A DNA stretch of 64,000 nt, from IMG/VR virus record IMGVR_UViG_3300044295_000306. One strand, written 5' to 3'. A program made the position numbers and the translations under genes. Numbering within the stretch: position 1 is the stretch's first letter; every line of letters begins with the position of its first letter. This document shows, one piece after another, positions 1 through 64,000 of this stretch. The notes beneath the pieces were generated by a model, which was not told the origin of the DNA, did not search any database, and saw only the letters and a program-made list of their open reading frames with translations. The stretch comes from a virus. Lineage: Duplodnaviria > Heunggongvirae > Uroviricota > Caudoviricetes.

Positions 1-1445
1 TCACCCTCAGAAAATGATTCATAACTGAATTCATCCCTATGTCTCGACTTAATAGATTCTTTAAACGATTCATCAAGATTAAAATTAACAAAAAAGTCCA
101 TCGCAACCAGATGTTTATTTACCAGCTTGTTTATAATTGGTAAATATTGTTTAATTATCTTTGTCTTAATACCCGAATCTTTCAGTAACAATGCTGCAAC
201 ATCCTGATATACTTTTTTATCTATATAATCTTTCAACAAATCCTCAAGTTTCTTCAATTCTGTTTTCAAGACAATTAAATCTTCTTCTTCTTTGGAAGTA
301 GATTTCTTTGTTGTTAATATGACAGAAATCTTATCATTCAATTTCTTATTGAATTTGTTTATCTCTGCTATAGAGGTGTTATATCCAGTAACTTGTGTCT
401 GAAGAACACTTATACTATTAGCAATGTCGTTTATTTCTTTAACTCGAATATTCAATCCAGTTATTCTAGATTCTATTTCCGTTAAAGCTGTTTCACACTC
501 TTTTATTTTATCGCTATTGGAATCTATTTGTTCTTGTTTAAAATGTGATGCAATACTTTGTTTGCAAGTCGGACAAGTATCATTGGATTTAAAGAAAGAC
601 AAAGTTTTCTTGTGCTTTGAGAGATTATTCTCAATATTATTTTCCAATTGAGTAAATTTATTGACTCTTTCTCCGACTTTGTCCTTATCGGATATTTCTT
701 CAAGTAATTTCTCAATATTTTGTGTTGTCTGCTTGATAGAGGCATTTAACTTTTCTATCTCAATAGAATTATTTGATATCTCTTTTTCATACGATTGAAT
801 AAGATCATTATCATTCTTATTAATAGACTCAATAAATTTTTCCTGCATATTTATCTTCTCTTTAGAAGAATCTATCAATAACTTAGTTTGATCGATAGCT
901 TCCTTACTTTCAACAATCTTGTTTTTTAATATACTATTCATTGTTGAAAATATCTGAATATCCAATAAATCTTCAATTATTGATCTTCTATCAGCAGCCG
1001 TAAGTTGCATGAAAGGAGTAAATGATGCAGATCCTAATATAACTATTTGCGTAAAAGATTTGAAGTTTAGCTTGAGAATAACCTTCTCTAAAAACTCTTG
1101 ATAATCTCTCGCGGCAGCATTCTGATTCAACAACACATCATCTTGATATATCTCAAAAACATTGGGCTTTATACCACGAATTATCTTATAATGTTTGTTA
1201 TTTGTTTTAAACTCGACTTCAACTAAACAATCTCTTTGATTAATACTATTCAATAACTGTGGCTTGTTTATCTTTCTGAATGGTTTACCAAATAGACCAA
1301 AACACAATGCATCTAACATTGTGCTTTTACCAGCACCATTAGTACCAACAACAAGGGTATTATAATTCTTGTTTAATTCTATTTCTATGAAATAATTACC
1401 GGTACTCAAAAAATTACGCCATCTAAGCTTTTCAAAGTCTATCAT
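1..1445 (-). CDS. gp46: Recombination endonuclease subunit gp46 (Rad50/SbcC-like ATPase), partial, runs off the left edge
   Basis: Manual translation from ATG at 1445: MIDFEKLRWRNFLSTGNYFIEI..., Walker A GTNGAGKST, then coiled coil and CPTC zinc hook; ATGA overlap with gp47 stop. Not in ORF track because truncated. Confidence 0.95.
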   Translation of the reverse strand, partial: MIDFEKLRWRNFLSTGNYFIEIELNKNYNTLVVGTNGAGKSTMLDALCFGLFGKPFRKINKPQLLNSINQRDCLVEVEFKTNNKHYKIIRGIKPNVFEIYQDDVLLNQNAAARDYQEFLEKVILKLNFKSFTQIVILGSASFTPFMQLTAADRRSIIEDLLDIQIFSTMNSILKNKIVESKEAIDQTKLLIDSSKEKINMQEKFIESINKNDNDLIQSYEKEISNNSIEIEKLNASIKQTTQNIEKLLEEISDKDKVGERVNKFTQLENNIENNLSKHKKTLSFFKSNDTCPTCKQSIASHFKQEQIDSNSDKIKECETALTEIESRITGLNIRVKEINDIANSISVLQTQVTGYNTSIAEINKFNKKLNDKISVILTTKKSTSKEEEDLIVLKTELKKLEDLLKDYIDKKVYQDVAALLLKDSGIKTKIIKQYLPIINKLVNKHLVAMDFFVNFNLDESFKESIKSRHRDEFSYESFSEG

Positions 1446-2512
1446 GCATTATTTTCCGTATTCAATGCTTCAACATATAACTCTTTCATCAATGCCTTAA
1501 GCTTAACATTATTTACATTCAATGATAATGAATCTATATGATTAGATAATATTGTTATAGTATCTTCTGTCTTACCTATTTCCTCTTCTTCCTCTTCACC
1601 AACAACATCAACTAAATCCTCAACAATATTAATATTTGATGTGCCAGCTTTGTAAAAGGAATCAATAACAGTATCAAATAAAAATGGATTCTGTTTATTA
1701 ACTACTATAATCTTTACCATACTATCTTTAAATGCTTCGATATTCTGATTTTGCCAATACTCATGGTTCTGGACAGTATCATCATAAGTTACCTTATGAA
1801 ACATTTTATATGGATTTGGAATGAATTCAAGTTGTCTCGTTTCAGTGTCAAAAACATGAAACCCTCTTTGATCATTATAATCATTCCATGTCATTTCATA
1901 TTGATTACCCAAATAAAAGATGGTACCATCAGTCGATCTATGATGAAAATGACCTGATAATACCATATCATATCGTTCAAATAGATTTCTTGATAAACCT
2001 TCATGGGAAACATTACCACGATCCATTTCAAATCCAGTTATATCAAAATGACCAAATACTATCTCAACAGGAGCATTATGCAACAAATCCATACTCTTGT
2101 CAAGATTATCTTCACATATCCATGGCATTAAAAGAATAGGCAATTCATCAAACTCAACCACAATAGGATCTTCATAGATATGAAGTTCATTATACATACC
2201 ACACAAATTCTTTATAGCATTAACTTTATTAGTATTCTTGAAATAGGTATCATGATTTCCAATTAGAATGTGAGTGTCAATATTATTCGATATTAGTCTT
2301 TTGATAAATCGATTCTGGAAATCATTAGCTATATTATGATTAATGAATTTTCGACGGTCAACAACATCGCCTAGATGAATTACCGTTTTAATATCATGTT
2401 TTTCAAGATATGGAAAGAATATGTTTTCCCAAAACTTGAAAAAGAATTCATTAAAGTTAAGATTATCTCCACGCGCACCAAAATGGGTGTCGTTTATGAT
2501 TGCAAGCTTCAT
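1442..2512 (-). CDS. gp47: Recombination endonuclease subunit gp47 (Mre11/SbcD-like metallophosphoesterase)
   Basis: DTHFG, GDVVDRR, GNHD, SGHFH motifs; adjacent to gp46. Confidence 0.95.
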   Translation of the reverse strand: MKLAIINDTHFGARGDNLNFNEFFFKFWENIFFPYLEKHDIKTVIHLGDVVDRRKFINHNIANDFQNRFIKRLISNNIDTHILIGNHDTYFKNTNKVNAIKNLCGMYNELHIYEDPIVVEFDELPILLMPWICEDNLDKSMDLLHNAPVEIVFGHFDITGFEMDRGNVSHEGLSRNLFERYDMVLSGHFHHRSTDGTIFYLGNQYEMTWNDYNDQRGFHVFDTETRQLEFIPNPYKMFHKVTYDDTVQNHEYWQNQNIEAFKDSMVKIIVVNKQNPFLFDTVIDSFYKAGTSNINIVEDLVDVVGEEEEEEIGKTEDTITILSNHIDSLSLNVNNVKLKALMKELYVEALNTENNA

Positions 2513-2514
2513 AA

Positions 2515-3045
2515 TTACTCCACTAAAAACTTATCAATACCTTTTGCTTTTTGTTTCTTTTTCTTTTTGCTATCTTCAAAGGATTGAATAAACTTTAGTA
2601 TATTATCATGAAGCTCGAATTGATTCAAGAGCTTTCCATCTTCAAGTTCCATCATTTCAGCTTCATCGAGAATACCGAATTGTTCAGTAGCTTTATATTT
2701 TACATATAATTGTTTTTTTTCTTTAGTGATTCTCCTCACAAATGCAAAATAAATTATCTGTGTAAAATATGCAAATGGATTTTTAGATTTCTTTGGATCA
2801 AAATTATCAATATACTGAATACAATTCTCTACACCATCAGAAATCATTTCATCCCTGAAACTATATGATATAAAGTTGGGCTTTCGTGACAAATGTTCCG
2901 CTATTTTAAGAAAACATTCACCAATATAATTAGATATAATTGGCTTTGGCTGTTTCTCACGTTTAGCTTTATTCACAGCTTTCCTATATTCCACTAAAGC
3001 TTTTAAAAATTCTTCATTTGATACATAATGTTTTGTGTTATTCAT
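2515..3045 (-). CDS. gp55: Late-transcription sigma factor gp55
   Basis: HYVSNEEF, YIGECFLKIA, NPFAYFTQIIYFAFVRRI motifs typical of T4-like gp55. Confidence 0.95.
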   Translation of the reverse strand: MNNTKHYVSNEEFLKALVEYRKAVNKAKREKQPKPIISNYIGECFLKIAEHLSRKPNFISYSFRDEMISDGVENCIQYIDNFDPKKSKNPFAYFTQIIYFAFVRRITKEKKQLYVKYKATEQFGILDEAEMMELEDGKLLNQFELHDNILKFIQSFEDSKKKKKQKAKGIDKFLVE

Positions 3046-3061
3046 ATTTTCTCTTTCTCAC

Positions 3062-3090
3062 TTGACAACATCAACTACCTACGGTAAAAT
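3062..3090 (+). promoter_or_regulatory. sigma70-type promoter, antisense to the surrounding minus-strand genes
   Basis: TTGACA(3062-3067)-17 nt-TAAAAT(3085-3090) in the gp55 intergenic region. Confidence 0.55.
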
Positions 3091-3103
3091 GCTTGTGTAG
3101 CAG

Positions 3104-3508
3104 TTAATGTAATAATTTCTTATCTACTTCAGGCATAACAAACTCATCTTCTGAATCTTCTTGAAGAGATTCTGATAGTTTAGTAAGTTCATCACGAAAC
3201 ATTTCATCTTTTAATAGGAAAGCATTCTGCTCTTCCAACAAAAGATTTTCATAATACTCAATAAACTCTGCCTTAGGAGTCATGATAGTTAATATATCAT
3301 TTGAGTATATTTCCGTTTCATTGTTTTCTAATAATTCAATAGGCAACCAAGGCGCTAACATTAAAATCGATTTGCCATTTGGCAATCTACGAAAAACGAT
3401 TCTCATAGGATCACGAACAATAGCTGAATCGTTGTTCTTTGTGCCTTCCATAGATGCTACAATATCTTCGCCAGTAATCATTCTTATTATTCTTATCTCT
3501 TTATCCAT
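3104..3508 (-). CDS. Conserved hypothetical protein downstream of uvsW (Sm-like beta fold likely)
   Basis: ORF track; IRIIRMITGEDIV N-terminus and WLP motif like T4-like phage proteins at this position. Confidence 0.7.
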   Translation of the reverse strand: MDKEIRIIRMITGEDIVASMEGTKNNDSAIVRDPMRIVFRRLPNGKSILMLAPWLPIELLENNETEIYSNDILTIMTPKAEFIEYYENLLLEEQNAFLLKDEMFRDELTKLSESLQEDSEDEFVMPEVDKKLLH

Positions 3509-4967
3509 TTTTCAACTCTATATTGTAAATTTTGTATTTGAATTTCTCTTCTTCATATATCTTTACGCGCTCAATAAAGTGATTTAATGTAAAATTGGTA
3601 AACTTACCAACCCTAAAATCATCAACAATATCAAACAATACAGCACTTTCTTTCTCATTACCTTTTCTCAATCCTCTACCAATCGATTGAAGATTTCTTA
3701 TCCGAGACTTTGAAGGCGATGAAAATATAATATTATGAAGATTTACTATATTAATTCCTGTAGAAAAAGTTCCATATGATGCTATAATTATAGCGTTATT
3801 CTCTTTCTCAGTTATTGCACGAACTTGTTCTCTTTCATCAGTTTCAACAGATCCATGAATAAAGAATACTTTCCTTTCTTTACTCACCTCACTAATCATA
3901 TTATACAATATTTGTCCATGCTTTTCAACAAATTGATACAATATCAAAGAGTTACCATTCAAGGAAACAGCCAGATTCTTAATGAATTCATTTCTAGCTG
4001 TATTACTAACTATATAGTCTAATTCTGATTGATAATCCATCTGTCTAACTAACTTACAACTAACTTCAGGATATTTCAATACCAAACATTTTATCATTAA
4101 CTCAGCAAGAATCTTCTGTTCCATCAATTGTTTTGTGTCAACAGTTTTCTTTGACATACCAAACAAACCTTCTAATACAAGCTTATGTGTCTTAGTACCA
4201 TCCAATGTACCTGTACATCCTATCCTATAATCGGCATGAATAAGACTAGACATTATAGTAGTCAATGATTTAGCTTTAAATAAATGCGCCTCATCTCCTA
4301 GCACAAAATCAAATTGCTCAAAATATTCTTGTGGTAATGTATAAATCGATTGCCATGTAGTAATAGTCAAAAACTTATCTGTTACTTTGTCTTTACCTTG
4401 ATATTGTTTGTGACAGTATTTTTCTACATCCCAACCATATGATTTGAAATCTGAATACATCTGTTCAACAAGTGATGTAGTTGGTACAATCAAAATACCC
4501 TTCTTATGATTTAATTTGATAAATCTGGTAATCATATAAAGTAAAAGAGATTTGCCTGATGCTGTCGGAGAAACGATTAATATACGTTTCATTCTTATAG
4601 CATCTACAAATCCCTTGATTTGATAATCTCTAGGTTCAACAGGTAGATTTAATAATTTAACAAACTCATTGGCTTCATTAACAGAAAAGTTTTTGGTTAT
4701 TGTTATTTCTGGATCAATATTGATCGAATAATTTCTTTCAGTCGCAAAGATTTTTATATAATCTATTAATCCATGATATATGTTATTTGTCTGTAAATTA
4801 AATAATCTTATGTAACCATCCCACAATTTATTCTTAAAAGCTGGCACAAATTGATAACCTGGTACTCTGAAAGAAAAATACTCAGATAATTCTTTTGCAA
4901 CACTTCTATCACAAGTTACATGAACAAATACTTCATTTATTTTTGATATTGTTAAATCATATTCCAT
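3501..4967 (-). CDS. uvsW: SF2 DNA/RNA helicase UvsW
   Basis: PRDYQ, SPTASGKS, DEAH, QSIGRGLR motifs. Confidence 0.95.
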   Translation of the reverse strand: MEYDLTISKINEVFVHVTCDRSVAKELSEYFSFRVPGYQFVPAFKNKLWDGYIRLFNLQTNNIYHGLIDYIKIFATERNYSINIDPEITITKNFSVNEANEFVKLLNLPVEPRDYQIKGFVDAIRMKRILIVSPTASGKSLLLYMITRFIKLNHKKGILIVPTTSLVEQMYSDFKSYGWDVEKYCHKQYQGKDKVTDKFLTITTWQSIYTLPQEYFEQFDFVLGDEAHLFKAKSLTTIMSSLIHADYRIGCTGTLDGTKTHKLVLEGLFGMSKKTVDTKQLMEQKILAELMIKCLVLKYPEVSCKLVRQMDYQSELDYIVSNTARNEFIKNLAVSLNGNSLILYQFVEKHGQILYNMISEVSKERKVFFIHGSVETDEREQVRAITEKENNAIIIASYGTFSTGINIVNLHNIIFSSPSKSRIRNLQSIGRGLRKGNEKESAVLFDIVDDFRVGKFTNFTLNHFIERVKIYEEEKFKYKIYNIELKNG

Positions 4968-5391
4968 TTATAAATTTTTCATAATCAATGAAGGAACGTA
5001 ATTGATATGTTCGTGAATTCAACTCTTTAATAATACTAGAACATAATTCAACCGCTTCTTCGTGTAGTTGTTTCTTTGCATACAGTTTAATCAATTCATC
5101 ATCACTTTCGAGATATGTCGTTATTTCAGACTTTAAAGTATATGGAAATGGTTGCCATCCATAAGTATTTAAAGTATCTTTGTCCATTTTACCCGTATAA
5201 TATTCCCACTTAAGTTTCTTGAGTTTATTCAAATTAAACTCACAATTCTTCATAGCTAATCTATGATTAGATAATATCTTTAAATACTTCGCATGAAGAA
5301 TAGGAATATTGATTAATTCTCTTCCGGGTTCTGTTCTGTCTATGACAGAATCTTTTTGCCAAAGTTCGATAATCTCATCAACACTATACAT
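4957..5391 (-). CDS. uvsY: Recombination mediator UvsY
   Basis: IPILHAKYL, WEYYTGK, YLESD motifs; position between gp3 and uvsW. Confidence 0.9.
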   Translation of the reverse strand: MYSVDEIIELWQKDSVIDRTEPGRELINIPILHAKYLKILSNHRLAMKNCEFNLNKLKKLKWEYYTGKMDKDTLNTYGWQPFPYTLKSEITTYLESDDELIKLYAKKQLHEEAVELCSSIIKELNSRTYQLRSFIDYEKFINGI

Positions 5392-5426
5392 AATAAAACT
5401 CCAATAATTACCTAATTATAGCATAC

Positions 5427-5957
5427 TCAAAACAACTTTTCAATCTGGTAATAAGAAAATCTGAAGGTAGCATCTGCTGTTATTATTGTTGTTGGATCTT
5501 CTGTTGTATTCAATACAATTGAAGAGAGAGATGTTGGAAAACAGTCAACAAACTTGATTCTGTAAGTTGGTTGTTGCGAAGAATCTAATACCGTTAAAGA
5601 AGCATCAGAATATTGAGGAAAATCTTGATTAGTTACTGGAGATAATTGTTTTAATTGCTGATATTGTTCAAACTTCTCGGGGAATGTTAATGCTCTGATC
5701 CAATCATGAATCTCAAACCAACCCATTAATACTTCGTCAACAATAAAAGTAATACTTAAAAGATCATATATTACCTTTTCGCCAGGCACATAAAGATCAA
5801 CAAATGGTGTATTTCTTGGTATTTCTGATAAAGAAACGCCTGGTATGTTGACTGATTGACAAAAGAATTGAATTGATGGAGAACGAGCAAATCCTAGTTT
5901 AAACTTATTTGGTTGTAATGGATTAGGATTTCTTGGATTTCTATCTAATGCACTCAT
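5427..5957 (-). CDS. gp3: Tail tube terminator/completion protein gp3
   Basis: NPLQPNKF, FFCQSVNIPG, FIVDE, FPTSLS, DATFRF; tube-like fold; follows gp23. Confidence 0.85.
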   Translation of the reverse strand: MSALDRNPRNPNPLQPNKFKLGFARSPSIQFFCQSVNIPGVSLSEIPRNTPFVDLYVPGEKVIYDLLSITFIVDEVLMGWFEIHDWIRALTFPEKFEQYQQLKQLSPVTNQDFPQYSDASLTVLDSSQQPTYRIKFVDCFPTSLSSIVLNTTEDPTTIITADATFRFSYYQIEKLF

Positions 5958-5975
5958 AGTAATTCCTCTTTCTAC

Positions 5976-5983
5976 TATTTATG
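5976..5983 (-). promoter_or_regulatory. T4-type late promoter variant CATAAATA upstream of gp3
   Basis: One mismatch to TATAAATA, ~19 nt upstream of the start. Confidence 0.6.
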
Positions 5984-5992
5984 TAGATAAAA

Positions 5993-6016
5993 AAAGGGGA
6001 CTTTTCAGTCCCCTTT
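5993..6016 (-). terminator. Rho-independent terminator after gp23
   Basis: AAGGGGAC-TGAAAA-GTCCCCTT hairpin followed by a T-tract on the minus strand. Confidence 0.9.
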
Positions 6017-6052
6017 TGAATATAATATTATTGTTATTATATTTTTTACAAC

Positions 6053-7408
6053 TTACATTATGTTTGCAACTTTCATTGCGCGGTAGTACACATTGCTCAT
6101 TGCTGTTAGGGCACCAACACCTTGTGTTAGACCTTGAGCAAATGGGTTTGCGACTAGACCGTAACGAGTCTTGAAACCAATCTTAGGTTGGAATGATCCG
6201 GTATCAACTGCACGAACCATTTGGAGAGGAACGTATGGGCAGTAGAAAATACCTGCGTCATATGCGTTGCTTCCCTTATAACCAACAACGGCAAACTCTG
6301 AGGTTGTGCCTTGTGGGAAATATGGATCGATATAAACTTTGATACGACCGAACATTGTACCTGCAAAGGTATTACCAGTATCGTCAACTGTTAGGTTAAC
6401 TTGACCTTGTAGGGCTGAATTGTAGTCAAGAATTCCAGCCATTGCGAAAGCTGATGCAACGTCTGAAGAACAGATTACAATATTACCCTTACCACGACGG
6501 GTATCTTTTGCAATGTAGTTAGCTTCACGTTCGATTTGGAATGCAAGACCTTTGATCTTTTCAACCATCCAACGACCGTTTGAGTCTGTATCTAGGTCAA
6601 AAGTACCTTGTGTTGTAGTACCAACTTGAGCACCAACCTTAGAAACTGCGTAGATTGTACGAACAACTTCACGGTTAATTTCAGCAAGAATTTCAGCGGA
6701 AAGAATATTGCTTAGTTCTGTTTCTGCGTCAAGACCATGAACTGCTTTAAGGTCTTGTGCAAGTTCCATTGTGTATTCTGCTTTTAGAGCGCGTGTCTTA
6801 GCAGTAACGGTAACTTTTTCAATGCTGAATGCCATTTCATTGAATGTACCACCAGCAGGTGATGAAGTTGTACCAAGAGCTTCACCAGCGGCGGTTGTTA
6901 GACCTAGACCAGTTGTAACTGTTGATGCAAATACGTTTTGTGATCCAAGTGCTGTATTAGCAGCAAGTGAAAGGGCAGTTTGAGCACCTGTACCAGAGAA
7001 TGCGCTATTAACTTCATTGTAGAAGGTTTCTGCTGCACCTGCTGTTACGTTTGCTGTTGAGTATGTGCTACGCATTGCAAAGATAAGACCTGTAGGTCCA
7101 GTCATAGGCTGAACACCGCAGATATCATAAGCAATAAGGTTAGGCAATGAACGACGAACAAGGCTGATAAGAATTGGATCGAAACCAGCCATAGGACCTG
7201 CTGCTGCTGCGCCACCAGTTAGACCACCACCAGTTGCGTTAGCAGGTGAAGCTTCCATAAGAATCTTGTTTTCTTCTTGGAATGCTCTTTGTTGGTTTTC
7301 AAGAACCATAGCTGTAACTGCTTTACGGTATGGATCTTTAATTGGAGCTAGATCTGGATGATCAAGAACTGGACTCCATTTCTTTTGTAGTTCTTCTGTT
7401 AAGTACAT
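6053..7408 (-). CDS. gp23: Major capsid protein gp23
   Basis: LQKKWSPVLDH, FDPILISLVRRSLPNLIAYDICGVQPMTGPTGLIFAMR, YCPYVPLQM. Confidence 0.99.
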   Translation of the reverse strand: MYLTEELQKKWSPVLDHPDLAPIKDPYRKAVTAMVLENQQRAFQEENKILMEASPANATGGGLTGGAAAAGPMAGFDPILISLVRRSLPNLIAYDICGVQPMTGPTGLIFAMRSTYSTANVTAGAAETFYNEVNSAFSGTGAQTALSLAANTALGSQNVFASTVTTGLGLTTAAGEALGTTSSPAGGTFNEMAFSIEKVTVTAKTRALKAEYTMELAQDLKAVHGLDAETELSNILSAEILAEINREVVRTIYAVSKVGAQVGTTTQGTFDLDTDSNGRWMVEKIKGLAFQIEREANYIAKDTRRGKGNIVICSSDVASAFAMAGILDYNSALQGQVNLTVDDTGNTFAGTMFGRIKVYIDPYFPQGTTSEFAVVGYKGSNAYDAGIFYCPYVPLQMVRAVDTGSFQPKIGFKTRYGLVANPFAQGLTQGVGALTAMSNVYYRAMKVANIM

Positions 7409-7425
7409 TTTTAAGTTCTCCTAAA

Positions 7426-8442
7426 TTAACGAGGTATTGTTTTTCTGATTGTGTCGGCATAAGCTTTCATTACTGGATCAGCAATTACTTGTTTGCCTTC
7501 ATCTTCGACTTGTTCATTCAATGAAGCTTCTGTTGCTTTCTTGATACCGGATGGGAAATAATTCTCACGAATTGTTTCAAGATTTTCCTTATATTCTTCC
7601 TCTGTGGAGAACTCAACACTTTCTGCAAGTGATCTGATTTTTTCTGCTTGAACATCGGTAAGTCCATCACATACAGTATAAAGCACTTCTGCTTTCTTTG
7701 ATTCAACAAGTTGTTTCTTGTATTCCATTCCACGTTGAATTTCTTCGTCCAACTTGGCTTCTAGAGATTCAACTTGTGTTGCTAGTTCATCAACTAGATC
7801 AACTTTTTCTTCTGGAACATCAATATAATGTTCAGCAAATAGATTGCGTAGTCCACCAATGAAATCTTCTACTAATTCAGAACGAAGTCCTGATTCGATA
7901 GCTACCTGGTTTTCTTCCATCCATTGCTCAACAACATAGTCTAGATAATCATTAACTTTATCGGTTAAATCATTATTGATAGATTCGATTGCTTCTTGAA
8001 GTTGAGTTGCATATGAATTTTCCAATTCTTCTTTAAGTGAATTAAATTTATCTGCTACTCTTGCTTCGAAAATAACTGAAACTTTTTGTTTAAATTCTTC
8101 GGAAAGATTCTCTTCACTATTGAAAATATCATTGATATCTTCAGAAATAGTTTCTTCCTCATTTGTTTCTTCTTCTTCTCTTACAGGCTTATTAGCTGTA
8201 TTCATCTTCAACTGTGTATCAGATGATGCACCAGATGGTTTTGTTTCTGGAGCTTGTGCTTGTTTCTTGATGCCTTTTGATGCATCAATTTTAGATGAGT
8301 CATCGGTTGGTTTCCAATTTTGTGGTGTTGGTCCGCCGAGATCATCAACTTCTGCCTTAACTTTCTCTAAAGGCATCGCAGGCGCATTACGCTTGCTTTG
8401 TGCAAGCATGTCTGCTGCTGCTTCTAAGAGTGTTTTTGCCAT
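7426..8442 (-). CDS. gp22: Prohead core scaffold gp22
   Basis: Acidic helical protein with IFEARV and YLDYVVEQWMEEN; between gp21 and gp23. Confidence 0.95.
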   Translation of the reverse strand: MAKTLLEAAADMLAQSKRNAPAMPLEKVKAEVDDLGGPTPQNWKPTDDSSKIDASKGIKKQAQAPETKPSGASSDTQLKMNTANKPVREEEETNEEETISEDINDIFNSEENLSEEFKQKVSVIFEARVADKFNSLKEELENSYATQLQEAIESINNDLTDKVNDYLDYVVEQWMEENQVAIESGLRSELVEDFIGGLRNLFAEHYIDVPEEKVDLVDELATQVESLEAKLDEEIQRGMEYKKQLVESKKAEVLYTVCDGLTDVQAEKIRSLAESVEFSTEEEYKENLETIRENYFPSGIKKATEASLNEQVEDEGKQVIADPVMKAYADTIRKTIPR

Positions 8443-8464
8443 TGAAAATCTCCTTATGATTTCT

Positions 8465-8472
8465 TATTTATA
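8465..8472 (-). promoter_or_regulatory. T4 late promoter TATAAATA upstream of gp22
   Basis: Exact consensus. Confidence 0.85.
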
Positions 8473-8475
8473 AAA

Positions 8476-9129
8476 TTAAAGTTTTCGCAAGAAATTTTCA
8501 AAAAGTTCTACCGCTACTTTCTCAATTTCTTTACGACTTGTTTTCATTAATGTGTTTTTAGCATTATCAATGTCGACCTCTACGAACCGACCTTCTACAA
8601 AAATCCATTCCTTACCTTCCCTAATACCTTGTACAAAAGCATCAGGAGCAGATGGATCCGCTACAATGTCTGCCGCTGTCGCTAAACGATAATCGTTTTG
8701 AACAACATTGCATCCATCTCTGCCAGGCAACAAACTGCCCATCCCTCTTGATGAAACACCCAATTGTGCACCTTCATCAATAAGATTCTTTACAATATTA
8801 CCATATGGCGTATCCATAATCTTAGCTTTACCATAAAAATCATGTCCATCACATGATAATTCCTTAATAAGATGTGATACCCTCTCCAAATTAATAGTAG
8901 GAGTATCTGGATGTCCTAACTCACCATACGCTCTGTTCTTTGATACATATTCATCATTATATCTCTGTACCTCACGATTCAATGTCTCAAATAAATACTT
9001 TCTGTTGTTCTTATTTGGTCTCTCAGACTGCATAAAAACACCCTCAATAAAGTATCCCTTCTTACCAGTCTTTTCATCAGCCTCTGTAAGATACTTTACT
9101 TGTTCAACATATTCTTTTATAAGTTTCAT
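8476..9129 (-). CDS. gp21: Prohead protease gp21
   Basis: GELGHPD, LGVSSRGMGSL, ADIVADPSAPDAFV. Confidence 0.97.
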   Translation of the reverse strand: MKLIKEYVEQVKYLTEADEKTGKKGYFIEGVFMQSERPNKNNRKYLFETLNREVQRYNDEYVSKNRAYGELGHPDTPTINLERVSHLIKELSCDGHDFYGKAKIMDTPYGNIVKNLIDEGAQLGVSSRGMGSLLPGRDGCNVVQNDYRLATAADIVADPSAPDAFVQGIREGKEWIFVEGRFVEVDIDNAKNTLMKTSRKEIEKVAVELFENFLRKL

Positions 9130-9140
9130 GTTTTTTCCTA

Positions 9141-9485
9141 TTATAATACTGGTGAATAACTTGCTACCTTAGAAGCTTGAATAATACATGATCCACCAGA
9201 AGCAATAGTAACAACAATATTACCTGTTGAATTATTTGCCATACTATAATTAATTTCAGAAAGTCTCATCTCACCACTGTTATAGAGAGTAACAAGATTT
9301 ACCGAATCTCTAGCAATAGTAATAGAACCATTTGTTGACCAGATAATTCTCTTTACAGACGCATTGGTTACAGTTTCTTGTGATGAATTGGCAGATAAAT
9401 TTGCCAATGAAATAGTATAAGATCCAACACCATCTGTTCTAATGACAGATGGACCTTTTAATGTGTTTATTACTTCATATGACAT
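9141..9485 (-). CDS. Hypothetical beta-rich protein in the head-core cluster
   Basis: ORF track, tightly packed between gp68-like gene and gp21. Confidence 0.7.
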   Translation of the reverse strand: MSYEVINTLKGPSVIRTDGVGSYTISLANLSANSSQETVTNASVKRIIWSTNGSITIARDSVNLVTLYNSGEMRLSEINYSMANNSTGNIVVTIASGGSCIIQASKVASYSPVL

Positions 9486-9486
9486 T

Positions 9487-9888
9487 TTATTTTATCCCCA
9501 TCGTTTTTCTGCGTAATATACTTCTTGCTCTCTTCCTTACAGTTGTTGCCATATGCGAACGACGCTTTCTTGCAGCAAGTTTCTGTTTCCTACTCATATG
9601 AATTCTCTGTATAGCAGTTATCCTCTTTAATTTACCACCCTTTAAAGTGAATCCTCTAACAGAAGATTTTCTTATATTTCTTTGTACCTTACCTTTTCTT
9701 ATTCTTCTTCTAATTAACTTAGTTCTTCCAAACTGCACCACATTAGATTCTTTAAAAAATTGTTTTCCAATTATTCTTCTCCTGAAAGACAATTTTTTCG
9801 CTAACAAAGAATCTAATTGTTCATATATAAGCTTCTTTGCCTTATCTAAATCTCCACTAAAAATACTCTCGATAATCTCATTTGTCAT
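9487..9888 (-). CDS. Basic prohead core protein (gp68-like)
   Basis: Highly Arg/Lys-rich C-terminus; position between gp20 and gp21. Confidence 0.65.
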   Translation of the reverse strand: MTNEIIESIFSGDLDKAKKLIYEQLDSLLAKKLSFRRRIIGKQFFKESNVVQFGRTKLIRRRIRKGKVQRNIRKSSVRGFTLKGGKLKRITAIQRIHMSRKQKLAARKRRSHMATTVRKRARSILRRKTMGIK

Positions 9889-10403
9889 TTTACATGCTTG
9901 AATGCAAAGCTTCTAGCCATCTCAAAATGTGCCGGACTCTTATGTACCATATCACTATACTTTTTCTTATTCTCATCATTAAGAGCATTATGAACTTGAA
10001 CCATAGCCGATGCTGTAAATCCATCAACTTTTTGAGACTTTCCATTTGCAAACTTAACAGTCTGTGCTTGTCTATCTTTTACAATCTTATGTAAAGTATC
10101 CATTACCGCCTCATTAACACTCTCATGAGCCTCTACGGGGGCATCTGCCACTGGCATTACACCTGAATGTGCTGTAAAAGGCACTGAAAAATATCTTTGA
10201 AGCTTGTCATTGTAATATAATGCAACTCTGGTATTATCCGGATATACACGAACAGCTTTTCTTCTTAAAATTAATACTGTAGGTGGATTAAACTCCGCAC
10301 CATGATGATCTTCCTCAAGATTGATTTCAATTACATCTTCAGGAATTTCTTCTTGAATTTCTTCAGTAATTAAATTTTGTTTAATTGAAGATAAAGATTT
10401 CAT
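9885..10403 (-). CDS. Hypothetical head-core region protein
   Basis: ORF track; coupled stop/start overlaps with neighbours. Confidence 0.7.
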   Translation of the reverse strand: MKSLSSIKQNLITEEIQEEIPEDVIEINLEEDHHGAEFNPPTVLILRRKAVRVYPDNTRVALYYNDKLQRYFSVPFTAHSGVMPVADAPVEAHESVNEAVMDTLHKIVKDRQAQTVKFANGKSQKVDGFTASAMVQVHNALNDENKKKYSDMVHKSPAHFEMARSFAFKHVK

Positions 10404-10579
10404 TCTTGTTCTTCTTGTTCTTGTTCTTGACTTACGCTCACATCACCACCAAAAAGTGATGCAGCAATTTCATGTTTCTTTGCATCCAATACATCAGAAA
10501 CTTTTTGTGATAACATATTCTGCAATTCAGCATAGGCTTCTGTGTTTTGTTCTTTACCAATTAATGTTACAAAATCCAT
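10400..10579 (-). CDS. Small acidic prohead core protein (gp67-like), 59 aa, missed by ORF track
   Basis: Manual translation MDFVTLIGKEQNTEAYAELQNMLSQKVSDVLDAKKHEIAASLFGGDVSVSQEQEQEEQE*, SD AAGGA, ATGA overlap with next gene. Confidence 0.75.
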   Translation of the reverse strand: MDFVTLIGKEQNTEAYAELQNMLSQKVSDVLDAKKHEIAASLFGGDVSVSQEQEQEEQE

Positions 10580-10590
10580 AATATTTTCCT

Positions 10591-12279
10591 TTATTTAACA
10601 GCTTTTAATTTATTATTTCTATTTATATTAGAATATTTACTTACCAATTCGTCCAACTCAGGAGTTAATGATTCTGTGTCAGATTCTTGACTTTGTTCTT
10701 GATCTTGATCTTGATTTTGTGCTTGTACATCACCATTTTGATTTTGATCCATACCTTGTTGATCTTCAGGCATTGGTGCAGATCCTTCTTCATCTATCTC
10801 GGCCTGCATTGTTTCGATGGTTTCATCATTCATCATTAGAACATTCTTTTTAACCCATTTTTGTGAATAATATACTCCAATAAATGGTTGAAGAACTTGT
10901 AATGTATTAATTCTCTCGCGCAATAGTTCTGCATCACGCATTTCTGCAAAGTTATTATCCTCAACATAGTCAAATTTAATAAACTCTTGCATTTGTTCCC
11001 ATTCTTCAATAGTACAAATGCCTTTTAAAGATAATTGAACTCGAAGAATAGCATCAAACAGCATTGAGAATCGATTGCGAAGTCTATTAACAAACTTAGC
11101 AAATCTTACTTCATCCCTTGTAATTTCAGCCACACGACCCAATCCCATCATACCGCCACCAGTAGCAGCTTCTGGATCTAGTCTTGTTACAGGAACATTA
11201 AGTGCTTTATATAATACTTTTCTGAAATATATAACATCATCAATCTGACCCAAGTTTTGACCAGCTGGAAGTGTTGTAATTTCTGTACCTCTTCCACCCT
11301 CTCTTCTTGGTAACCAGAAATCTTCAAGCATTGATAGATGTTTTCTTTCATCACGAATCTCACCTGTACTTGCATCATATACAAGTTTATTACGATATTT
11401 TATCATAATATCGCGCAAATATTGTTCTGCTTTAAGTTTTGGTAAATTACCAACATCAATATAGAACACCCTACGTTCAGGTGCGCGAGATAAACGGTAA
11501 ATAACTACCGCATCCTCTATCATTCTTAATTGATTTAATGCTTTAATTGCTTTATGTAGGTAAGAAACAACCATTACGTTCTTACCGTCCATCATACCTG
11601 AATTGACATTAATTACAGAATCAGGTGCTATTCTTGAACCTTGATTGACTGATGCTGTATATGATTGTGCGGCTAATCCGCGTTCATTGAATACATAATA
11701 TTCAGAAACAGCTTTAATTGTTTCAAGTCCTGTTCTTATATCTCTTTGTTTTTGAATTTCACGGACTTTTCTAATCTTTCGAGGATCAATAAATCTTAAT
11801 TCTTTAATACCTTGTTTTGGATTATCTTGATCTACAACGGCATGATAATACAATCTACCATCTATATACCAGCGTTTAAAGATTTCATCGCCTAAATTGG
11901 AAAAATTAAGCATTCGCTTAATAGAATCGAATTCATCACGAATTTTCTTTTTGATTGTTTCTGGTTGTTGAAGTTTATCAAGATTAATACTTACAAGTTG
12001 TCCTTGTACATCCATTGTGAAAGCTTCTGAAACAATTTCAGTAATTGCTTGTTCGCATTCTGGATGAAGAGACATTTCACGATATCTAGTAATAAGTTCA
12101 ATTTCATTTCTGACAGAACCTTCTAGATCGACATAGGTACCATAATAGGCACCTTGAGTGATGGTAATTGCACCATCTTCTATTGCTGGTTGAGGTAATG
12201 AAAATACAGGTTGTTCAGGTTTTGTAACCTGAGTTAAATCTTTTTTACCTAAACTGAAACCGAAAAGTTTGAATGACAT
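10591..12279 (-). CDS. gp20: Portal protein gp20
   Basis: YREMSLHPECE, WYIDGRLYYH, IYRLSRAPERRVFYIDVGNLPK, EDFWLPRREGGRGTEITTLP. Confidence 0.99.
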   Translation of the reverse strand: MSFKLFGFSLGKKDLTQVTKPEQPVFSLPQPAIEDGAITITQGAYYGTYVDLEGSVRNEIELITRYREMSLHPECEQAITEIVSEAFTMDVQGQLVSINLDKLQQPETIKKKIRDEFDSIKRMLNFSNLGDEIFKRWYIDGRLYYHAVVDQDNPKQGIKELRFIDPRKIRKVREIQKQRDIRTGLETIKAVSEYYVFNERGLAAQSYTASVNQGSRIAPDSVINVNSGMMDGKNVMVVSYLHKAIKALNQLRMIEDAVVIYRLSRAPERRVFYIDVGNLPKLKAEQYLRDIMIKYRNKLVYDASTGEIRDERKHLSMLEDFWLPRREGGRGTEITTLPAGQNLGQIDDVIYFRKVLYKALNVPVTRLDPEAATGGGMMGLGRVAEITRDEVRFAKFVNRLRNRFSMLFDAILRVQLSLKGICTIEEWEQMQEFIKFDYVEDNNFAEMRDAELLRERINTLQVLQPFIGVYYSQKWVKKNVLMMNDETIETMQAEIDEEGSAPMPEDQQGMDQNQNGDVQAQNQDQDQEQSQESDTESLTPELDELVSKYSNINRNNKLKAVK

Positions 12280-12308
12280 TAGATTATACGCTCATTATGA
12301 AATTATAA

Positions 12309-12329
12309 AAGAGGGGAAAATCCCCTCTT
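12309..12329 (-). terminator. Rho-independent terminator after gp19
   Basis: AAGAGGGGA-TTT-TCCCCTCTT hairpin plus T-rich tail. Confidence 0.85.
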
Positions 12330-12333
12330 CTAT

Positions 12334-12879
12334 TTAAACAACACCAGCTTCAACTGCTTCCCACCATTGATATGCTAATGTAACGCTGAACTCTTCGATT
12401 GTATCGTTTGCGCCCCAATCAACATCAATAGGTGCAACATCAGTTGGAAACAATCCTACAAATTTGTAAGACTTGAGTGTATTGCCTTGTTTACCAAACT
12501 GTGTCACAGAAGCATCTACTGTATAAGCTGCTGGATTAAATGCTAAAGGATTACGCACGTTTAAATTGTGACTATTAATTCCATTTAGCCAACGCTCGAA
12601 AGAATTTCTGATTTGAAAATCTTCGTCATTAATAACTGTTACTGTCCAATCAGCAAAAGTTCTATTACCAGCAAACTTAAGTTCACGACCGAAGTATTGA
12701 ACTGGCACAATACCAACAGTAGAACCTGGTAATTGTGCTGTCCTACACATAAACTTCATTTTTTGTGAAGAGTTTGCTGGAGATGAAAATGCTGGGAATG
12801 GTAACGTAACTTCAAAAAGATTTGGTCTTGCACCATCGCCCTGCATTTGAGAGCGGAATTCATTTACATTGAAAGCCAT
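12334..12879 (-). CDS. gp19: Tail tube protein gp19
   Basis: GARPNLFEV, FAGNRTFADWTVTVINDEDF, IEEFSVTLAYQWW. Confidence 0.98.
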   Translation of the reverse strand: MAFNVNEFRSQMQGDGARPNLFEVTLPFPAFSSPANSSQKMKFMCRTAQLPGSTVGIVPVQYFGRELKFAGNRTFADWTVTVINDEDFQIRNSFERWLNGINSHNLNVRNPLAFNPAAYTVDASVTQFGKQGNTLKSYKFVGLFPTDVAPIDVDWGANDTIEEFSVTLAYQWWEAVEAGVV

Positions 12880-12897
12880 ATTAGATTCTCCTCTCTC

Positions 12898-12905
12898 TAT
12901 TTATT
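12898..12905 (-). promoter_or_regulatory. Late promoter variant AATAAATA upstream of gp19
   Basis: One mismatch to TATAAATA. Confidence 0.55.
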
Positions 12906-14574
12906 AAAATTTGCCCACAATTTCATCAAAACTTACACCTGTTCTTACAGCAACAAAGTTAAGTTGGATAAAATTGATGGAACGTGCTGGTTTAATGTAT
13001 ATATCACCCACAAATTGATTCGAATCTATAACTTGTGGTGTATTGTTTGTAGTGTCACAAACAACACGATAATCATAGATACCACGACGACCTTTAACAT
13101 CACGCAAGAATGGTTCTACAAAAGCAACAAATTGTGCGCGTGTGAAATCATCATTAAATTCAAACAACGATGAACGTGCAGCTTTTGCGATTGCCTGTTC
13201 AAGAACAATGAATAGACGACGAACATTAATTCTATCAAATGCGCTTGGACGGCTTAACATTGTCTTATCGCCGTAAAGAAGAGTGCCTTCTCCTGGGAAT
13301 GTAACAACTGGATTTACACCATTCTTGTAAAGAGTATCGCGTTCAGATTTATTTGGATTCCATGCAAGTTTAACAACATTAAGAATTTGTCCTCTGTATC
13401 CTGCTGGTGAGAACCATGGATCACGTTGTAAATCGGTACGTACACACAATCCTGCAATGTCACCGTTTAGAGGTACCCAACGGTATACATCATTATACTT
13501 GTCATATTGGTATTTCCATCCACAATCCATTTCTGCATATGAAGATGAAGTATATGTGTTTCTTGTTACAACTACTGCTGCTGCTTCACCTCCAGCGTTA
13601 TTAACAACATCTGATTGTTGTGGTGAAACAAACACTAGAACATCTTTTCTTGATTCTGCAATAGCAATAACATAATTTACAATTGTTGATGAATCTGTTG
13701 ATTGACCCATCATTAGAAGTGATGTATCGCTCGAATCGGAATTATTAAATTTATCCCATGATGTTTGATAATTACCAGCGGTTGTAGTTGCTGTTGTACC
13801 ATTAGCAAGATTTAATGTTGAAATTGATGCTGTTTGTGTGAATGTTGTATTAGATGCTGGAACACCCCAAGTTGCATCAAGATGTTTACCCCACCAAATA
13901 TATTTTGATGTTTGATTAACAACATTTACATAGTAGTTTGAAGTACCATCTGATTTCTTGGCATCTGATGCTTTTGATACATAAGAAAATGTTTCTAAGA
14001 CTGTATTGGCTGTTCCTGAAAATTTACCTAAACGATCAATAACAACAATATGCAATTCATCATTAGCACCACCTTGATTTGAAGTCCAATCGGACGTAGC
14101 GGGTGCTGATGCGATTACTGTATTACCTTGTGCCCATGTAGCAAAAAGAGAATTATTAGCACAAACACTCACTTGAAGTGAATTACCAATATCTCCTGGA
14201 TACTTTGCGATCCAATATTCTGCTGTACCTATATTTGAAATGCTATTGTAATCGTCAATATTTTTAACTTGGCGATTTGCTGCTGTTGTGTTACTTGTTG
14301 CGTTATATGTTCCGGAATTTGCTGTACGAACAAATCTCAAGTCGCTTCCATAAGATAGGAAGTTTGACATTGTGAAAAATGTCTTATATGTGTTTGCGTC
14401 TGGCTTACCAAATACGCTAACGAATTGATCTTCACTTGAGATAGAAATTACTTGATTAACAGGACCCCATACCGCTTCACCTACTAATCCACCAACAGTT
14501 GTACCTACCGCAGGCACTACCGTTGTCAAATCTACTTCGGAGACATTAATTCCTGGTGAAAGTTGAAATGCCAT
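12904..14574 (-). CDS. gp18: Tail sheath protein gp18
   Basis: MAFQLSPGINVSEVDLT, PWFSPAG, SAFDRINVRRLFI, IYIKPARSINFIQLNFVA. Confidence 0.98.
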   Translation of the reverse strand: MAFQLSPGINVSEVDLTTVVPAVGTTVGGLVGEAVWGPVNQVISISSEDQFVSVFGKPDANTYKTFFTMSNFLSYGSDLRFVRTANSGTYNATSNTTAANRQVKNIDDYNSISNIGTAEYWIAKYPGDIGNSLQVSVCANNSLFATWAQGNTVIASAPATSDWTSNQGGANDELHIVVIDRLGKFSGTANTVLETFSYVSKASDAKKSDGTSNYYVNVVNQTSKYIWWGKHLDATWGVPASNTTFTQTASISTLNLANGTTATTTAGNYQTSWDKFNNSDSSDTSLLMMGQSTDSSTIVNYVIAIAESRKDVLVFVSPQQSDVVNNAGGEAAAVVVTRNTYTSSSYAEMDCGWKYQYDKYNDVYRWVPLNGDIAGLCVRTDLQRDPWFSPAGYRGQILNVVKLAWNPNKSERDTLYKNGVNPVVTFPGEGTLLYGDKTMLSRPSAFDRINVRRLFIVLEQAIAKAARSSLFEFNDDFTRAQFVAFVEPFLRDVKGRRGIYDYRVVCDTTNNTPQVIDSNQFVGDIYIKPARSINFIQLNFVAVRTGVSFDEIVGKF

Positions 14575-14628
14575 CTTGTTCTCCTTATTTACTCAGGCAT
14601 AAATAATTATTTCTAATTACTTGTTCAA

Positions 14629-14636
14629 TATTTATA
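14629..14636 (-). promoter_or_regulatory. T4 late promoter TATAAATA upstream of gp18
   Basis: Exact consensus in the gp17-gp18 boundary region. Confidence 0.85.
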
Positions 14637-14640
14637 AAAA

Positions 14641-16311
14641 TCATAATTTTGAAGGAAAATACCCTTTTCTAGACCAATCCGATACTTTCCATACATCACC
14701 ATCCTCTACAATAACATCTTCTGTCTTTCCATCTTCAATAAATCCAAAAGGTGTCATTTCTTCTTCAAAATCCATCAAAACTTCTCTTTCCAATAAAGAC
14801 GGTCTTACATCTGTATCGGTCGATTCTTTAAAATATTTTTGTGAAACCATCCAAGCAAATAATACTAATGTCATAACCAAATCATCATTACTTCCTTCAT
14901 CCGCAGCAAATGAATTCCTTTGAAGTGTAAAAGTATTCAATTCTGCAATAGTATCAAAATCATTAACAATTAATCGATCGGATTCAATCAGTGTCTTTAA
15001 GTTAGCACAACCTATCTTCTTTACAGCATCAGTTGTTCTCAAACCAAAAGTAATTGCTTTCTTGAATCCAGCGGAAATTTGTTGTTTCTTTGCTTTATTC
15101 TCAAAACGGAATATATTCTCATACTCCAAATCATAATGCAAAATATCAACAACTTGTTGTCCATTATCATTAATCTCTACAATAACAAAGGCATCATTAT
15201 ATCTTCTAGCCAAAGCATAAATTATATTAGGTAATACCAATGGAGAAATAATATTTGATCTATATTTGGCTACTTGTTTATACGGTACCGAAGTAACATC
15301 TATTACAGATATAGCAGAATAATCTAGTCCTGTACCCCTAGAAGGATCAACAATTACAGCATATAAATGATCGGGAGATATCTTCTTTTTGTTCTCATAA
15401 ACCGCTTTTATTGGTTGCTCATATACCGTAACACCATCACCTTCTTGAATAGGTGTTATATAGGTCAATGCTCGAAGTTTAGAACCGGAAATCAATGTAT
15501 GTGAAGAACCAATAAACTCACACTCAAATTCCACTCTAAATTGCTCTTCACTTGTATTTCTGATAGTTTCTTCTCGCCATTTTTGATCCCTACCGGGTAC
15601 CATAGACCAATGAATCTCAATAGGAATATATGTTGATCTTTTTTCAATAGCATCTGTCCACATCTTATAGAATTGATTTAAACCATTTGGTGTTGATACT
15701 ATAATAACTTTTGTAGTTCTACCAGAAGAAATAACAGGATATGTGGATTGGAAGAATTCTTGTGCCATGTTATGGGGAACGAATGCAAACTCATCAAGGA
15801 AAATGCAATTATAGGTTCCTCCACGAACACCAGCTCCTGTTGTTGCATATGCATATATCTTTGAACCATTTTCTAATTCAAGATTACCTTTATTCCAGAC
15901 TATGATACCTTGTTGTAACCATATAGGTAAATTCTCATAAGCATATTGTAATCTTCCTAATATCTCGCGAGCCAATGGTCCTTTGTTAGCCAATATCGCA
16001 ACACTATAATTTTCATTAAATAAGACACACCAAAGCATATAACCAACAGTTGTTGTTGTTTTTCCAACTTGGCGAGGCATCTTACATATTGAAAATCGAT
16101 TGTTATGGAATTGTCTGACCATATCTTCTTGAAATGGCCACATATCAAAATTAATTATACCTCGATCTACGTTAACAATCTTGACATAATTTTTGATGAA
16201 ATAAATCGGATCTTCAGCACACTTAAGAAATTCATTTTGATCTTCTTTAGTGAACTGTATTACTTGACCGATTCTTTTTAGTTTTGGATTACCTAAATAA
16301 CCTTCAATCAT
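14641..16311 (-). CDS. gp17: Terminase large subunit gp17
   Basis: YLGNPKLK, PRQVGKTT, FLDEFAF, STPNGLNQFY, DDLVM. Confidence 0.98.
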   Translation of the reverse strand: MIEGYLGNPKLKRIGQVIQFTKEDQNEFLKCAEDPIYFIKNYVKIVNVDRGIINFDMWPFQEDMVRQFHNNRFSICKMPRQVGKTTTTVGYMLWCVLFNENYSVAILANKGPLAREILGRLQYAYENLPIWLQQGIIVWNKGNLELENGSKIYAYATTGAGVRGGTYNCIFLDEFAFVPHNMAQEFFQSTYPVISSGRTTKVIIVSTPNGLNQFYKMWTDAIEKRSTYIPIEIHWSMVPGRDQKWREETIRNTSEEQFRVEFECEFIGSSHTLISGSKLRALTYITPIQEGDGVTVYEQPIKAVYENKKKISPDHLYAVIVDPSRGTGLDYSAISVIDVTSVPYKQVAKYRSNIISPLVLPNIIYALARRYNDAFVIVEINDNGQQVVDILHYDLEYENIFRFENKAKKQQISAGFKKAITFGLRTTDAVKKIGCANLKTLIESDRLIVNDFDTIAELNTFTLQRNSFAADEGSNDDLVMTLVLFAWMVSQKYFKESTDTDVRPSLLEREVLMDFEEEMTPFGFIEDGKTEDVIVEDGDVWKVSDWSRKGYFPSKL

Positions 16312-16699
16312 TATTATTTTGTTTCTTCAATTTTAATAAATCTGCTGTTGTTCCTACAAATACAGCTTTATCAACATAAGTTTGTTTGGATGATGATTCT
16401 TTTGAAATAACCTTGTTTGCTTTGTGTATCTCAAGCAAATCTTTGTTCATTTCTGAAAGATTTTTTAAAAAGTTTGAAGCTACTTCATATGCTCTAGGAT
16501 GTTCAGACGCAACAGCAACCTTAAGAATATTATCTAAAGCTTCATTGCCTTTTTCAATAATGTTTCGAATATTGGTCCTGGCAAATTCGGTATCATCATC
16601 AATACTATCTTTGACAATTACAGGAAATTTATCAGATTGATTTTCCTCTAGAGGCATAATATCCAATGCCTCTGATAGTTTTTCGTTCAAATTTCTCAT
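16304..16699 (-). CDS. gp16: Terminase small subunit gp16
   Basis: DDDTEFARTNI, SEHPRAYEV, VFVGTTADLLK. Confidence 0.93.
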   Translation of the reverse strand: MRNLNEKLSEALDIMPLEENQSDKFPVIVKDSIDDDTEFARTNIRNIIEKGNEALDNILKVAVASEHPRAYEVASNFLKNLSEMNKDLLEIHKANKVISKESSSKQTYVDKAVFVGTTADLLKLKKQNNND

Positions 16700-17724
16700 A
16701 GTTCATATTCAATAATTGTATCTGAAAATCCATATGCATCCGTTGCTTTTGCTGTTATTGGATCCTGCACCGACGTTACAGACACCATTAATGTATTAGC
16801 AACTGCCATTGATGCAACATTATAAGTTGCATTTGAATAATCACCAACAATCATCATTCCATTCTGGAACAATCCATTTGCTTGTGTAATATATAAAATC
16901 TTAGAGTTAGCATTCCAATCAGCAACTAAACCAAATATATTGTTTGCCTTAGATCGAACTACCTCTGACTGAGCATAATCTACATTGGCTACATTACTTG
17001 CATTGTTTGCCATGTAAATCTTTTGAATTGCACTATTATTAGTATCATTTCTAATGTTAACTGTTGATCCACCAGTATAACCACCATGTCCATCAGAAAC
17101 ACCCATTATAATAGCTGAATTACTTACAGGACCAAACATGAACGTTTTAGCTGTGAATGTCAATGTCCATGTTATAAGTCTTGTGGTTAGAAAATCTCCC
17201 TCATATTGTATATCTTGATTTACTGTGTCGAGAATAACAGGAAAATCATATGACTTGCCCATTTCAGGATTTATATTAACTGTCATAGTATAATCAGGAG
17301 TAAAATAAGGTAAAATCTGTTCTATGATTTGAGTGCCATCTTCATGATTTCTTACATATAAAGATAGACTGAATTCTATATTATAAGGAACTGGTATGTA
17401 TTGTGATTTTACTGTATTTGTTCCTGATGAACCAGCAAAATTCATTAATGTTGATTGTTGTTTTCTTGTGCTGTCATATGTCAAATTAGTCATTTCAAAT
17501 GACATTCTAGGAACAGTAATAGCTACAGATTTAGTTAATGTTGGATCTTGTGTTATTCTTTGAATATATTTTTCTTTCGGACCATAATTCAATGGTACTT
17601 TGAATCTTTCTTTAGTTAAAGATCCATCTTTAGTATATCTATAAACATAGATATTATTGAATAATGTACCAAAAGCAACAATACATTTTCTTATTGTTCT
17701 ATGATAAAAATGTGTCTGGAACAT
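16696..17724 (-). CDS. gp15: Tail sheath stabiliser gp15
   Basis: FYHRTIRKCIVAFGTLFNNI, VPLNYGPKEK, QIIEQILPYFTP. Confidence 0.95.
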   Translation of the reverse strand: MFQTHFYHRTIRKCIVAFGTLFNNIYVYRYTKDGSLTKERFKVPLNYGPKEKYIQRITQDPTLTKSVAITVPRMSFEMTNLTYDSTRKQQSTLMNFAGSSGTNTVKSQYIPVPYNIEFSLSLYVRNHEDGTQIIEQILPYFTPDYTMTVNINPEMGKSYDFPVILDTVNQDIQYEGDFLTTRLITWTLTFTAKTFMFGPVSNSAIIMGVSDGHGGYTGGSTVNIRNDTNNSAIQKIYMANNASNVANVDYAQSEVVRSKANNIFGLVADWNANSKILYITQANGLFQNGMMIVGDYSNATYNVASMAVANTLMVSVTSVQDPITAKATDAYGFSDTIIEYEL

Positions 17725-18626
17725 TAAGGTTCTCCAAACGGATTATGTTCCGTAAAATCTAATATAGCATCACCTTCTGTTTGCAATTGTGCATTATCCG
17801 ACATATCTTCGAACATATTATCCATAGGCGTTTGATCATCTGATGATGCTAAAGTCCATCTTGCATTACTTGTATTACCAATTACTAATGAATTATTTGC
17901 AAAAACACCATTAACTTTTACAACACCAAGAGTTTGTGTTTGAAGATTCCATGAAACTACATTGGCAAATGCTGTTGCTGTATTAAGACTTGTGCCTTGA
18001 TAAACAGATTCATTATTAGCAACATCAAAATTACCAGTACCACCAGGAATAAAGATTAAATCTGTAGCTTGATAATTATCAATAACTTGTTTATCAATTT
18101 CTTGGATGCCCGTTTGTATGATTTCTTGTGAGAATACAAATTGTTTCATTTTTAGCATATAAAGATATACATTAGCATCCCTACCCCTACCGAGGGTATA
18201 GAACTGTGCAACAGGATTTTCATGTTCAACGAAAGTAATTTCAAAAAAGTTTTGAACTAATGGAACATAAACCAAATCACCTTCTCGCGCCCTTATTAGA
18301 CCTGGTACAGAAGCTTTAAATCTTCTTCTTGATACCTGAAATGTAACTTCATCAGGAATCTCTAGACCAAACTTAGATATGAAATCACCAGCGCCTTCCA
18401 TACCCGTAACATCATATAGATACATTTCCAATGGATAAGCTTTAACATATTTCTTCAATTGATCTTCACCCATGAGTTTATCAAATGAATCATCTGTTTC
18501 ACGAGGAAGATACCATACATCCATACCATATATTTGCAAAGCTTCAATAAGCAAATCTTCAACTAGTAATTGCTCACTAGTTATTTGCCCTGCTGGAAAA
18601 TTATTAAAATATTGGTTAGTTGCCAT
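17724..18626 (-). CDS. gp14: Neck protein gp14
   Basis: EQLLVEDLLIEALQIYGMDVWYLPR, REGDLVYVP, FTEHNPFG. Confidence 0.95.
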   Translation of the reverse strand: MATNQYFNNFPAGQITSEQLLVEDLLIEALQIYGMDVWYLPRETDDSFDKLMGEDQLKKYVKAYPLEMYLYDVTGMEGAGDFISKFGLEIPDEVTFQVSRRRFKASVPGLIRAREGDLVYVPLVQNFFEITFVEHENPVAQFYTLGRGRDANVYLYMLKMKQFVFSQEIIQTGIQEIDKQVIDNYQATDLIFIPGGTGNFDVANNESVYQGTSLNTATAFANVVSWNLQTQTLGVVKVNGVFANNSLVIGNTSNARWTLASSDDQTPMDNMFEDMSDNAQLQTEGDAILDFTEHNPFGEP

Positions 18627-19579
18627 TATCCAATAAGTATCTCAGGAGGTAGTACATTAAGAATTGCCATATCTTCTTCTATTTTTTCTATCTCTGCTTC
18701 TGCTTCATCATATATTTGTTGTCCATTTAATGTAACACCACCTGGCATTTGAATACCAGAAAACTTTTTAAGATTGCTTCCCCATTGACGTTTAATTAAT
18801 GCAGTACCATATCTTTTGAGAAAACGATCATTCCAGACAGCAGATAGTCCTGCTTTAACTAAAGGTAAAGTTGTAAGGGTTGTACTATAAGCACTTGAAA
18901 CATTCATTGATGTGTCTGAATCAATATTAATAATTCTTTTTGGTTCATTATTGATAGCGACTTCATCACCTATAATAAAATCTTTATAAAATGTTGTGCC
19001 TACACCAGTTACAGTATTACTTGTTGAAGATATATTAACTGTACCATCTAATGTGATTAAATCTGGTTCTAATTGACGATAACATTCAACAACAATCCAA
19101 CTATCTTCTTTTACAAATCTTGCCCAATCTAAATCAATATATAATCTACCTAAATGTCTATTATATCTAAATTGTGGTGTTCCTGTGAATAAAAGTTGAA
19201 TTGTTCGAATATGTTGCATGGTAATTTCATATGGAACATAAGAAACTGATGTAAAATCATATAAATCATGCAAACGTAATTGATAACGTAAATCAAACAT
19301 ATTAACAGTTGAATTAGAATCATCAAATGGCCATACAGAAGTAATACCTATTATCGCTGTAGGAACATAAATCCAATGTCTGTCAATATCTTCACTTGTT
19401 AATTGGTGTCTCATATATACTTTTTCAACGCCATCAAAGTGATAATCGGCAAAATATTGAAGAGCTTCATCAATACGATCATTTATTTGATCATCATCTA
19501 CATTGATATCAATTACTGGAAAACCTAGTTTTCTCAGACAATAATCTTTAAATTCATCTCTTGTTGTTGGTGTTGACAT
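18626..19579 (-). CDS. gp13: Neck protein gp13
   Basis: YCLRKLGFPVIDINVDDDQ, KRQWGSNLKKFSGIQMPGGVTLNG. Confidence 0.96.
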   Translation of the reverse strand: MSTPTTRDEFKDYCLRKLGFPVIDINVDDDQINDRIDEALQYFADYHFDGVEKVYMRHQLTSEDIDRHWIYVPTAIIGITSVWPFDDSNSTVNMFDLRYQLRLHDLYDFTSVSYVPYEITMQHIRTIQLLFTGTPQFRYNRHLGRLYIDLDWARFVKEDSWIVVECYRQLEPDLITLDGTVNISSTSNTVTGVGTTFYKDFIIGDEVAINNEPKRIINIDSDTSMNVSSAYSTTLTTLPLVKAGLSAVWNDRFLKRYGTALIKRQWGSNLKKFSGIQMPGGVTLNGQQIYDEAEAEIEKIEEDMAILNVLPPEILIG

Positions 19580-19580
19580 A

Positions 19581-19757
19581 TTAGACTACCGAAAATGAGT
19601 ATTGTGGATTTACTATAGATTGATTAATTAAAGCATCAGATGTTGCTATTGTAAGAGTTTTTGTAACAGTATCATTACCTATTTTTGACACTATTGTAGA
19701 ATATGTACCAAAATTAGATAAATCAGAAGCACAGATATTATTTGCTAATGCTGCCAT
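19581..19757 (-). CDS. Small hypothetical protein, 58 aa, missed by ORF track
   Basis: Manual translation MAALANNICASDLSNFGTYSTIVSKIGNDTVTKTLTIATSDALINQSIVNPQYSFSVV*; fills the gap exactly. Confidence 0.65.
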   Translation of the reverse strand: MAALANNICASDLSNFGTYSTIVSKIGNDTVTKTLTIATSDALINQSIVNPQYSFSVV

Positions 19758-19758
19758 A

Positions 19759-20829
19759 TTAACTTGTTTTTAGTAAAAGACCGGTAATACCAGCATTAAA
19801 AAATGTGTATGTATCGCCTAGTACATTGACTGTATCACCGCTATTGCCCATATTAGCACTACAATAGTATATCGGACATATACCGGTTACAAATTGTGTA
19901 GGATATCCTCTTCTGCTAACATTAAAATATATTGGTTCTATTATATATGTTGGTGCGCCTACGGAAGAAAGAGAGTTTTGGTGGGTGCTTTCTGATATGG
20001 TTGTAACCAAATGACCATCATTCATACAAGACCAACCATTATTAAAATAAGTTGATTCTGAAACATCATATGTTCCATAATTGGTACCGGTATTAGGATC
20101 TGTTATATTAAATACAATCCAAGTACAAGTATTACCATAACTTCCATTATTTGATAAAGGAATAATATTTCCTTGTGTATAGCCGCCAGTATTAGCGGCA
20201 GCAGCACCTTTTGTTTGTCCCACTTGTATAAAGGGTGCTATATTTTGAAATGTATGTAAATCAGTTTGAGAAGTTTCCCATACACCTTGAAATCCATTTC
20301 CTTCTTGTATAATAGTTAAATGTCTCTGATTCGCAATAACATGAAATATTTTATTTGCTGTTGTAGATAAACCATAAGAATAGCCACCAATATTAGAATT
20401 ATCATTGCCATAAAGTCTAAAACCCTCATTTGTTAGTATACCTGTTGAGTTTGCTGACTGAGCGCCAGTTAGTGTAAATGTTGTGTTTCCGGTAGATGAA
20501 TTTGCAGCATAAGCAATTTTTTGTATAGTTAATGCACAATATTTTAATACACTAGCATTTGCTGATGTAGGAGCACTAAAACATAAATTAGACTGTACAT
20601 TATTTTGCCAATTAGTATTAGTGGCACAAATATTAGGCTGATCATTAGCATTTGTACTACCTACATAAGTCCATCCGGCTGGTGTTGCATCAACAATTAT
20701 TGATGATGATGTGCTAAACATTGTCAGATTAGCTGTAGAAGGTGCAGAAGATGTTATCAAACGTCCAATATCTCTCATTGCGTTCATTGCAGATATATTT
20801 AAACTACCAACAACTAATTTAGCATACAT
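19759..20829 (-). CDS. Putative virion structural protein, paralog A of tandem pair
   Basis: N/T/S/G-rich; homologous along its length to 20843-21928. Confidence 0.75.
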   Translation of the reverse strand: MYAKLVVGSLNISAMNAMRDIGRLITSSAPSTANLTMFSTSSSIIVDATPAGWTYVGSTNANDQPNICATNTNWQNNVQSNLCFSAPTSANASVLKYCALTIQKIAYAANSSTGNTTFTLTGAQSANSTGILTNEGFRLYGNDNSNIGGYSYGLSTTANKIFHVIANQRHLTIIQEGNGFQGVWETSQTDLHTFQNIAPFIQVGQTKGAAAANTGGYTQGNIIPLSNNGSYGNTCTWIVFNITDPNTGTNYGTYDVSESTYFNNGWSCMNDGHLVTTISESTHQNSLSSVGAPTYIIEPIYFNVSRRGYPTQFVTGICPIYYCSANMGNSGDTVNVLGDTYTFFNAGITGLLLKTS

Positions 20830-20842
20830 ATTATATTTCCTA

Positions 20843-21928
20843 TTAACTTGTTTTCATCAAAAGACCAGTAATACTCGCATTGAAAAACGTATATGTATCA
20901 CCTTGCAAATTAACAGTATCACCACTATTACCCATATTAGGACTACAATAATAAACAGGAACTATACCTGTTACAAATTGTGTTGGATATCCATGTTTGC
21001 TAACATTAAAATAAACTGGTTCAATATTATAAACGCCAGCACCTGTTACTGATAAAGAATTAGTGTGTAATAATGTTGCCATACCCATTGCTAAATGACC
21101 ATTATTAACAAGAGGTTGACCAGTAGTATAGGTTGAACATTCCGTTACATCATATGTTCCGTAATTTATTCCAGTATTAGGATTTGTAATATTGAATACT
21201 AACCATGTTCCTGTATTACTATCAGCTGGATTAGTTTGAGGTGAAATTCTAGATGCTGTCATACTTCCCGTATTTGCAGTATAGGCAGCTAAACCTGTTG
21301 TTTGACCTACTTGAATATATGGTCCTATATTTTGTGCAGTATGTAAATCAGTTTGTGATGTTTCCCAAACTCCTTGAAATCCTGTTGCTTCTTGTATAAT
21401 AGTTATATGTTGTTGATTAGCTATAACGTGAAAAACACTACTTGCTTTTGCTAATAATCCATATGGATGATTTGATGCACCAGTTGTATTTGTTTGCGGT
21501 CTATAACCTTCATTAGTAAGAACACCTGTTGAGTTTGCTGATTGTGCGCCCGTTAATGCAAATAAAGTATTTGCTGGTGCACCAGCAGTTGAATTCACTG
21601 TTGTCGGTGCTGTATATACTTGTGTTAACGCACAATACTTTAATATACTAGAATTTGCTAAAGTCGGAGCACTAAAACATAAATTGGATACATTATTGTT
21701 TACCATTGTACCAGGATTTGTGGCTGAAATGGTTGGTCTATCGTTAGCATTTGTACTGCCTACATAAGTCCATCCAGCAGGCGTTGCGTCTATTATATAC
21801 GAAGATGATGTACTAAATGCTAATAAATTAGCGGTAGAGGGCGATGTTGATGTTATTAAACGACCAATATCTCGCATTGCGTTTATTGCATAAATTGGTG
21901 TACTTCCTGTAACTAATTTAGCATACAT
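20843..21928 (-). CDS. Putative virion structural protein, paralog B of tandem pair
   Basis: Shares MYAKLV, AMRDIGRLITS, DATPAGWTYVGSTNAND, GFQGVWETSQTDLHT, GYPTQFVTGI with paralog A. Confidence 0.75.
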   Translation of the reverse strand: MYAKLVTGSTPIYAINAMRDIGRLITSTSPSTANLLAFSTSSSYIIDATPAGWTYVGSTNANDRPTISATNPGTMVNNNVSNLCFSAPTLANSSILKYCALTQVYTAPTTVNSTAGAPANTLFALTGAQSANSTGVLTNEGYRPQTNTTGASNHPYGLLAKASSVFHVIANQQHITIIQEATGFQGVWETSQTDLHTAQNIGPYIQVGQTTGLAAYTANTGSMTASRISPQTNPADSNTGTWLVFNITNPNTGINYGTYDVTECSTYTTGQPLVNNGHLAMGMATLLHTNSLSVTGAGVYNIEPVYFNVSKHGYPTQFVTGIVPVYYCSPNMGNSGDTVNLQGDTYTFFNASITGLLMKTS

Positions 21929-22146
21929 TATATATTCCCATTATAAAATACTTGAATTCTTTCATCTAAATCATCAATCGGATTTCCATTAATAACAAAA
22001 TAAATTACATCTCTTACTTTTAAAGTATTAAATCCAGTACCGTTAGAATGAAGAATTCCTTCAAGTTCTTGAAAAGATCCTTCAAACTTATAAACAGGTA
22101 CTGTACCTTCATGTGAAAGATAATTGATTATTTCTGAATCTGTCAT
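21928..22146 (-). CDS. Small acidic hypothetical protein (possible chaperone)
   Basis: ORF track; stop/start coupling with neighbours. Confidence 0.65.
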   Translation of the reverse strand: MTDSEIINYLSHEGTVPVYKFEGSFQELEGILHSNGTGFNTLKVRDVIYFVINGNPIDDLDERIQVFYNGNI

Positions 22147-22148
22147 TT

Positions 22149-22613
22149 TTAACTCGCGTAATAATTAAGTGTTATTGATAAACCTTGTGCATTAGGATCA
22201 CCCGTTGTTAGATCAAAATATACATATGATCCTGCAGCAACAGATAGTGATGTTGCTGTTGATTGTGTAGTATTACTTTTTGTTATTGTATAAGTTCCTA
22301 ATGATGTTGCGTTTGCATATGTGTTAGCACTCGATTTTACTGTTATATTTATATTGGCGGTTCTATTTTTTGATATCGATAAAGTTAATCCAACACTTGT
22401 TATTAGCGTTTGTGTCGGAAAATATGTTCCAGTACCTAGTCCTAAATTATTTGCTGCTCTAACAACAGTAGTTGATGACTGAGAAAATACTTTAGATTGT
22501 AATTTGGTACCAGCAATCAATGAAATAGAATTTGCTGATGCAACATCATCCGCTGAAGTCCATACTTTACCTAATGTTGAATCTACTAATAATCCTCTTG
22601 TCCTTCTAGCCAT
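22149..22613 (-). CDS. Hypothetical virion/fibre-associated beta protein
   Basis: T/S-rich, within late structural cluster. Confidence 0.65.
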   Translation of the reverse strand: MARRTRGLLVDSTLGKVWTSADDVASANSISLIAGTKLQSKVFSQSSTTVVRAANNLGLGTGTYFPTQTLITSVGLTLSISKNRTANINITVKSSANTYANATSLGTYTITKSNTTQSTATSLSVAAGSYVYFDLTTGDPNAQGLSITLNYYAS

Positions 22614-22614
22614 T

Positions 22615-23118
22615 TTATACCTCCATAGTCGTCACGATAGCTTTCCATGATACATTCTTGCTATTTGCACCTTGTACATAGATATTTAATGATTTGTTTG
22701 TATTATCAGCTCTCGTATCTACTAACCATGTTGAATCTGTTCTAACTACAATATTTTCATATAATGAACCTTTATCAGCAACGGTTCCAGAACTATTTGC
22801 AACAACACCTTTAATCTGAAATGCAGCAAAATCTCCAAAAGTATTACTTTTTGCAGTAAAATCAACAGTATAGTGATTTCCTGTATTTGATGTTACCGAT
22901 ATTCTACTATTTGCAACCCCATTAATAAATATTTCCGTTTCTGTATTACTTGTTGTGTATCCAGTTAAAGTATATTGATTAGTATATTGTGATGATGAAC
23001 CTACAGTTGAGGTATAACTCGTATAAGTTGTCCAAGAAGTACCGTTCCAAGTATATGTGGTATTACCAGAACTATAAGTTTGATTTAATATTGGTGAATT
23101 GGGAAAATTAATTGCCAT
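22615..23118 (-). CDS. Putative fibre/virion structural protein
   Basis: MAINFPNSP..QTY...YTWNGTSW N-terminal motif typical of T4-like accessory fibre proteins. Confidence 0.7.
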   Translation of the reverse strand: MAINFPNSPILNQTYSSGNTTYTWNGTSWTTYTSYTSTVGSSSQYTNQYTLTGYTTSNTETEIFINGVANSRISVTSNTGNHYTVDFTAKSNTFGDFAAFQIKGVVANSSGTVADKGSLYENIVVRTDSTWLVDTRADNTNKSLNIYVQGANSKNVSWKAIVTTMEV

Positions 23119-23126
23119 ATTCTATC

Positions 23127-23846
23127 CTATGACATTATTGTAGCAAAAGCAAGAGCATCACTACTAATACCACTTAAAGTATTAGCACCGGTTCCACCAC
23201 TAGCAACTGGCAACACACCGGTTGTAATCAAACTAGCATTTATTGTTGGTGCAGGAACAGCATCAACCCATTGTGAACTATCACCATCATTATAATAAAT
23301 CTTTAAAACACCTGTATTACTCTGCCACCATAAACTATTAGCCGTTGGAGAACCAGGAGGACTATCACTAACCGAAACACTTGCTCCACCACCACCAGAT
23401 GTTGTTATAGTCACATTACTAATAGCAGTTATTCTACCATTAGCTGCAACAGTAACAACAGGAACTATAGTTGCATTACCATAAGTTCCAGCAGAAACAG
23501 AAACATTAGTAACATCAGTATTTGCTTGATTGTAGGCTGCCGTTAATGTCGGCACAATATCTGTAGTACCAACAACAACATTACCTGATACTGTAAGTGT
23601 TTTTGTTGTCTTATTATATGTAAAATTAGAGTTGGATCCAAATGATCCAGAATCATTAAACTGAACTTCTGTTGTCAAACCAGCAGGTTGTGTTGTTCTA
23701 ATTGAGCCTAATGAATTGCTTGATGTTTTATAATAAATTATACCATCAGCATAATTTATAGCTAATTCACCATTAGCTATAACTCCAAGAGAAGGTGTGC
23801 TAGTTGTAGTTCCAGAAGAACGTAAAACAATTGTTGTGTTTGCCAT
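23127..23846 (-). CDS. Tail-fibre-like protein with Mtd-N-like N-terminal domain
   Basis: IVLRSSGTTTSTPS..NGELAINYADG..YYK N-terminus; AGTYGNA..VPVVTVAANGRIT repeat. Confidence 0.7.
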   Translation of the reverse strand: MANTTIVLRSSGTTTSTPSLGVIANGELAINYADGIIYYKTSSNSLGSIRTTQPAGLTTEVQFNDSGSFGSNSNFTYNKTTKTLTVSGNVVVGTTDIVPTLTAAYNQANTDVTNVSVSAGTYGNATIVPVVTVAANGRITAISNVTITTSGGGGASVSVSDSPPGSPTANSLWWQSNTGVLKIYYNDGDSSQWVDAVPAPTINASLITTGVLPVASGGTGANTLSGISSDALAFATIMS

Positions 23847-24274
23847 TAAAATGTTCCGCCGTTAGACTCTATTTTATTTTCTTCCGATAGAATCTTCACA
23901 ACGTCATTATTTGGTGTTGGTTTTTTTCTTGATTGCTTCTTATTTAACTGTTCTTTTAAATCAGCATTTTCACGCGACAATTCATTTACAGAATTCTGGA
24001 GACGATATTTTTCAGCATCACTAGAATGAAATTTACTAATCTGCTCATCCTTTGATCTAATCTGCTCATCCCTCGTTCTAATCTCAGCCTCTAAAATACC
24101 AATACTTGTTGAAGAATTTTCTAATTCCTTAATTCTTTTTTCGTACTCAGGAATTACTTTTATTTTTTCCTCAAGAATTTTTATATTAGTTTGAAATAAA
24201 AGATTCTGTTTTAGTACCGATACAAAGTTATCAAATAATACTTCATTGTATGAATTTAAAAATTGCACGTCCAT
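23846..24274 (-). CDS. Coiled-coil protein (possible fibre chaperone)
   Basis: Long heptad region; between two fibre genes. Confidence 0.65.
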   Translation of the reverse strand: MDVQFLNSYNEVLFDNFVSVLKQNLLFQTNIKILEEKIKVIPEYEKRIKELENSSTSIGILEAEIRTRDEQIRSKDEQISKFHSSDAEKYRLQNSVNELSRENADLKEQLNKKQSRKKPTPNNDVVKILSEENKIESNGGTF

Positions 24275-24292
24275 TATATATTCCTTTCATAA

Positions 24293-25900
24293 TTAAAAAC
24301 TTCCGCCATTCAAGAAACCAAATGTAGGTATTCCAGATGAACTAATTTGTAATACATGACCTTCTGTCGATGATGCAACAGATAATAAAGCACTTGTTGA
24401 TGTTAATCCACCATAGATAACACCATTTGCGGTAAATGATGATGCTCCTGTACCACCTCTTGATACACCTAAAGTACCTGAACTAATAGCAGATGCATCA
24501 ATAGAAACAGCGGTATTGCTTACACTTGAAATTCTTCCATAAGCATCAGTTGTAATTACTGGAATATAACTTGCTGAACCATAACTTCCAGCACTACCAG
24601 TATTAGCTAATGATGTAATCGATGTTCCATTAAACTGAAGCATAGCTCCAGTTGTATAGCTTGTTTGATTTGTACCACCGCGAGCGATTGGCAATGTACC
24701 TGAAGTAATAGCAGAAGCATCAACAGCAATAGCTGTATTTGTAACTCCAGAAACACGACCATAAGCATCCGTCGTTACAACCGGTACATAAGCAGCATTA
24801 CCATAAGTTCCTGCTGTGCCTGTATTAGCTAATGATTTTAATGCACCTGTTCCATTTCCAACAAGAATTCTACCTGAGCTAAATGTTGCTGCTCCAGTAC
24901 CACCATCTGCAACCGCAATAGGATTCAATAAACCTGAAACATTAGCACTTGTAATATTAGCAACAAGAGTACCAACCATAAAGCTTGGATCTGTTGTATC
25001 AATAATATTGGTTGTATTAGGTTCTGGTGTATATTGTGTAAATGCATAAAATGTATTAGAACCGTGTTTTCTGAAAATACCAGCATGTCTTTGTGTTGCA
25101 CCATCATAATAATTACCAGCAAAACCTATATCAACTAAATCTGAGGAATAATTATTCTCACCTAGATAAATTAATGGATCATTAACTTGAAGTGTTGATA
25201 CATTAATAAGAGTTGTATTACCAGTAAGTGTTAAATTACCTGTAATGCCAAGATCACCAGTAATTGTTTGATTACCTGTTGTACGGATAACTGTATTATC
25301 AACATCAAGAACAAAAGTATTGTTTGCATCATATACTGTTGATGTAATACCTGAACCACCTTTAACAGTTAATGTGTCTGTTGCTAATGAAAGAGAACCA
25401 CTAACTGTTGAGTTGGCAAAATTCAATGTTGTTGAAATTGCAACATTGGATGCTGAAGTGATTCTACCTTTTGCATCTACAGCAAATGTAGGTACTTGTG
25501 TTGCACCACCATATGTTCCTGCCGATACACCAGAATTTGAAAGAGTTAATGGAATATTAGCATCAGCAGAACCATCAACGGAAACGGTACCGGTTGCATC
25601 ACCAGAAACACCTATTGTTCGTGCTGTTGTCCATTGATTAGCATTATTAGCGATACCAAACAATCTTCCATAAAATGCACCATTTACATCACGTTTTACT
25701 ATTGTTGTTGCTGTATTAGAATTTGTGGCAGCATCAACAATGTCTGTATAGTATTTTCCACCAATAGCTATTACTTGGTTATCTGATAAACCAATATATA
25801 ATTTGTTTGAATTATTAGAATATGCTGGTTCAGCAACATTGAGGGAAGGTGGTATAGATGTTGTTTCTGACCATTTTAATTGAATTACTGTATTAGCCAT
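24293..25900 (-). CDS. Tail-fibre-like protein with internal GTYG..VP...D..GR repeats
   Basis: Mtd-N-like start (IQLKWS..PPSLNVAEPAYS) and three repeats of (A)GT/SYG.A..VP..T.DA.GR. Confidence 0.75.
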   Translation of the reverse strand: MANTVIQLKWSETTSIPPSLNVAEPAYSNNSNKLYIGLSDNQVIAIGGKYYTDIVDAATNSNTATTIVKRDVNGAFYGRLFGIANNANQWTTARTIGVSGDATGTVSVDGSADANIPLTLSNSGVSAGTYGGATQVPTFAVDAKGRITSASNVAISTTLNFANSTVSGSLSLATDTLTVKGGSGITSTVYDANNTFVLDVDNTVIRTTGNQTITGDLGITGNLTLTGNTTLINVSTLQVNDPLIYLGENNYSSDLVDIGFAGNYYDGATQRHAGIFRKHGSNTFYAFTQYTPEPNTTNIIDTTDPSFMVGTLVANITSANVSGLLNPIAVADGGTGAATFSSGRILVGNGTGALKSLANTGTAGTYGNAAYVPVVTTDAYGRVSGVTNTAIAVDASAITSGTLPIARGGTNQTSYTTGAMLQFNGTSITSLANTGSAGSYGSASYIPVITTDAYGRISSVSNTAVSIDASAISSGTLGVSRGGTGASSFTANGVIYGGLTSTSALLSVASSTEGHVLQISSSGIPTFGFLNGGSF

Positions 25901-25909
25901 TATTTTTCC

Positions 25910-26152
25910 TTAGAATGAGCCGCCATTTACATTATCAACTGTAACAAGACCTTGTCCGGATCTTGGTTGAAATTTTCCGGTTCCTGCATCGTACATTAAT
26001 ATATCATGATCATTTGGTGTACCTATAGTCACATCACTTAATTCTGTAAGCGAAACAATAGGTTTTGCAACAGTCGATACCGTTGCTTTAATACCACCTG
26101 ATTGTTTGAGAGAAACAGTTTGAGAAGTGTTTGTATTAACTACCACATTCAT
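25910..26152 (-). CDS. Small virion structural protein
   Basis: LTELSDVTIGTPNDHDILMYD repeat-like motif and GGSF C-terminus shared with neighbouring fibre genes. Confidence 0.65.
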   Translation of the reverse strand: MNVVVNTNTSQTVSLKQSGGIKATVSTVAKPIVSLTELSDVTIGTPNDHDILMYDAGTGKFQPRSGQGLVTVDNVNGGSF

Positions 26153-26484
26153 TATTTTGTAACTCCTGGTGTAACTGTTACAATACCTTCTACAACTCTT
26201 GTTACCACATTATTTGCATCTGTTGTTGTTAAATCAAAAACATATCTACCCGGACGTAAATTAGAAGTGTTAGCTGCTGTCATGGACAAAGTTATTACTC
26301 CATCATAAGCATCTGTGATTGCCGCATCTAGATCATATGCTGTGGTAGAATAATATGATTTTCTTATCTGTGAATTAGCATAATGATTTGCTAAATTAAC
26401 GGTTGATCCATCGGCACCATTAACATTCACGGTAGTATTGAATGTTGCAGCTTGTTCAAGTATTAATTCTACATAGCCAGCCAA
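26152..26484 (-). CDS. Virion structural protein (BppU-N/Ig-like; TTG start)
   Basis: ELILEQAATF, AQIRK-like QIRKSYYS, GRYVFDL, VVEGIVTVTPGVT pattern common in T4-like phages. Confidence 0.7.
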   Translation of the reverse strand: MAGYVELILEQAATFNTTVNVNGADGSTVNLANHYANSQIRKSYYSTTAYDLDAAITDAYDGVITLSMTAANTSNLRPGRYVFDLTTTDANNVVTRVVEGIVTVTPGVTK

Positions 26485-26511
26485 GATAAACTCCTATTTT
26501 CGATTATTCTC

Positions 26512-26519
26512 TATTTAGT
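26512..26519 (-). promoter_or_regulatory. Late promoter variant (A)CTAAATA upstream of the 26484 gene
   Basis: TAAATA core just downstream of a terminator. Confidence 0.5.
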
Positions 26520-26544
26520 CAAAGTATTATTTGACTTTGACAAT

Positions 26545-26572
26545 AAAAAACCCTCGACAGGCGAGGGTTTTT
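26545..26572 (-). terminator. Rho-independent terminator after the small membrane gene
   Basis: AAAAACCCTCG-CCTGT-CGAGGGTTTTTT on the minus strand. Confidence 0.85.
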
Positions 26573-26587
26573 AAGAAAAAAAAGATA

Positions 26588-26770
26588 TTATTTTGCGTTT
26601 AATGGTTGAGTTGTGACTATTCTAAGAATTGCGACGACAATTGAAATAACAAGCATTACTAGACCGGTATTTTGTTGTCCAACAAATTGGGTAATAACTG
26701 CTTGTGATTGTTCTAAAATACCAGCTACGGCTAGAAAAATTGCGAACCAGATTGTTTTAGATTTAAACAT
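26588..26770 (-). CDS. Small two-TM membrane protein, holin-like candidate
   Basis: 60 aa, basic N-terminus, two hydrophobic segments (IWFAIFLAVAGIL; LVMLVISIVVAIL), basic C-terminus. Confidence 0.55.
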   Translation of the reverse strand: MFKSKTIWFAIFLAVAGILEQSQAVITQFVGQQNTGLVMLVISIVVAILRIVTTQPLNAK

Positions 26771-26781
26771 TTGTTATTCCT

Positions 26782-27012
26782 TTATTTAGGATATTTGTCT
26801 TTTACTGCTTGTATCTTAGCTGCCATATCAGCAGGAAACATTCCAGCATGAAATAAAGCATCTAATTGATCACCAATACTTGGATACATAATTCGTCTTG
26901 CCATTGAGAGAGGTACAAGATATTCATCTTTCCATTTTGGATCATCATTCTTGATCCATTCATCTGGAAAATCATGAGAATTATTATTAATATCAAACCA
27001 TCTTTGTGTCAT
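26782..27012 (-). CDS. Fibre-tip chaperone-like protein 1 (YPSIGDQLD...VKDKYPK type); likely start MTQRWF at 27012
   Basis: C-terminal motif shared with 27572-27814 and 28501-28752; start overlaps upstream stop. Confidence 0.7.
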   Translation of the reverse strand: MTQRWFDINNNSHDFPDEWIKNDDPKWKDEYLVPLSMARRIMYPSIGDQLDALFHAGMFPADMAAKIQAVKDKYPK

Positions 27013-27554
27013 TATGCAATCTCCTGTGCCCAAAATTGATAGGATTGGCTGCTGCCGCCCCGCACTGTCCAAGTTGATCCACCTGTAGTTGCTATACGCG
27101 CTTTGAAAGTGTGCGAACCAGCCGACAACACAGAAGTCATTGCCGTAAGCGTAATTCCATTATCGCTTCCACCAAAAGTAGAACCTGTGAAATAAACTCC
27201 CGTTGTGCCAAGCAAATTTGTGCCATCTACCGTAAGGTTGAAATATGCTTGACTAGCATTACCAATAACACTTGCCGTAAAACCAATCAGCACACGTCGC
27301 GCCTGAGTGGTAAGCGTAATACTTGCCCCAGTAATATCTTGAATTGCTCCACTGTAGCTGGCATCGCCTGTTGTGTAATTTACCACGCCAGATGCAGTCA
27401 AGGCATTGGTAAGTGTTAAAATTTGTCCTGTGCTGATTGAGAGTGCTGTATTGCCGTTGGTCTGTAAAGTGAGAATACCAGAATTATCTGCTGAATATTT
27501 TAAACCAGCACTACCAGAACTTACACCATTATCGGCATTAATTGTTGTTGCCAT
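27012..27554 (-). CDS. Short fibre-tip/adhesin-like protein, cassette 1
   Basis: MATTINADNG..SG.L.LQTNG N-terminal module plus distinct beta-rich C-terminal domain. Confidence 0.7.
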   Translation of the reverse strand: MATTINADNGVSSGSAGLKYSADNSGILTLQTNGNTALSISTGQILTLTNALTASGVVNYTTGDASYSGAIQDITGASITLTTQARRVLIGFTASVIGNASQAYFNLTVDGTNLLGTTGVYFTGSTFGGSDNGITLTAMTSVLSAGSHTFKARIATTGGSTWTVRGGSSQSYQFWAQEIA

Positions 27555-27571
27555 TTATAAAAATCCTTTAA

Positions 27572-27814
27572 TTATGACTTTGGATATTTGTCTTTTACTG
27601 CTTGTATCTTAGCAGCCATATTGTCAGAAAAATAACCTTTGTGAAACAAATCATCTAATTGATCACCAATACTTGGATATTCTATTCTACGATTTTCGAT
27701 ATACGCAGTAGCTTGTTGTTTAGCTTCATTAGCCGCCCACTCAGCGCGAATGGCAGCTTCTTCTTCGGGGTTGCATTCAACTTCAACCCCATCGATCATT
27801 TTCTTCAATGTCAT
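27572..27814 (-). CDS. Fibre-tip chaperone-like protein 2
   Basis: EEEAAIRAEWAANEAKQQATAYIENRR...YPSIGDQLD...VKDKYPKS. Confidence 0.75.
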   Translation of the reverse strand: MTLKKMIDGVEVECNPEEEAAIRAEWAANEAKQQATAYIENRRIEYPSIGDQLDDLFHKGYFSDNMAAKIQAVKDKYPKS

Positions 27815-28488
27815 GATTTCTTAACTCCGTAGAGGGCAATAGTGCCGCTAGTGATGTTGCCAGAAGCAAATAAAAATCGAATACCATTAACTGCGTTACT
27901 ACTACCTTTGTATCTACCAGACATAGCGTTTACAAGAAGTATTGTGCTTGTGGTACGGTAGTAACCACCCAATGCAGTAATTACTTTTTTTGCAGTTGAT
28001 CCTGATGGATTAAAAATCCGCATTTCTCCGTTATACCCACCTTCTGAAGCGGTGTTACTAACACCAGACGCAGCCAGATACATCGATGTGTCTGAAGCAG
28101 TACCGGTACTTGCCGACCCTCCAGAATCATTAGTGCCGTTTGTCGCCCAAGAGTAATCTGAAGCCCCGCTTTTCCAAGTAGAGCCAGAATCTTCAGAAAC
28201 ACGGACAACAAGACCTGATGCCTCGTTTGCAGGAACCACGTTATTTAAAGTGAACAGATACTCGTCATACGTCGAGTCAATCCCCGTGGTGAAGTCGCAA
28301 GTTGCAACCGATGATGGGGTTTGGCGTTGGATCAGCACCAGTGAAGCACCTGTAGAACCTGCCAATGCATTTGCAAAAGTAACTGCTTGTGCCGAGTTAA
28401 CAGTTACGGCATTGATTCCACTAGTTTGAAGGTTTAACGAACCTGTACTAGCATTTACACCATTTGTTCCATCAAGGACTAGAGGCAT
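27811..28488 (-). CDS. Short fibre-tip/adhesin-like protein, cassette 2
   Basis: LVLIQ..T.S......FT.GI.STY..Y...L.NV.P.. NGIRF.F.SGNI.SGTI.LYGVKKS domain. Confidence 0.75.
   Translation of the reverse strand: MPLVLDGTNGVNASTGSLNLQTSGINAVTVNSAQAVTFANALAGSTGASLVLIQRQTPSSVATCDFTTGIDSTYDEYLFTLNNVVPANEASGLVVRVSEDSGSTWKSGASDYSWATNGTNDSGGSASTGTASDTSMYLAASGVSNTASEGGYNGEMRIFNPSGSTAKKVITALGGYYRTTSTILLVNAMSGRYKGSSNAVNGIRFLFASGNITSGTIALYGVKKS
28327..28369. repeat. 43-bp exact direct repeat, copy 1 (copy 2 at 29256-29298)
   Basis: TTGGATCAGCACCAGTGAAGCACCTGTAGAACCTGCCAATGCA occurs in both fibre-tip genes; encodes ALAGSTGASLVLIQ on the minus strand. Confidence 0.95.
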
Positions 28489-28500
28489 TATTATTGTTCC

Positions 28501-28752
28501 TTATGATTTTGGATACTTAGCTTTAACATCACGACAAGCTTGTATATAAGCATCAATCTGTGCTTGATCGCCTTTAACTATACCATCAATATAATCCGTA
28601 ATTGGAGGATATGACATTCTGCGATTTTCGATATATGCAGTAGCTTGTTGTTTAGCTTCATTAGCCGCCCATTCTGCACGAATTTCTGCTTCTTCTTCTG
28701 GAGTGAGATAAACTTTTATCCCATCAACCATTCTATGTAATCTGTCACTCAT
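28501..28752 (-). CDS. Fibre-tip chaperone-like protein 3
   Basis: EEEAEIRAEWAANEAKQQATAYIENRRMSYPPITDYIDG...VKAKYPKS. Confidence 0.75.
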   Translation of the reverse strand: MSDRLHRMVDGIKVYLTPEEEAEIRAEWAANEAKQQATAYIENRRMSYPPITDYIDGIVKGDQAQIDAYIQACRDVKAKYPKS

Positions 28753-29474
28753 GATTTTTTAACTCCAAAGAAAGATATTGTGCCAGAAGCAATGTTTCCA
28801 CTACCCATTAAAAATCGAACGGCATTAACTGCTGTTGTTGATGACCACAAACCAGCCATTGAACAAGAGGTATTGAGACTTGCCGCTCTCAAATAACCAC
28901 CGTTTCCACAAGCAAATTTTTGGTTTGAACCTGCAGGGTCAAAAATCTGAATAATTCCGTTGATACCACCTTCGCCAGCATTGTTTGATATTTGATCACC
29001 AAAAACAATAGCTGACGTAATTCCGCTTCCTGCGCTATAGCCAGAAACGTCTGTGCCGTTAGAGTTTTGCGCTTGATTGTTGTAAGTGTAGTTTGTGGTT
29101 TGATAATTGATTCCACCATCTGTAGAAAAACGCATGTATAAACCAGCGTTAGCATTAACTGGTTTTACATTTTGTAGAAAAAATAAGTAATGTAAATATG
29201 TTGAACTAATACCACTGGTAAAATCTAAAGTAGCACTGCCACTTGCTGTTTGAGATTGGATCAGCACCAGTGAAGCACCTGTAGAACCTGCCAATGCAGT
29301 TGTAAAAGTTGCAGCACCCGCTACAGTTATACCACCTGCAAATGTAGCATTTTGATTTGTTCCAAGAGTCAATGCAGTTGTCGTACCATTAGTCTGAAAT
29401 ACCAAATTACCTGTAGTATCAGATGATTGAACCAATCCTGTTGTTGATGTATTTCCTGATGCTATCGTACTCAT
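28749..29474 (-). CDS. Short fibre-tip/adhesin-like protein, cassette 3
   Basis: MSTIASGNTSTTGLVQSSDTTGNLVFQTNG N-module; C-domain homologous to cassette 2, ending GVKKS. Confidence 0.75.
   Translation of the reverse strand: MSTIASGNTSTTGLVQSSDTTGNLVFQTNGTTTALTLGTNQNATFAGGITVAGAATFTTALAGSTGASLVLIQSQTASGSATLDFTSGISSTYLHYLFFLQNVKPVNANAGLYMRFSTDGGINYQTTNYTYNNQAQNSNGTDVSGYSAGSGITSAIVFGDQISNNAGEGGINGIIQIFDPAGSNQKFACGNGGYLRAASLNTSCSMAGLWSSTTAVNAVRFLMGSGNIASGTISFFGVKKS
29256..29298. repeat. 43-bp exact direct repeat, copy 2
   Basis: Identical to 28327-28369. Confidence 0.95.
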
Positions 29475-29484
29475 TCAATATCCC

Positions 29485-29778
29485 TTACAATATAATCCAA
29501 CGTTGATTTGCCGATACAGTAACAGTTATATTATTAGCAATAGTAATAGGTCCTACAGACAATCCATTATATCCAGTGCTTATCGTGTAATTAGCCGTTA
29601 CATTAGCAGAATGTACCAATATACCATTATTATCAACAAACGCGGGAGCTTTAGCTTCTCCTGTAGTGTTATTCCATGTTAAATTCGCACTACCTGATAG
29701 TCTTCCATTCAAATTATATTGAATTTGTGTATTAGATGATCCAGGTAAATCATTACCAATATATTCATATCTATCCAT
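29485..29778 (-). CDS. Small fibre-associated protein
   Basis: GSSNTQIQYN..G.LSGSANLTW and NGLSVGPITI...VTV..NQRWIIL motifs typical of phage fibre adaptors. Confidence 0.65.
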   Translation of the reverse strand: MDRYEYIGNDLPGSSNTQIQYNLNGRLSGSANLTWNNTTGEAKAPAFVDNNGILVHSANVTANYTISTGYNGLSVGPITIANNITVTVSANQRWIIL

Positions 29779-29779
29779 G

Positions 29780-30109
29780 TTATGCTATCTCAAGTAATGA
29801 TGCTACAGCATCCACAGCAGCATTAGCTGAAGCACTAATTGTTAAACTATCCGATGCCTGTAATACAATCTTCTGTGCTCCACCAACAATAATCGCTGTC
29901 GTATTACTGCTAATAGACACATTAGAAGCAATCTGATAATTAACAGCAGACCTTGTTAACGAAACAGTAGCAGTAACAGCACTTGTAGATTTATTACATA
30001 ATGTCAAACCAATCAATGTGGTTTGTGTAGCAGCCGGAGTTGTATATACAGTATTACCTGTTGTTACAATGTTTGCAGCTACGTTCGATTTAAAAGTATT
30101 AGTTGCCAT
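29780..30109 (-). CDS. Small virion structural protein
   Basis: MATNTFKS...VYTTPA....TLIGLTLCN...KIVLQASD pattern; own late promoter. Confidence 0.7.
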   Translation of the reverse strand: MATNTFKSNVAANIVTTGNTVYTTPAATQTTLIGLTLCNKSTSAVTATVSLTRSAVNYQIASNVSISSNTTAIIVGGAQKIVLQASDSLTISASANAAVDAVASLLEIA

Positions 30110-30128
30110 TTATTTTCCTAAGATATTC

Positions 30129-30136
30129 TATTTATA
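30129..30136 (-). promoter_or_regulatory. T4 late promoter TATAAATA heading the fibre-cassette operon
   Basis: Exact consensus 20 nt upstream of the 30109 start. Confidence 0.85.
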
Positions 30137-30784
30137 TTATCCTAATGCAATAGAAAAAGCTAAAGCGGTTCCAACAGCATTATCTATAGCATTATATATT
30201 CCTGTATTTGCAGTACCAATTAAATTAACTATATTCGCAGTATTTGAATTAATCGTACTAATATTACCAGTAGCCACTATACCCGTCGTAATATTAGCGG
30301 TTGTAATATTACTTATAGTTAAATTACTCGATGTAACATTAGCACTTGTAATGGTTGCAACTGTAATACTGGTTGTATTCAAAGATGTATTGCCAACAAC
30401 AGAAAGATTATTAGCAAAACTACCACTACCCGAAACAACTAAATCATCAAATCCAATAGCATCAAGAGTCACATTACCTGAAACAACAAGATTACCAGAA
30501 ATTAATACGTCACTAGAAACATTCAAAGTTACAGCATTGACACCAGATGCATTCAATGTCGTTATTGAAGCACCAGACATATTAGCCGTGGATATATAAC
30601 CTCTTCCTGTAACTACAATACTATCTGCTACATTAAGAGTATTACCAGAACCTGTTATATTAATAACAGCAGAAGTATTTAATGCGGGTCCATCAGTAAG
30701 ATTATTTGCAACAGTAATTAAATTCTGAGTGGCAATTAACCATTGCTGAAATGTATTAGCTGTTGTAATCTGTTGAATAGCCAT
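30137..30784 (-). CDS. Fibre-like protein (N/T/S/V/I-rich beta-repeat)
   Basis: ITTANTFQQW N-terminal baseplate-attachment-type motif; AFSIALG C-terminus. Confidence 0.7.
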   Translation of the reverse strand: MAIQQITTANTFQQWLIATQNLITVANNLTDGPALNTSAVINITGSGNTLNVADSIVVTGRGYISTANMSGASITTLNASGVNAVTLNVSSDVLISGNLVVSGNVTLDAIGFDDLVVSGSGSFANNLSVVGNTSLNTTSITVATITSANVTSSNLTISNITTANITTGIVATGNISTINSNTANIVNLIGTANTGIYNAIDNAVGTALAFSIALG

Positions 30785-30996
30785 TACTTACCTTTATTTT
30801 CTATGTGATTTAATACAGCTTTTATCATTTCTTTTATCTCATAAACATCTTTTTCAAGAGTCTCGATTCTATGCTCTTTATGTAGATGTAACTCTCTTTT
30901 CTGATTATTCAAAGCCAAATCACCTCTATTTCTATTTAGAAGAGCTTTGGAATGCAAATCTCTTTGTAAATTACTATTTTCAGTCTGTATCTTCAT
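30784..30996 (-). CDS. Small conserved protein after the giant baseplate protein
   Basis: LQRDLHSKALLN...IETLEKDVYEIKEMIK coiled coil. Confidence 0.7.
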   Translation of the reverse strand: MKIQTENSNLQRDLHSKALLNRNRGDLALNNQKRELHLHKEHRIETLEKDVYEIKEMIKAVLNHIENKGK

Positions 30997-30997
30997 A

Positions 30998-32518
30998 TTA
31001 ATTATTCAATGCAATTGATCTAAAATTCTTTATTCTAGGCACTTTAGTCGTATCCGAACTTGTCATTACAATCTTAATTGCAAACGTCTTGTAATTGTTA
31101 TAGGTAACACCATTCGAACCCACATAACTGCAAGTAGTTGTAGTAGGAACATACAGATATTCACGATAATCTAAATCATGTTGCGATTTAGCAGTATCTA
31201 AAAGAGTTTCATTTCCTTGCTGAACACATTGCATTACCACATAAGGTCGATTGTCAAATAAATCAGGATCTTCCGCAGATAATATCTTGTAATAAACAGT
31301 AATATCTGTTTCGGCTAGATTAACCGCATCAATATAAATTCTTAAATTAGAAGCATCAAAACCATCATTTAATGTCACTCTTCTTGTTATATATCTAGCT
31401 AATCCATTACCACCTTTAGCTGCCAATTCATTAGCAATCGAAATAGTTGCTGTTGTATTACCAGAAGGTACAGAAGGTGCTGCAATAGTACCCGTAATAG
31501 AACCCAAATAACCACTACCAACAGAATCTACTATAACACTAACAACATTACCATTAGCTACAACAGCATAAGCATTAGCTCCTGAACCAGTTGATCCAGA
31601 AAGAGTAATTGACGCATTAGCTGTATATCCACTACCACTATTAGTAATTGTAAAATCAGATGCTTTTAATCCACCGTCATTAATAATGTTTTCTACTGCA
31701 ATAAGATGCAATCTGGTCAAATCGATCATTGGAGATACATTAGCATCAGTTGATGAAAGATTCGCACGAAGAATGAAAGTATTGCCTGTTGGATCGATCT
31801 TTATTCTATTATTAAGTTGGATGTTTGTTTGTGTCTTTAATGGTGTAAAACTTGATAAAACGCTTGAAGTATTATCTGTACCCTCAAAATAATAATCAAT
31901 TTCGGTATTTTTGAAAGTCAAATCTTGTGTGCCTATATTAATAACATCGGCATATACTTCTGAAGATGGTCCAACATCATTGAATGTAAATGATGCGGTA
32001 TTTGACGTGTAGTATGAGAAATCGCAACGATTTACTCGGAACATCAAATCGATATCTTGATATGGGGTGTATGTTGAACCATTTTGCGATTTAAAGAATG
32101 ATCCGGTATATGGTTGTTGAGAAATTAATCTCTCTGAACCATCACCCATTGTTTGACCAATTTGGGCCACATATACTTCATATTGATCGGAATTTGTTGA
32201 AAGAACTATAGCATGTTCGCCTGGTACTAGATAAACTGGTGTAGGAAAAGTAAATCTTGTAAAACTTGGTCCAGATAGATAATCTAGATTAGGATAATCT
32301 GAGATAATAATTTGTGATGATTGAAGTGATACTTGACCAAAAGGATATACAGTAGAAGCATGAGGAAAGCCATTTACTGTTGGACGTAATTGAAGAGTAA
32401 ATGGCATGAAAGTCAGATTATCTCTTTTCTTAAAGCAGATATCAATAGAACTTACAAAAATACCTTGCGGACAATCTGATGAATCAACAAAAAATGTTTG
32501 TGCTACTGGATTGATCAT
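30998..32518 (-). CDS. C-terminal part of DUF4815-type giant baseplate/virion protein, encoded as a separate gene
   Basis: Starts NPVAQTF (DPLAQTF-like); GSFFKSQNGSTYT...DLMFRVNRC; ARYITRRVTL; FAIKIVMTS...PRIKNFRSIAL. Confidence 0.8.
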   Translation of the reverse strand: MINPVAQTFFVDSSDCPQGIFVSSIDICFKKRDNLTFMPFTLQLRPTVNGFPHASTVYPFGQVSLQSSQIIISDYPNLDYLSGPSFTRFTFPTPVYLVPGEHAIVLSTNSDQYEVYVAQIGQTMGDGSERLISQQPYTGSFFKSQNGSTYTPYQDIDLMFRVNRCDFSYYTSNTASFTFNDVGPSSEVYADVINIGTQDLTFKNTEIDYYFEGTDNTSSVLSSFTPLKTQTNIQLNNRIKIDPTGNTFILRANLSSTDANVSPMIDLTRLHLIAVENIINDGGLKASDFTITNSGSGYTANASITLSGSTGSGANAYAVVANGNVVSVIVDSVGSGYLGSITGTIAAPSVPSGNTTATISIANELAAKGGNGLARYITRRVTLNDGFDASNLRIYIDAVNLAETDITVYYKILSAEDPDLFDNRPYVVMQCVQQGNETLLDTAKSQHDLDYREYLYVPTTTTCSYVGSNGVTYNNYKTFAIKIVMTSSDTTKVPRIKNFRSIALNN

Positions 32519-32543
32519 TATTTTTCCTATAAATTTTTATCTA

Positions 32544-35500
32544 TTAATCGCTTGGTGCACCATATCCATATGATGAAGATCCTGTATCGGCATATGGAAT
32601 TATTGAAGTATATGAAGCTGGCGCACCTGATGTTAGTGGATCAGATCCCGATGGTAATCCTAAAATCCAAGGTGTTGGACCAATATCCCAGCTAACTGGA
32701 TACCAATTATAGAATGCACCTATATTAGGATTATTACCTGAATAAAAATGACCATCATATGAGAATCCACCTTGCCAAGCAACATTCTGTGTTTTCCAAT
32801 AACTAGACCAAGATGATGGAGAAACTCCTGTTGATGTTAATATCAAACTACCAACAACTAAACCATTTTCTGATCCAGGTGTTGCTGCTCTACGATAATA
32901 TGGTCCAGTAGATGCATCATTAGCTATTGTAGGATTATACTCACTTGAAGCAATTCCTGTATATTTAGAACCAATATATACAACTCTCCATGCTATTAAA
33001 CCACCAAATGCACCCATGGGTTGTCCACCATCTCTCTGACTTACATCCCAAACAGCAGTATAAGCAACAGGCGCACCAGCATAACATAATATCAAATAAT
33101 TATCATTATCCGGAGTCGGTGCAGGCATACCAGGAACAGGAGCTGGCGTATTATCACTAATAATAGTAGTTCCTACCAATGAATCCGTAACAGCATAACT
33201 TGTCTGATTTCTTGTGTCGGAAATAGTCTTTGACTGTATCACAGGTACTCTTACAGAAACAGATACATCTTCAACAGTATTCAAATAACCCTGTGCATAG
33301 TAATTAGCATCAGCAAATGATCTAATATTATTTTCATTGTCAGAACTATCATCACATATACGGAATTTTCTTTCACCTGTCCTGAACTTATATCCATTAT
33401 CATATGATGTTGCATTATAAGAAGGTAAATGAAATATACCTACTTCACCACCAACATCATCAACAGATGCATAACCAATAGAATATACAGAAGTCGAATC
33501 AGGAATTACAGACCAACTTGATGAAATAGTTGCAGTCTTTGTTGTACCATTATATGCTGTAATAATTCTTGTTTGACCTAAACCTTTTCCACTTACAATC
33601 TTTATTGTATTAAAACCTGTCAAACTATTGTAATTAGCCGCGGTAATGTTTTCACCATAATTAAATGTTTTTGTCTTAAAGAATGTATCGGCTGCAACTA
33701 ATGAAGTCATTGTATTAGCAAAATCATTGTAAATGTTATCATATGTCATACCATTGTACAATGTAACATTACTTGAATTTGCTGATGCCACATTACCTGA
33801 TATAATAACAGGAACGTCAATCTTTGCAGTCACACCACTTATTGATCCTGTAATAGTATCATTTGCAGCAAAAGTACCCTGAACATCAACAATATAAAGC
33901 TTTGTTGCAGGTGAACTCCAGCTATTATCAACAACTTTTAACACTTTAGCTGTACCGCCTGATGTTGATGTGATTGTTTCCGAATCACTCAGATTTACTT
34001 TAAACTTACCATTCTTATCGTAAATAGACAGGAATGAAGGTTTTTCAATAAAATTATCAACATTAGTACCATCAAAGAAATGATATGAGCGCATATTAGG
34101 CATCATATTCTTTGCTGAATAATATACTTTTTCTGCTCTCATATAAGGAACAACTGATAAATCAACTTGTCTGTTTCCAATACTCTTGATAACAGATTCT
34201 GGTACCAAAGTATTGAATGGTTGTGTTGTTCGTGTTTGAACAGAATTTACTTGTGTTGTAGTTCTTGTAATAGTATCTTGATAAGTCAAATAACCTTCAG
34301 TTCTATTCTGTGTGAATGAAGATTGATCAGTAACAAAAGGTGTTCCTTGACTTATTGTTTGCCAATCGTTCCATACAGTACCCCAACCTGGCGCACGCGA
34401 ATCATTCAATGCTTGACCAATAGCTGCCCACGCATCATTATTACCTTCAAGATTAACTAATACATCAGGACGTTGATTTGTATCAATCCACGAATCTCCG
34501 GGAGGATCTAATTGAACTGTTCCTGTAAAGTTAGAGAACATGAATGGATTAATAGCAACCGAAGAACTATAAACATTCTGTGAAACCAACGAAACTTCCG
34601 AGAACTTCATTGATACTATATTATTCGCATATATTGATCCATATACAGTATTAGCATAATCAATTGAAAAATCAATAGAATTTGAAATGAATGATGGACG
34701 TAATTCGTTAATATTAGTATCAATTGAACATACATAATCAGGATTTTGTACGTCACCAACCGAATGTCCCTTAAATGCATCAACAAGAATACCATTCTTG
34801 AATCTCTCTAAACCAGCAGAATCAAGAATAGACATATCAGAAGCTTGTTTTTCTAAAGTATTAAGCGTAGTATAATACTCAAGATTATTGATTCTTTTCT
34901 CTAATTTACCAATATCATTCATTGTGTAACGCTTGTTCTCAAAGTAACGAACAGTTACATCACTTGGAAAGAATGTATATGGTGGAACACCAAGGGTGTA
35001 CAGAGTCATTGAATTAGATGGCTCTGATGGTGTTTGAGGATATAGATCGGGAGTACCCTCAATTATTCTAAATTGTCTTTCGGGTGTTAATACTAGACGA
35101 TCTGCTCTAGGAACATAATATGAGTAATCAGACTGTACATATTGATCTTCTTTTGGTAATGATATACCGCTTAATGTAAAGTCTGGTGTTGTATTAGCAG
35201 CATTAGCACGAATTGGTCTAAAATCAATACAATCCCTTAATGCATATACTTGACCGTCTGTTGGACTTGTATAATTAGGAATCTTTGCATACCTGATAGA
35301 ACTGTTAGCACCCAAGTTGGTATCAGTATATGAATCGACAGAGATATAACCAGATCCGCTATGAGTAAAGTAATTAAACAATACAAGAATCTGTCCAGAT
35401 GGTGGTGTAGCACCATGATTCAATACAATACCACCATGATCATAATAAGTATCGCGTTGACCATCATCCAATGTATAGCGATATGTAATATCTTTTGATG

Positions 35501-37637
35501 TATTGGTTAAATCAGACACACTTACTGCAACAGCGGTATTTTGTGAATCAATAACTTTAAATGATGATTTTCTTGTTGTGCCGTCTGCTTTTGTTATAGT
35601 GAAATAACCGTAATTTTCTTCAAACTTACCGTCAAGTTTATAAACATCTGACACATAAAGAACATCAGTATTGCCAGGTACTTTATTAGGAGTACTGATA
35701 GCAACTTGACCATTTGCTGAATAAATGGTTGTATTACCGATAGTTGTTCCACCAGAAACAGCCACGTTTGTTGTATTGGCTAAGTTAAGTGTTTTTGTTC
35801 TTGGTGTAGAAGCAGAATAATCAACTGTTGCAATAACATCAATAGAAGTAAATTGATTGTTGCCTAGATTAATAGCTGCTTGTGTACTTCCTGTTACTGT
35901 AACTGTTCTGCCTGTTGCAGAAACCAATGGAATTACTGAGTTAGCAGCAAAACCGGCAGCGGCGGTTCTTGTTACAACCATGAAGTGATTAAGTCTATCT
36001 GTATCGGCAAGTGAACCATTGCCAACAAAGTAATTTGATGCAGAGCCAGTATTGATTGTTACAACATTAGATACTGGAGATTGTGCTGTAAATACTTTCT
36101 TTCCGCGATAACTTTGATCTGCCATTCCATATGCAACAAAACTTTGTGGTACTTTGAATACGAGTTTGTTATAATTGGTATCAGATAAGAATGTATTACC
36201 TGAAGCATCTTTATTTGTAGTGCTTACATCAGCATTTGCTGTGAATGTTGTTGGTGTACCTGTTGTTGCAACAACAATAGATTTTACATTCTGGATATTA
36301 TTTGCAGTAAATCTTGTATCTGTTAGATATACATCATATGTGTATGTGTTTGATAATTGGGTATTAGAAGCTGCAACATAGTCAATTTGTGCTACTCTTG
36401 CTGTACCAATTCGTGTTCCTTGATATGTCGAATTGCTAGTCTTATCGATACTAGATGCAATTACATTATGTAAATCAACAATCTGGAATGTTGAGATATT
36501 GAAAGTGCCTGATACATTAGCTGCAACAAAGTAATTTCCCAATGTTGTGGAGATATCATAGTTTGAAACATTTTGTTTGGTTCTTGCTCGGTCAACAGCA
36601 ATGTTTGTGGGCGAAATAGTTTCAAACTCAAAACCATTTACATACGCTTTACCAGCAGATAATGTTGCTGTAAATAATTCTGTGTTTGCTGTTTGACCAG
36701 CGTCTGGTATATGTTCATTTAAATTAATTGTAAATGGTTTTACGGTAAAATTACCTGATTGATCGTATGTTCTACGAGCTAGTGTTTTTTCTAGATCGGC
36801 ATAGCTTGTATATACAACGGATTTAGTCAAAACACCATTTTCAACACGGGCAATTTCAATAAACTTTGAATCATCTGTTGATGTAAGAGAGCGTTTATCA
36901 AGGGTAGCTGTAATCTTATAACGTGCAGCACCCGGTGCTTGATAATTTGAAGCTTCTAGAGCAGGATCTAGTAATGAAACATCATCTACTTCTGTGACAA
37001 TTTCATCAGTTAAAGTTAAACCAATTCTATAAGAAGGACTACTACTGTATGTATCAAGAGAGATTGTTTGTGCATCAACTTTGACGAAATAGCCATCAAC
37101 GTAATAAATGCCATCATTTATACTGAAACTGCTCGAATTGCCTGTTTGTGTTGAAGCTGCTGTTATAGCTGTATTTGTTGAAGTTTCGAGTGTATATACG
37201 TTTGAGCTTGTACTGAATGTGAATGAATTGGTAGAAAAAGGTACTGTATATTGAATAATCAGGGTAGGACCATTAGCTGTATCTGTTTCATCAACGGCTA
37301 GGACTTTAGCGATACCTGCATTACTTGAATTGCCTAGATCGTTGGTAATGATTTTGCCATTGAAATTATTAGCAACAATGAAATTGCCATTAGCGTCAGT
37401 TGTTTTAAGTTTTAGATATTTAACAAAATTTGAATATGTTTGTTCGCCACCTGTTATTAATGAGCCATTTTTGAATATGTTATTACCAAAACGACTTACT
37501 TGATTTTGAAGAATAGATTGAATTTGAGTAAGTTCACGGGCTTGAACTGCATAACCTGGACGAAATAGAATTTTAAGAAACTTTTTCGCTTCATCAAAAT
37601 CATCATAATATGGATTTATATTAAAATCTGTTATCAT
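32544..37637 (-). CDS. Giant baseplate-associated structural protein (DUF4815-type), N-terminal part, 1697 aa
   Basis: FNINPYYDDFDE.KKF.KILFRPGYAVQARELTQIQSILQNQ; APGA.RYKI; RRTYDQSGNF; ERFKNGILVD.F. Confidence 0.85.
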   Translation of the reverse strand: MITDFNINPYYDDFDEAKKFLKILFRPGYAVQARELTQIQSILQNQVSRFGNNIFKNGSLITGGEQTYSNFVKYLKLKTTDANGNFIVANNFNGKIITNDLGNSSNAGIAKVLAVDETDTANGPTLIIQYTVPFSTNSFTFSTSSNVYTLETSTNTAITAASTQTGNSSSFSINDGIYYVDGYFVKVDAQTISLDTYSSSPSYRIGLTLTDEIVTEVDDVSLLDPALEASNYQAPGAARYKITATLDKRSLTSTDDSKFIEIARVENGVLTKSVVYTSYADLEKTLARRTYDQSGNFTVKPFTINLNEHIPDAGQTANTELFTATLSAGKAYVNGFEFETISPTNIAVDRARTKQNVSNYDISTTLGNYFVAANVSGTFNISTFQIVDLHNVIASSIDKTSNSTYQGTRIGTARVAQIDYVAASNTQLSNTYTYDVYLTDTRFTANNIQNVKSIVVATTGTPTTFTANADVSTTNKDASGNTFLSDTNYNKLVFKVPQSFVAYGMADQSYRGKKVFTAQSPVSNVVTINTGSASNYFVGNGSLADTDRLNHFMVVTRTAAAGFAANSVIPLVSATGRTVTVTGSTQAAINLGNNQFTSIDVIATVDYSASTPRTKTLNLANTTNVAVSGGTTIGNTTIYSANGQVAISTPNKVPGNTDVLYVSDVYKLDGKFEENYGYFTITKADGTTRKSSFKVIDSQNTAVAVSVSDLTNTSKDITYRYTLDDGQRDTYYDHGGIVLNHGATPPSGQILVLFNYFTHSGSGYISVDSYTDTNLGANSSIRYAKIPNYTSPTDGQVYALRDCIDFRPIRANAANTTPDFTLSGISLPKEDQYVQSDYSYYVPRADRLVLTPERQFRIIEGTPDLYPQTPSEPSNSMTLYTLGVPPYTFFPSDVTVRYFENKRYTMNDIGKLEKRINNLEYYTTLNTLEKQASDMSILDSAGLERFKNGILVDAFKGHSVGDVQNPDYVCSIDTNINELRPSFISNSIDFSIDYANTVYGSIYANNIVSMKFSEVSLVSQNVYSSSVAINPFMFSNFTGTVQLDPPGDSWIDTNQRPDVLVNLEGNNDAWAAIGQALNDSRAPGWGTVWNDWQTISQGTPFVTDQSSFTQNRTEGYLTYQDTITRTTTQVNSVQTRTTQPFNTLVPESVIKSIGNRQVDLSVVPYMRAEKVYYSAKNMMPNMRSYHFFDGTNVDNFIEKPSFLSIYDKNGKFKVNLSDSETITSTSGGTAKVLKVVDNSWSSPATKLYIVDVQGTFAANDTITGSISGVTAKIDVPVIISGNVASANSSNVTLYNGMTYDNIYNDFANTMTSLVAADTFFKTKTFNYGENITAANYNSLTGFNTIKIVSGKGLGQTRIITAYNGTTKTATISSSWSVIPDSTSVYSIGYASVDDVGGEVGIFHLPSYNATSYDNGYKFRTGERKFRICDDSSDNENNIRSFADANYYAQGYLNTVEDVSVSVRVPVIQSKTISDTRNQTSYAVTDSLVGTTIISDNTPAPVPGMPAPTPDNDNYLILCYAGAPVAYTAVWDVSQRDGGQPMGAFGGLIAWRVVYIGSKYTGIASSEYNPTIANDASTGPYYRRAATPGSENGLVVGSLILTSTGVSPSSWSSYWKTQNVAWQGGFSYDGHFYSGNNPNIGAFYNWYPVSWDIGPTPWILGLPSGSDPLTSGAPASYTSIIPYADTGSSSYGYGAPSD

Positions 37638-37645
37638 CTTAACCC

Positions 37646-39214
37646 TTAAAATTTAAATACAAGTCTAATATTCTCTGATTGACCATCAACTCTTTGAACT
37701 TTCGACACATTTTCTGCATACAATATATCACCAGAATATGGTTCAAACTCTGGATTCGTGTAAGAAACAACAAATCTGTATATCCCCGATGTTTGTCCAT
37801 ATAAAGCACGTCCAACAGAAGGTGTTCCTCTCACATTGGTCAATTTTATTGTTCCTGATGCTAATGAATCAACAACAAATCCACTAAATGTAGGAGCAGT
37901 CAAACTACCCTGATAAACGTACTCATTTAATGTGTAATCACTACCATATGAAACCGTAACATCTGTTGTCTGAGAAATCACAGTATTAGAAACAGATACA
38001 GTTTCAGCACTTGTTTCGTTATATTTATATGGGTTTACAAGCAATCCATATGTTCCAAAATTAGTATTTGCTGATATTAAACCGCTCTCAGAGGTATCAT
38101 TTTCACCTATAATCACTGAAATCATGGCATTGTTAGCACCCAATTCAAGAGCTGGATTATAAGCATGACCATACTTTGGCGGCAATACTGCCCTTACATT
38201 AGCTCCACTTCCTGTACCATAAACATATACATTAGCATATCCATAGCCTGAACCCGGATTATTGACGTCCACTCTTGCTATGGAATTATTCGTTATTACA
38301 GAAGAACCTGTAGCTGATATGCCATCACCATCTATTGATACTCTTGTTTGGAAATTAATCTGACCATTACCTGAACTGGATGTTGGTGTTGAAAGGGTAA
38401 TTGAGCCATACACTAGCGAAACACTACTTACATAAGTTCCTGAAGATATTCCATTGCCGGTAACGTACATATTGACTACATTACTTAGATTAAATCCATT
38501 TGCTGTGAGATTAAATGTATTAGAGAACTGAATAGAACTGTTTCCTGCTGGATATGTGAGTGCTGTAACATTAACACCATCAGTATAGTTATTTCCGCCA
38601 TTTACTACGATTGTTGAAGATATGATACCATCTACAACACCTTCGGTATTTACTGTAAAATCTGTTTGACTGGTGGAATAAGGCGCGGGCATCCAGTCAT
38701 TATCTAAGAATTTATTTGATTGTTTGACATTGTACATATATTGCCAAACATAATTATCTGTGGAAGTATGAATTCTTCCATTTGATGAAGTGTATGTTCC
38801 TGTGGGTTCTACTGTACTATTTGCGCTATTATTGTTAGAAAGACACTTATAAACATCAAAATTTGAAGTCATTACATACATTGGCTTCAAATTCTGGGTG
38901 GTATTAGCTATTAAAAGACTTGAATACTCAATAGTATCATCATAAGCAATATATTTGGTATTTCCTGTCCAATTTACCCGAGGAATAACTAATGAAATAT
39001 CATTGCCAGTAACTCTTTTGCCACCAATCATATTGTCCCATATATTTTTCTCTGTAGCTACCGTATCGACTATTGAATTGGGAGTAGCATTGGAAGTAAC
39101 ATGGTCTGATATGATTACATATCCCAAAGTTGCTGGTTCTGGCTCAAAGAATGATTCTTTGAACTGTTGGGCTGTATTATAGCCTGATTTGTAAGATTTG
39201 TATGATGTTCCCAT
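37646..39214 (-). CDS. gp8: Baseplate wedge subunit gp8
   Basis: IPRVNWT...Y..YDD, YVMTSNFDVYKCLSNN, DNYVWQYMY, GDILYAEN..VQR. Confidence 0.9.
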   Translation of the reverse strand: MGTSYKSYKSGYNTAQQFKESFFEPEPATLGYVIISDHVTSNATPNSIVDTVATEKNIWDNMIGGKRVTGNDISLVIPRVNWTGNTKYIAYDDTIEYSSLLIANTTQNLKPMYVMTSNFDVYKCLSNNNSANSTVEPTGTYTSSNGRIHTSTDNYVWQYMYNVKQSNKFLDNDWMPAPYSTSQTDFTVNTEGVVDGIISSTIVVNGGNNYTDGVNVTALTYPAGNSSIQFSNTFNLTANGFNLSNVVNMYVTGNGISSGTYVSSVSLVYGSITLSTPTSSSGNGQINFQTRVSIDGDGISATGSSVITNNSIARVDVNNPGSGYGYANVYVYGTGSGANVRAVLPPKYGHAYNPALELGANNAMISVIIGENDTSESGLISANTNFGTYGLLVNPYKYNETSAETVSVSNTVISQTTDVTVSYGSDYTLNEYVYQGSLTAPTFSGFVVDSLASGTIKLTNVRGTPSVGRALYGQTSGIYRFVVSYTNPEFEPYSGDILYAENVSKVQRVDGQSENIRLVFKF

Positions 39215-39220
39215 AGCTTT

Positions 39221-39228
39221 TATTTATC
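39221..39228 (-). promoter_or_regulatory. Late promoter variant GATAAATA upstream of gp8
   Basis: One mismatch to TATAAATA, 6 nt from the start codon. Confidence 0.55.
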
Positions 39229-39230
39229 TA

Positions 39231-41738
39231 TCATAAAACGATTATTCCTACATTGGATACGTTTGATGTGTATGCGGATGTTACTGAAATATTAGTATTA
39301 TTAATGATATTTGCAACAACGCGAATAACATTATTAACGGATATTGTACTTCCTGTTGATATAATACCCAGTGAATTAGCTATATTAAACTTGGTATTAG
39401 TTCCTGTCACATAAATTGAATTATTTGTCACACTTACAGTACCAGCAATAGTCTTTCTAACTGAAACATTAGAATATGAGCTATTACCCGAAACATTAGA
39501 ATCTATCAAATATCTACCAAATATTGAAAATCCTGATGGATGTGCAAGTGTTTTTAGTGTCTGTTTATATTGATCAAACTGTACTTTCGATTTAATCAGA
39601 TATGAAAAATCGTGATATATATTACCTTCTTGAATCCTAATAGCATTATCTGAAATAATACCATCAGATCCTCTATATCTACCTTTCAATACACTATACG
39701 AAGCTAATAAGCTTGCAGTTGCTTTAGCTGTTCCATCACCTTTTGCCGTCAAATCTAATGCTGGAGCATAACGATATCTTTCACCTTGTGAAAGAACAGA
39801 TAGTGATTTGATCTGACCCGGTTCTGTAGCTGAAGAAGTATCAAATTGTTCACCATCACCCATTAAACAACGAATAGTTAAATTGGCACCGGTACCCGAA
39901 ACAGATGTTATCGAAATGGTTGGGAAATTATTATTTGCATATCCTTGTCCACCAATAATATAAGTTCCATATTTGCCCACTTTCTTATTTGTACTGGTGC
40001 CGCTGAATGACACATTAACATTAACTCTTGTTGCTGATGAAATACTATTAATATATCGAGATTCACCATTAATCATAATTCTATCGCCAACCCTCAATTC
40101 GGTGTTGAATGCTGTACCAGTACCAACTACGAATATAGAACCATTAGTATTTGCTGTACCTGTAATTCTTGCTGGCTCAAAATCAACACGAACAATAGAA
40201 TTGGTATTGGATGTATTAACGGCGGCAACTCTACCTGCTGCACCTAGTCCAACTGATCCTACATGATTAGTAAATATGACTTCATCACCAACTGCATAAT
40301 TACTACCTGGATTGTTTATATCGATTCTACCCAAAATTCCCAATGGTATAAATGGTACATGAATAGAAGTATTAGCTACAGCATTTAATACAGGTTTTGT
40401 TGGGAAAAGAACATTAGATATCACTAAAACCGCATTGGAAATAGGTCCAACTGTGTATGTTACAGAGTTTAAAGTATTGGCCAATGTTGCTGCCATATTA
40501 GCTGTAGCATTGCCCACAAACACTGGCAGTCCTGATGATGTATTGACATATATGGTATTAGCGATGTTTATAGAAGCACTATTAGCTATAATATCGGTAA
40601 ATACTGTTAGAGTATTTGCTGAGTTTGCGCCAGATGTATCTGTGTTAGATACAATGGCTAAAAATGAAGCGTTAGATACTGCTGGTGCAAGAATTTCATC
40701 GGAGGTCATGAATCCTGCGCCACCAAACACAACACTAACATTATCAATAGTGCCTTGATAAACATCACCGACAACAACAACCGCTTCGGTACTAAATTCA
40801 CCGCCAGATAGTGTTACAGGATCACCAATATTATATGATGCGCCGCCAGAGGTCAATGATACTTCTAGAACGGATAATCCACTCATATAACATTGGATTA
40901 GTGTTTGATTATCGGGTGCAAGAATATTTGTATTTAAAAGTTCTGCGGTTACAAAGTTGCCTGATTTTGTTTTTTCGATAATAATCATTTCCAGGCATCT
41001 TTGTCCTTTGAAATAAGAATACTCTGCTCTTTCAATAATGGCATATGCGTCAGACAAAGTACCTTTTATTTCTCGGTTAGTCAATAAATCTGAATTAAAA
41101 TTATTATAATAAATCTTAATAACATCGCCGGAAGTTAAAATACCAGTATCAAATACAATCTTATAGTATTCTTTTAGGGTATTGAATCCTGTTGTAATTT
41201 GAACATCATTTTTATAAACGACAATATCTGAGTTTAGGCATTGTTGTGCGAGATAAAAAGTATTGCTTGTTGTGTAGGTATATTGTGAATATATTGTTGG
41301 TATAGCTCTTAATACGTTTTCGACAATCCATTTACCATCGGATGCTCTGAGAATACTGTTTCTTGGACTTAATAATTCGATATCTTTTCCATAGAGAAGA
41401 TTGAAAAGATATCGGAAAGAATTAGCACTACCTTTGGCCTTGTAGAGTGGCATTACGTTTTTAATAAGGAATGCAGAATCTACGTTATTATCTTTTGGAA
41501 ATAATGCCGCAAAATCATTAAAGAATTGATCTTGGAATGCGTCTATGGAAGTATCAACGTCTTTGATATAGCGAATATTTTTTGCTTGAGTGATCAGATC
41601 ATTATTTTCGCCGGTCTGTAGATTTTCAAGAAATTCGTAGTATGCTTCAAGAAAACGTACAAATAGTGGATAATCATCTTGGATAAAACCAGGAAGTTGT
41701 TTATTTACGACGAGTGATGTTTTATTATTGGTTGTCAT
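39231..41738 (-). CDS. gp7: Baseplate wedge initiator (gp7-like)
   Basis: QLPGFIQDDYPLFVRFLEAYYEFLE, LYKAKGSANSFRYLFNLLY, ILRASDGKW, YHDFSYLIKS, LAHPSGF. Confidence 0.8.
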   Translation of the reverse strand: MTTNNKTSLVVNKQLPGFIQDDYPLFVRFLEAYYEFLENLQTGENNDLITQAKNIRYIKDVDTSIDAFQDQFFNDFAALFPKDNNVDSAFLIKNVMPLYKAKGSANSFRYLFNLLYGKDIELLSPRNSILRASDGKWIVENVLRAIPTIYSQYTYTTSNTFYLAQQCLNSDIVVYKNDVQITTGFNTLKEYYKIVFDTGILTSGDVIKIYYNNFNSDLLTNREIKGTLSDAYAIIERAEYSYFKGQRCLEMIIIEKTKSGNFVTAELLNTNILAPDNQTLIQCYMSGLSVLEVSLTSGGASYNIGDPVTLSGGEFSTEAVVVVGDVYQGTIDNVSVVFGGAGFMTSDEILAPAVSNASFLAIVSNTDTSGANSANTLTVFTDIIANSASINIANTIYVNTSSGLPVFVGNATANMAATLANTLNSVTYTVGPISNAVLVISNVLFPTKPVLNAVANTSIHVPFIPLGILGRIDINNPGSNYAVGDEVIFTNHVGSVGLGAAGRVAAVNTSNTNSIVRVDFEPARITGTANTNGSIFVVGTGTAFNTELRVGDRIMINGESRYINSISSATRVNVNVSFSGTSTNKKVGKYGTYIIGGQGYANNNFPTISITSVSGTGANLTIRCLMGDGEQFDTSSATEPGQIKSLSVLSQGERYRYAPALDLTAKGDGTAKATASLLASYSVLKGRYRGSDGIISDNAIRIQEGNIYHDFSYLIKSKVQFDQYKQTLKTLAHPSGFSIFGRYLIDSNVSGNSSYSNVSVRKTIAGTVSVTNNSIYVTGTNTKFNIANSLGIISTGSTISVNNVIRVVANIINNTNISVTSAYTSNVSNVGIIVL

Positions 41739-43774
41739 TAAACTTCAGTAATGGATATTTCAATTGATGTTACATCATTTTCATCAATTGTTAGAATTTG
41801 ATTTTGTTGTGATTTCAAGAAATGTTCTGCTGATTCAATTGATATATTTAAATTACCATCGGAAGAAGTTGTATTTGCAATAGTTAGATTATTAATCTGG
41901 ATAATTCCGTTATCATAATCTATTATACCGGCTTCTGCATTAACAACTTGTTTTTGTTGATTTGAATCATAGTAGAATGTTTCTAAGATACCTGTTTTTG
42001 CTGTTATAATAGCGATGGCTGCTCCTGATGTGCCATTTCCAGAGATAGCTACTAATGCTCTGCTATATCCTATTCCTCTGTTTGTAACGGTTATTTTTTG
42101 TATTTTTCCGTTGACAATGGTAGCAACTGCTGTAGCTCCTGTGCCATCACCCGTTATTGTTACTGTAGGTGTTTCTGTATAGTTAAAGCCGGGATTGGTT
42201 ACTGTGATGCTTTCGATGCCTGTATATGAATTAGGTACTTCTGCTAGGGTTACCAATCTTGAAGTATTGCCGGAATCTAGAACGTAGAATTCATCGCTTG
42301 TTAATTGACTATCTATGCCGCCGCGAAGGAGTTTATTTTTATAATTTAGGGTATATGATCTTTTTGTGTTTAGTGTTGGTTCAAGTTTTTTATTTAATCT
42401 TACGTTTATGTCACAAGCTTGAAATGATTTATCAATAGCTAATATACTTTGTATTAGTGTGGATGTATTGAAGATGCCATCAAATTTATCCAAATCTGTA
42501 ACTTGATATGAATTTATCGCTGTTCTTATAGAATTGCTTAAAGAATCTAAAGATGAATTTGTTTTATTTTTATCATATTTAACTTCCACATTCAGATGGA
42601 GATAAACATAATCTGGATCAACAATCTCACTCTTTACAGAGAGAACAGATTTTGGAAAAATGATTTGATCAATGATTCTTTGTTTTTCAGTTTCAGAGAC
42701 ATAATATCCAGTTTTTGGTTTAATTGATATGAAAACTTTACCATAAACTTTAGGATTTTGTTCTTCACCTCCCCAAACAGCTATTGAAGATGCTTGTGGA
42801 TATTCTTTACTTAATAATGCTTTATAATCACTTGTTGTTATCAATCTGTTTTGTGCGGCGTATGTTAAAGGGGCATTATTTTTTATCGATGCTAATGTTT
42901 CTCTTTCATCGCCACCTGATGCATTAGAAATGGTAGTTACAGTGTAATTTGTGTATATTCCAATTGGCATTGCGCCGACAAATGCATTAGCTCCATTTGG
43001 TTCAGCACCATTATTAACAATGTAAGATACTGTTACGGTTGATCCATCTGGGATACTTTTCCCCACGTTATCTCCACCGAAATATATCTGAAAATAACCA
43101 CCTATTCCCTCTTGAAGATAATAAACGGGTGAAGTGGTTGATAATTCTGTTGCATCTGTTACGAGTGTATATGTTTCTGATGAAGTATTTGAGGAAACAT
43201 CTGTAACCAATACTTTAATTGTTGTTGTATCTATATTATTATCAGGAATCGTGAATACTTGTTTAGGATTTGAGTTATTATTTTGAACAAAAGAAATCGA
43301 TGTAAGATTTCCTTCGTAGATATCTACGCTATCAAAAATAAAACTAGTATTTGATTTGCTAACATTCAGACTATCTTTCACAATAAAATTATAAGATTTT
43401 CCATCAATTAGATTTGATAAAAAGGTTGTGCCCCGAGGTAATGTTAGTATATCTGGAGTTGTTGTACCGGAATCTATAGTGATTGTAACAGTTGCAATTG
43501 AACAGGATTTTGATTTAGGAATATAATTTAAATTTTTTGCATGTGATACTACAGAATCTCTTGTAACTGCGGTATCCAAAAATGCTTCATTAGCAACCAT
43601 GTTAAGATAGTATGCTTGATAATGTGTATTGTATGCAAGAATATCAAGCAGATAACTAAGACCAGCGCCGTCAAAGTTATAGTCTGTAAATTCACTCTGA
43701 CTTTGAAGATAATTTTTTAAATTAGTCTTGATTGTATCGAAATCAAGTTCTGTTATTCTTAATCTTTGCGTCAT
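41738..43774 (-). CDS. gp6: Baseplate wedge subunit gp6
   Basis: ELDFDTIKTNLKNYL, LLDILAYNTHY, AQNRLITTSDY, WGGEE..PK.YGKVFISIKP. Confidence 0.95.
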   Translation of the reverse strand: MTQRLRITELDFDTIKTNLKNYLQSQSEFTDYNFDGAGLSYLLDILAYNTHYQAYYLNMVANEAFLDTAVTRDSVVSHAKNLNYIPKSKSCSIATVTITIDSGTTTPDILTLPRGTTFLSNLIDGKSYNFIVKDSLNVSKSNTSFIFDSVDIYEGNLTSISFVQNNNSNPKQVFTIPDNNIDTTTIKVLVTDVSSNTSSETYTLVTDATELSTTSPVYYLQEGIGGYFQIYFGGDNVGKSIPDGSTVTVSYIVNNGAEPNGANAFVGAMPIGIYTNYTVTTISNASGGDERETLASIKNNAPLTYAAQNRLITTSDYKALLSKEYPQASSIAVWGGEEQNPKVYGKVFISIKPKTGYYVSETEKQRIIDQIIFPKSVLSVKSEIVDPDYVYLHLNVEVKYDKNKTNSSLDSLSNSIRTAINSYQVTDLDKFDGIFNTSTLIQSILAIDKSFQACDINVRLNKKLEPTLNTKRSYTLNYKNKLLRGGIDSQLTSDEFYVLDSGNTSRLVTLAEVPNSYTGIESITVTNPGFNYTETPTVTITGDGTGATAVATIVNGKIQKITVTNRGIGYSRALVAISGNGTSGAAIAIITAKTGILETFYYDSNQQKQVVNAEAGIIDYDNGIIQINNLTIANTTSSDGNLNISIESAEHFLKSQQNQILTIDENDVTSIEISITEV

Positions 43775-44178
43775 TATCGCAATCTTTCTAATTGAAATGA
43801 AATGGTTACTGGATCTGTTAAGTTGACAATCTGAATTGTCATTTTCACTTGATATCCACTTTCTTCATAATTAGGTATTAGAGTTATATCTAAAACATCA
43901 GCGCGAGGTTCAAAATTTGATATAGTATCGGTTATTTCTCGTTGGATTAATCCTGCTGTAATCATATCAATAGGCTCAAAAAGCAATTTCCTCACATTTG
44001 AACCTATATCAGGATTAAATGGTTTCTCATAATGATTAGTCAAAATAAGATTTTTAATGGAATTAATAACAGCCATAGGTCCGACATTTTTATTAATGTC
44101 TTTTTTGACTGGATGAACAATAAAGTTCAAATCCAAATCTTTATAATCTCTAACTTTGTCTAATTGAACTGTAATCAT
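43774..44178 (-). CDS. gp25: Baseplate wedge subunit gp25
   Basis: YKDLDLNF..HP, SIKNLILTNHYEKPFNPDIGS, FEPRA. Confidence 0.93.
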   Translation of the reverse strand: MITVQLDKVRDYKDLDLNFIVHPVKKDINKNVGPMAVINSIKNLILTNHYEKPFNPDIGSNVRKLLFEPIDMITAGLIQREITDTISNFEPRADVLDITLIPNYEESGYQVKMTIQIVNLTDPVTISFQLERLR

Positions 44179-44182
44179 CTCT

Positions 44183-44190
44183 TATTTATG
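44183..44190 (-). promoter_or_regulatory. Late promoter variant CATAAATA upstream of gp25
   Basis: One mismatch to consensus; overlaps upstream stop. Confidence 0.55.
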
Positions 44191-44887
44191 CTGTGTTTGC
44201 TGTAGGATCTGTTACACCTGAGGGTAAAGAAATTCCAGCAGATTTGAAAGAATTAACTGCATCAGTTAACGTATTTGCTGTTGGTAATGAATTAGAACTA
44301 ATATTTGATATTGTATCATTTATAGATCCCACAACACTATCTTTTATTGTTTTTAATTGTGATGTTGGATTCAAGCTAGATACTTTATTTAATGCATCTT
44401 GTATTACACTCAAACCTTGGGTTTGAAGTTGTGTCAATTGTGCTAATTGGGCAATTGAAGTAAAATAAGGTTTAATATATGGTCCAAGAAAAGTTGATAT
44501 AAAATTCTTAATCCAAGTTATAACTTGTGTTATATTAGACGGTCCTTGTAATAAAGAGAGAAAAGGAGCTAATTCAGATATCTTTGCTGAAATAGCACTT
44601 TGCATAGTGGCCATTTGATCCGTATATTCTTTTATCGCATTTTTTAATTCGTTCAAATTTTCAGAATCATTTAAATTCAGATTTGATGCTTTTTTAATTC
44701 TATCCAATAAAGCAGTTATATTACCTGTAGGCAATAAATTTGTTCCAGTAGGTATTGAAAATTGTGGCAATGAACTTCGCAAATTTTCAATAGAAGAATT
44801 TGTTACTTTCAATAATTCTTCAGCACTAGCTTTAGCTTCTTCAGCTTTGGCTTGCACATCTTTTATAATTTTTGTTGTATCATCCAT
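44186..44887 (-). CDS. Hypothetical helical protein between gp5 and gp25
   Basis: ORF track; amphipathic helices, WIKNFISTFLGPY segment. Confidence 0.7.
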   Translation of the reverse strand: MDDTTKIIKDVQAKAEEAKASAEELLKVTNSSIENLRSSLPQFSIPTGTNLLPTGNITALLDRIKKASNLNLNDSENLNELKNAIKEYTDQMATMQSAISAKISELAPFLSLLQGPSNITQVITWIKNFISTFLGPYIKPYFTSIAQLAQLTQLQTQGLSVIQDALNKVSSLNPTSQLKTIKDSVVGSINDTISNISSNSLPTANTLTDAVNSFKSAGISLPSGVTDPTANTA

Positions 44888-44890
44888 AAA

Positions 44891-45868
44891 TTAAAATATA
44901 TTAGTAATAATACCTTTTTCTATAGTAACAACTTGACCTGTTGATGTTGTTATAGTACCACTAGCAGCATCAGTAACACCAAAAGATGAACCAGTAGGAA
45001 CTTCAACAACAGCAGCTTGTAATATGACTCTAGCTGGAGAACTTATTTTTATATTACCGTCCTTTATTTCAATACCGGATTTACCTGTCTTATCATTCAA
45101 TGATACAACGGTACCAGCAATATTAAAATTTCCATTAACTTTGACATTAACATCACCCTCAACATAAACATTATCATTACCTATAACTACGGTAAATTTA
45201 TCTTTCTGAATTCTTTCCACTCTAGTACCATCGGCTTGATATTCTGTGTAAGAACCTGAACGATGATAAAAATGCAGTCTTTCTGCACCCGGAGTATCGT
45301 CTATCTCAATAGCATGTCCTGATTCAGATTCATATACATTATTATAAGGTGGAACAGCAGCATAACCTGATGCCGGTTCTTGATCAATTTTTCGAGCAGC
45401 TTTTAGAGCGTTGATAGATTTATCGTTTGATTCATTTCTATACAGTCTAGATGAAGTAGGTTCATCTAGATTTCTAGGATAATTTGTGGCTGATTCATTG
45501 GGTTTAACTGGTGCAGCATTTAGTTGTTCTTGTGTTCTACCATCATTAAATCCACTATTAGGAATAGCAGCATTTAGTGGTATGGATGGAAATACGCCCA
45601 AAATGACTGGTTGTTGAGCATTTTTCCCATCAATAAACATTCCAAATACTTGATCAGATTCTTTCGGAGCATAAGGATTACTATTATTTACAGGTAATAA
45701 TGATTGAGCCCAAGGCAAACTTGATGTTGGAAGTTCATTTTTATTATTTGTATGTCTACCGAGAATACGAACACGAACTCTTCCTAAATTTAAAGGATCT
45801 TGTCTATCCTCAACAATACCAACAAACCATTCCGGATTAATGGAACTTTCTTTAAACTGTTTATCCAT
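44891..45868 (-). CDS. gp5: Baseplate hub/central spike gp5 (OB-fold plus beta-helix, no lysozyme domain)
   Basis: WFVGIVEDRQDPLNLGRVRVRI.G.H, LPWAQ, ESESGH.IEIDDTPGAERLH.YHRSGSY.E. Confidence 0.93.
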   Translation of the reverse strand: MDKQFKESSINPEWFVGIVEDRQDPLNLGRVRVRILGRHTNNKNELPTSSLPWAQSLLPVNNSNPYAPKESDQVFGMFIDGKNAQQPVILGVFPSIPLNAAIPNSGFNDGRTQEQLNAAPVKPNESATNYPRNLDEPTSSRLYRNESNDKSINALKAARKIDQEPASGYAAVPPYNNVYESESGHAIEIDDTPGAERLHFYHRSGSYTEYQADGTRVERIQKDKFTVVIGNDNVYVEGDVNVKVNGNFNIAGTVVSLNDKTGKSGIEIKDGNIKISSPARVILQAAVVEVPTGSSFGVTDAASGTITTSTGQVVTIEKGIITNIF

Positions 45869-47207
45869 TCATCGCTTCTCTTTGTGCATTACTTGTACCT
45901 GCGATTATCGGTTGTTGACTATAAGCAGATCCAACATTAATTATTGTTGAATGTTTTTCGTATGTTATTATATGTCTCGTATCAGTAATCAAATATTTAC
46001 CAGCTAAACTTGCGTCTATGTTATCACTTTTCATGTCTTTGAAAGAATAATCTGGATATTGTAAATCAACTTTTGTGCCAGCGGCTAGAGTAAAATTGCC
46101 GGGTAAAACACAAGTTATCTGTTTCATCATCAATGAATAGATTATAGCTTTTCTCTGTGCAATAATCTTTTCCATACCTTCAGGTTTAAAATATGGCATT
46201 CTTTTCTTGATATATGAACTACCCGTTGAAAGAGAGTCAGTATGTCTTAATATAACATGACTATCATATAAATTTATATTAGATATTCCATCTCTATCTG
46301 TTGATAAACTAAAATTTAAACTTTCTACATCATCAATAGGCTTCATATTACCTAAAGTATCTGCAATATTCTTTTGATATACTCCATAACTATTTGTTAA
46401 CGTATCAAAAGCTAGAAAACTACTGGCATCAATACCTTTTGACACTCTATTCAATATATTTACTTGTTCGGTAACTGTACTTGATTGAACACCAAGTATA
46501 CCTTGTCCTTTTTCACCATTTCTTGAACCTGCCACATTTTTGGGTCTAAAGTTTAAAGGAATTGCAATAGGATTACTATTTAATGATGATAATGAAACAA
46601 AATTAAATCCATTTACATTCTCAAAAAATAAAAATGATGGATTCTGATCAATATCTAAAGCCCTATTCTGACACCATAATATAGCTGTTATTGGTTTATA
46701 ATTAGGAATAACTATATCATTCAATCCTAAAGATGATTCAAAAACACCGCCCATTTTTTCTTCAGACACATTTAATTTATTCATTAATATGTCAATTACA
46801 ACATCAGAATAAAGTCCTGAATAGGATTTGTTAATTTTCATCTGTTCAGATAATATGAATTCTTCGGATGCAAAATTAAGAATATAAACTTCACTAGATT
46901 GACCTATATTTTTTCTATCTGTTACGGAGTATATTCTAAAAGTCTTTTTTAAAGAAGCGAAATCACTACCAGTTTTAGAAATGTCTATATTAATATACTC
47001 TGTTCCATCAAAGTTGATTTTACTAAGCAATCCGACAGAATCACGCATCATTATTTGTCCAGTCATAACAGGACTGAAAAAACTTTCATATATGTCTAAT
47101 TCTGTAAATAGATTTTGAATAGAATATGGTTTGTCTAACACTTTACTTACTATTGACAAATCATTTATTACAAAATCAGTGGACTGTCTAATTGTTTCTA
47201 TTGACAT
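45861..47207 (-). CDS. Baseplate hub protein (gp27-like position between gp53 and gp5)
   Basis: LDIYESFFSPVMTGQI.MRDS, FLFFEN..GFNF.SL, LPGNF.L.AG, GKYLITD.RH. Confidence 0.75.
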   Translation of the reverse strand: MSIETIRQSTDFVINDLSIVSKVLDKPYSIQNLFTELDIYESFFSPVMTGQIMMRDSVGLLSKINFDGTEYINIDISKTGSDFASLKKTFRIYSVTDRKNIGQSSEVYILNFASEEFILSEQMKINKSYSGLYSDVVIDILMNKLNVSEEKMGGVFESSLGLNDIVIPNYKPITAILWCQNRALDIDQNPSFLFFENVNGFNFVSLSSLNSNPIAIPLNFRPKNVAGSRNGEKGQGILGVQSSTVTEQVNILNRVSKGIDASSFLAFDTLTNSYGVYQKNIADTLGNMKPIDDVESLNFSLSTDRDGISNINLYDSHVILRHTDSLSTGSSYIKKRMPYFKPEGMEKIIAQRKAIIYSLMMKQITCVLPGNFTLAAGTKVDLQYPDYSFKDMKSDNIDASLAGKYLITDTRHIITYEKHSTIINVGSAYSQQPIIAGTSNAQREAMNG

Positions 47208-47824
47208 TATGCTTTAGCTGCTAATTTTTTAAATTCTTGTTCGGCTGGTTGAACAAATTCAGTTTTCAATATCTTTATATTTTTCTTTGAATCATTCAAA
47301 TCAACTTCATAATCATAATATGATTGCGTATTTTTAGATACCTCGACAACAATAGAATTGCCATCAGCTAATGTGTATGATGATGTACTGGTAATAACAT
47401 TAGCATATGTATTAGCATCTACAATAATGGTATCCGTTTGTACTGTGCCAGAATAATTGTCTGTTCGTGTAGTAATTTGTTGATAATTTTTCACATGACT
47501 CTGGGCCCATGATATAGATCCATATTTATTCTCAATATAATCATTCAAAACAGACTGCTGCATCGGCCAATCAAATAAAGGATCAATAATATCATTGAAT
47601 AAAAGAATGATCCAATGTCTTTCAGGAGAATCATATAATTTACTTGCTAATATTTCCGGTGTATCACCATCTTGAATAACATATTCATAATAAGCTGCTG
47701 TATTAGTTTTTAAAGCATCTTGAAATATGAATCGAAAATTTAAATTAGTAATAAGATCCAAACTATTTGGAACATCACTTAACGTATAGAGTGTTTGTGG
47801 AAAATAACCGAAGAAATTTGCCAT
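47207..47824 (-). CDS. gp53: Baseplate wedge protein gp53 (LysM-like)
   Basis: FFGYFP, IQDGDTPEILA.KLY, HWIILLFNDIIDP.FDWP, YDYEVDLNDSKKNIK. Confidence 0.93.
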   Translation of the reverse strand: MANFFGYFPQTLYTLSDVPNSLDLITNLNFRFIFQDALKTNTAAYYEYVIQDGDTPEILASKLYDSPERHWIILLFNDIIDPLFDWPMQQSVLNDYIENKYGSISWAQSHVKNYQQITTRTDNYSGTVQTDTIIVDANTYANVITSTSSYTLADGNSIVVEVSKNTQSYYDYEVDLNDSKKNIKILKTEFVQPAEQEFKKLAAKA

Positions 47825-49083
47825 TAGTAAGATCCTGATCCGCTAACATTTATACCACCTATATCTGAAGCTAAATATTCTTTTGTAATAATTTGTGTTT
47901 CTGTAAATTGAAGTGATAATCTTATAGAAACTGGCATACCAGTACCACCAATCTTAGGTTCTTGATCATCTGATATTTCAAACGCTGCCCAACCATCCGG
48001 TGAATAATTTGCACTAATATTTGTTAATACACAAGTAGATATTTTAGGTATATTAGGATTGTTTTTACCGTTATAAAAAAACTGAATATCAAATTCTGAT
48101 GGAGGCACTAAAAATCTACCAGATACGTTTGCAAGTATTTCTGGCGCTGCGTGAAATTTAAATAAACGAACAATTTCCATTATATCTTGAGCTTCTTTTT
48201 GAGAGCGAGGAGTTAATGAAAAATCAAACGAGAATGTTCTTCTTGACGTAGATTGAAATAATAGTTCTAATTGTGGATTAGGTACATTTCCAGTGAATGC
48301 TGTAAACATAGCTCCAGCATTTCCACCAGTTAATCCGGCAAGTTTTGATGTAGCAACTTCAGCTAAAAATGGAGACAAATTTCTAATTTTATCAGAAACA
48401 GTTCCTGTTTTATTATATTCCTCTAAACCCGAATTCATAGCTTGTGCTACTTGTGTTGCAGTCTGTCCAAAAGCTTCACCCACTGAAATATCATTAAAAT
48501 TATGACCGTAATTAAATTGTAATGTGTCAGGCATATAAAGTGCTATAGCTGATGTAGTTCTTTTTGTTGATCTGAAGAAATTTTGTTCAGCAAATTGAAT
48601 GCCTTTTGATCCTTCTTCCGCTATAGTTTTTACAGCCGACATTCCTCCACTAATGATACTGGCACCAGGTATATGACTTAAAAAGTTGCCAGCTAATTGT
48701 CCTACCGAAGAATTTCCTACTTTACTTGCGAAATTTGTAACCGAATCCGATACCGATGTTATTGCGTTGCCAATAGCTGTTTCTGAAAAAGCTTCTCTTA
48801 AATTACCAAGTCCAGCAGTCGATGTGCCAGCACCTCTTAAACTATCAATAGATTGTCTGTTGATGGCCACCTGTGTTGCATTTGTTGCCAGTTCAGTTTT
48901 AAATTGTGTTTTCTCTTGCTCATTAATATAAAAAACCATGTAGTGTAAGTATTGTGGATCTGATCCTAAAACAGACGGAAATCTTTTAAGTTCTTGAGAA
49001 TATTGAGAATCAACAAGTTCTTTTTTAGAAGTTGTTGATTTTTTAGGTTTAATTTTTACGTCTGTAAGTGTGAAAATCGACAT
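47824..49083 (-). CDS. gp48: Baseplate tail-tube cap gp48
   Basis: IALYMPD, NPQLELLFQS..RRTFSFDF.L.PRS..EA, PPSEFDI, STCVLTNI..NY.PDG, LQFTET. Confidence 0.9.
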   Translation of the reverse strand: MSIFTLTDVKIKPKKSTTSKKELVDSQYSQELKRFPSVLGSDPQYLHYMVFYINEQEKTQFKTELATNATQVAINRQSIDSLRGAGTSTAGLGNLREAFSETAIGNAITSVSDSVTNFASKVGNSSVGQLAGNFLSHIPGASIISGGMSAVKTIAEEGSKGIQFAEQNFFRSTKRTTSAIALYMPDTLQFNYGHNFNDISVGEAFGQTATQVAQAMNSGLEEYNKTGTVSDKIRNLSPFLAEVATSKLAGLTGGNAGAMFTAFTGNVPNPQLELLFQSTSRRTFSFDFSLTPRSQKEAQDIMEIVRLFKFHAAPEILANVSGRFLVPPSEFDIQFFYNGKNNPNIPKISTCVLTNISANYSPDGWAAFEISDDQEPKIGGTGMPVSIRLSLQFTETQIITKEYLASDIGGINVSGSGSY

Positions 49084-49108
49084 TATTCAATTTCCTTGAA
49101 ATATATAA

Positions 49109-49116
49109 TATTTATA
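49109..49116 (-). promoter_or_regulatory. T4 late promoter TATAAATA for the gp48 operon, overlapping the gp4 start in a 32-bp divergent spacer
   Basis: Exact consensus on the minus strand. Confidence 0.8.
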
Positions 49117-49547
49117 TGACTTATCACGGTAAATTCCATCCTCAAAACCCTAAAAAATACAAAGGCAATGCATCGAACATTGTTTTTAGATCGTCTTGGG
49201 AACTTCGTGTCATGAAATATCTCGACACAAACACATCCATAATCTGGTGGGCATCAGAAGAATTACCAATTCCATACTATTCTCCAGTCGATAAAAAAGT
49301 ACACAGATACTTTCCAGACTTTATAGTGCGTGTAAAAACCCGCGATGGCACAGAAAAAACATATATTCTTGAAGTAAAACCTGAAGCACAAACAACTTTA
49401 AGAGAACCAAAAAGAAAAACAAAACGATTTATAACTGAAGCAATGACTTACGCAATAAATCAGGCCAAATGGAAAGCAGCAACAGAATTCTGTCTGGATC
49501 ATGGCTGGACGTTCAAAGTTATAACTGAAAAGAATTTAGGTTTATAG
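49116..49547 (+). CDS. gp4: Head completion nuclease gp4 (TnsA-like)
   Basis: GKF.P.NP.KY.G...IVFRSSWE, WASEE..IPY, HRYFPDF, EVKP, NQAKW.AA. Confidence 0.93.
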   Translation: MTYHGKFHPQNPKKYKGNASNIVFRSSWELRVMKYLDTNTSIIWWASEELPIPYYSPVDKKVHRYFPDFIVRVKTRDGTEKTYILEVKPEAQTTLREPKRKTKRFITEAMTYAINQAKWKAATEFCLDHGWTFKVITEKNLGL

Positions 49548-49550
49548 TAA

Positions 49551-49558
49551 GATAAATA
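49551..49558 (+). promoter_or_regulatory. Late promoter variant GATAAATA upstream of gp2
   Basis: One mismatch to consensus, 4 nt before ATG. Confidence 0.55.
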
Positions 49559-49562
49559 TAAT

Positions 49563-50156
49563 ATGGCTTATTTAATAGACAGAATAAACGAACAATTAGC
49601 TAAAACCGGACTTGAATCGAGAACTAGAAATTCGAGGGAATGGCTTAAGGCACAAGTAAAATCATTGCGTCCAGATAGACGTTTAATGATGAAGGATCGT
49701 GAAAATCTTCGAAGCAAGACAATGATTGGAAGAATGTACTTCTTTTTCTATGATCCTAAAACAAAAGAAACATTACCTTATTATGATCGATTTCCTCTAG
49801 TTTTACCCATTCAACGATATCCAGATGGATTTCTAGGTTTGAATTTGCATTATATTCATCCTAAATATAGAATAATTTTATTAGACAAACTAAGTAGATC
49901 ATTTCTCAATAATGACAAATGGGATGAAACAACACGATTTCGTTGGAATTATCCTATTTTAAGTAGAGCGGCAAAAGCTTTTGAAAAAACACCATGTATA
50001 AAGAGATATTTATTCACACACATTGAATCGCGTTTTCTTGAAATAACCGCTGATAAGTGGGATATTGCAGCATTATTGCCTGTTGAGTATTTCAGAAGTG
50101 AAAATAGACCTGTAACTAAAAACAAAGTATTTACCGACTCAAGAAAGATGTTCTAA
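49563..50156 (+). CDS. gp2: DNA end-protector protein gp2
   Basis: GRMYFFFYDPK.K..LPYYDRFPLV, FLGLNLHY, CIKRYL. Confidence 0.93.
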   Translation: MAYLIDRINEQLAKTGLESRTRNSREWLKAQVKSLRPDRRLMMKDRENLRSKTMIGRMYFFFYDPKTKETLPYYDRFPLVLPIQRYPDGFLGLNLHYIHPKYRIILLDKLSRSFLNNDKWDETTRFRWNYPILSRAAKAFEKTPCIKRYLFTHIESRFLEITADKWDIAALLPVEYFRSENRPVTKNKVFTDSRKMF

Positions 50157-50977
50157 TGCCATTCGCTCCCGGACAATTTATTTCTAATATTAATGCTCAT
50201 GATGGACTTGCACGTCCTAATAGATTTGAAGTAGTTATTCCTATTCCTCAAGGTATTGGTGAGGCAAAAACACCATTTCTAGGACAATTGGTTGACGCGA
50301 TTAGAGATCCAGTAAGTGCAGTAAAGGCTTTCTTTTTTAATAGTCAATCAGATACCGGTAAAGAAGAATTACAGAATAATGTAAAACAAACGGATGTTAC
50401 GAGATGGCTTGCATTTCAATGTGAACAAGCTGAATTACCAGGTAAAAGTATAATGACTATAGATCAAAAGATTTATGGACCTTCATATAAAATACCTTAT
50501 AAACAACAATATAATGATATTTCACTAAATTTCTTAGTTACAAATGAGTTTTTTGAAAGAAAATTATTTGAGATGTGGCTTAATTCAATGGTATCGTGGG
50601 AAACGAACAATGCCAGATTTGCTAAAGGCAAAGATGGTTTTATGACTGACATTACAATAATTCAATATGATGATTCGATCAAAAGAATTTATTCTGTAAA
50701 ACTTCTTGATGCATTTCCTATTGGTATAGCACCAATGCAATTATCTTGGTCACAAGATGGATTTCATACTATGTCTATAAATTTTGCATATACACGATAT
50801 GAAATTCTATACGATTCTGCATATAATCTTGAAGATGCTGCAAGTGCTATATTTGGCGCTGCTGGTGCTAAACTATTTTCAAAAGCAACAAAAGGAATTT
50901 CAAATACAATATCAAATCCAATCAACAAAATAATTGGAAGTTCTGCTGGACAAAAACTTGGAAGATTGATTTTTTAA
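50156..50977 (+). CDS. gp54: Baseplate tail-tube initiator gp54
   Basis: GLARPNRFEV, CEQAELPGK, YGP..KIPY, F..W.NSM, FPI.I..MQLSW; tube-like fold. Confidence 0.8.
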   Translation: MPFAPGQFISNINAHDGLARPNRFEVVIPIPQGIGEAKTPFLGQLVDAIRDPVSAVKAFFFNSQSDTGKEELQNNVKQTDVTRWLAFQCEQAELPGKSIMTIDQKIYGPSYKIPYKQQYNDISLNFLVTNEFFERKLFEMWLNSMVSWETNNARFAKGKDGFMTDITIIQYDDSIKRIYSVKLLDAFPIGIAPMQLSWSQDGFHTMSINFAYTRYEILYDSAYNLEDAASAIFGAAGAKLFSKATKGISNTISNPINKIIGSSAGQKLGRLIF

Positions 50978-50993
50978 TTAATGGAGAAATAAT

Positions 50994-51731
50994 ATGGCTT
51001 TGCCAAAAATTGATGTGCCTATTTATGAACTAAAACTACTATCATCAAAACAAAAGATTAAATTTCGTCCTTTTCTAGTAAAAGAGCAAAAATTATTCTT
51101 AATGAATAATGAGGACGATGATACAAATTCTACAGTAAATGTTATACGACAAGTCTTAAAGAATTGTGTTCTAACTGAAATTGACATAGATAATTTGCCA
51201 GTTTTTGATCTTGAGTATCTTTTTGTAAATCTTCGTGCAAGGTCTGTATCAGAAGTCGTTGAATTAAAATATCGTTGCAATAATACCATAAAGAATGGAG
51301 ATGAAAAAGAAGATTCTGTTTGTGGTACAGTTAATGATATTTCTTTTAATCTTCTAGAAATTAAACCAGCAACATCAACAGATCATGACAATAAGATCAG
51401 TATTACAGATAAAATGGGTATTGTGATGAAATATCCTACTTTTGAAGTTATGCAGAAAGCCCAAGGCAAATCTGAAAATGAAATGATTCTTGATTTAATA
51501 TATTCATCTATAGATTATGTATGGGATGAAGATGAGATTTACTATGCAAAAGATCAATCAAAAGATGAAATTATTGAATTTGTTGATAATCTTCAACAAA
51601 AGACACTTGAAAAAATGCAAAAGTTTTTTGAGACTATGCCAAAAATGAAAAAAGATATTGAATATAAATGTAAAAAATGTGGATATAATGAGAATATTAC
51701 AATACAAGGAATCCAGAATTTTTTCGGATAA
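50994..51731 (+). CDS. gp26: Baseplate hub assembly protein gp26
   Basis: MALPKIDVPIYEL, FRPFLVKEQK, FDLEYLFVNLRARSV.E, CKKC, IQGIQNFF. Confidence 0.92.
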   Translation: MALPKIDVPIYELKLLSSKQKIKFRPFLVKEQKLFLMNNEDDDTNSTVNVIRQVLKNCVLTEIDIDNLPVFDLEYLFVNLRARSVSEVVELKYRCNNTIKNGDEKEDSVCGTVNDISFNLLEIKPATSTDHDNKISITDKMGIVMKYPTFEVMQKAQGKSENEMILDLIYSSIDYVWDEDEIYYAKDQSKDEIIEFVDNLQQKTLEKMQKFFETMPKMKKDIEYKCKKCGYNENITIQGIQNFFG

Positions 51732-51768
51732 GTTTATATTATGATAATTTGCAAAATTATTATAAAAC
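51719..51768 (+). promoter_or_regulatory. Candidate -1 ribosomal frameshift signal (T TTT TTC plus 3' hairpin) joining gp26 to gp51
   Basis: Heptamer at 51719-51725 in the last codons of gp26; -1 frame open to 51925; hairpin 51732-51768. Confidence 0.65.
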
Positions 51769-51925
51769 TAATTTTGCTCTAATGCAGCATCACAAATACA
51801 GTCTTACGGAACTTGAAGAAATGATACCGTGGGAAAGAGAGATATATTTGGGACTTTTAATCAGTTATTTGAAAGAAGAAAAAGAAAGAATAGAACAAAA
51901 AAATGCAATTAGAAAAAGAAGGTAA
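51725..51925 (+). CDS. gp51: gp51-like baseplate hub assembly region in the -1 frame (first ATG at 51782), missed by ORF track
   Basis: RISLYYDNLQNYYKTNFALMQHHKYSLTELEEMIPWEREIYLGLLISYLKEEKERIEQKNAIRKRR*; NYY.TNFALMQHHKYSL...PWER is the gp51 signature of marine/freshwater T4-likes. Confidence 0.85.
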   Translation, partial: RISLYYDNLQNYYKTNFALMQHHKYSLTELEEMIPWEREIYLGLLISYLKEEKERIEQKNAIRKRR

Positions 51926-51927
51926 AA

Positions 51928-53844
51928 ATGGCAAAAGAATCTAGAGCAGCAGAAATATTTCGATCACAATTAAAAAATCAAGGTATTCTCAGTTCTTTTG
52001 CAACAACCGCAAAAGAAAGAACTAAAGAGAAATTAGATCCTCGTAATTGGCTTTTGCCAAAAAGTGGATTCTCTGGTGCTATTTCTGAAAAGATTTTTGG
52101 TAAAGGTTATAAAAGCGGTGGTATGAAAGATAGAACAGGAACTATTTCTGATGGTTCTAGATATCTTGTATCTTCAATGAATGATGTTGGCACAAAATTA
52201 GATGATACAAATACAAATCTAAAAATAATAGCAAAAAAATCATTAGTTCTTCCTTCAATTCATCAAGATACAAATATTATTAGACAAAATGTAAGTAAGA
52301 TAGTTAAGCTCATGGGTGGAACGGCTACTAGAAAAACAGATATGTATTTCTTGAAGTCGAAAGAAAGAGAAGAAGCTTATGAAAATCAATTTAATAAAGA
52401 AAATGCTAAAAAACAAGAACCTACTAAAGAAGAGCCTACTAAAGAAAGTAAAAGCGGCGGCATCTTAGGAAAAATATCTAATGAAATAATTTCATCTATG
52501 ATGAACGGTATAATTAGTTCTATAACATCCTTTTTCAGCCCTGCTAATTTATTGAAACAGTTGGTAACAAAATTCCCATTAGCCATATTGATCGGTTCGA
52601 TAGCTAATGGATTTATTGATGGATTTAAAGAATGGCAGGAAAGTGGTGAATTAGGAAAAGCAGCATTAAAATTTTTAAGCGGACTTACGTTTGGATTTTT
52701 AGATGAAAAGTTTTTTCAAGATAATATTATAACTCCTATTGTTGATTTTATTGAAAATAGTGTTAAAGCTATAAAAGATGTATTTACTGGTAAAAAAGAT
52801 CAAATAAAAGAATTAGAAAATTTAGAAAAAAAACCTGAAGCAGACAGAAGTGAGGCAGATAAAAAAAGAATTGAAGAATTACATAAAAAAAACGTATATA
52901 GAACACCAGGAGAAGCAAGAAAAGCAGCTTTAGAAGCCAACAAAAAAAGATATGGTCCTGAACCCACTGAACCTACTGAAGCTGCTCCAACACCAGCACC
53001 AACTCCTGTTCCAACACCAGCAGCTACAGGCAGTACATCAACACCAGCAGCTACAGCACCAACTAAATTTGCAGAGACAAAAGCTGGCGGTGTTACAGAT
53101 ACTACAAAAGTTCCTTCTAGTATGAACTTTGATTATAATTCATATGCTAATGCTTTAGGAAAAAGAGAAAGTAGTAACAATTATAACGCAGATAATCATC
53201 TAGGATATATTGGAAAATATCAATTAGGATCAATGGCACTTGAAAGTGTAGGGCTAATGAAACCTGGATCTGGGAAAAAAGGTTTTAAATCAACATATGA
53301 TTCTTCAAATTGGAATATTAATGGAGGTTATCAATCATTTTTAAATAATCCAAAAATGCAAGAAGATGCTATGAAAAAATATACTATGATGAATTTAAGT
53401 TCTTTAAAAAGATTAAATGTTATAAATGATAACTCCTCGGAACAAGATATTGCAGGAGCTTTAAGTGCTGCACATTTAAAAGGACCAGGCGGCGCAAAAG
53501 ATTTTATTCTTGGTGGTAAAGAAAGTAAAGATGCTTTTGGTACAAAAATTTCAGAATATTTTGATATAGGTAAAAAATCACAAAAAGAAAGTTCAACAAA
53601 TATAGCACAAGTAGCTTCAGCACCTACAACTGGATCGTCAATTTCTTCAGCATCAACACAAGTAGCAACAGCACAAAGACAAGAAATGGCCGCATCACAA
53701 TCAGCAGCTACACCATCCGTTGTTGCACAACAAAGTACACCAAGACAACAATCACAATCCGGAAAAGATCAATTACTTACAGCAGAAACAGCAAGAAATA
53801 CTTCATTTATGGATTATCTCCAATCAGCTTACATACCAACATAA
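51928..53844 (+). CDS. Tape-measure/gp29-like protein with C-terminal lysozyme-like domain
   Basis: Long helical N-half, PAPT linker, ALGKRESSNNY....GYIGKYQLG motif; follows gp26-gp51. Confidence 0.7.
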   Translation: MAKESRAAEIFRSQLKNQGILSSFATTAKERTKEKLDPRNWLLPKSGFSGAISEKIFGKGYKSGGMKDRTGTISDGSRYLVSSMNDVGTKLDDTNTNLKIIAKKSLVLPSIHQDTNIIRQNVSKIVKLMGGTATRKTDMYFLKSKEREEAYENQFNKENAKKQEPTKEEPTKESKSGGILGKISNEIISSMMNGIISSITSFFSPANLLKQLVTKFPLAILIGSIANGFIDGFKEWQESGELGKAALKFLSGLTFGFLDEKFFQDNIITPIVDFIENSVKAIKDVFTGKKDQIKELENLEKKPEADRSEADKKRIEELHKKNVYRTPGEARKAALEANKKRYGPEPTEPTEAAPTPAPTPVPTPAATGSTSTPAATAPTKFAETKAGGVTDTTKVPSSMNFDYNSYANALGKRESSNNYNADNHLGYIGKYQLGSMALESVGLMKPGSGKKGFKSTYDSSNWNINGGYQSFLNNPKMQEDAMKKYTMMNLSSLKRLNVINDNSSEQDIAGALSAAHLKGPGGAKDFILGGKESKDAFGTKISEYFDIGKKSQKESSTNIAQVASAPTTGSSISSASTQVATAQRQEMAASQSAATPSVVAQQSTPRQQSQSGKDQLLTAETARNTSFMDYLQSAYIPT

Positions 53845-53846
53845 TA

Positions 53847-53876
53847 AAAAAAAGGGAGCTTTCGCTCCCTCTTTTT
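53847..53876. terminator. Bidirectional terminator between convergent tape-measure and gp32 genes
   Basis: A-tract AGGGAGC-TTTC-GCTCCCT then CTTTTT. Confidence 0.9.
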
Positions 53877-54774
53877 AAGCTTGATTAGCTAGATTCTTAA
53901 AGTAATCCATAGCTTCATCATCGGCATCAACATCGGCAGATGATTTCCTTTGTGCAGCCACAAGTTCCTCTACAGTATCATGACTAACAACCTTAGTGTT
54001 TTCTGCAACAGTCTTAGGAGCAATACCATCGCTACCAAGTGCCTTACTCAAACGCTTTTGCAAATCTTCAGGACTCTTAAACTTGCTTGGATCAATCAAT
54101 TCTTGAAGTCCATATTCTTTCTTCCATAGGTCTTCAATCTTTGAATCATCACCATCAAAAAGAGCAGAAGGAGATGCAAACTCAGACTTGTCATAATTAC
54201 GATAACCTTCAACATTCCTGATCTTCATTCTGAAGTTAGCACCTTCCCAGAAATCAAAAGGATTAACAGCCTTTTCATCCTCAAACTCAGGATTCATTTG
54301 ATCAGAAATCTTATCAAAGATTTTCTTACCATATTTGAATAGTTTGATTTGTCCTTCATTTTCTGGATTTGCAGGATCAGAAATAACAAGAATGTTAGAA
54401 ATATAATTCAATCTACGCTTTTGTTTCCTAACAATTTCCTTGTTCGCTTCAATACCAGAATTCCAAAGAACACTGTTATGTTCACAAGCGGGACACTTAC
54501 CAGAAATAGTTGTTAAACAATCTTCAATGTACCAACCACCAGGACCTTGAAAACCGTGAGAGAAAATTCTTACCCAAGGAAGTGCATCTTCACCATCTAC
54601 GGATGCAGCAGGAAGAAATCGAATAATAGCAGTTCCATTACCAGCTTTATCAACTGTCGGCAACCAAAATCTATCGTCATTACGACCAGTCTCATTTGTA
54701 TTGAGAGTTTCGATAGCTTTTGTAAGCTTATCTAAAGAACCGCGGTTACGTTTAAGATTTGCGAATGAATTCAT
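53875..54774 (-). CDS. gp32: Single-stranded DNA-binding protein gp32
   Basis: DDRFW, GNGTAIIRFLP, HGFQGPGGWYIE.CLTT...CP.CE, FDFWEGANF, acidic tail YFKNLA. Confidence 0.97.
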   Translation of the reverse strand: MNSFANLKRNRGSLDKLTKAIETLNTNETGRNDDRFWLPTVDKAGNGTAIIRFLPAASVDGEDALPWVRIFSHGFQGPGGWYIEDCLTTISGKCPACEHNSVLWNSGIEANKEIVRKQKRRLNYISNILVISDPANPENEGQIKLFKYGKKIFDKISDQMNPEFEDEKAVNPFDFWEGANFRMKIRNVEGYRNYDKSEFASPSALFDGDDSKIEDLWKKEYGLQELIDPSKFKSPEDLQKRLSKALGSDGIAPKTVAENTKVVSHDTVEELVAAQRKSSADVDADDEAMDYFKNLANQA

Positions 54775-54840
54775 TTTTATACCTCGTATGTTAATATGTT
54801 AATATATTTGCTTGTCCACAATATCATAATATAAATCTAT

Positions 54841-55437
54841 TTAGCTCAGTTTCAAGCAAGACCTGAGTAAATTTTCATATGTTTGTTTATTATATCCAAT
54901 AAACGGTTCATACTTTAAACATTGTAATCTATATTCTGGCCATCTGATAGTATCAGTTATTCTTTTTGTCCATAAAGGAAAAAACTTCAATATACCATTT
55001 AAAATTATCAATGTTTCCTGACTAACTTCTCTATGTAATGCTTTAACTAAAAGAATCGGATAATCACCTGCTGTCATTAATACATCATTAGGATTATTAT
55101 GATTTTCAAATAAAACACCACAATCATTTTTGAAAGTGTACGTTAGTGATTGTATCACTTTCATTCTATCTCTGTAAAGAGACATTGCATCATCTTCCAA
55201 TAACTTTCCAACCCAGAACTTAGGTCTATTGAGAAAATTAGCAATAAGAAAATATTCATATTCTTTCTTATCGACAAATTTCCGTGAAAGTTTATAGAAA
55301 AAATACTTCTCTTTCTTATTCTCAAAAGCTTCTATTGATGTTTTGGTTTTTCCTTGATATTTGAAATAATCATAGGAATCTTGATTAAAATGAAGTTTGA
55401 GAGAATTAAAAATTGAGTATGCTTCAAAACCTGTCAT
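54841..55437 (-). CDS. gp59: Helicase loader gp59
   Basis: GFEAY..F.SLKLHF...YDYFKY.GK, YFFYKLSRK, ETLIIL, KYEPF. Confidence 0.92.
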   Translation of the reverse strand: MTGFEAYSIFNSLKLHFNQDSYDYFKYQGKTKTSIEAFENKKEKYFFYKLSRKFVDKKEYEYFLIANFLNRPKFWVGKLLEDDAMSLYRDRMKVIQSLTYTFKNDCGVLFENHNNPNDVLMTAGDYPILLVKALHREVSQETLIILNGILKFFPLWTKRITDTIRWPEYRLQCLKYEPFIGYNKQTYENLLRSCLKLS

Positions 55438-55655
55438 AAAGGAAGTTTAGAAGTTTTCGGAAGAAGATTCAATTCTTGAGCATTCAATTTTAATTTAGAC
55501 TTTAAATTATGATTAACTAATGTGGCAGCAACCTCAATTTCCATTCCAGTCTCATTACAATACTCAACTATTGCATCAATATAATTCATTTCATACTTTA
55601 AAGCAATTTCTTCAACTGCCTTAGCAAAGGCTAGCATTTCACTCTTTGTTGGCAT
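55434..55655 (-). CDS. gp33: Late-transcription coactivator gp33 (probable start MPTK at 55655)
   Basis: FA..VE.I......YIDAIVEYC....EIE....L....LK.KL...A..LNLL. Confidence 0.9.
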   Translation of the reverse strand: MPTKSEMLAFAKAVEEIALKYEMNYIDAIVEYCNETGMEIEVAATLVNHNLKSKLKLNAQELNLLPKTSKLPL

Positions 55656-55923
55656 TTCTTGCAATGATTTCATAAATCTTTTCAAATTGTTCATGATTAG
55701 CCACTTCTTCATCAAAAGATTGCTTATGATACACCTTTACAAGCCTATTGACAAGTCGTTTAGGCAAATCTAAATCATCACAAACTTTCTTAACAGCCTC
55801 TTTAATAAAATCTTTCTCACCAGAAATTCGTGTCAATGCACCAGATGCTTCTTTAAGCATATCTTGTAATTGTTTCCGATCCTCTGGATTTGAAAGGGTA
55901 GTATTTACTTGTTGAACACTCAT
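55639..55923 (-). CDS. dsbA: dsDNA-binding protein DsbA
   Basis: L..ML.EAS..L..I..EKD.IKE......LPK......L...YHKQ.F..E pattern; T4 rnh-dsbA-33-59-32 synteny. Confidence 0.85.
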   Translation of the reverse strand: MSVQQVNTTLSNPEDRKQLQDMLKEASGALTRISGEKDFIKEAVKKVCDDLDLPKRLVNRLVKVYHKQSFDEEVANHEQFEKIYEIIARNANKE

Positions 55924-55932
55924 AATATTTCC

Positions 55933-56202
55933 TTATTTTTTAGGCGCAACAACAGCACCAGTAGCAGCCGAAACAACAACACGATTATATTGTTGCGATG
56001 CTGCCATAGCCACACAAATAGAATCATCACTCTCTGCAAATGAACATCTTACAGAAATAGGATCAATACCTTTACTAATAGCATTGTCAATATTTCCAGA
56101 CATTAATCGCCTATCATTAATCTTATAGAATGTAAACCCACTAATGATCGATAAAAGAATAATAGTCACGCAAATTGAAACACAAACTAATAGCTTTTCC
56201 AC
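55933..56202 (-). CDS. Small single-pass membrane protein
   Basis: N-terminal hydrophobic helix then a soluble domain with two Cys. Confidence 0.65.
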   Translation of the reverse strand: MEKLLVCVSICVTIILLSIISGFTFYKINDRRLMSGNIDNAISKGIDPISVRCSFAESDDSICVAMAASQQYNRVVVSAATGAVVAPKK

Positions 56203-56212
56203 TTATAACTCC

Positions 56213-56758
56213 TTATGTCTTAACTTTATGATAAAAAATATGTCTACCTATTTGAACACTCTTTTTTACATTTTTCCAACCAGGACTTACATAATCAGCA
56301 TGATAAAATAAAGCACCGTTTGTTGGATCAATCATCTTTTCATGATTAACATAAAAATAGATGGCTAATTGCATAACATCATTATAAACGATGTTCCGAC
56401 CTTCTGTCAAGACTTTTGAATTAGAAATTGAATATGGTTTATCTTCACACCACCAAGAAAATTGACATACACCATTTATCTTTTGCTTAACAACACCACA
56501 AATATCATTTTCAAAAATACCAGAATTTACTCTATTCATTGTGACATAAGCAACAGCAATTTGTCCTTCACGAGGTTCAGTTGCAGATTCAAAATAGATA
56601 TTATCAGCTAAACACAAAACTTCCTTTTGTGCCTGTGTCGATAATCGATTATATGCTACCTTAAAAGGATAAGTAACAAAAAAATCTGATAACGAATAAA
56701 AACTGTATAGTATAGTTAAAGATAAAACAATACTCAAGAGAATCAACTTTTTGTACAA
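56213..56758 (-). CDS. Cell-wall hydrolase (SleB/Hydrolase_2 family) with N-terminal membrane anchor
   Basis: CLADNIYFES..EP..GQIAVA.VTMNRV, CQFSW, GALFYHADYV.P.W, IGRHIFY. Confidence 0.9.
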   Translation of the reverse strand: MYKKLILLSIVLSLTILYSFYSLSDFFVTYPFKVAYNRLSTQAQKEVLCLADNIYFESATEPREGQIAVAYVTMNRVNSGIFENDICGVVKQKINGVCQFSWWCEDKPYSISNSKVLTEGRNIVYNDVMQLAIYFYVNHEKMIDPTNGALFYHADYVSPGWKNVKKSVQIGRHIFYHKVKT

Positions 56759-56776
56759 TTGTATCTCCGATTATTA

Positions 56777-56815
56777 AAAAATGGAAGAGAGGTGTTTTGA
56801 TAACAAGGAACACCT
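56777..56815 (-). terminator. Terminal hairpin/terminator of the tmRNA coding piece
   Basis: GAGGTGTT-loop-AACACCTC followed by TCTTCCATTTTT on the minus strand. Confidence 0.65.
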
Positions 56816-57090
56816 CAGAATCCCCGTGAGTTACATTAAGCGGCTAGCTTAAGTTCCTCAAAATAAACGTCGTTTGCGTTTATAAGTTTTGCTAGAATTA
56901 CGTTCTTCGCCTATCGTGCTGTCCGATCCGCTACTCTTTACCCTGTCGAAACCTTGTCGCCCCCATCAGATACATACTCCGTTGCCGCTTGGCACCGAGA
57001 AGATTGACCAGAATATGTATCTGGTGGAAGCGGCGGGAATCGAACCCGCGTCCAGAATACTTTTTACTTCACTTCATACAGCAATATCTA
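56777..57090 (-). ncRNA. ssrA: Circularly permuted (two-piece) tmRNA: acceptor piece, intervening segment, coding piece; tag ANDVYFEELKLAA. Outer ends approximate.
   Basis: Minus strand reads ...UAUUCUG GAC GCGGGUUCGAUUCCCGC CGCUUCC ACCA (ends 57022); then a 57-nt spacer with a 13-bp stem; then GGGGGCG ACAAGGUUUCGA CAGGGUA (starts 56964); tag ORF 56877-56836; G3.U70 present. Confidence 0.93.
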
Positions 57091-57097
57091 CTATTGA

Positions 57098-57541
57098 TTA
57101 GAAAGAATACTTCAAACCAACAGAAACTTTATTACCATCAAAACTCTGTACCTTGTCCTGACCATATTGACGCATTAGATCAGCGGTAACAGAAACCTTA
57201 TTCATAACTGGATAACTAACTCCAACACCTGCAACTCCAGCATATCCATCTTGTGCTCTCTTATTATCAAGATAAGCAACACCACCCTTTACAGCAACAC
57301 TAGCTTGACCAAACTTAGTAACATCATATGAACCAATAACACTAAACTTCTTCTGATTCATATTCTTAGTGTAATCATCAAAACTCGCAGTTACACCATA
57401 TGCACCAAACTTTTGACCAACACTAATACCATAACTAGAACGATCATGCGTAGAATAATCATGATTATCCTTCACACCAACATCAACAGCAAAAGCACTA
57501 AAACTAACAAGCATCATTAAAATACCAATAACTTTCTTCAT
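57098..57541 (-). CDS. Outer-membrane beta-barrel protein (OmpA-TM/Ail-Lom-like, 8-stranded)
   Basis: Signal peptide MKK..LMMLVSFSAFA, alternating beta-strands, C-terminal VGLKYSF (BAM signal ending in Phe). Confidence 0.85.
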   Translation of the reverse strand: MKKVIGILMMLVSFSAFAVDVGVKDNHDYSTHDRSSYGISVGQKFGAYGVTASFDDYTKNMNQKKFSVIGSYDVTKFGQASVAVKGGVAYLDNKRAQDGYAGVAGVGVSYPVMNKVSVTADLMRQYGQDKVQSFDGNKVSVGLKYSF

Positions 57542-57553
57542 AAAAATCTCCTT

Positions 57554-58237
57554 TTAAGGAAGTTGATTAATTTTAGCATTATCTACATATTTTGTCAAAT
57601 CGTTTATATATTTATGCTTTTTTTCCATAAATACTTGTGGTTTAAGTTCTGATTGCGTCGCAACAATGACAACTATATCATTAATCGGTATATCAGTCAG
57701 TTCCTCAAACATTTCAGCATATGCACTACATTGCATGAAATAATTCTTGATTTTATCTTTCTCCTTACTATTGTTAGAAGTCTTAAAGTCTATAACAGAT
57801 AATACACCATTCCAATAAGCAATACAATCAACCCTTCCAGCAATCATCATCTTATGTGAGTATAAAGCCTGCTCTAAACAATATATCTTACCTATATTAT
57901 CCAACAAAACAGGTTTTACTTGAAGAAATAACTCCTTTATATTAGGCATTAACATCCTAATCTTCATGTCAGTCATTTCATTCAATAAAAACTTTTCGCA
58001 TATATCATGAAGTGCTGTACCTCTTCTAGCCGCTCTTCCAGCTATCTTAACAGCTTCTTCTTCACCTACTTTCAGTTTCCACTCTGTAATAACATCTTTA
58101 TTATATGATGAAAGAATAGTTGTCACTGATGGATATTTTTTACCATCAGGTGTACTATAAAATCTTCCTTGTTCCGTAGTTACCGCAGATAAATCAAAAT
58201 CTAACTGCGGTAACTTCTCAATCACAAAATTATGCAA
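57554..58237 (-). CDS. PD-(D/E)XK exonuclease
   Basis: YPSVTTILS, RGTALH, EQALYS...AGRVDCIA, IDFKTS, YFMQCSAYAEM. Confidence 0.9.
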   Translation of the reverse strand: MHNFVIEKLPQLDFDLSAVTTEQGRFYSTPDGKKYPSVTTILSSYNKDVITEWKLKVGEEEAVKIAGRAARRGTALHDICEKFLLNEMTDMKIRMLMPNIKELFLQVKPVLLDNIGKIYCLEQALYSHKMMIAGRVDCIAYWNGVLSVIDFKTSNNSKEKDKIKNYFMQCSAYAEMFEELTDIPINDIVVIVATQSELKPQVFMEKKHKYINDLTKYVDNAKINQLP

Positions 58238-58910
58238 ATCCTAACTCCATTTTAGTAACAATATAATTTTTAACCAATTCTGATCTAACAATATCATGAA
58301 TACCAAATTCAATTTTTTCAAAACAACCCATCTTTTCAACAATCTTCATGAAATCTAATAGACCAGTCTTTTCTTGTTTCATCAAATCACTTTGACGGAA
58401 ATCACCACAAAAAATAATTCTACAGTTATCACCTATTCTTGTAATGACTGTATCCAACTCATGATAATTCATATTCTGTGATTCGTCAACTATTACGATA
58501 GCATTCCTGAATGTTATTCCTCTTAAGTAAGATGTTGTAGCAAACTGTACAATAAATTTATTCTTAAGTATATCATATCCGTCACCGCGTCCAAATAAAT
58601 CATCACAAATCTCACGATACGGTTCTTCAAATACTTTTGTTTTCTCTTTTATATTACCAGGTAAAAATCCCATATCTCTGCTGGGAACAACAGAACGTAA
58701 TATGACGATTTTATCATATATCGCATTACCTTTCAACACTTCATTTAATGCAAGATATAATGAAATATAAGTCTTACCTGTTCCAGCCACACCATGTAGT
58801 AGAAGATTTTTTCCTTCAAAAAATGATCTGAAAGTATCTTCCTGATTAATTGTCAAAGGCTTTATTTTTTTTAAAGAGAAATGTTGTTGTGTTTGTAATT
58901 TCTTTCCCAT
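58230..58910 (-). CDS. phoH: PhoH-family ATPase
   Basis: GVAGTGKT, RSVVP.R.MGFLPG, RGITF, IVDESQN, GDFRQSD, DIVRS.LV. Confidence 0.95.
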   Translation of the reverse strand: MGKKLQTQQHFSLKKIKPLTINQEDTFRSFFEGKNLLLHGVAGTGKTYISLYLALNEVLKGNAIYDKIVILRSVVPSRDMGFLPGNIKEKTKVFEEPYREICDDLFGRGDGYDILKNKFIVQFATTSYLRGITFRNAIVIVDESQNMNYHELDTVITRIGDNCRIIFCGDFRQSDLMKQEKTGLLDFMKIVEKMGCFEKIEFGIHDIVRSELVKNYIVTKMELGFA

Positions 58911-58978
58911 CTTACGCCTTTCAAAAGAAAAAGGGAATACTCTTGCGAATATTCCCTTACGTTAAACTTCGGTTAACA

Positions 58979-59296
58979 TCAAGAATTTTTTATTCTGTTA
59001 GATATTTTCTTGACATGAGATTCGACAACCCTTGCAGTTCTTGCCTCCTTAATTGTTTTTCTTTTATGTTTATTTGCTAAAGGACTTGAAGGATGTGCAT
59101 CAGAAATCTTTGTTAAAACATCTTTAAATCCATCGGGCACTTTCTTGCTACTGCCAGTACCAGATACTATCGCTGGTGCTGTTAAAATCGGCTGAATATG
59201 TTTGTTTTCTGCAAGATACTGCTCTCTTTCAGAAATCTTCATCTTCATTTCAAAGTATTCATTTTCTTCTGTATCATGAAATAAGTACGTCGGCAT
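58979..59296 (-). CDS. FmdB-like small regulatory protein
   Basis: MPTYLF....E.FE..M.ISE pattern; lacks the usual CxxC pairs. Confidence 0.6.
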   Translation of the reverse strand: MPTYLFHDTEENEYFEMKMKISEREQYLAENKHIQPILTAPAIVSGTGSSKKVPDGFKDVLTKISDAHPSSPLANKHKRKTIKEARTARVVESHVKKISNRIKNS

Positions 59297-59858
59297 TCTC
59301 TATCTTTCCTTTCAAACCATCAGAAAACCATACTGGCACTTTCCGATTAGTCCATTTTGCAAAACTTGCCTTATGATCTATATAGTATTTCCGATACGAC
59401 AAAACAGAATTACCAGATATTTTACATTCTTCAGGCATTGCTGGTGGCGGTTCAGTGAATTCTTTATCAATATCATTCAATGCATAAGGAGCATAAGCAA
59501 GATACTTAGTAATAGTCTCACATTTATGATTCTTACCATACCTATGGGTATATTCAATCAATAATTCACATAAAAGATCATGTAACCATCTATAGTTGTA
59601 TATATTCTCACGGCACCAAATGGCAGAGGGATGATTAATATGCGTCGCATTATACAAAATGCCTTCACGCAAATCATTCAATGGCCACCGCTTTACGTTT
59701 CTACCAGTTCCACTTTTACCAATTATCAAATTGCCATCCAATACGCGATGGGCAGTAGAAAGTAACTGACAACTTTCGAGAATCATCTTAACCACATGCT
59801 TATTACAATGATATTGAGCGCAAAGCCGTGGATTATTATCTAAATAAAATATGTTCAT
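59274..59858 (-). CDS. Pyrimidine-dimer DNA glycosylase-like (DenV-related) protein
   Basis: MNIFYLD..P..CA..HC.KHVVKMILE..QLLSTAHR, THINHPSAIW, EY..RYGK.H, PPPAMP. Confidence 0.8.
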   Translation of the reverse strand: MNIFYLDNNPRLCAQYHCNKHVVKMILESCQLLSTAHRVLDGNLIIGKSGTGRNVKRWPLNDLREGILYNATHINHPSAIWCRENIYNYRWLHDLLCELLIEYTHRYGKNHKCETITKYLAYAPYALNDIDKEFTEPPPAMPEECKISGNSVLSYRKYYIDHKASFAKWTNRKVPVWFSDGLKGKIENADVLIS

Positions 59859-59865
59859 ATGAAAA

Positions 59866-59884
59866 AGGGACCATTTAGGTCCCT
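59866..59884 (-). terminator. Rho-independent terminator after the Lys-rich early gene
   Basis: AGGGACC-TAAAT-GGTCCCT followed by TTTT. Confidence 0.8.
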
Positions 59885-59903
59885 CTCCTGTGTCACTGTT
59901 TTA

Positions 59904-60335
59904 TTACTTGATTTCTTCAACAGTAAGAGATTCCTCTTGCTTTTCAGTTTTTTGAGTAATACCAAGATCAGCAATCTTCTTGATCTTAGTGGGCTTTTTT
60001 GCCACCTTCTTCACAGGCTTTACATTCTTTTTGATCTTAGCCACGGGTGCAGAAGCAATCTTGGCATCGGCAATACGCTTGTGAATTTTTTCCACAACGA
60101 TATTCATTGCTTCAGGATTGATAATCTGATAAGTATCAATCTTGCGACCAATGCGCGTGGACTTGATGATAGCCTTTGCATGAATCTTACATTCAACAAG
60201 ATAACATGAAATGCGATACATTTCAATTTGCTTACCCAAAGCCTTCTCAATGTCGGCCTTATTAACGGGCTTTCCATCAGCCATAAAAACCAAAAGCTTT
60301 TCCCAACCCTTCATTTCAGTAGATTTAATACGCAT
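59904..60335 (-). CDS. Lys-rich putative DNA-binding early protein
   Basis: Own sigma70 promoter, GGAG SD and terminator; K-rich C-terminal tail. Confidence 0.75.
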   Translation of the reverse strand: MRIKSTEMKGWEKLLVFMADGKPVNKADIEKALGKQIEMYRISCYLVECKIHAKAIIKSTRIGRKIDTYQIINPEAMNIVVEKIHKRIADAKIASAPVAKIKKNVKPVKKVAKKPTKIKKIADLGITQKTEKQEESLTVEEIK

Positions 60336-60378
60336 AATATAACTCCATAAGTTTGAATAATTTGTACTTCACATGATT

Positions 60379-60407
60379 ATTATAACATATATTCATATTA
60401 TTGTCAA
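60379..60407 (-). promoter_or_regulatory. Perfect sigma70 early promoter
   Basis: TTGACA(60407-60402)-17 nt-TATAAT(60384-60379). Confidence 0.9.
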
Positions 60408-60411
60408 GTCA

Positions 60412-60792
60412 CTATAGCACCTCATTCTTACGTCCAAGACTAGCTGGATCAGTACCAGGAGAAACATAGGTGTAATGACCTTTATGAAGCGGCGCCGTAC
60501 AAGATGCCACATCATTAATAATCTTTCGATCATTTTCGGTAAGTTTATGAAAATCTTTCATGATACCATTCTTAGTTAAGACTTCCGTACTTTCAAGTTC
60601 CACGGAAGGAATATCACTATGATTAGCGCCAGCACGAACGATATCGAATTTCTTAGGTTTCATAGGAACAAAAGTCTTTCGTTGCTTTTTTCCTGTACTA
60701 CCATGACTGGCTAGCCATTTCTGATATTGTTCGCGCTCGCGCTTTGTCTTTTGTTTTGCTTTACGTTTTGGACCACTATAATGAATAATCAT
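60412..60792 (-). CDS. Basic hypothetical early protein
   Basis: ORF track; C-terminal APLHKGHY.YV motif common in T4-like phages. Confidence 0.7.
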   Translation of the reverse strand: MIIHYSGPKRKAKQKTKREREQYQKWLASHGSTGKKQRKTFVPMKPKKFDIVRAGANHSDIPSVELESTEVLTKNGIMKDFHKLTENDRKIINDVASCTAPLHKGHYTYVSPGTDPASLGRKNEVL

Positions 60793-61175
60793 TTAATAGA
60801 ATCTCTCACAGCTTCAATATGCTTACATTTTGAATGGAATTTGAATCCAACGCACGAACACGAATAATTCTTACCTGAAAGGGTAACAATATACTCATGT
60901 TTACCTTTTACTTTGAATTTCCGAATAGATGATAGAGTCTTACTGCCCTTAAGAATCTCTAATTTATGGACGTTAACACTGGAAATAATGGATACAGGAT
61001 ACATGACATTTCCAGTCTTAACTGAAAACGAATCAGCGGATACCCATCGTTGATTGTTGACTACTTCACCTTGAAAAGTAAAGTATTCGAATCTATCTTT
61101 GTTGAACAAATGAATACTGGGATGTCGAGTGACAACCCGAACGATTGATCCAACAGCAGGAATATTTGAGTTCAT
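60789..61175 (-). CDS. SWIM zinc-finger protein
   Basis: YSCSCVGFKFHSKCKHI (CxC-x8-CxH). Confidence 0.8.
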   Translation of the reverse strand: MNSNIPAVGSIVRVVTRHPSIHLFNKDRFEYFTFQGEVVNNQRWVSADSFSVKTGNVMYPVSIISSVNVHKLEILKGSKTLSSIRKFKVKGKHEYIVTLSGKNYSCSCVGFKFHSKCKHIEAVRDSIK

Positions 61176-61181
61176 GCTATT

Positions 61182-61210
61182 ATTATAGCAAAATATTCCA
61201 TATTTGTCAA
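61182..61210 (-). promoter_or_regulatory. Perfect sigma70 early promoter, probably giving a leaderless mRNA
   Basis: TTGACA(61210-61205)-17 nt-TATAAT(61187-61182); ATG only 6 nt downstream. Confidence 0.9.
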
Positions 61211-61228
61211 GGGAATAAATCCCTTGAA

Positions 61229-61241
61229 AATCAACAACTTA
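61229..61241 (+). promoter_or_regulatory. IHF consensus site upstream of the early promoter
   Basis: AATCAACAACTTA matches WATCAANNNNTTR exactly. Confidence 0.6.
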
Positions 61242-61406
61242 GCCTAGAAGCAGTTTTTTATCGTCATCTAGGCGCATATCTTCTTCAAATTCGCTTAGTT
61301 TTAGACGATTAAGCTCGCGCGTCATTTCATCTATATTGCCTTGTTGCGCGGCTATTTTTTCTTCTAGTTCTTTAATCTTTTGTTTAATGTTAGAATGATA
61401 TGCCAT
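61239..61406 (-). CDS. Small coiled-coil protein, 55 aa, missed by ORF track
   Basis: Manual translation MAYHSNIKQKIKELEEKIAAQQGNIDEMTRELNRLKLSEFEEDMRLDDDKKLLLG*. Confidence 0.7.
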   Translation of the reverse strand: MAYHSNIKQKIKELEEKIAAQQGNIDEMTRELNRLKLSEFEEDMRLDDDKKLLLG

Positions 61407-61548
61407 CTTTCTCTTGCCTTAGACTACGAAGTAATGCCTTATCTTGTTTTTTTCTTTTGTGTTGTTTCATTGATTGTTCGTCATCATACTCACGATTTTT
61501 CCGAACTTTTGTCTTTGCACTTCTCATTACTTGCTTAGAACTAATCAT
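61390..61548 (-). CDS. Small basic protein, 52 aa, missed by ORF track
   Basis: Manual translation MISSKQVMRSAKTKVRKNREYDDEQSMKQHKRKKQDKALLRSLRQEKDGISF*; SD AGGAG. Confidence 0.6.
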   Translation of the reverse strand: MISSKQVMRSAKTKVRKNREYDDEQSMKQHKRKKQDKALLRSLRQEKDGISF

Positions 61549-61567
61549 TTTATTTCTGTTTCTCCTG

Positions 61568-62167
61568 TTAAAAAATATTATCGGCCAATTTCATCTTTAC
61601 AACTTCTTCTGGTGTCAGCCAAACATCAGAAGGAGGAAGTAATTTAGTAATAATACTATCCCGACGCATATTACATGAATCCTGTATAACTCTAATCATC
61701 TTTTCATTACAAAAATCAACTTCTTTCATTGTGGCTTGTATCTCATGGGATTTACCTTCTTGTTCCATTGAAAACTGGTGACATAAAACACTAGTATTCT
61801 TGCCAAGATTTCTACCACCTTGAGCACCTGAAATAAAAATAAGAAATGCAGCACTCATCAAATTACCTATACCATAGGTATGAATAGGTATCTTACTTGT
61901 TCGCATTACATCAATTAATGCAAATGCATCATACAAACTACCACCCTCTGAATTTATGTATAATTTTAATACTTTTTCTTTTTCATAATTAAAGTTCTCA
62001 TAGGTAATCCATTTGATAACTTCAAGTACCTTCTTAGTATCAATCTCTTCACTAAGAAAAAATATATGATTCTGAAAAAGAAACTTATCTATTACATCAT
62101 TTTTATCAGCAGCTAATTTCCAATCTAATGCTCTAGTCATACAGTAATCTTTTGTTCTTTCTTCCAA
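61568..62167 (-). CDS. clpP: ClpP-family protease
   Basis: LYINSEGGSLYDAFALID.M, MSAA (Ser), CHQ (His), D.WL.PEE..K..L.D (Asp). Confidence 0.88.
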   Translation of the reverse strand: MEERTKDYCMTRALDWKLAADKNDVIDKFLFQNHIFFLSEEIDTKKVLEVIKWITYENFNYEKEKVLKLYINSEGGSLYDAFALIDVMRTSKIPIHTYGIGNLMSAAFLIFISGAQGGRNLGKNTSVLCHQFSMEQEGKSHEIQATMKEVDFCNEKMIRVIQDSCNMRRDSIITKLLPPSDVWLTPEEVVKMKLADNIF

Positions 62168-62868
62168 GGAAACAATGATGAATATTTCTTCTCTTGAATC
62201 TGATTGCCTTTTATGAAAAATTCCTCTTTAACGGAATTATCATTACCATCGAGTCGATAATTCACAGTATGTTCAAAGGTACAAGAATAATTGGAAAAAT
62301 GTTGTTTGATATTATAGAAAAATTGGCGATCTGCACCCCATTGACCATACCAACAATGGCCAATTCGAACAGCAACCTCTTTTCTAACTGCAAAACATGC
62401 GGTATCGATATGAAAGACATTAGAATCAAAGAATGTTGACCATTTTCCTAGGGATTCACAATTATCTTCACAGATAAAATTACCATTTTTATCACAGATA
62501 TTTCTTAGTGAGTATGTCCAATCAAATCCTTCAATAGCATTCACAATTGATGATACATGATTAGAATTATAAAAATTATCTTCGTCAAGATAGCAAATAA
62601 TATCGGCATTAACTAAAAATGAACATGCTGCATATACTCTATGTCCATACCAACCTTTACCGATGTTTTCTTGAAGTTGGATTGTTTTTATATCTCTATC
62701 GCCGACAACATCAAAAAGAATAGGATAAATCTTATGATAGTAATTCTCACCATCAAGAAATATATAATGAGTCAAGTTTTCATAGGTCTGACTCTGAACA
62801 CTTTCCATGCATTTTCTAAGTGTTTCATTACCTATTGTAGGAGTAACAATAGCGACTTTAGGATTCAT
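62137..62868 (-). CDS. Glycosyltransferase family 2
   Basis: VAIVTPTIG, SVQSQTY, FLDG, YLDED (DxD), IDT..F, WGADR. Confidence 0.88.
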   Translation of the reverse strand: MNPKVAIVTPTIGNETLRKCMESVQSQTYENLTHYIFLDGENYYHKIYPILFDVVGDRDIKTIQLQENIGKGWYGHRVYAACSFLVNADIICYLDEDNFYNSNHVSSIVNAIEGFDWTYSLRNICDKNGNFICEDNCESLGKWSTFFDSNVFHIDTACFAVRKEVAVRIGHCWYGQWGADRQFFYNIKQHFSNYSCTFEHTVNYRLDGNDNSVKEEFFIKGNQIQEKKYSSLFPWKKEQKITV

Positions 62869-62870
62869 GA

Positions 62871-63314
62871 TTAAAATGGTAGATTAGGAAATGCTTCTTT
62901 AACAATTTTTGGTGTTAAACCTTTGACGGGTAGATTTTTCTTGAAACAACCCATCAATAATTTAGCTTCATCGGCATGCATGGATTCCAACATTGTATGA
63001 AGAATTTCTTGTTCTTTTTTAACGGGTAGTTTTGTTCTATATTTCGGATGTTCAGGAATAAACACATACAATCTATCGATTTCGAATGCGAGATTGGTAT
63101 AGTTTAGACCTTCAGGAATAATAGAAGGTTTGTATTCAGGCAATTTACTGATATCAAACTTTACAGCTGGATGCATAGCAAACAGAATAAAATCCATTAA
63201 TCGTTTATCGCCATATTTTTGAAGAACTGCAATCTTATCTTTCCGTGTTGGTGCTTCTTCAAATTCACGAAAGATTTCGTGGTAAAGTTTATTAAAACTC
63301 ATCGAGGACCTCAA
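62871..63314 (-). CDS. Conserved T4-like hypothetical protein downstream of rnh
   Basis: HEIF.E......RKDKIAVL, LPEYKPS, LESMH..EAKLL, GLT.KIVKEAFP. Confidence 0.75.
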   Translation of the reverse strand: MRSSMSFNKLYHEIFREFEEAPTRKDKIAVLQKYGDKRLMDFILFAMHPAVKFDISKLPEYKPSIIPEGLNYTNLAFEIDRLYVFIPEHPKYRTKLPVKKEQEILHTMLESMHADEAKLLMGCFKKNLPVKGLTPKIVKEAFPNLPF

Positions 63315-64000
63315 TTAGATTTTTTAAACGATTAGCAATCATATAATTCATGAAATGATTCTTCGTTTTGGGTTTGTTGTTTTCAAATGATTCACAGATA
63401 TCTTGTTGAATCTTAGCAGGAATCAATCGCAGATCAATAAGAGATTCATTCCTCTTATAATTCCGTAACATATCTTCACTACAAAACTCTTGAGGAGTTT
63501 GATTCATCCAATTAAGAATCTTCGCTTCTGTAATAGGTTTTTGTCTGATACCAGCGACAATTGAATCGTCACTGGAAAGAATATTCGGAATACCATCACC
63601 TTTATCACCACGAATAATTAATTGCTTCAGGTGAGCAGATGGAAATTCTTCTTTAATATGTTTCTTGAGAATAGGCGAGTATTGATCAACATTCTCATAA
63701 GCTTGAAGTTGAGCAAAATCTTTATCGCTCGAAAGAATCATGATCTTTGCAGCAGAAGAATACCGCATACAAAGAACAGCAATAACATCATCAGCTTCAG
63801 CCCCATCCACATCAATTACCTTGTAAGGTGAATGATCTTTTAATTCTTGCCTGATAGTGTTAATACATTCAAAGATAGAGATCCAATCCAGACCAGAACT
63901 GTTTCTATCTTTCTTTCGATTGGCTTTATAATATGGAAATACAGTCTTGCGCCAGTAGTTCCTATTGTCACATGCAATAACAACAGTTGGACCATAAACA
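63292..64000 (-). CDS. rnh: T4 RNase H / 5'-3' exonuclease, partial (start lies beyond the right edge)
   Basis: Frame extends to the edge: IACDNRNYWRKTVFPYYKANRKK...GAEADDVIAVL..ILSSDKDFAQL..GDKGDGIPNI. Confidence 0.95.
   Translation of the reverse strand, partial: VYGPTVVIACDNRNYWRKTVFPYYKANRKKDRNSSGLDWISIFECINTIRQELKDHSPYKVIDVDGAEADDVIAVLCMRYSSAAKIMILSSDKDFAQLQAYENVDQYSPILKKHIKEEFPSAHLKQLIIRGDKGDGIPNILSSDDSIVAGIRQKPITEAKILNWMNQTPQEFCSEDMLRNYKRNESLIDLRLIPAKIQQDICESFENNKPKTKNHFMNYMIANRLKNLIEVLDEF

Follow-up and report, generated by a model that had tools for sequence, protein, structure and literature searches.

The lambda tail assembly chaperones gpG and gpGT reportedly depend on a −1 frameshift, said to have been described by Levin et al. 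in 1993 and found to be conserved by Xu, Hendrix and Duda in 2004, and a frameshift of phage P2, E/E+E′, is likewise attributed to Christie et al. in 2002. The review of Leiman et al. (2010; PMC3004832) counts gp26 and gp51 among the chaperones of hub assembly, with gp51 required but absent from the particle. As represented by the papers that cite them, Vladimirov, Gautam and Davidson (Virology 2022;566:9–15; PMID 34826709) identified gp26 and gp51 as the tail assembly chaperones (TACs) of T4-like phages. Where it cites that work, the PRFect paper (PMC10885494) describes some T4-like phages in which a short TAC gene and a longer, fused one take the place of frameshifting; the phage Adele paper (PMC12846349), citing the same work, refers to poly-T slippery sequences in T4-like TAC-N genes. 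The idea of a gp26/gp51 frameshift, which a preliminary description had put forward for the present locus, is apparently already covered by the 2022 paper. Our literature search returned no paper that reports the gp26/gp51 slip directly, the content of Vladimirov et al. being taken here from its citing papers.

Here, we analyze a 64,000-nt stretch of DNA (hereafter, the window) from an uncultured freshwater T4-like phage. We consider it highly likely that its gp26 gene makes two proteins by programmed −1 ribosomal frameshifting, a short form and a gp26–gp51 fusion, and our results support the preliminary description in this core reading of a lambda G/GT-like shift onto a gp51-like tail. The locus is a well-supported, unannotated case of the published kind.

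RESULTS

The gp26 gene lies between a tail tube family gene and a putative tape measure gene

The window contains a T4-like baseplate and tail module with the following genes.

Minus strand: gp6, gp25, a gp5-like gene, gp53 and gp48
Plus strand: gp4, gp2, a gp54/gp19-family tube gene, gp26, a gp51-like ORF and a 638-aa gene
50156–50977, plus strand: gp54/gp19-like tail tube family gene, directly 5′ of gp26 (phrog_45 tail tube, E = 9.4e-42)
50994–51731, plus strand: gp26, predicted short chaperone form (TAC-N), 245 aa, ending in NFFG and a stop
51928–53844, plus strand: putative tape measure, 638 aa, with a lysozyme-like domain at residues 388–568

The order gp4-gp2-gp54-gp26-gp51 also occurs in phages nt-1 and phiM7. 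PF08722, the N-terminal domain of TnsA-like endonucleases, is a further match (E = 1.1e-22) of the gp4-like head completion protein (49116–49547; phrog_218).

The 638-aa gene has its own Shine–Dalgarno (SD) sequence, GAAGG, inside the coding region of the gp51-like tail. Its protein matches phrog_27932 across residues 388–568 and, weakly, NF052397; the search against NCBIfam gave nothing useful. A long ORF directly follows the −1 ORF in 54 unique relatives, with lengths from 521 to >768 aa, and the counterpart in phage Cr30 is annotated as a tape measure and matches phrog_794. Comparison of the 638-aa protein with T4 gp29 and the Cr30 tape measure was marginal (E = 0.008) or empty by blastp and reached an hhalign probability of 0.5%. 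The name tape measure, which the preliminary description had used for the gene just downstream of the shift, therefore derives from position, size and length variability, and a significant match to T4 gp29 was not found. Given the lysozyme-like domain of the putative tape measure, and a gp5-like hub gene (44891–45868) that encodes only 324 aa, the cell-wall hydrolase of this phage may sit on the tape measure and not on gp5.

A slippery heptamer leads from gp26 into an open −1 frame

The 3′ end of gp26 reads CAG AAT TTT TTC GGA TAA and contains or adjoins the following elements.

51706–51710, plus strand: SD-like AAGGA, possible stimulator, 8 nt 5′ of the heptamer, as read from the sequence
51719–51725, plus strand: slippery heptamer T_TTT_TTC in X_XXY_YYZ register
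51725–51925, plus strand: −1 frame extension, gp51-like C-terminal tail, 66 aa and stop (51923–51925)
51727–51773, plus strand: AU-rich hairpin, weak and lineage-specific; core 51740–51750 pairs with 51754–51764 around a GCA loop
51729–51731, plus strand: 0-frame stop TAA, one codon past the heptamer

From position 51725, the −1 frame translates as R-I-S-L-Y-Y-D-N-L-Q-N-Y-Y-K-T-N-F-A-L-M-Q and onward. The predicted long form (TAC-NC) joins 50994–51725 to 51725–51925 and has 244 + 66 = 310 aa; its junction peptide would be ...QNFFRISLYYDNLQNYYK, spanning ...NFF-RISLYYDNLQNYYK. Candidate start codons in the −1 frame are a TTG at 51749 and a first ATG at 51782, both lacking an SD sequence. The preliminary description is accurate here throughout: the heptamer has the position and register it gave, the −1 frame stays open as far as 51925 and would yield the ~310-aa fusion, AAGGA lies where it was reported, and the first ATG has no clear SD sequence.

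Across both strands, the window contains 58 copies of TTTTTTY, compared to 107 ± 15 in dinucleotide-preserving shuffles. This depletion over positions 1–64000 would fit an avoidance of slippery U-runs. A lone TTTTTTY is nonetheless not rare, and the significance of the heptamer consequently comes from its conservation.

The predicted fusion is colinear with T4 gp51

We compared the two reading frames with protein families and with the T4 proteins. The window gp26 matches Pfam PF12322 (T4_baseplate) over profile positions 2–218 of 219 (E = 3.9e-59) and phrog_150 (E = 1.1e-65). The −1 peptide matches phrog_634 with its residues 2–63 (E = 5.3e-27), phrog_150 at columns 238–277, and T4 gp51 at residues 207–244 (blastp, E = 3e-5). 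Against PF12322, T4 gp26 scores E = 8.8e-64 and residues 1–201 of the 249-aa T4 gp51 score E = 3.9e-52; in PHROGs, T4 gp51 covers phrog_150 columns 13–280, compared to 14–235 for gp26. The small ORF that follows gp26 in one relative (L088:1558–1695) carries the precomputed annotation Pfam PF28602, 'Gp51_C', a link that comes from the annotation of this equivalent ORF, the Pfam-A copy searched here being without PF28602.

A MAFFT alignment of T4 gp51 with the predicted fusions of the window, S-PM2, ACG-2014i, nt-1, Cr30, phiM7 and locus L065 runs colinear through the junction without an indel, and T4 gp26 ends at the end point of the short form. T4 gp51 therefore consists of a gp26-family domain and the same C-terminal tail, so that the architecture of the predicted fusion exists as a natural single chain and, in T4, a pair of paralogous genes supplies the two forms. 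The preliminary description had rightly stated that T4 genes 26 and 51 are arranged differently, but it missed that gp51 has a gp26-family domain of its own ahead of the tail, which is the best evidence for its reading. A frameshift would also solve a puzzle noted by Sullivan et al. (2010; PMC3037559), who found that cyanophage and marine vibriophage gp51 lacks the first ~200 aa and is only ~20% as long as its T4 counterpart: gp26 itself would supply these 200 residues, joined on by the shift.

The 3′ end of T4 gene 26 (L004:2303–2340, minus strand) reads GAG TTC TTT GAG TTA CTA TAA. It keeps the Phe-Phe pair as TTC TTT, which breaks the U-run and leaves no heptamer. Judged by its sequence, T4 gene 26, which has a separate gene for the long form, is a natural reverse control.

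The heptamer and the −1 frame are conserved across relatives

Relatives were anchored by tblastn with gp26 and comprised 80 IMG/VR loci (57–78% identity), three cyanophages, nt-1, Cr30 and phiM7. The 86 intact junctions came from 79 of the IMG/VR loci, the three cyanophages, Vibrio phage nt-1, Caulobacter phage Cr30, Sinorhizobium phage phiM7 and the window. We found that all 86 keep T_TTT_TTY in register together with an open −1 frame, which is the conservation that the preliminary description had proposed as a check on the gp26 3′ ends of relatives. The −1 frame is 57–67 aa long in relatives, and TTTTTTC is followed by exactly one codon and then a stop in 84/86 junctions.

Column entropy within the heptamer is 0 among 63 unique ungapped junctions. 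The codon before the run varies in its amino acid (AAT, AGT, GAT, TCT), with a constant final T. The first −1-frame codon after the slip is CGN (entropies of 0, 0 and 1.77); in this codon only the wobble base varies, which in the 0 frame is a second codon position, so the 0-frame residue wanders among Gly, Ala, Glu and Val. Over the next 22 codons, the entropy by −1-frame codon position is 0.44, 0.28 and 0.93, which is a coding pattern. The coding constraint switches to the −1 frame from the first codon after the slip, and the gp51-like tail is under purifying selection. A tblastn search with the 66-aa peptide reached 544 phage records, and in most alignments the match begins with residue 1, within what is annotated as the 3′ end of gp26.

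Endings of the form F-L-x in place of F-F-x were present in ~20 of 150 representatives of 50%-identity clusters. We inspected the DNA of three enders without the FF pair; two F-L cases have TTT TTG and TTT TTA and so retain the heptamer (T_TTT_TTG, T_TTT_TTA), one L-F case has C_CTT_TTT, and the gp51 tail is open in the −1 frame in all three. The U-run outlasts the amino-acid change at the heptamer.

Alternative routes to the gp51-like tail

The same protein would result if RNA polymerase added one U within the U6 run and the transcript were then translated normally into gp26–gp51. The site is indeed a homopolymer, T6 generally and T7 in Cr30 and phiM7, and because the product is identical either way, the comparative evidence does not separate the two mechanisms. 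Bacterial and phage RNA polymerases usually need runs of ~8–9 or more to slip efficiently. The same A-site slip from UUC to UUU is established at T7 gene 10 (G_GUU_UUC). That slip is echoed in the phage Adele paper (PMC12846349). Moreover, the strict X_XXY_YYZ register and the C_CTT_TTT variant, which has only five U, fit tandem tRNA slippage better. We regard slippage of the polymerase as very unlikely, and the ribosome would be the machine that slips.

A second explanation has no recoding at all, the gp51-like ORF being translated alone as a product of ~47–58 aa, either from the TTG at 51749 or the ATG at 51782, or by termination–reinitiation after the gp26 stop. Databases annotate the ORF in this way, the window has the in-frame TTG, and an ATG overlaps or just follows the stop (TAATG/TGATG) in nt-1, Cr30, phiM7 and S-PM2. 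Against this, 40/67 unique junctions lack an ATG upstream of the conserved YY motif (N-Y-Y-K-T-N-F), and 23/67 lack a GTG and a TTG there as well. The sole conserved Met of the −1 peptide, at +19, comes after 19 conserved residues and has no SD sequence, whereas the −1-frame constraint begins at the heptamer itself. Separate translation also leaves the invariant U-run and the TTC TTT of the T4 control unaccounted for, and T4 gp51 carries the tail joined to a gp26-like domain. We therefore judge it highly improbable that the tail is made only as a separate peptide; it is only in relatives where TAATG or TGATG occurs that a free gp51 peptide is plausible as an extra route.

An error of assembly or sequencing that split a single ORF, or a decaying gene whose tail is a pseudogene remnant, is scarcely credible: homopolymer runs are error-prone and one IMG/VR relative has a −1 ORF cut at 41 aa (L021:3223–3350, ending ...MPWKEKYM and stop; probably a contig indel), but the same frames and stop spacing recur in 86 independent assemblies, including isolate genomes of distant lineages, which excludes assembly error, the window sequence is present in several independent sequencing runs, which are listed as freshwater metagenome DNA and include no RNA, and the tail is under the selection described above.

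Candidate stimulators of the frameshift

The preliminary description had pointed to the AU-rich hairpin 3′ of the heptamer. The hairpin exists in the window, with the core pairing listed above (MFE −7.2 kcal/mol, z = −2.33; 4/200 shuffles fold as well), but RNAalifold on 50 relatives gave no consensus structure and covariation not above shuffles, and we rejected it as a conserved stimulator. Some cyanophages have stronger stems at the equivalent place, in other registers. To our knowledge, downstream structure is not obligatory at −1 frameshift sites, and lambda G/GT needs none.

Upstream of the heptamer, a G-ending codon precedes a conserved Gly, creating GAGGG or AAGGG ~9 nt 5′ of the run, in 53/72 unique ORFs (74%, counted irrespective of phylogeny), compared to a background of 20.5% for the same codon pairs. 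This codon bias suggests that the SD-like element is a stimulator in the gp26 group; the window has a weaker version, CAAGGA. The second conserved feature is the spacing of the 0-frame stop, one codon past the heptamer in 84/86 junctions. On our reading, the stimulators would be the SD-like GGA/GGG 5′ of the heptamer and the stop 3 nt past it.

These observations can be joined into a broader reading of the large marine and freshwater T4-like group, which we offer tentatively, as possible rather than probable. The shift would be driven by the upstream SD-like GAGGG/AAGGG ~9 nt 5′, through a dnaX-like rRNA–mRNA interaction, together with the 0-frame stop 3 nt 3′, and not by downstream structure; the one-gene form would be ancestral, and the two-gene form of T4 would have arisen through duplication and loss of the U-run.

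The N-terminal domain of gp26 resembles known tail assembly chaperones

We modeled gp26 with AlphaFold2 from 143 sequences (pLDDT 95.1, pTM 0.88). In an exhaustive VIA-align search, the top three of 48,161 chains, all aligning to model residues 1–94, were YqbN (3klu; Z 7.3, 85 aligned, rmsd 4.1), HK97 gp13 (2ob9; Z 7.3, 84 of 104, rmsd 4.0) and Rbstp2171 (3fgx; Z 7.0), and the next unrelated chain had Z 4.3. According to PMC9603447, this trio constitutes the solved tail assembly chaperones in Pell et al. 2013. The Z-scores are middling, and it is the specificity of the top matches to the model that supports a TAC fold for the N-terminal domain. Foldseek with the gp26 model against the PDB found nothing at E ≤ 0.001 (2ob9 appeared only at E = 1.8), and gp26 profiles searched against the PDB by sequence found nothing meaningful. 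A complex predicted for the −1 peptide and the gp54-like tube protein encoded upstream scored 0.00, with uncertain folds, and speaks neither for nor against binding.

Four cysteines of the window gp26 are nearly invariant and fall into two pairs, C95 with C110 and C226 with C229 (CxxC), and T4 gp26 and gp51 have Cys motifs at the aligned positions. The cysteines probably form a zinc-binding site in a domain that lambda-type chaperones lack.

DISCUSSION

By the mechanism that we propose, most ribosomes would read AAU UUU UUC GGA UAA and release the 245-aa gp26 (TAC-N). In a minority of cases, two tRNA-Phe, on UUU in the P site and UUC in the A site, would slip back one base onto U_UUU_UU, and reading would continue in the −1 frame as CGG AUA AGU ... 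to give the 310-aa gp26–gp51 fusion (TAC-NC). The short and long forms would be the counterparts of T4 gp26 and gp51. By analogy with lambda G/GT, the pair would chaperone the tape measure and the hub at the initiation of the tail tube, would be required to assemble the tail and would not be part of the virion; the long form would bind the tape measure through its N domain and the tube or hub through its C extension. We infer both the ratio of the two forms and these binding partners.

The practical value of the locus is in annotation; scientifically, it is confirmatory. The preliminary description had proposed that gp51 is routinely mis-annotated as a short standalone gene, and this was borne out in the seven public phage records that we inspected, where the tail is a tiny separate gene or is unannotated and a joined CDS is present in 0/7. 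The gp26 family comprises 4,122 clusters at 50% identity. Annotation pipelines should emit a joined CDS at the gp26–gp51 junction.

Several described systems come close to the window locus. T7 gene 10A/10B (G_GUU_UUC) shares the slip of the A-site tRNA-Phe from UUC to UUU, and E. coli dnaX shares an upstream SD-like element, which at the window locus lies ~8–9 nt 5′ of the site and is enriched in relatives; the genes of both systems are unrelated to gp26. T4 gp26 and gp51 are homologous proteins, gp26 corresponding to the short form and gp51 being colinear with the predicted fusion. The genetic arrangement is different: T4 has two divergently transcribed paralogous genes and a gene 26 end without a slippery run, whereas the window phage has one gene and a −1 shift.

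Lambda gpG/gpGT is similar in having a short and a long form with a common N-terminus. The window gene has a tube-family gene on its 5′ side and, on its 3′ side, a long gene that is tape-measure-like by position, size and length variability. Its N-terminal domain is TAC-like in the model, which, with the heptamer and the colinearity with T4 gp51, supports the preliminary assignment of gp26 and gp26–51 as G/GT equivalents. In contrast, the two systems have no detectable sequence similarity and differ in their heptamers (G_GGA_AAG in lambda, U_UUU_UUC in the window). The window gp26 also exceeds its lambda counterpart by ~100 aa and has an additional Cys-rich domain, and the C-terminal tail has only 66 aa.

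What the first reader, a model, noticed from the sequence alone, without database searches (positions are those of the whole stretch)
56777..57090. Phage-encoded circularly permuted (two-piece) tmRNA with a 13-residue degradation tag
Seen in sequence (minus strand): the tRNA-like 3' half comes first (P2 strand UAUUCUG, GAC, T-arm GCGGG-UUCGAUU-CCCGC, CGCUUCC-ACCA ending at 57022). A 57-nt intervening segment follows, closed by a 13-bp stem (57023-57011 with 56979-56967). The tRNA-like 5' half then starts at 56964 (GGGGGCG, D-loop ACAAGGUUUCGA, P2 strand CAGGGUA), followed by a tag ORF GCA AAC GAC GTT TAT TTT GAG GAA CTT AAG CTA GCC GCT TAA and a terminal hairpin. The acceptor stem has the alanine identity pair G3.U70 plus an extra G4.U. 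Established: permuted tmRNAs occur in Alphaproteobacteria, some Betaproteobacteria, marine Prochlorococcus/Synechococcus and some mitochondria, while the classic phage tmRNAs I recall are one-piece. The tag has the same length and EE at positions 7-8 as the Caulobacter tag ANDNFAEEFAVAA. Inference: the phage supplies its own ribosome-rescue RNA, perhaps against host abortive-infection ribonucleases or to recycle ribosomes during late translation, and the RNA hints at the host lineage. No smpB is in this window, so host SmpB, RNase P and AlaRS are probably borrowed.
Basis: partly seen in the sequence, partly recalled or inferred. Interest (0 to 1): 0.88.

Follow-up and report, generated by a model that had tools for sequence, protein, structure and literature searches.

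The report
Known-type two-piece tmRNA in freshwater phage
A large T4-like freshwater phage carries its own complete, rearranged ("two-piece") gene for tmRNA, the RNA that frees stalled ribosomes; the gene is real and looks functional, but phage genes of this kind are already published, so this is a new member of a known class.

Summary
ARAGORN calls a permuted tmRNA at 56745-57114(-) with tag ANDVYFEELKLAA. Rfam gives tmRNA_permuted 139.9 bits (cut-off 47) and beta_tmRNA 102.5 bits (cut-off 84).

Across 83 unique permuted tmRNAs, covariation supports the acceptor stem (G3.U70 invariant), T-arm, P2 and the 13-bp stem closing the 57-nt spacer. Synonymous codon changes show that the tag peptide is under selection.

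The window is a T4-like myovirus whose DNA is held by runs labelled freshwater metagenome. The gene sits in a conserved slot, PhoH-exonuclease | tmRNA | gp33-gp59-gp32. About 30 IMG/VR contigs, Pelagibacter phage HTVC008M and Methylophilales phage Melnitz share that slot.

The novelty premise fails. Buchholz et al. 2022 (PMC9004378) described two-piece tmRNAs in Melnitz and pelagimyophages and counted 53 in phage genomes. This scan has also met phage two-piece tmRNAs many times on other DNA.

What differs here:
- The gene is betaproteobacterial-type, not alpha-type as in Melnitz and HTVC008M.
- It has no glutamine riboswitch.
- It has a divergent 13-residue tag; the likeness to the Caulobacter tag is probably coincidental.

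No smpB is present in the window or in five large related viral genomes. A phage ClpP lies 4.4 kb away but is not a consistent partner.

Verdict: real, ordinary, new member of a known kind.

The parts
56762..57129 (-). Whole permuted tmRNA (ssrA) gene: acceptor piece, spacer and coding piece
   Evidence: Rfam beta_tmRNA 102.5 bits, full length 1-331; ARAGORN tmRNA* 56745-57114
57079..57083 (-). Distal P2 5' strand (UGCUG), pairs with 56917-56921
   Evidence: 96 % standard pairs with compensatory changes across 83 sequences, against 67 % or less in slid registers
57053..57059 (-). Proximal P2 5' strand (UAU-U-CUG), pairs with 56939-56945
   Evidence: 98 % standard pairs, 102 cells changed on both sides, against 70 % or less in slid registers
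57033..57049 (-). T-arm GCGGG-UUCGAUU-CCCGC
   Evidence: 100 % paired; the second pair shows four pair types
57022..57032 (-). Acceptor 3' strand CGCUUCC plus encoded ACCA; predicted mature 3' end of the acceptor piece at 57022
   Evidence: Sequence; acceptor pairs 100 % standard with covariation at positions 4-6; G3.U70 in 83 of 83; G4.U69 only in this gene
56965..57021 (-). 57-nt intervening segment, predicted to be removed on maturation; the 13-bp closing stem 57023-57011 / 56979-56967 starts inside the CCA end
   Evidence: 91 % standard pairs, 224 cells changed on both sides, against 49 % or less in slid registers. Precursor hairpin -36.0 kcal/mol, z -4.9. The same stem occurs in cellular beta-type genes. 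It is too short to hold a gene.
56946..56964 (-). Acceptor 5' strand GGGGGCG (G1 = 56964, predicted RNase P site) and D-loop-like ACAAGGUUUCGA
56917..56945 (-). P2 3' strands: CAG-G-GUA at 56945-56939 and CAGCA at 56921-56917. The middle segment 56930-56927 is not paired.
   Evidence: the mid-P2 segment scores 40 %, the same as the controls
56891..56916 (-). PK1-like region upstream of the resume codon
   Evidence: Only two covarying pairs per stem (56916-15/56901-02 and 56910-09/56891-92), plus an alternative pairing: inconclusive
56836..56877 (-). Tag reading frame: GCA resume codon to TAA, encoding ANDVYFEELKLAA
   Evidence: synonymous codon variation at conserved residues across 77 unique tag frames
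56789..56816 (-). 3' hairpin GAGGUGU / ACACCUC whose loop matches the beta-type consensus
   Evidence: Alignment to the beta_tmRNA model; the MAFFT alignment here is too poor for covariation
57098..57541 (-). Upstream neighbour: 147-aa putative outer-membrane beta-barrel protein ending KYSF
   Evidence: Weak Porin_4 (E 2e-5) and Phage_OMP (E 0.009) matches, both below the Pfam cut-offs
56213..56758 (-). Downstream neighbour: cell-wall hydrolase with a hydrophobic N-terminus. Its ribosome-binding site lies in the last bases of the tmRNA model.
   Evidence: Pfam Hydrolase_2, 80 bits; PHROG endolysin; sequence
53875..55923 (-). T4-type block DsbA (55639-55923), gp33 (55434-55715), gp59 (54841-55437), gp32 (53875-54774): the downstream side of the conserved slot
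57554..58910 (-). PD-(D/E)XK exonuclease (57554-58237) and PhoH (58230-58910): the upstream side of the conserved slot
   Evidence: the same order occurs in Melnitz and HTVC008M
61568..62167 (-). Phage ClpP, 4.4 kb upstream; a possible but not consistent partner
   Evidence: Pfam CLP_protease, 96 bits; present in 3 of 10 other tmRNA-bearing phage genomes searched

Best explanation
This is a functional, betaproteobacterial-type two-piece tmRNA gene carried by a large freshwater T4-like myovirus, in a slot that relatives also use for a tmRNA. Inferred mechanism: the gene is transcribed as one precursor in which the acceptor stem continues into a 13-bp stem that closes the 57-nt spacer. Host tRNA-processing enzymes then act: RNase P cuts 5' of G56964 and the 3' end is trimmed to the encoded CCA at 57022, removing the spacer. 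Two RNAs remain, held together by the acceptor stem and P2. Host AlaRS charges the RNA through G3.U70, and host SmpB and EF-Tu deliver it to ribosomes stalled on broken mRNAs. Translation resumes at GCA and adds ANDVYFEELKLAA, whose LAA end marks the product for Clp-type proteolysis. For the phage the likely benefit is to keep ribosome rescue running after host transcription stops and mRNAs are being cut, alongside the roughly 30 tRNAs that earlier notes report in the same genome. Shown here: the gene's identity, its conserved structure, selection on the tag peptide, the phage context and the absence of smpB. Inferred: processing, charging, tagging and the benefit to the phage.
For: Identity: ARAGORN and two Rfam models. 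Structure: the acceptor stem, T-arm, proximal and distal P2 and the spacer stem all covary and far exceed slid-register controls in 83 unique sequences. G3.U70 is invariant. Translation of the tag: across 77 unique tag frames, Leu at position -3 uses six codons, the last two Ala four codons each, and all three stop codons occur. Phage context: gp23, gp20, gp18, gp17, gp6, gp32, gp59, gp33 and DsbA. At least 97 % of the sampled words of this stretch are held by runs labelled freshwater metagenome from five studies, four of which may include the source sample. Long retention: the same slot is used in about 30 IMG/VR contigs whose proteins are 30-75 % identical to the window's, and in Melnitz and HTVC008M. 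Dependence on the host: no SmpB in the window (best E 0.13 against 4e-87 for the control) or in five large related viral genomes, two of them estimated 100 % complete. Published precedent: PMC9004378.
Against: There is no direct evidence that this gene is expressed or processed. RNA-library contigs matched only the universally conserved 32-mer, plus two low-depth contigs from a relative about 95 % identical. No sigma-70-type promoter lies directly upstream and no terminator-like site was found. The middle P2 segment does not pair and PK1 is only weakly supported. The beta_tmRNA score of 102.5 bits is lower than that of most relatives scanned (148-171 bits for L009, L017, L020, L110 and L111, though 89-111 for L016, L092 and L034), so the non-tRNA parts are divergent. 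G4.U69 is unique among the 83 sequences and its effect on charging is unknown.
Confidence: 0.8

Rival explanations
1. The RNA acts mainly as a decoy or modifier of host trans-translation. It would soak up host SmpB or replace the host tag with a phage-chosen one, so that the fate of tagged proteins changes (for example through the phage ClpP), rather than simply adding rescue capacity.
For: The tag has three more residues and is more charged than the 10-residue tags of the nearest cellular genes, such as ANDESYALAA and ANDENFALAA. A phage ClpP lies 4.4 kb away. A tRNA-like-domain-only phage tmRNA (DS6A) is reported to inhibit host tmRNA (PMC4131195).
Against: The gene is complete and its reading frame is under peptide-level selection, ending in the canonical LAA, which argues for ordinary tagging. 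ClpP accompanies the tmRNA in only 3 of 10 other phage genomes, and neither Melnitz nor HTVC008M has it.
Confidence: 0.1
2. The phage uses the tmRNA to tag and destroy host nascent proteins early in infection and so recycle amino acids. Buchholz et al. proposed this alternative for Melnitz.
For: Proposed in PMC9004378. A strong sigma-70-like promoter (TTGACA-17-TAAAAT with an upstream TG) lies about 450 nt upstream at 57598-57570 and could give early transcription through the 147-aa gene into the tmRNA.
Against: tmRNA acts only on ribosomes stalled at mRNA ends, so selective tagging of host proteins would need selective cutting of host mRNA, for which nothing was found here. The promoter count in the region is not above shuffled sequence.
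Confidence: 0.07
3. The gene is a non-functional passenger: a recently captured host ssrA, an attachment-site remnant, or an assembly chimera.
For: tmRNA genes are common integration sites, and fragments of them occur in prophages (PMC9004378).
Against: Both halves are intact and flanked by T4-type genes on one contig. At least 97 % of the stretch's sampled words are held by runs from five studies. The nearest cellular gene is only 60-63 % identical over shared alignment columns, against 68 % for the nearest phage gene. The slot is conserved in about 30 viral contigs. Structure and tag are under selection.
Confidence: 0.03

Closest known systems
Two-piece ssrA of Methylophilales phage Melnitz and Pelagibacter phage HTVC008M (Buchholz et al. 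2022, PMC9004378)
   Same: A circularly permuted tmRNA in a T4-like (Kyanoviridae) aquatic myophage, in the same slot: PhoH, exonuclease, tmRNA, gp33, gp59, gp32. No smpB is reported for them and none was found here.
   Different: Their genes score best as alpha_tmRNA (106.7 and 83.8 bits) while this one scores best as beta_tmRNA. Melnitz has a glutamine riboswitch directly after the gene (recovered); none is found here even at E up to 5. This phage's DNA is held by runs labelled freshwater metagenome, and its gp32 is only 52-55 % identical to the best cultured-phage matches.
Cellular betaproteobacterial two-piece tmRNA (Rfam RF01850)
   Same: The same gene order, the same long precursor hairpin starting in the CCA end and a similar conserved loop in the 3' hairpin. 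This is the best-scoring family within the tmRNA clan. The nearest cellular genes are permuted genes in genomes of 1.9-3.0 Mb from one Burkholderiales family, with local GC of 40-45 % at the three loci measured.
   Different: Identity over shared columns is only 60-63 %. The cellular tags are 10 residues (ANDESYALAA, ANDENFALAA) against 13 here. The spacer is 57 nt against 33-42 nt. The carrier is a lytic-type phage, not a chromosome.
Caulobacter / alphaproteobacterial two-piece tmRNA (Rfam RF01849; Keiler et al. 2000, cited in PMC9004378)
   Same: The two-piece architecture and a 13-residue tag with acidic residues in the middle.
   Different: It is not the best Rfam family for this gene. The 401 sampled alphaproteobacterial genomes match only the 32-nt T-arm and acceptor core. 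The tag likeness is best explained as coincidence, since tag length varies from 10 to about 30 residues within the phage family.
One-piece phage tmRNAs (mycobacteriophage Bxz1 group, Bacillus phage G; PMC4131195)
   Same: A phage-borne ribosome-rescue RNA without a phage smpB.
   Different: Those genes have the standard, unpermuted order and come from unrelated phages of Gram-positive hosts.

Membership tests
Permuted (two-piece) tmRNA, Rfam RF04321 / beta type RF01850 | Covariance-model score above the curated cut-off over the full model | tested here: met
   RF04321 139.9 bits (cut-off 47), model positions 1-213; RF01850 102.5 bits (cut-off 84), positions 1-331
Permuted (two-piece) tmRNA, Rfam RF04321 / beta type RF01850 | Permuted gene order: T-arm, acceptor 3' strand and CCA lie upstream of the acceptor 5' strand, D-loop and tag frame | tested here: met
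   Sequence; ARAGORN permuted call
Permuted (two-piece) tmRNA, Rfam RF04321 / beta type RF01850 | 7-bp acceptor stem with the alanine identity pair G3.U70 | tested here: met
   100 % standard pairs, covariation at positions 4-6, G3.U70 in 83 of 83
Permuted (two-piece) tmRNA, Rfam RF04321 / beta type RF01850 | P2 helix that holds the two pieces together | tested here: met
   The proximal (98 %) and distal (96 %) segments covary; the middle segment is unpaired in this gene and not supported across the family
Permuted (two-piece) tmRNA, Rfam RF04321 / beta type RF01850 | Tag reading frame from a GCA resume codon to a stop, ending in hydrophobic residues plus AA, and selected as a peptide | tested here: met
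   ANDVYFEELKLAA followed by TAA; synonymous variation at conserved residues in 77 unique frames
Permuted (two-piece) tmRNA, Rfam RF04321 / beta type RF01850 | Pseudoknot PK1 upstream of the resume codon | tested here: inconclusive
   Only two covarying pairs per stem, plus a competing pairing
Permuted (two-piece) tmRNA, Rfam RF04321 / beta type RF01850 | Precursor is cut into two mature RNAs | tested here: inconclusive
   RNA-library contigs do not bridge the spacer, but they come from relatives or from the universal core and are contigs, not reads
Permuted (two-piece) tmRNA, Rfam RF04321 / beta type RF01850 | Alanylation, SmpB binding and tagging of nonstop products | not testable with these tools
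   Needs biochemistry or a reporter assay
Melnitz-type phage ssrA with glutamine riboswitch (PMC9004378) | Position between the PhoH/exonuclease block and the gp33-gp59-gp32 block of a T4-like phage | tested here: met
Melnitz-type phage ssrA with glutamine riboswitch (PMC9004378) | Alphaproteobacterial-type tmRNA | tested here: not met
   beta_tmRNA is the best in the clan here, while Melnitz and HTVC008M score best as alpha_tmRNA
Melnitz-type phage ssrA with glutamine riboswitch (PMC9004378) | Glutamine riboswitch (RF01739) at the 3' side of the gene | tested here: not met
   No match in 55000-58500 at E up to 5; the positive control was found in Melnitz at 52.8 bits
Alphaproteobacterial two-piece tmRNA (RF01849) | Best-scoring clan member, and sequence similarity to alphaproteobacterial genes beyond the tRNA core | tested here: not met
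   only 13 of 401 genomes match; 12 only within the 23-36-nt T-arm/acceptor core, one weak 85-nt match at 69 % identity

The most novel reading that the evidence does not exclude
The tmRNA slot of T4-like aquatic myophages (PhoH-exonuclease | tmRNA | gp33-gp59-gp32) behaves as an exchangeable cassette. Marine SAR11 and OM43 phages hold an alpha-type gene there and this freshwater clade holds a beta-type gene. The RNA would therefore be swapped in place to suit the host's SmpB, AlaRS and protease machinery, and could serve as a host-lineage marker for uncultured phages. In this phage, the divergent 13-residue tag together with the phage's own ClpP might give partly phage-controlled tagging and proteolysis.
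Probability: 0.25. Interest if true: 0.45.

Novelty: new member of a known kind. Interest (0 to 1): 0.22.

Why it matters
The finding adds a freshwater, beta-type example to a phenomenon so far described mainly in marine phages. It also shows that the same genomic slot holds different tmRNA lineages in related phage groups. That could help assign hosts to uncultured freshwater phages, although Melnitz shows that tmRNA type and host can disagree. It also strengthens the picture of large T4-like phages carrying a translation-maintenance kit (tRNAs, tmRNA, possibly ClpP). It does not open a new kind of system: what any phage tmRNA does for its phage is still untested, and this gene does not make that question easier to test because the host is unknown.

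Tried and rejected
1. Glutamine riboswitch as in Melnitz: none in 55000-58500 even at E up to 5.
2. Close relatives among 50,697 deposited phage records: blastn found only two short T-arm matches, and megablast of 19 kb found only a short gp32 stretch.
No host could be assigned.
4. Alphaproteobacterial origin: rejected. One of the 401 genomes in that sample, G445, is flagged unpublished.
5. Expression and processing from public RNA runs: three aquatic metatranscriptomes hold only the universal 32-mer, plus two low-depth contigs from a relative about 95 % identical. This is not evidence about this gene either way.
6. Promoter and terminator scans: nothing directly upstream, no terminator-like site, and promoter counts not above shuffled sequence.
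7. Middle P2 segment from the Rfam consensus: not paired here and not supported across the family.
8. ViennaRNA co-fold of the two pieces reproduced the acceptor stem and proximal P2 but not the T-arm, so I did not use it as evidence.
9. tmRNA plus ClpP as a fixed module: ClpP is present in only 3 of 10 other tmRNA-bearing phage genomes.
10. A small gene inside the spacer, as earlier notes found in other phage tmRNAs: the spacer here is only 57 nt, with no plausible frame.
11. Sharkady and Williams 2004 could not be read, so I could not check whether the spacer stem is already described there.

Full report
**Observation.**
- The T-arm is at 57049-57033 and the acceptor 3' strand CGCUUCC at 57032-57026.
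- The encoded ACCA ends at 57022.
- A 57-nt spacer spans 57021-56965. It is closed by a 13-bp stem (57023-57011 with 56979-56967, one U.G wobble at 57013/56977).
- The acceptor 5' strand GGGGGCG starts at 56964, followed by the D-loop-like ACAAGGUUUCGA.
- The tag frame runs from GCA (56877) to TAA (56836), followed by a hairpin at 56816-56789.

ARAGORN calls a permuted tmRNA at 56745-57114(-) with the tag ANDVYFEELKLAA, and it is the only tRNA-like gene in the window. Rfam gives tmRNA_permuted (RF04321) at 139.9 bits against a cut-off of 47. It gives beta_tmRNA (RF01850) at 102.5 bits against a cut-off of 84. Both are full length, with E-values near 1e-27 to 1e-30.

**Structure tested by comparison.** A pattern scan for the permuted arrangement found 87 IMG/VR viral contigs and 17 cellular contigs. 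ARAGORN finds a permuted tmRNA with an in-frame tag in 86 of the 87 viral loci. I aligned 83 unique sequences and counted pairs at helices defined from the window, using partners slid by 1-3 columns as a control.

| Helix | Standard pairs, true register | Best slid register |
|---|---|---|
| Acceptor stem | 100 % | 69 % |
| T-arm | 100 % | 86 % |
| Proximal P2 | 98 % | 70 % |
| Distal P2 | 96 % | 67 % |
| Spacer stem | 91 % (224 cells changed on both sides) | 49 % (72 or fewer) |
| Middle P2 (Rfam consensus) | 40 % | 42 % |

- G3.U70 is present in all 83 sequences.
- The middle P2 segment is not paired here and scores like its controls.
- PK1 has only weak support.
- The precursor hairpin folds at -36.0 kcal/mol, z = -4.9.
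- The same CCA-anchored stem occurs in cellular beta-type genes. It is therefore a trait of this gene type rather than a phage invention. The Rfam models do not annotate it.

**The tag is translated.** Across 77 unique tag frames the conserved residues are written with many synonymous codons. Ala1 uses three codons, and Asn2 and Asp3 two each. Leu at position -3 uses six, and each of the last two Ala uses four. All three stop codons occur. This is the signature of selection on the peptide, not only on the RNA.

**Context.** The window is a T4-like myovirus.
- It encodes the major head protein, portal, sheath, large terminase and baseplate wedge proteins.
- It also encodes gp32, gp59, gp33, a PD-(D/E)XK exonuclease and PhoH, and T4 DsbA and a denV-like glycosylase.
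- No cultured phage is close: the best gp32 match is 55 % (Prochlorococcus phages P-SSM5 and P-SSM2) and 52 % for HTVC008M.
- At least 97 % of the sampled words of this stretch are held by runs labelled freshwater metagenome from five studies; runs from two further studies hold only 7-12 %.
- Earlier notes on the same genome report about 30 tRNAs, early-promoter cassettes and bL12-like proteins just beyond the window. I did not test these.

**A conserved slot.** In about 30 of the 87 viral contigs the tmRNA lies in the same place as here. On one side are the denV-like gene, a small ORF, PhoH and the exonuclease. On the other are the cell-wall hydrolase, small ORFs, gp33, gp59 and gp32. Protein identities to the window range from about 30 to 75 %. 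A further dozen or so short contigs keep one side of this arrangement. The two published marine phages use the same slot. Melnitz has an annotated SsrA at 45984-46436, between a PDDEXK nuclease and the late-transcription coactivator. HTVC008M has an unannotated tmRNA at 145161-145370, between its exonuclease and gp33.

**Lineage.**
- Within the Rfam tmRNA clan, the window and the syntenic viral contigs L017, L020 and L009 score best as beta_tmRNA. So do the viral contigs L034 and L016 (no synteny seen), the cellular genes L110 and L111, and the extra Herbaspirillum copy L092.
- Melnitz and HTVC008M score best as alpha_tmRNA. The Melnitz glutamine riboswitch is recovered as a positive control.
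- No glutamine riboswitch is present here.
- In 401 sampled genomes of the betaproteobacterial order, four match across both halves of the gene (69-83 % identity). These are permuted genes with 10-residue tags in genomes of 1.9-2.4 Mb.
- A sample of one GTDB family found this type in 4 of 71 genomes.
- In 401 sampled Alphaproteobacteria, 13 genomes match. Twelve do so only in the T-arm and acceptor core of about 23-36 nt, and one has a weak 85-nt match at 69 % identity.
- Over shared alignment columns the nearest sequence is the syntenic viral contig L017 (68 %), while cellular genes reach 60-63 %.
- A FastTree tree places the window next to L017 inside a large viral radiation, with the cellular beta-type clade adjacent. 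The RNA is short and I did not assess support, so I use the tree only for this coarse statement.
- Tags in the radiation range from 10 residues (ANDxxFALAA) through 13 to about 30. The 13-residue length and the EE shared with Caulobacter are therefore most likely coincidental.

**Dependence on the host.**
- An SmpB profile built from five cellular genomes finds nothing in the window (best E 0.13; control 4e-87).
- Pfam SmpB finds nothing in five large related viral genomes. Two of these are estimated 100 % complete and one 90 %.
- A phage ClpP is real at 61568-62167. It occurs in only 3 of 10 other tmRNA-bearing phage genomes and in neither Melnitz nor HTVC008M. It is therefore not an obligate partner.

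**Expression.** No DNA-independent evidence exists for this gene.
- Three aquatic metatranscriptomes hold parts of it. When laid on the window, they cover mostly the 32-nt core shared by many organisms' tmRNAs.
- Two low-depth contigs are about 95 % identical over 56836-56953. They come from a relative and do not cross the spacer.
- No consensus promoter lies directly upstream. A strong one at 57598-57570 could drive the 147-aa gene and the tmRNA together, but promoter counts do not exceed shuffled sequence.

**What is known.**
- Buchholz et al. 2022 (PMC9004378) described the two-piece ssrA of Melnitz. They found permuted tmRNAs in 17 of 47 related contigs and counted 53 two-piece tmRNAs among 18,146 phage genomes, 50 of them from marine or aquatic samples.
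- The 2025 database paper lists 79 unique phage tmRNAs and is the source of RF04321 (PMC11915505).
- This scan has also noted phage two-piece tmRNAs many times on other DNA (427 notes holding all the search words, in at least 395 genomes). Most listed follow-ups call such genes an already known kind, and three name the beta type as closest.

**Mechanism and rivals.** The best-supported reading is an ordinary, working two-piece tmRNA that relies on host RNase P, 3' trimming, AlaRS, SmpB and proteases. The phage probably keeps it to sustain ribosome rescue during infection. Less likely readings:
- a decoy or tag-rewriting role;
- selective tagging of host proteins, as Buchholz et al. suggested;
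- a non-functional passenger, which the conservation data effectively exclude.

**Verdict.** The observation and the core interpretation are right, and the claim of novelty is not. The gene is a new, rather divergent, freshwater, beta-type member of a published class. The one modestly new point is that the same slot holds alpha-type genes in marine relatives and beta-type genes in this clade. That fits cassette exchange but does not prove it.

Noticed in passing
L092:771-1116 (Herbaspirillum sp. alder98); also L090, L093, L094, L095, L102, L103: Several Oxalobacteraceae genomes (Herbaspirillum, Duganella) carry a permuted tmRNA with an unusual tag ending in GT (for example ANEPQFVAYGT). In the one genome checked it sits alongside a normal one-piece tmRNA (L108, ANDNSYAQAA). 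In the tree these extra copies sit on a long branch inside the viral radiation. In L092 a tRNA and a phage-type integrase lie 2 kb away, but the tmRNA is on the other side of the tRNA, so island membership is unclear.
   Followed up: partly
window 57098-57541 (-): The 147-aa protein directly upstream of the tmRNA ends in KYSF and has weak, sub-threshold matches to Gram-negative porin and to the cyanophage outer-membrane beta-barrel family. In the nearest viral contig (L017) its 29 %-identical homologue lies downstream of the tmRNA instead.
   Followed up: partly
window 61568-62167 (-): Phage-encoded ClpP (Pfam CLP_protease, 96 bits) in a T4-like genome. It is present in 3 of 10 other tmRNA-bearing phage genomes searched, one of which has two copies.
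   Followed up: partly
window 56213-56758 (-): A cell-wall hydrolase (Hydrolase_2) with a Lys-rich, then hydrophobic, N-terminus that looks like a signal anchor. Its TTG start and GGAG ribosome-binding site overlap the last hairpin of the tmRNA model, so it is probably co-transcribed with the tmRNA.
   Followed up: no
KC465899.1 145161-145370 (L138): The deposited record of Pelagibacter phage HTVC008M has no tmRNA feature, but a permuted tmRNA scores 90.6 bits with RF04321 and 83.8 bits with alpha_tmRNA there. It partly overlaps an annotated hypothetical CDS at 144891-145181.
   Followed up: partly
window 56381-56410 (-): A perfect 12-of-12 sigma-70 consensus (TTGACA, 18 nt, TATAAT) lies inside the hydrolase gene, upstream of the 89-aa ORF and DsbA. 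It may be one of the early-promoter cassettes that earlier notes describe elsewhere in this genome.
   Followed up: no
window 57011-57023 / 56967-56979: The spacer stem starts inside the CCA end of the acceptor piece. The two may share a processing logic; I did not test this.
   Followed up: no
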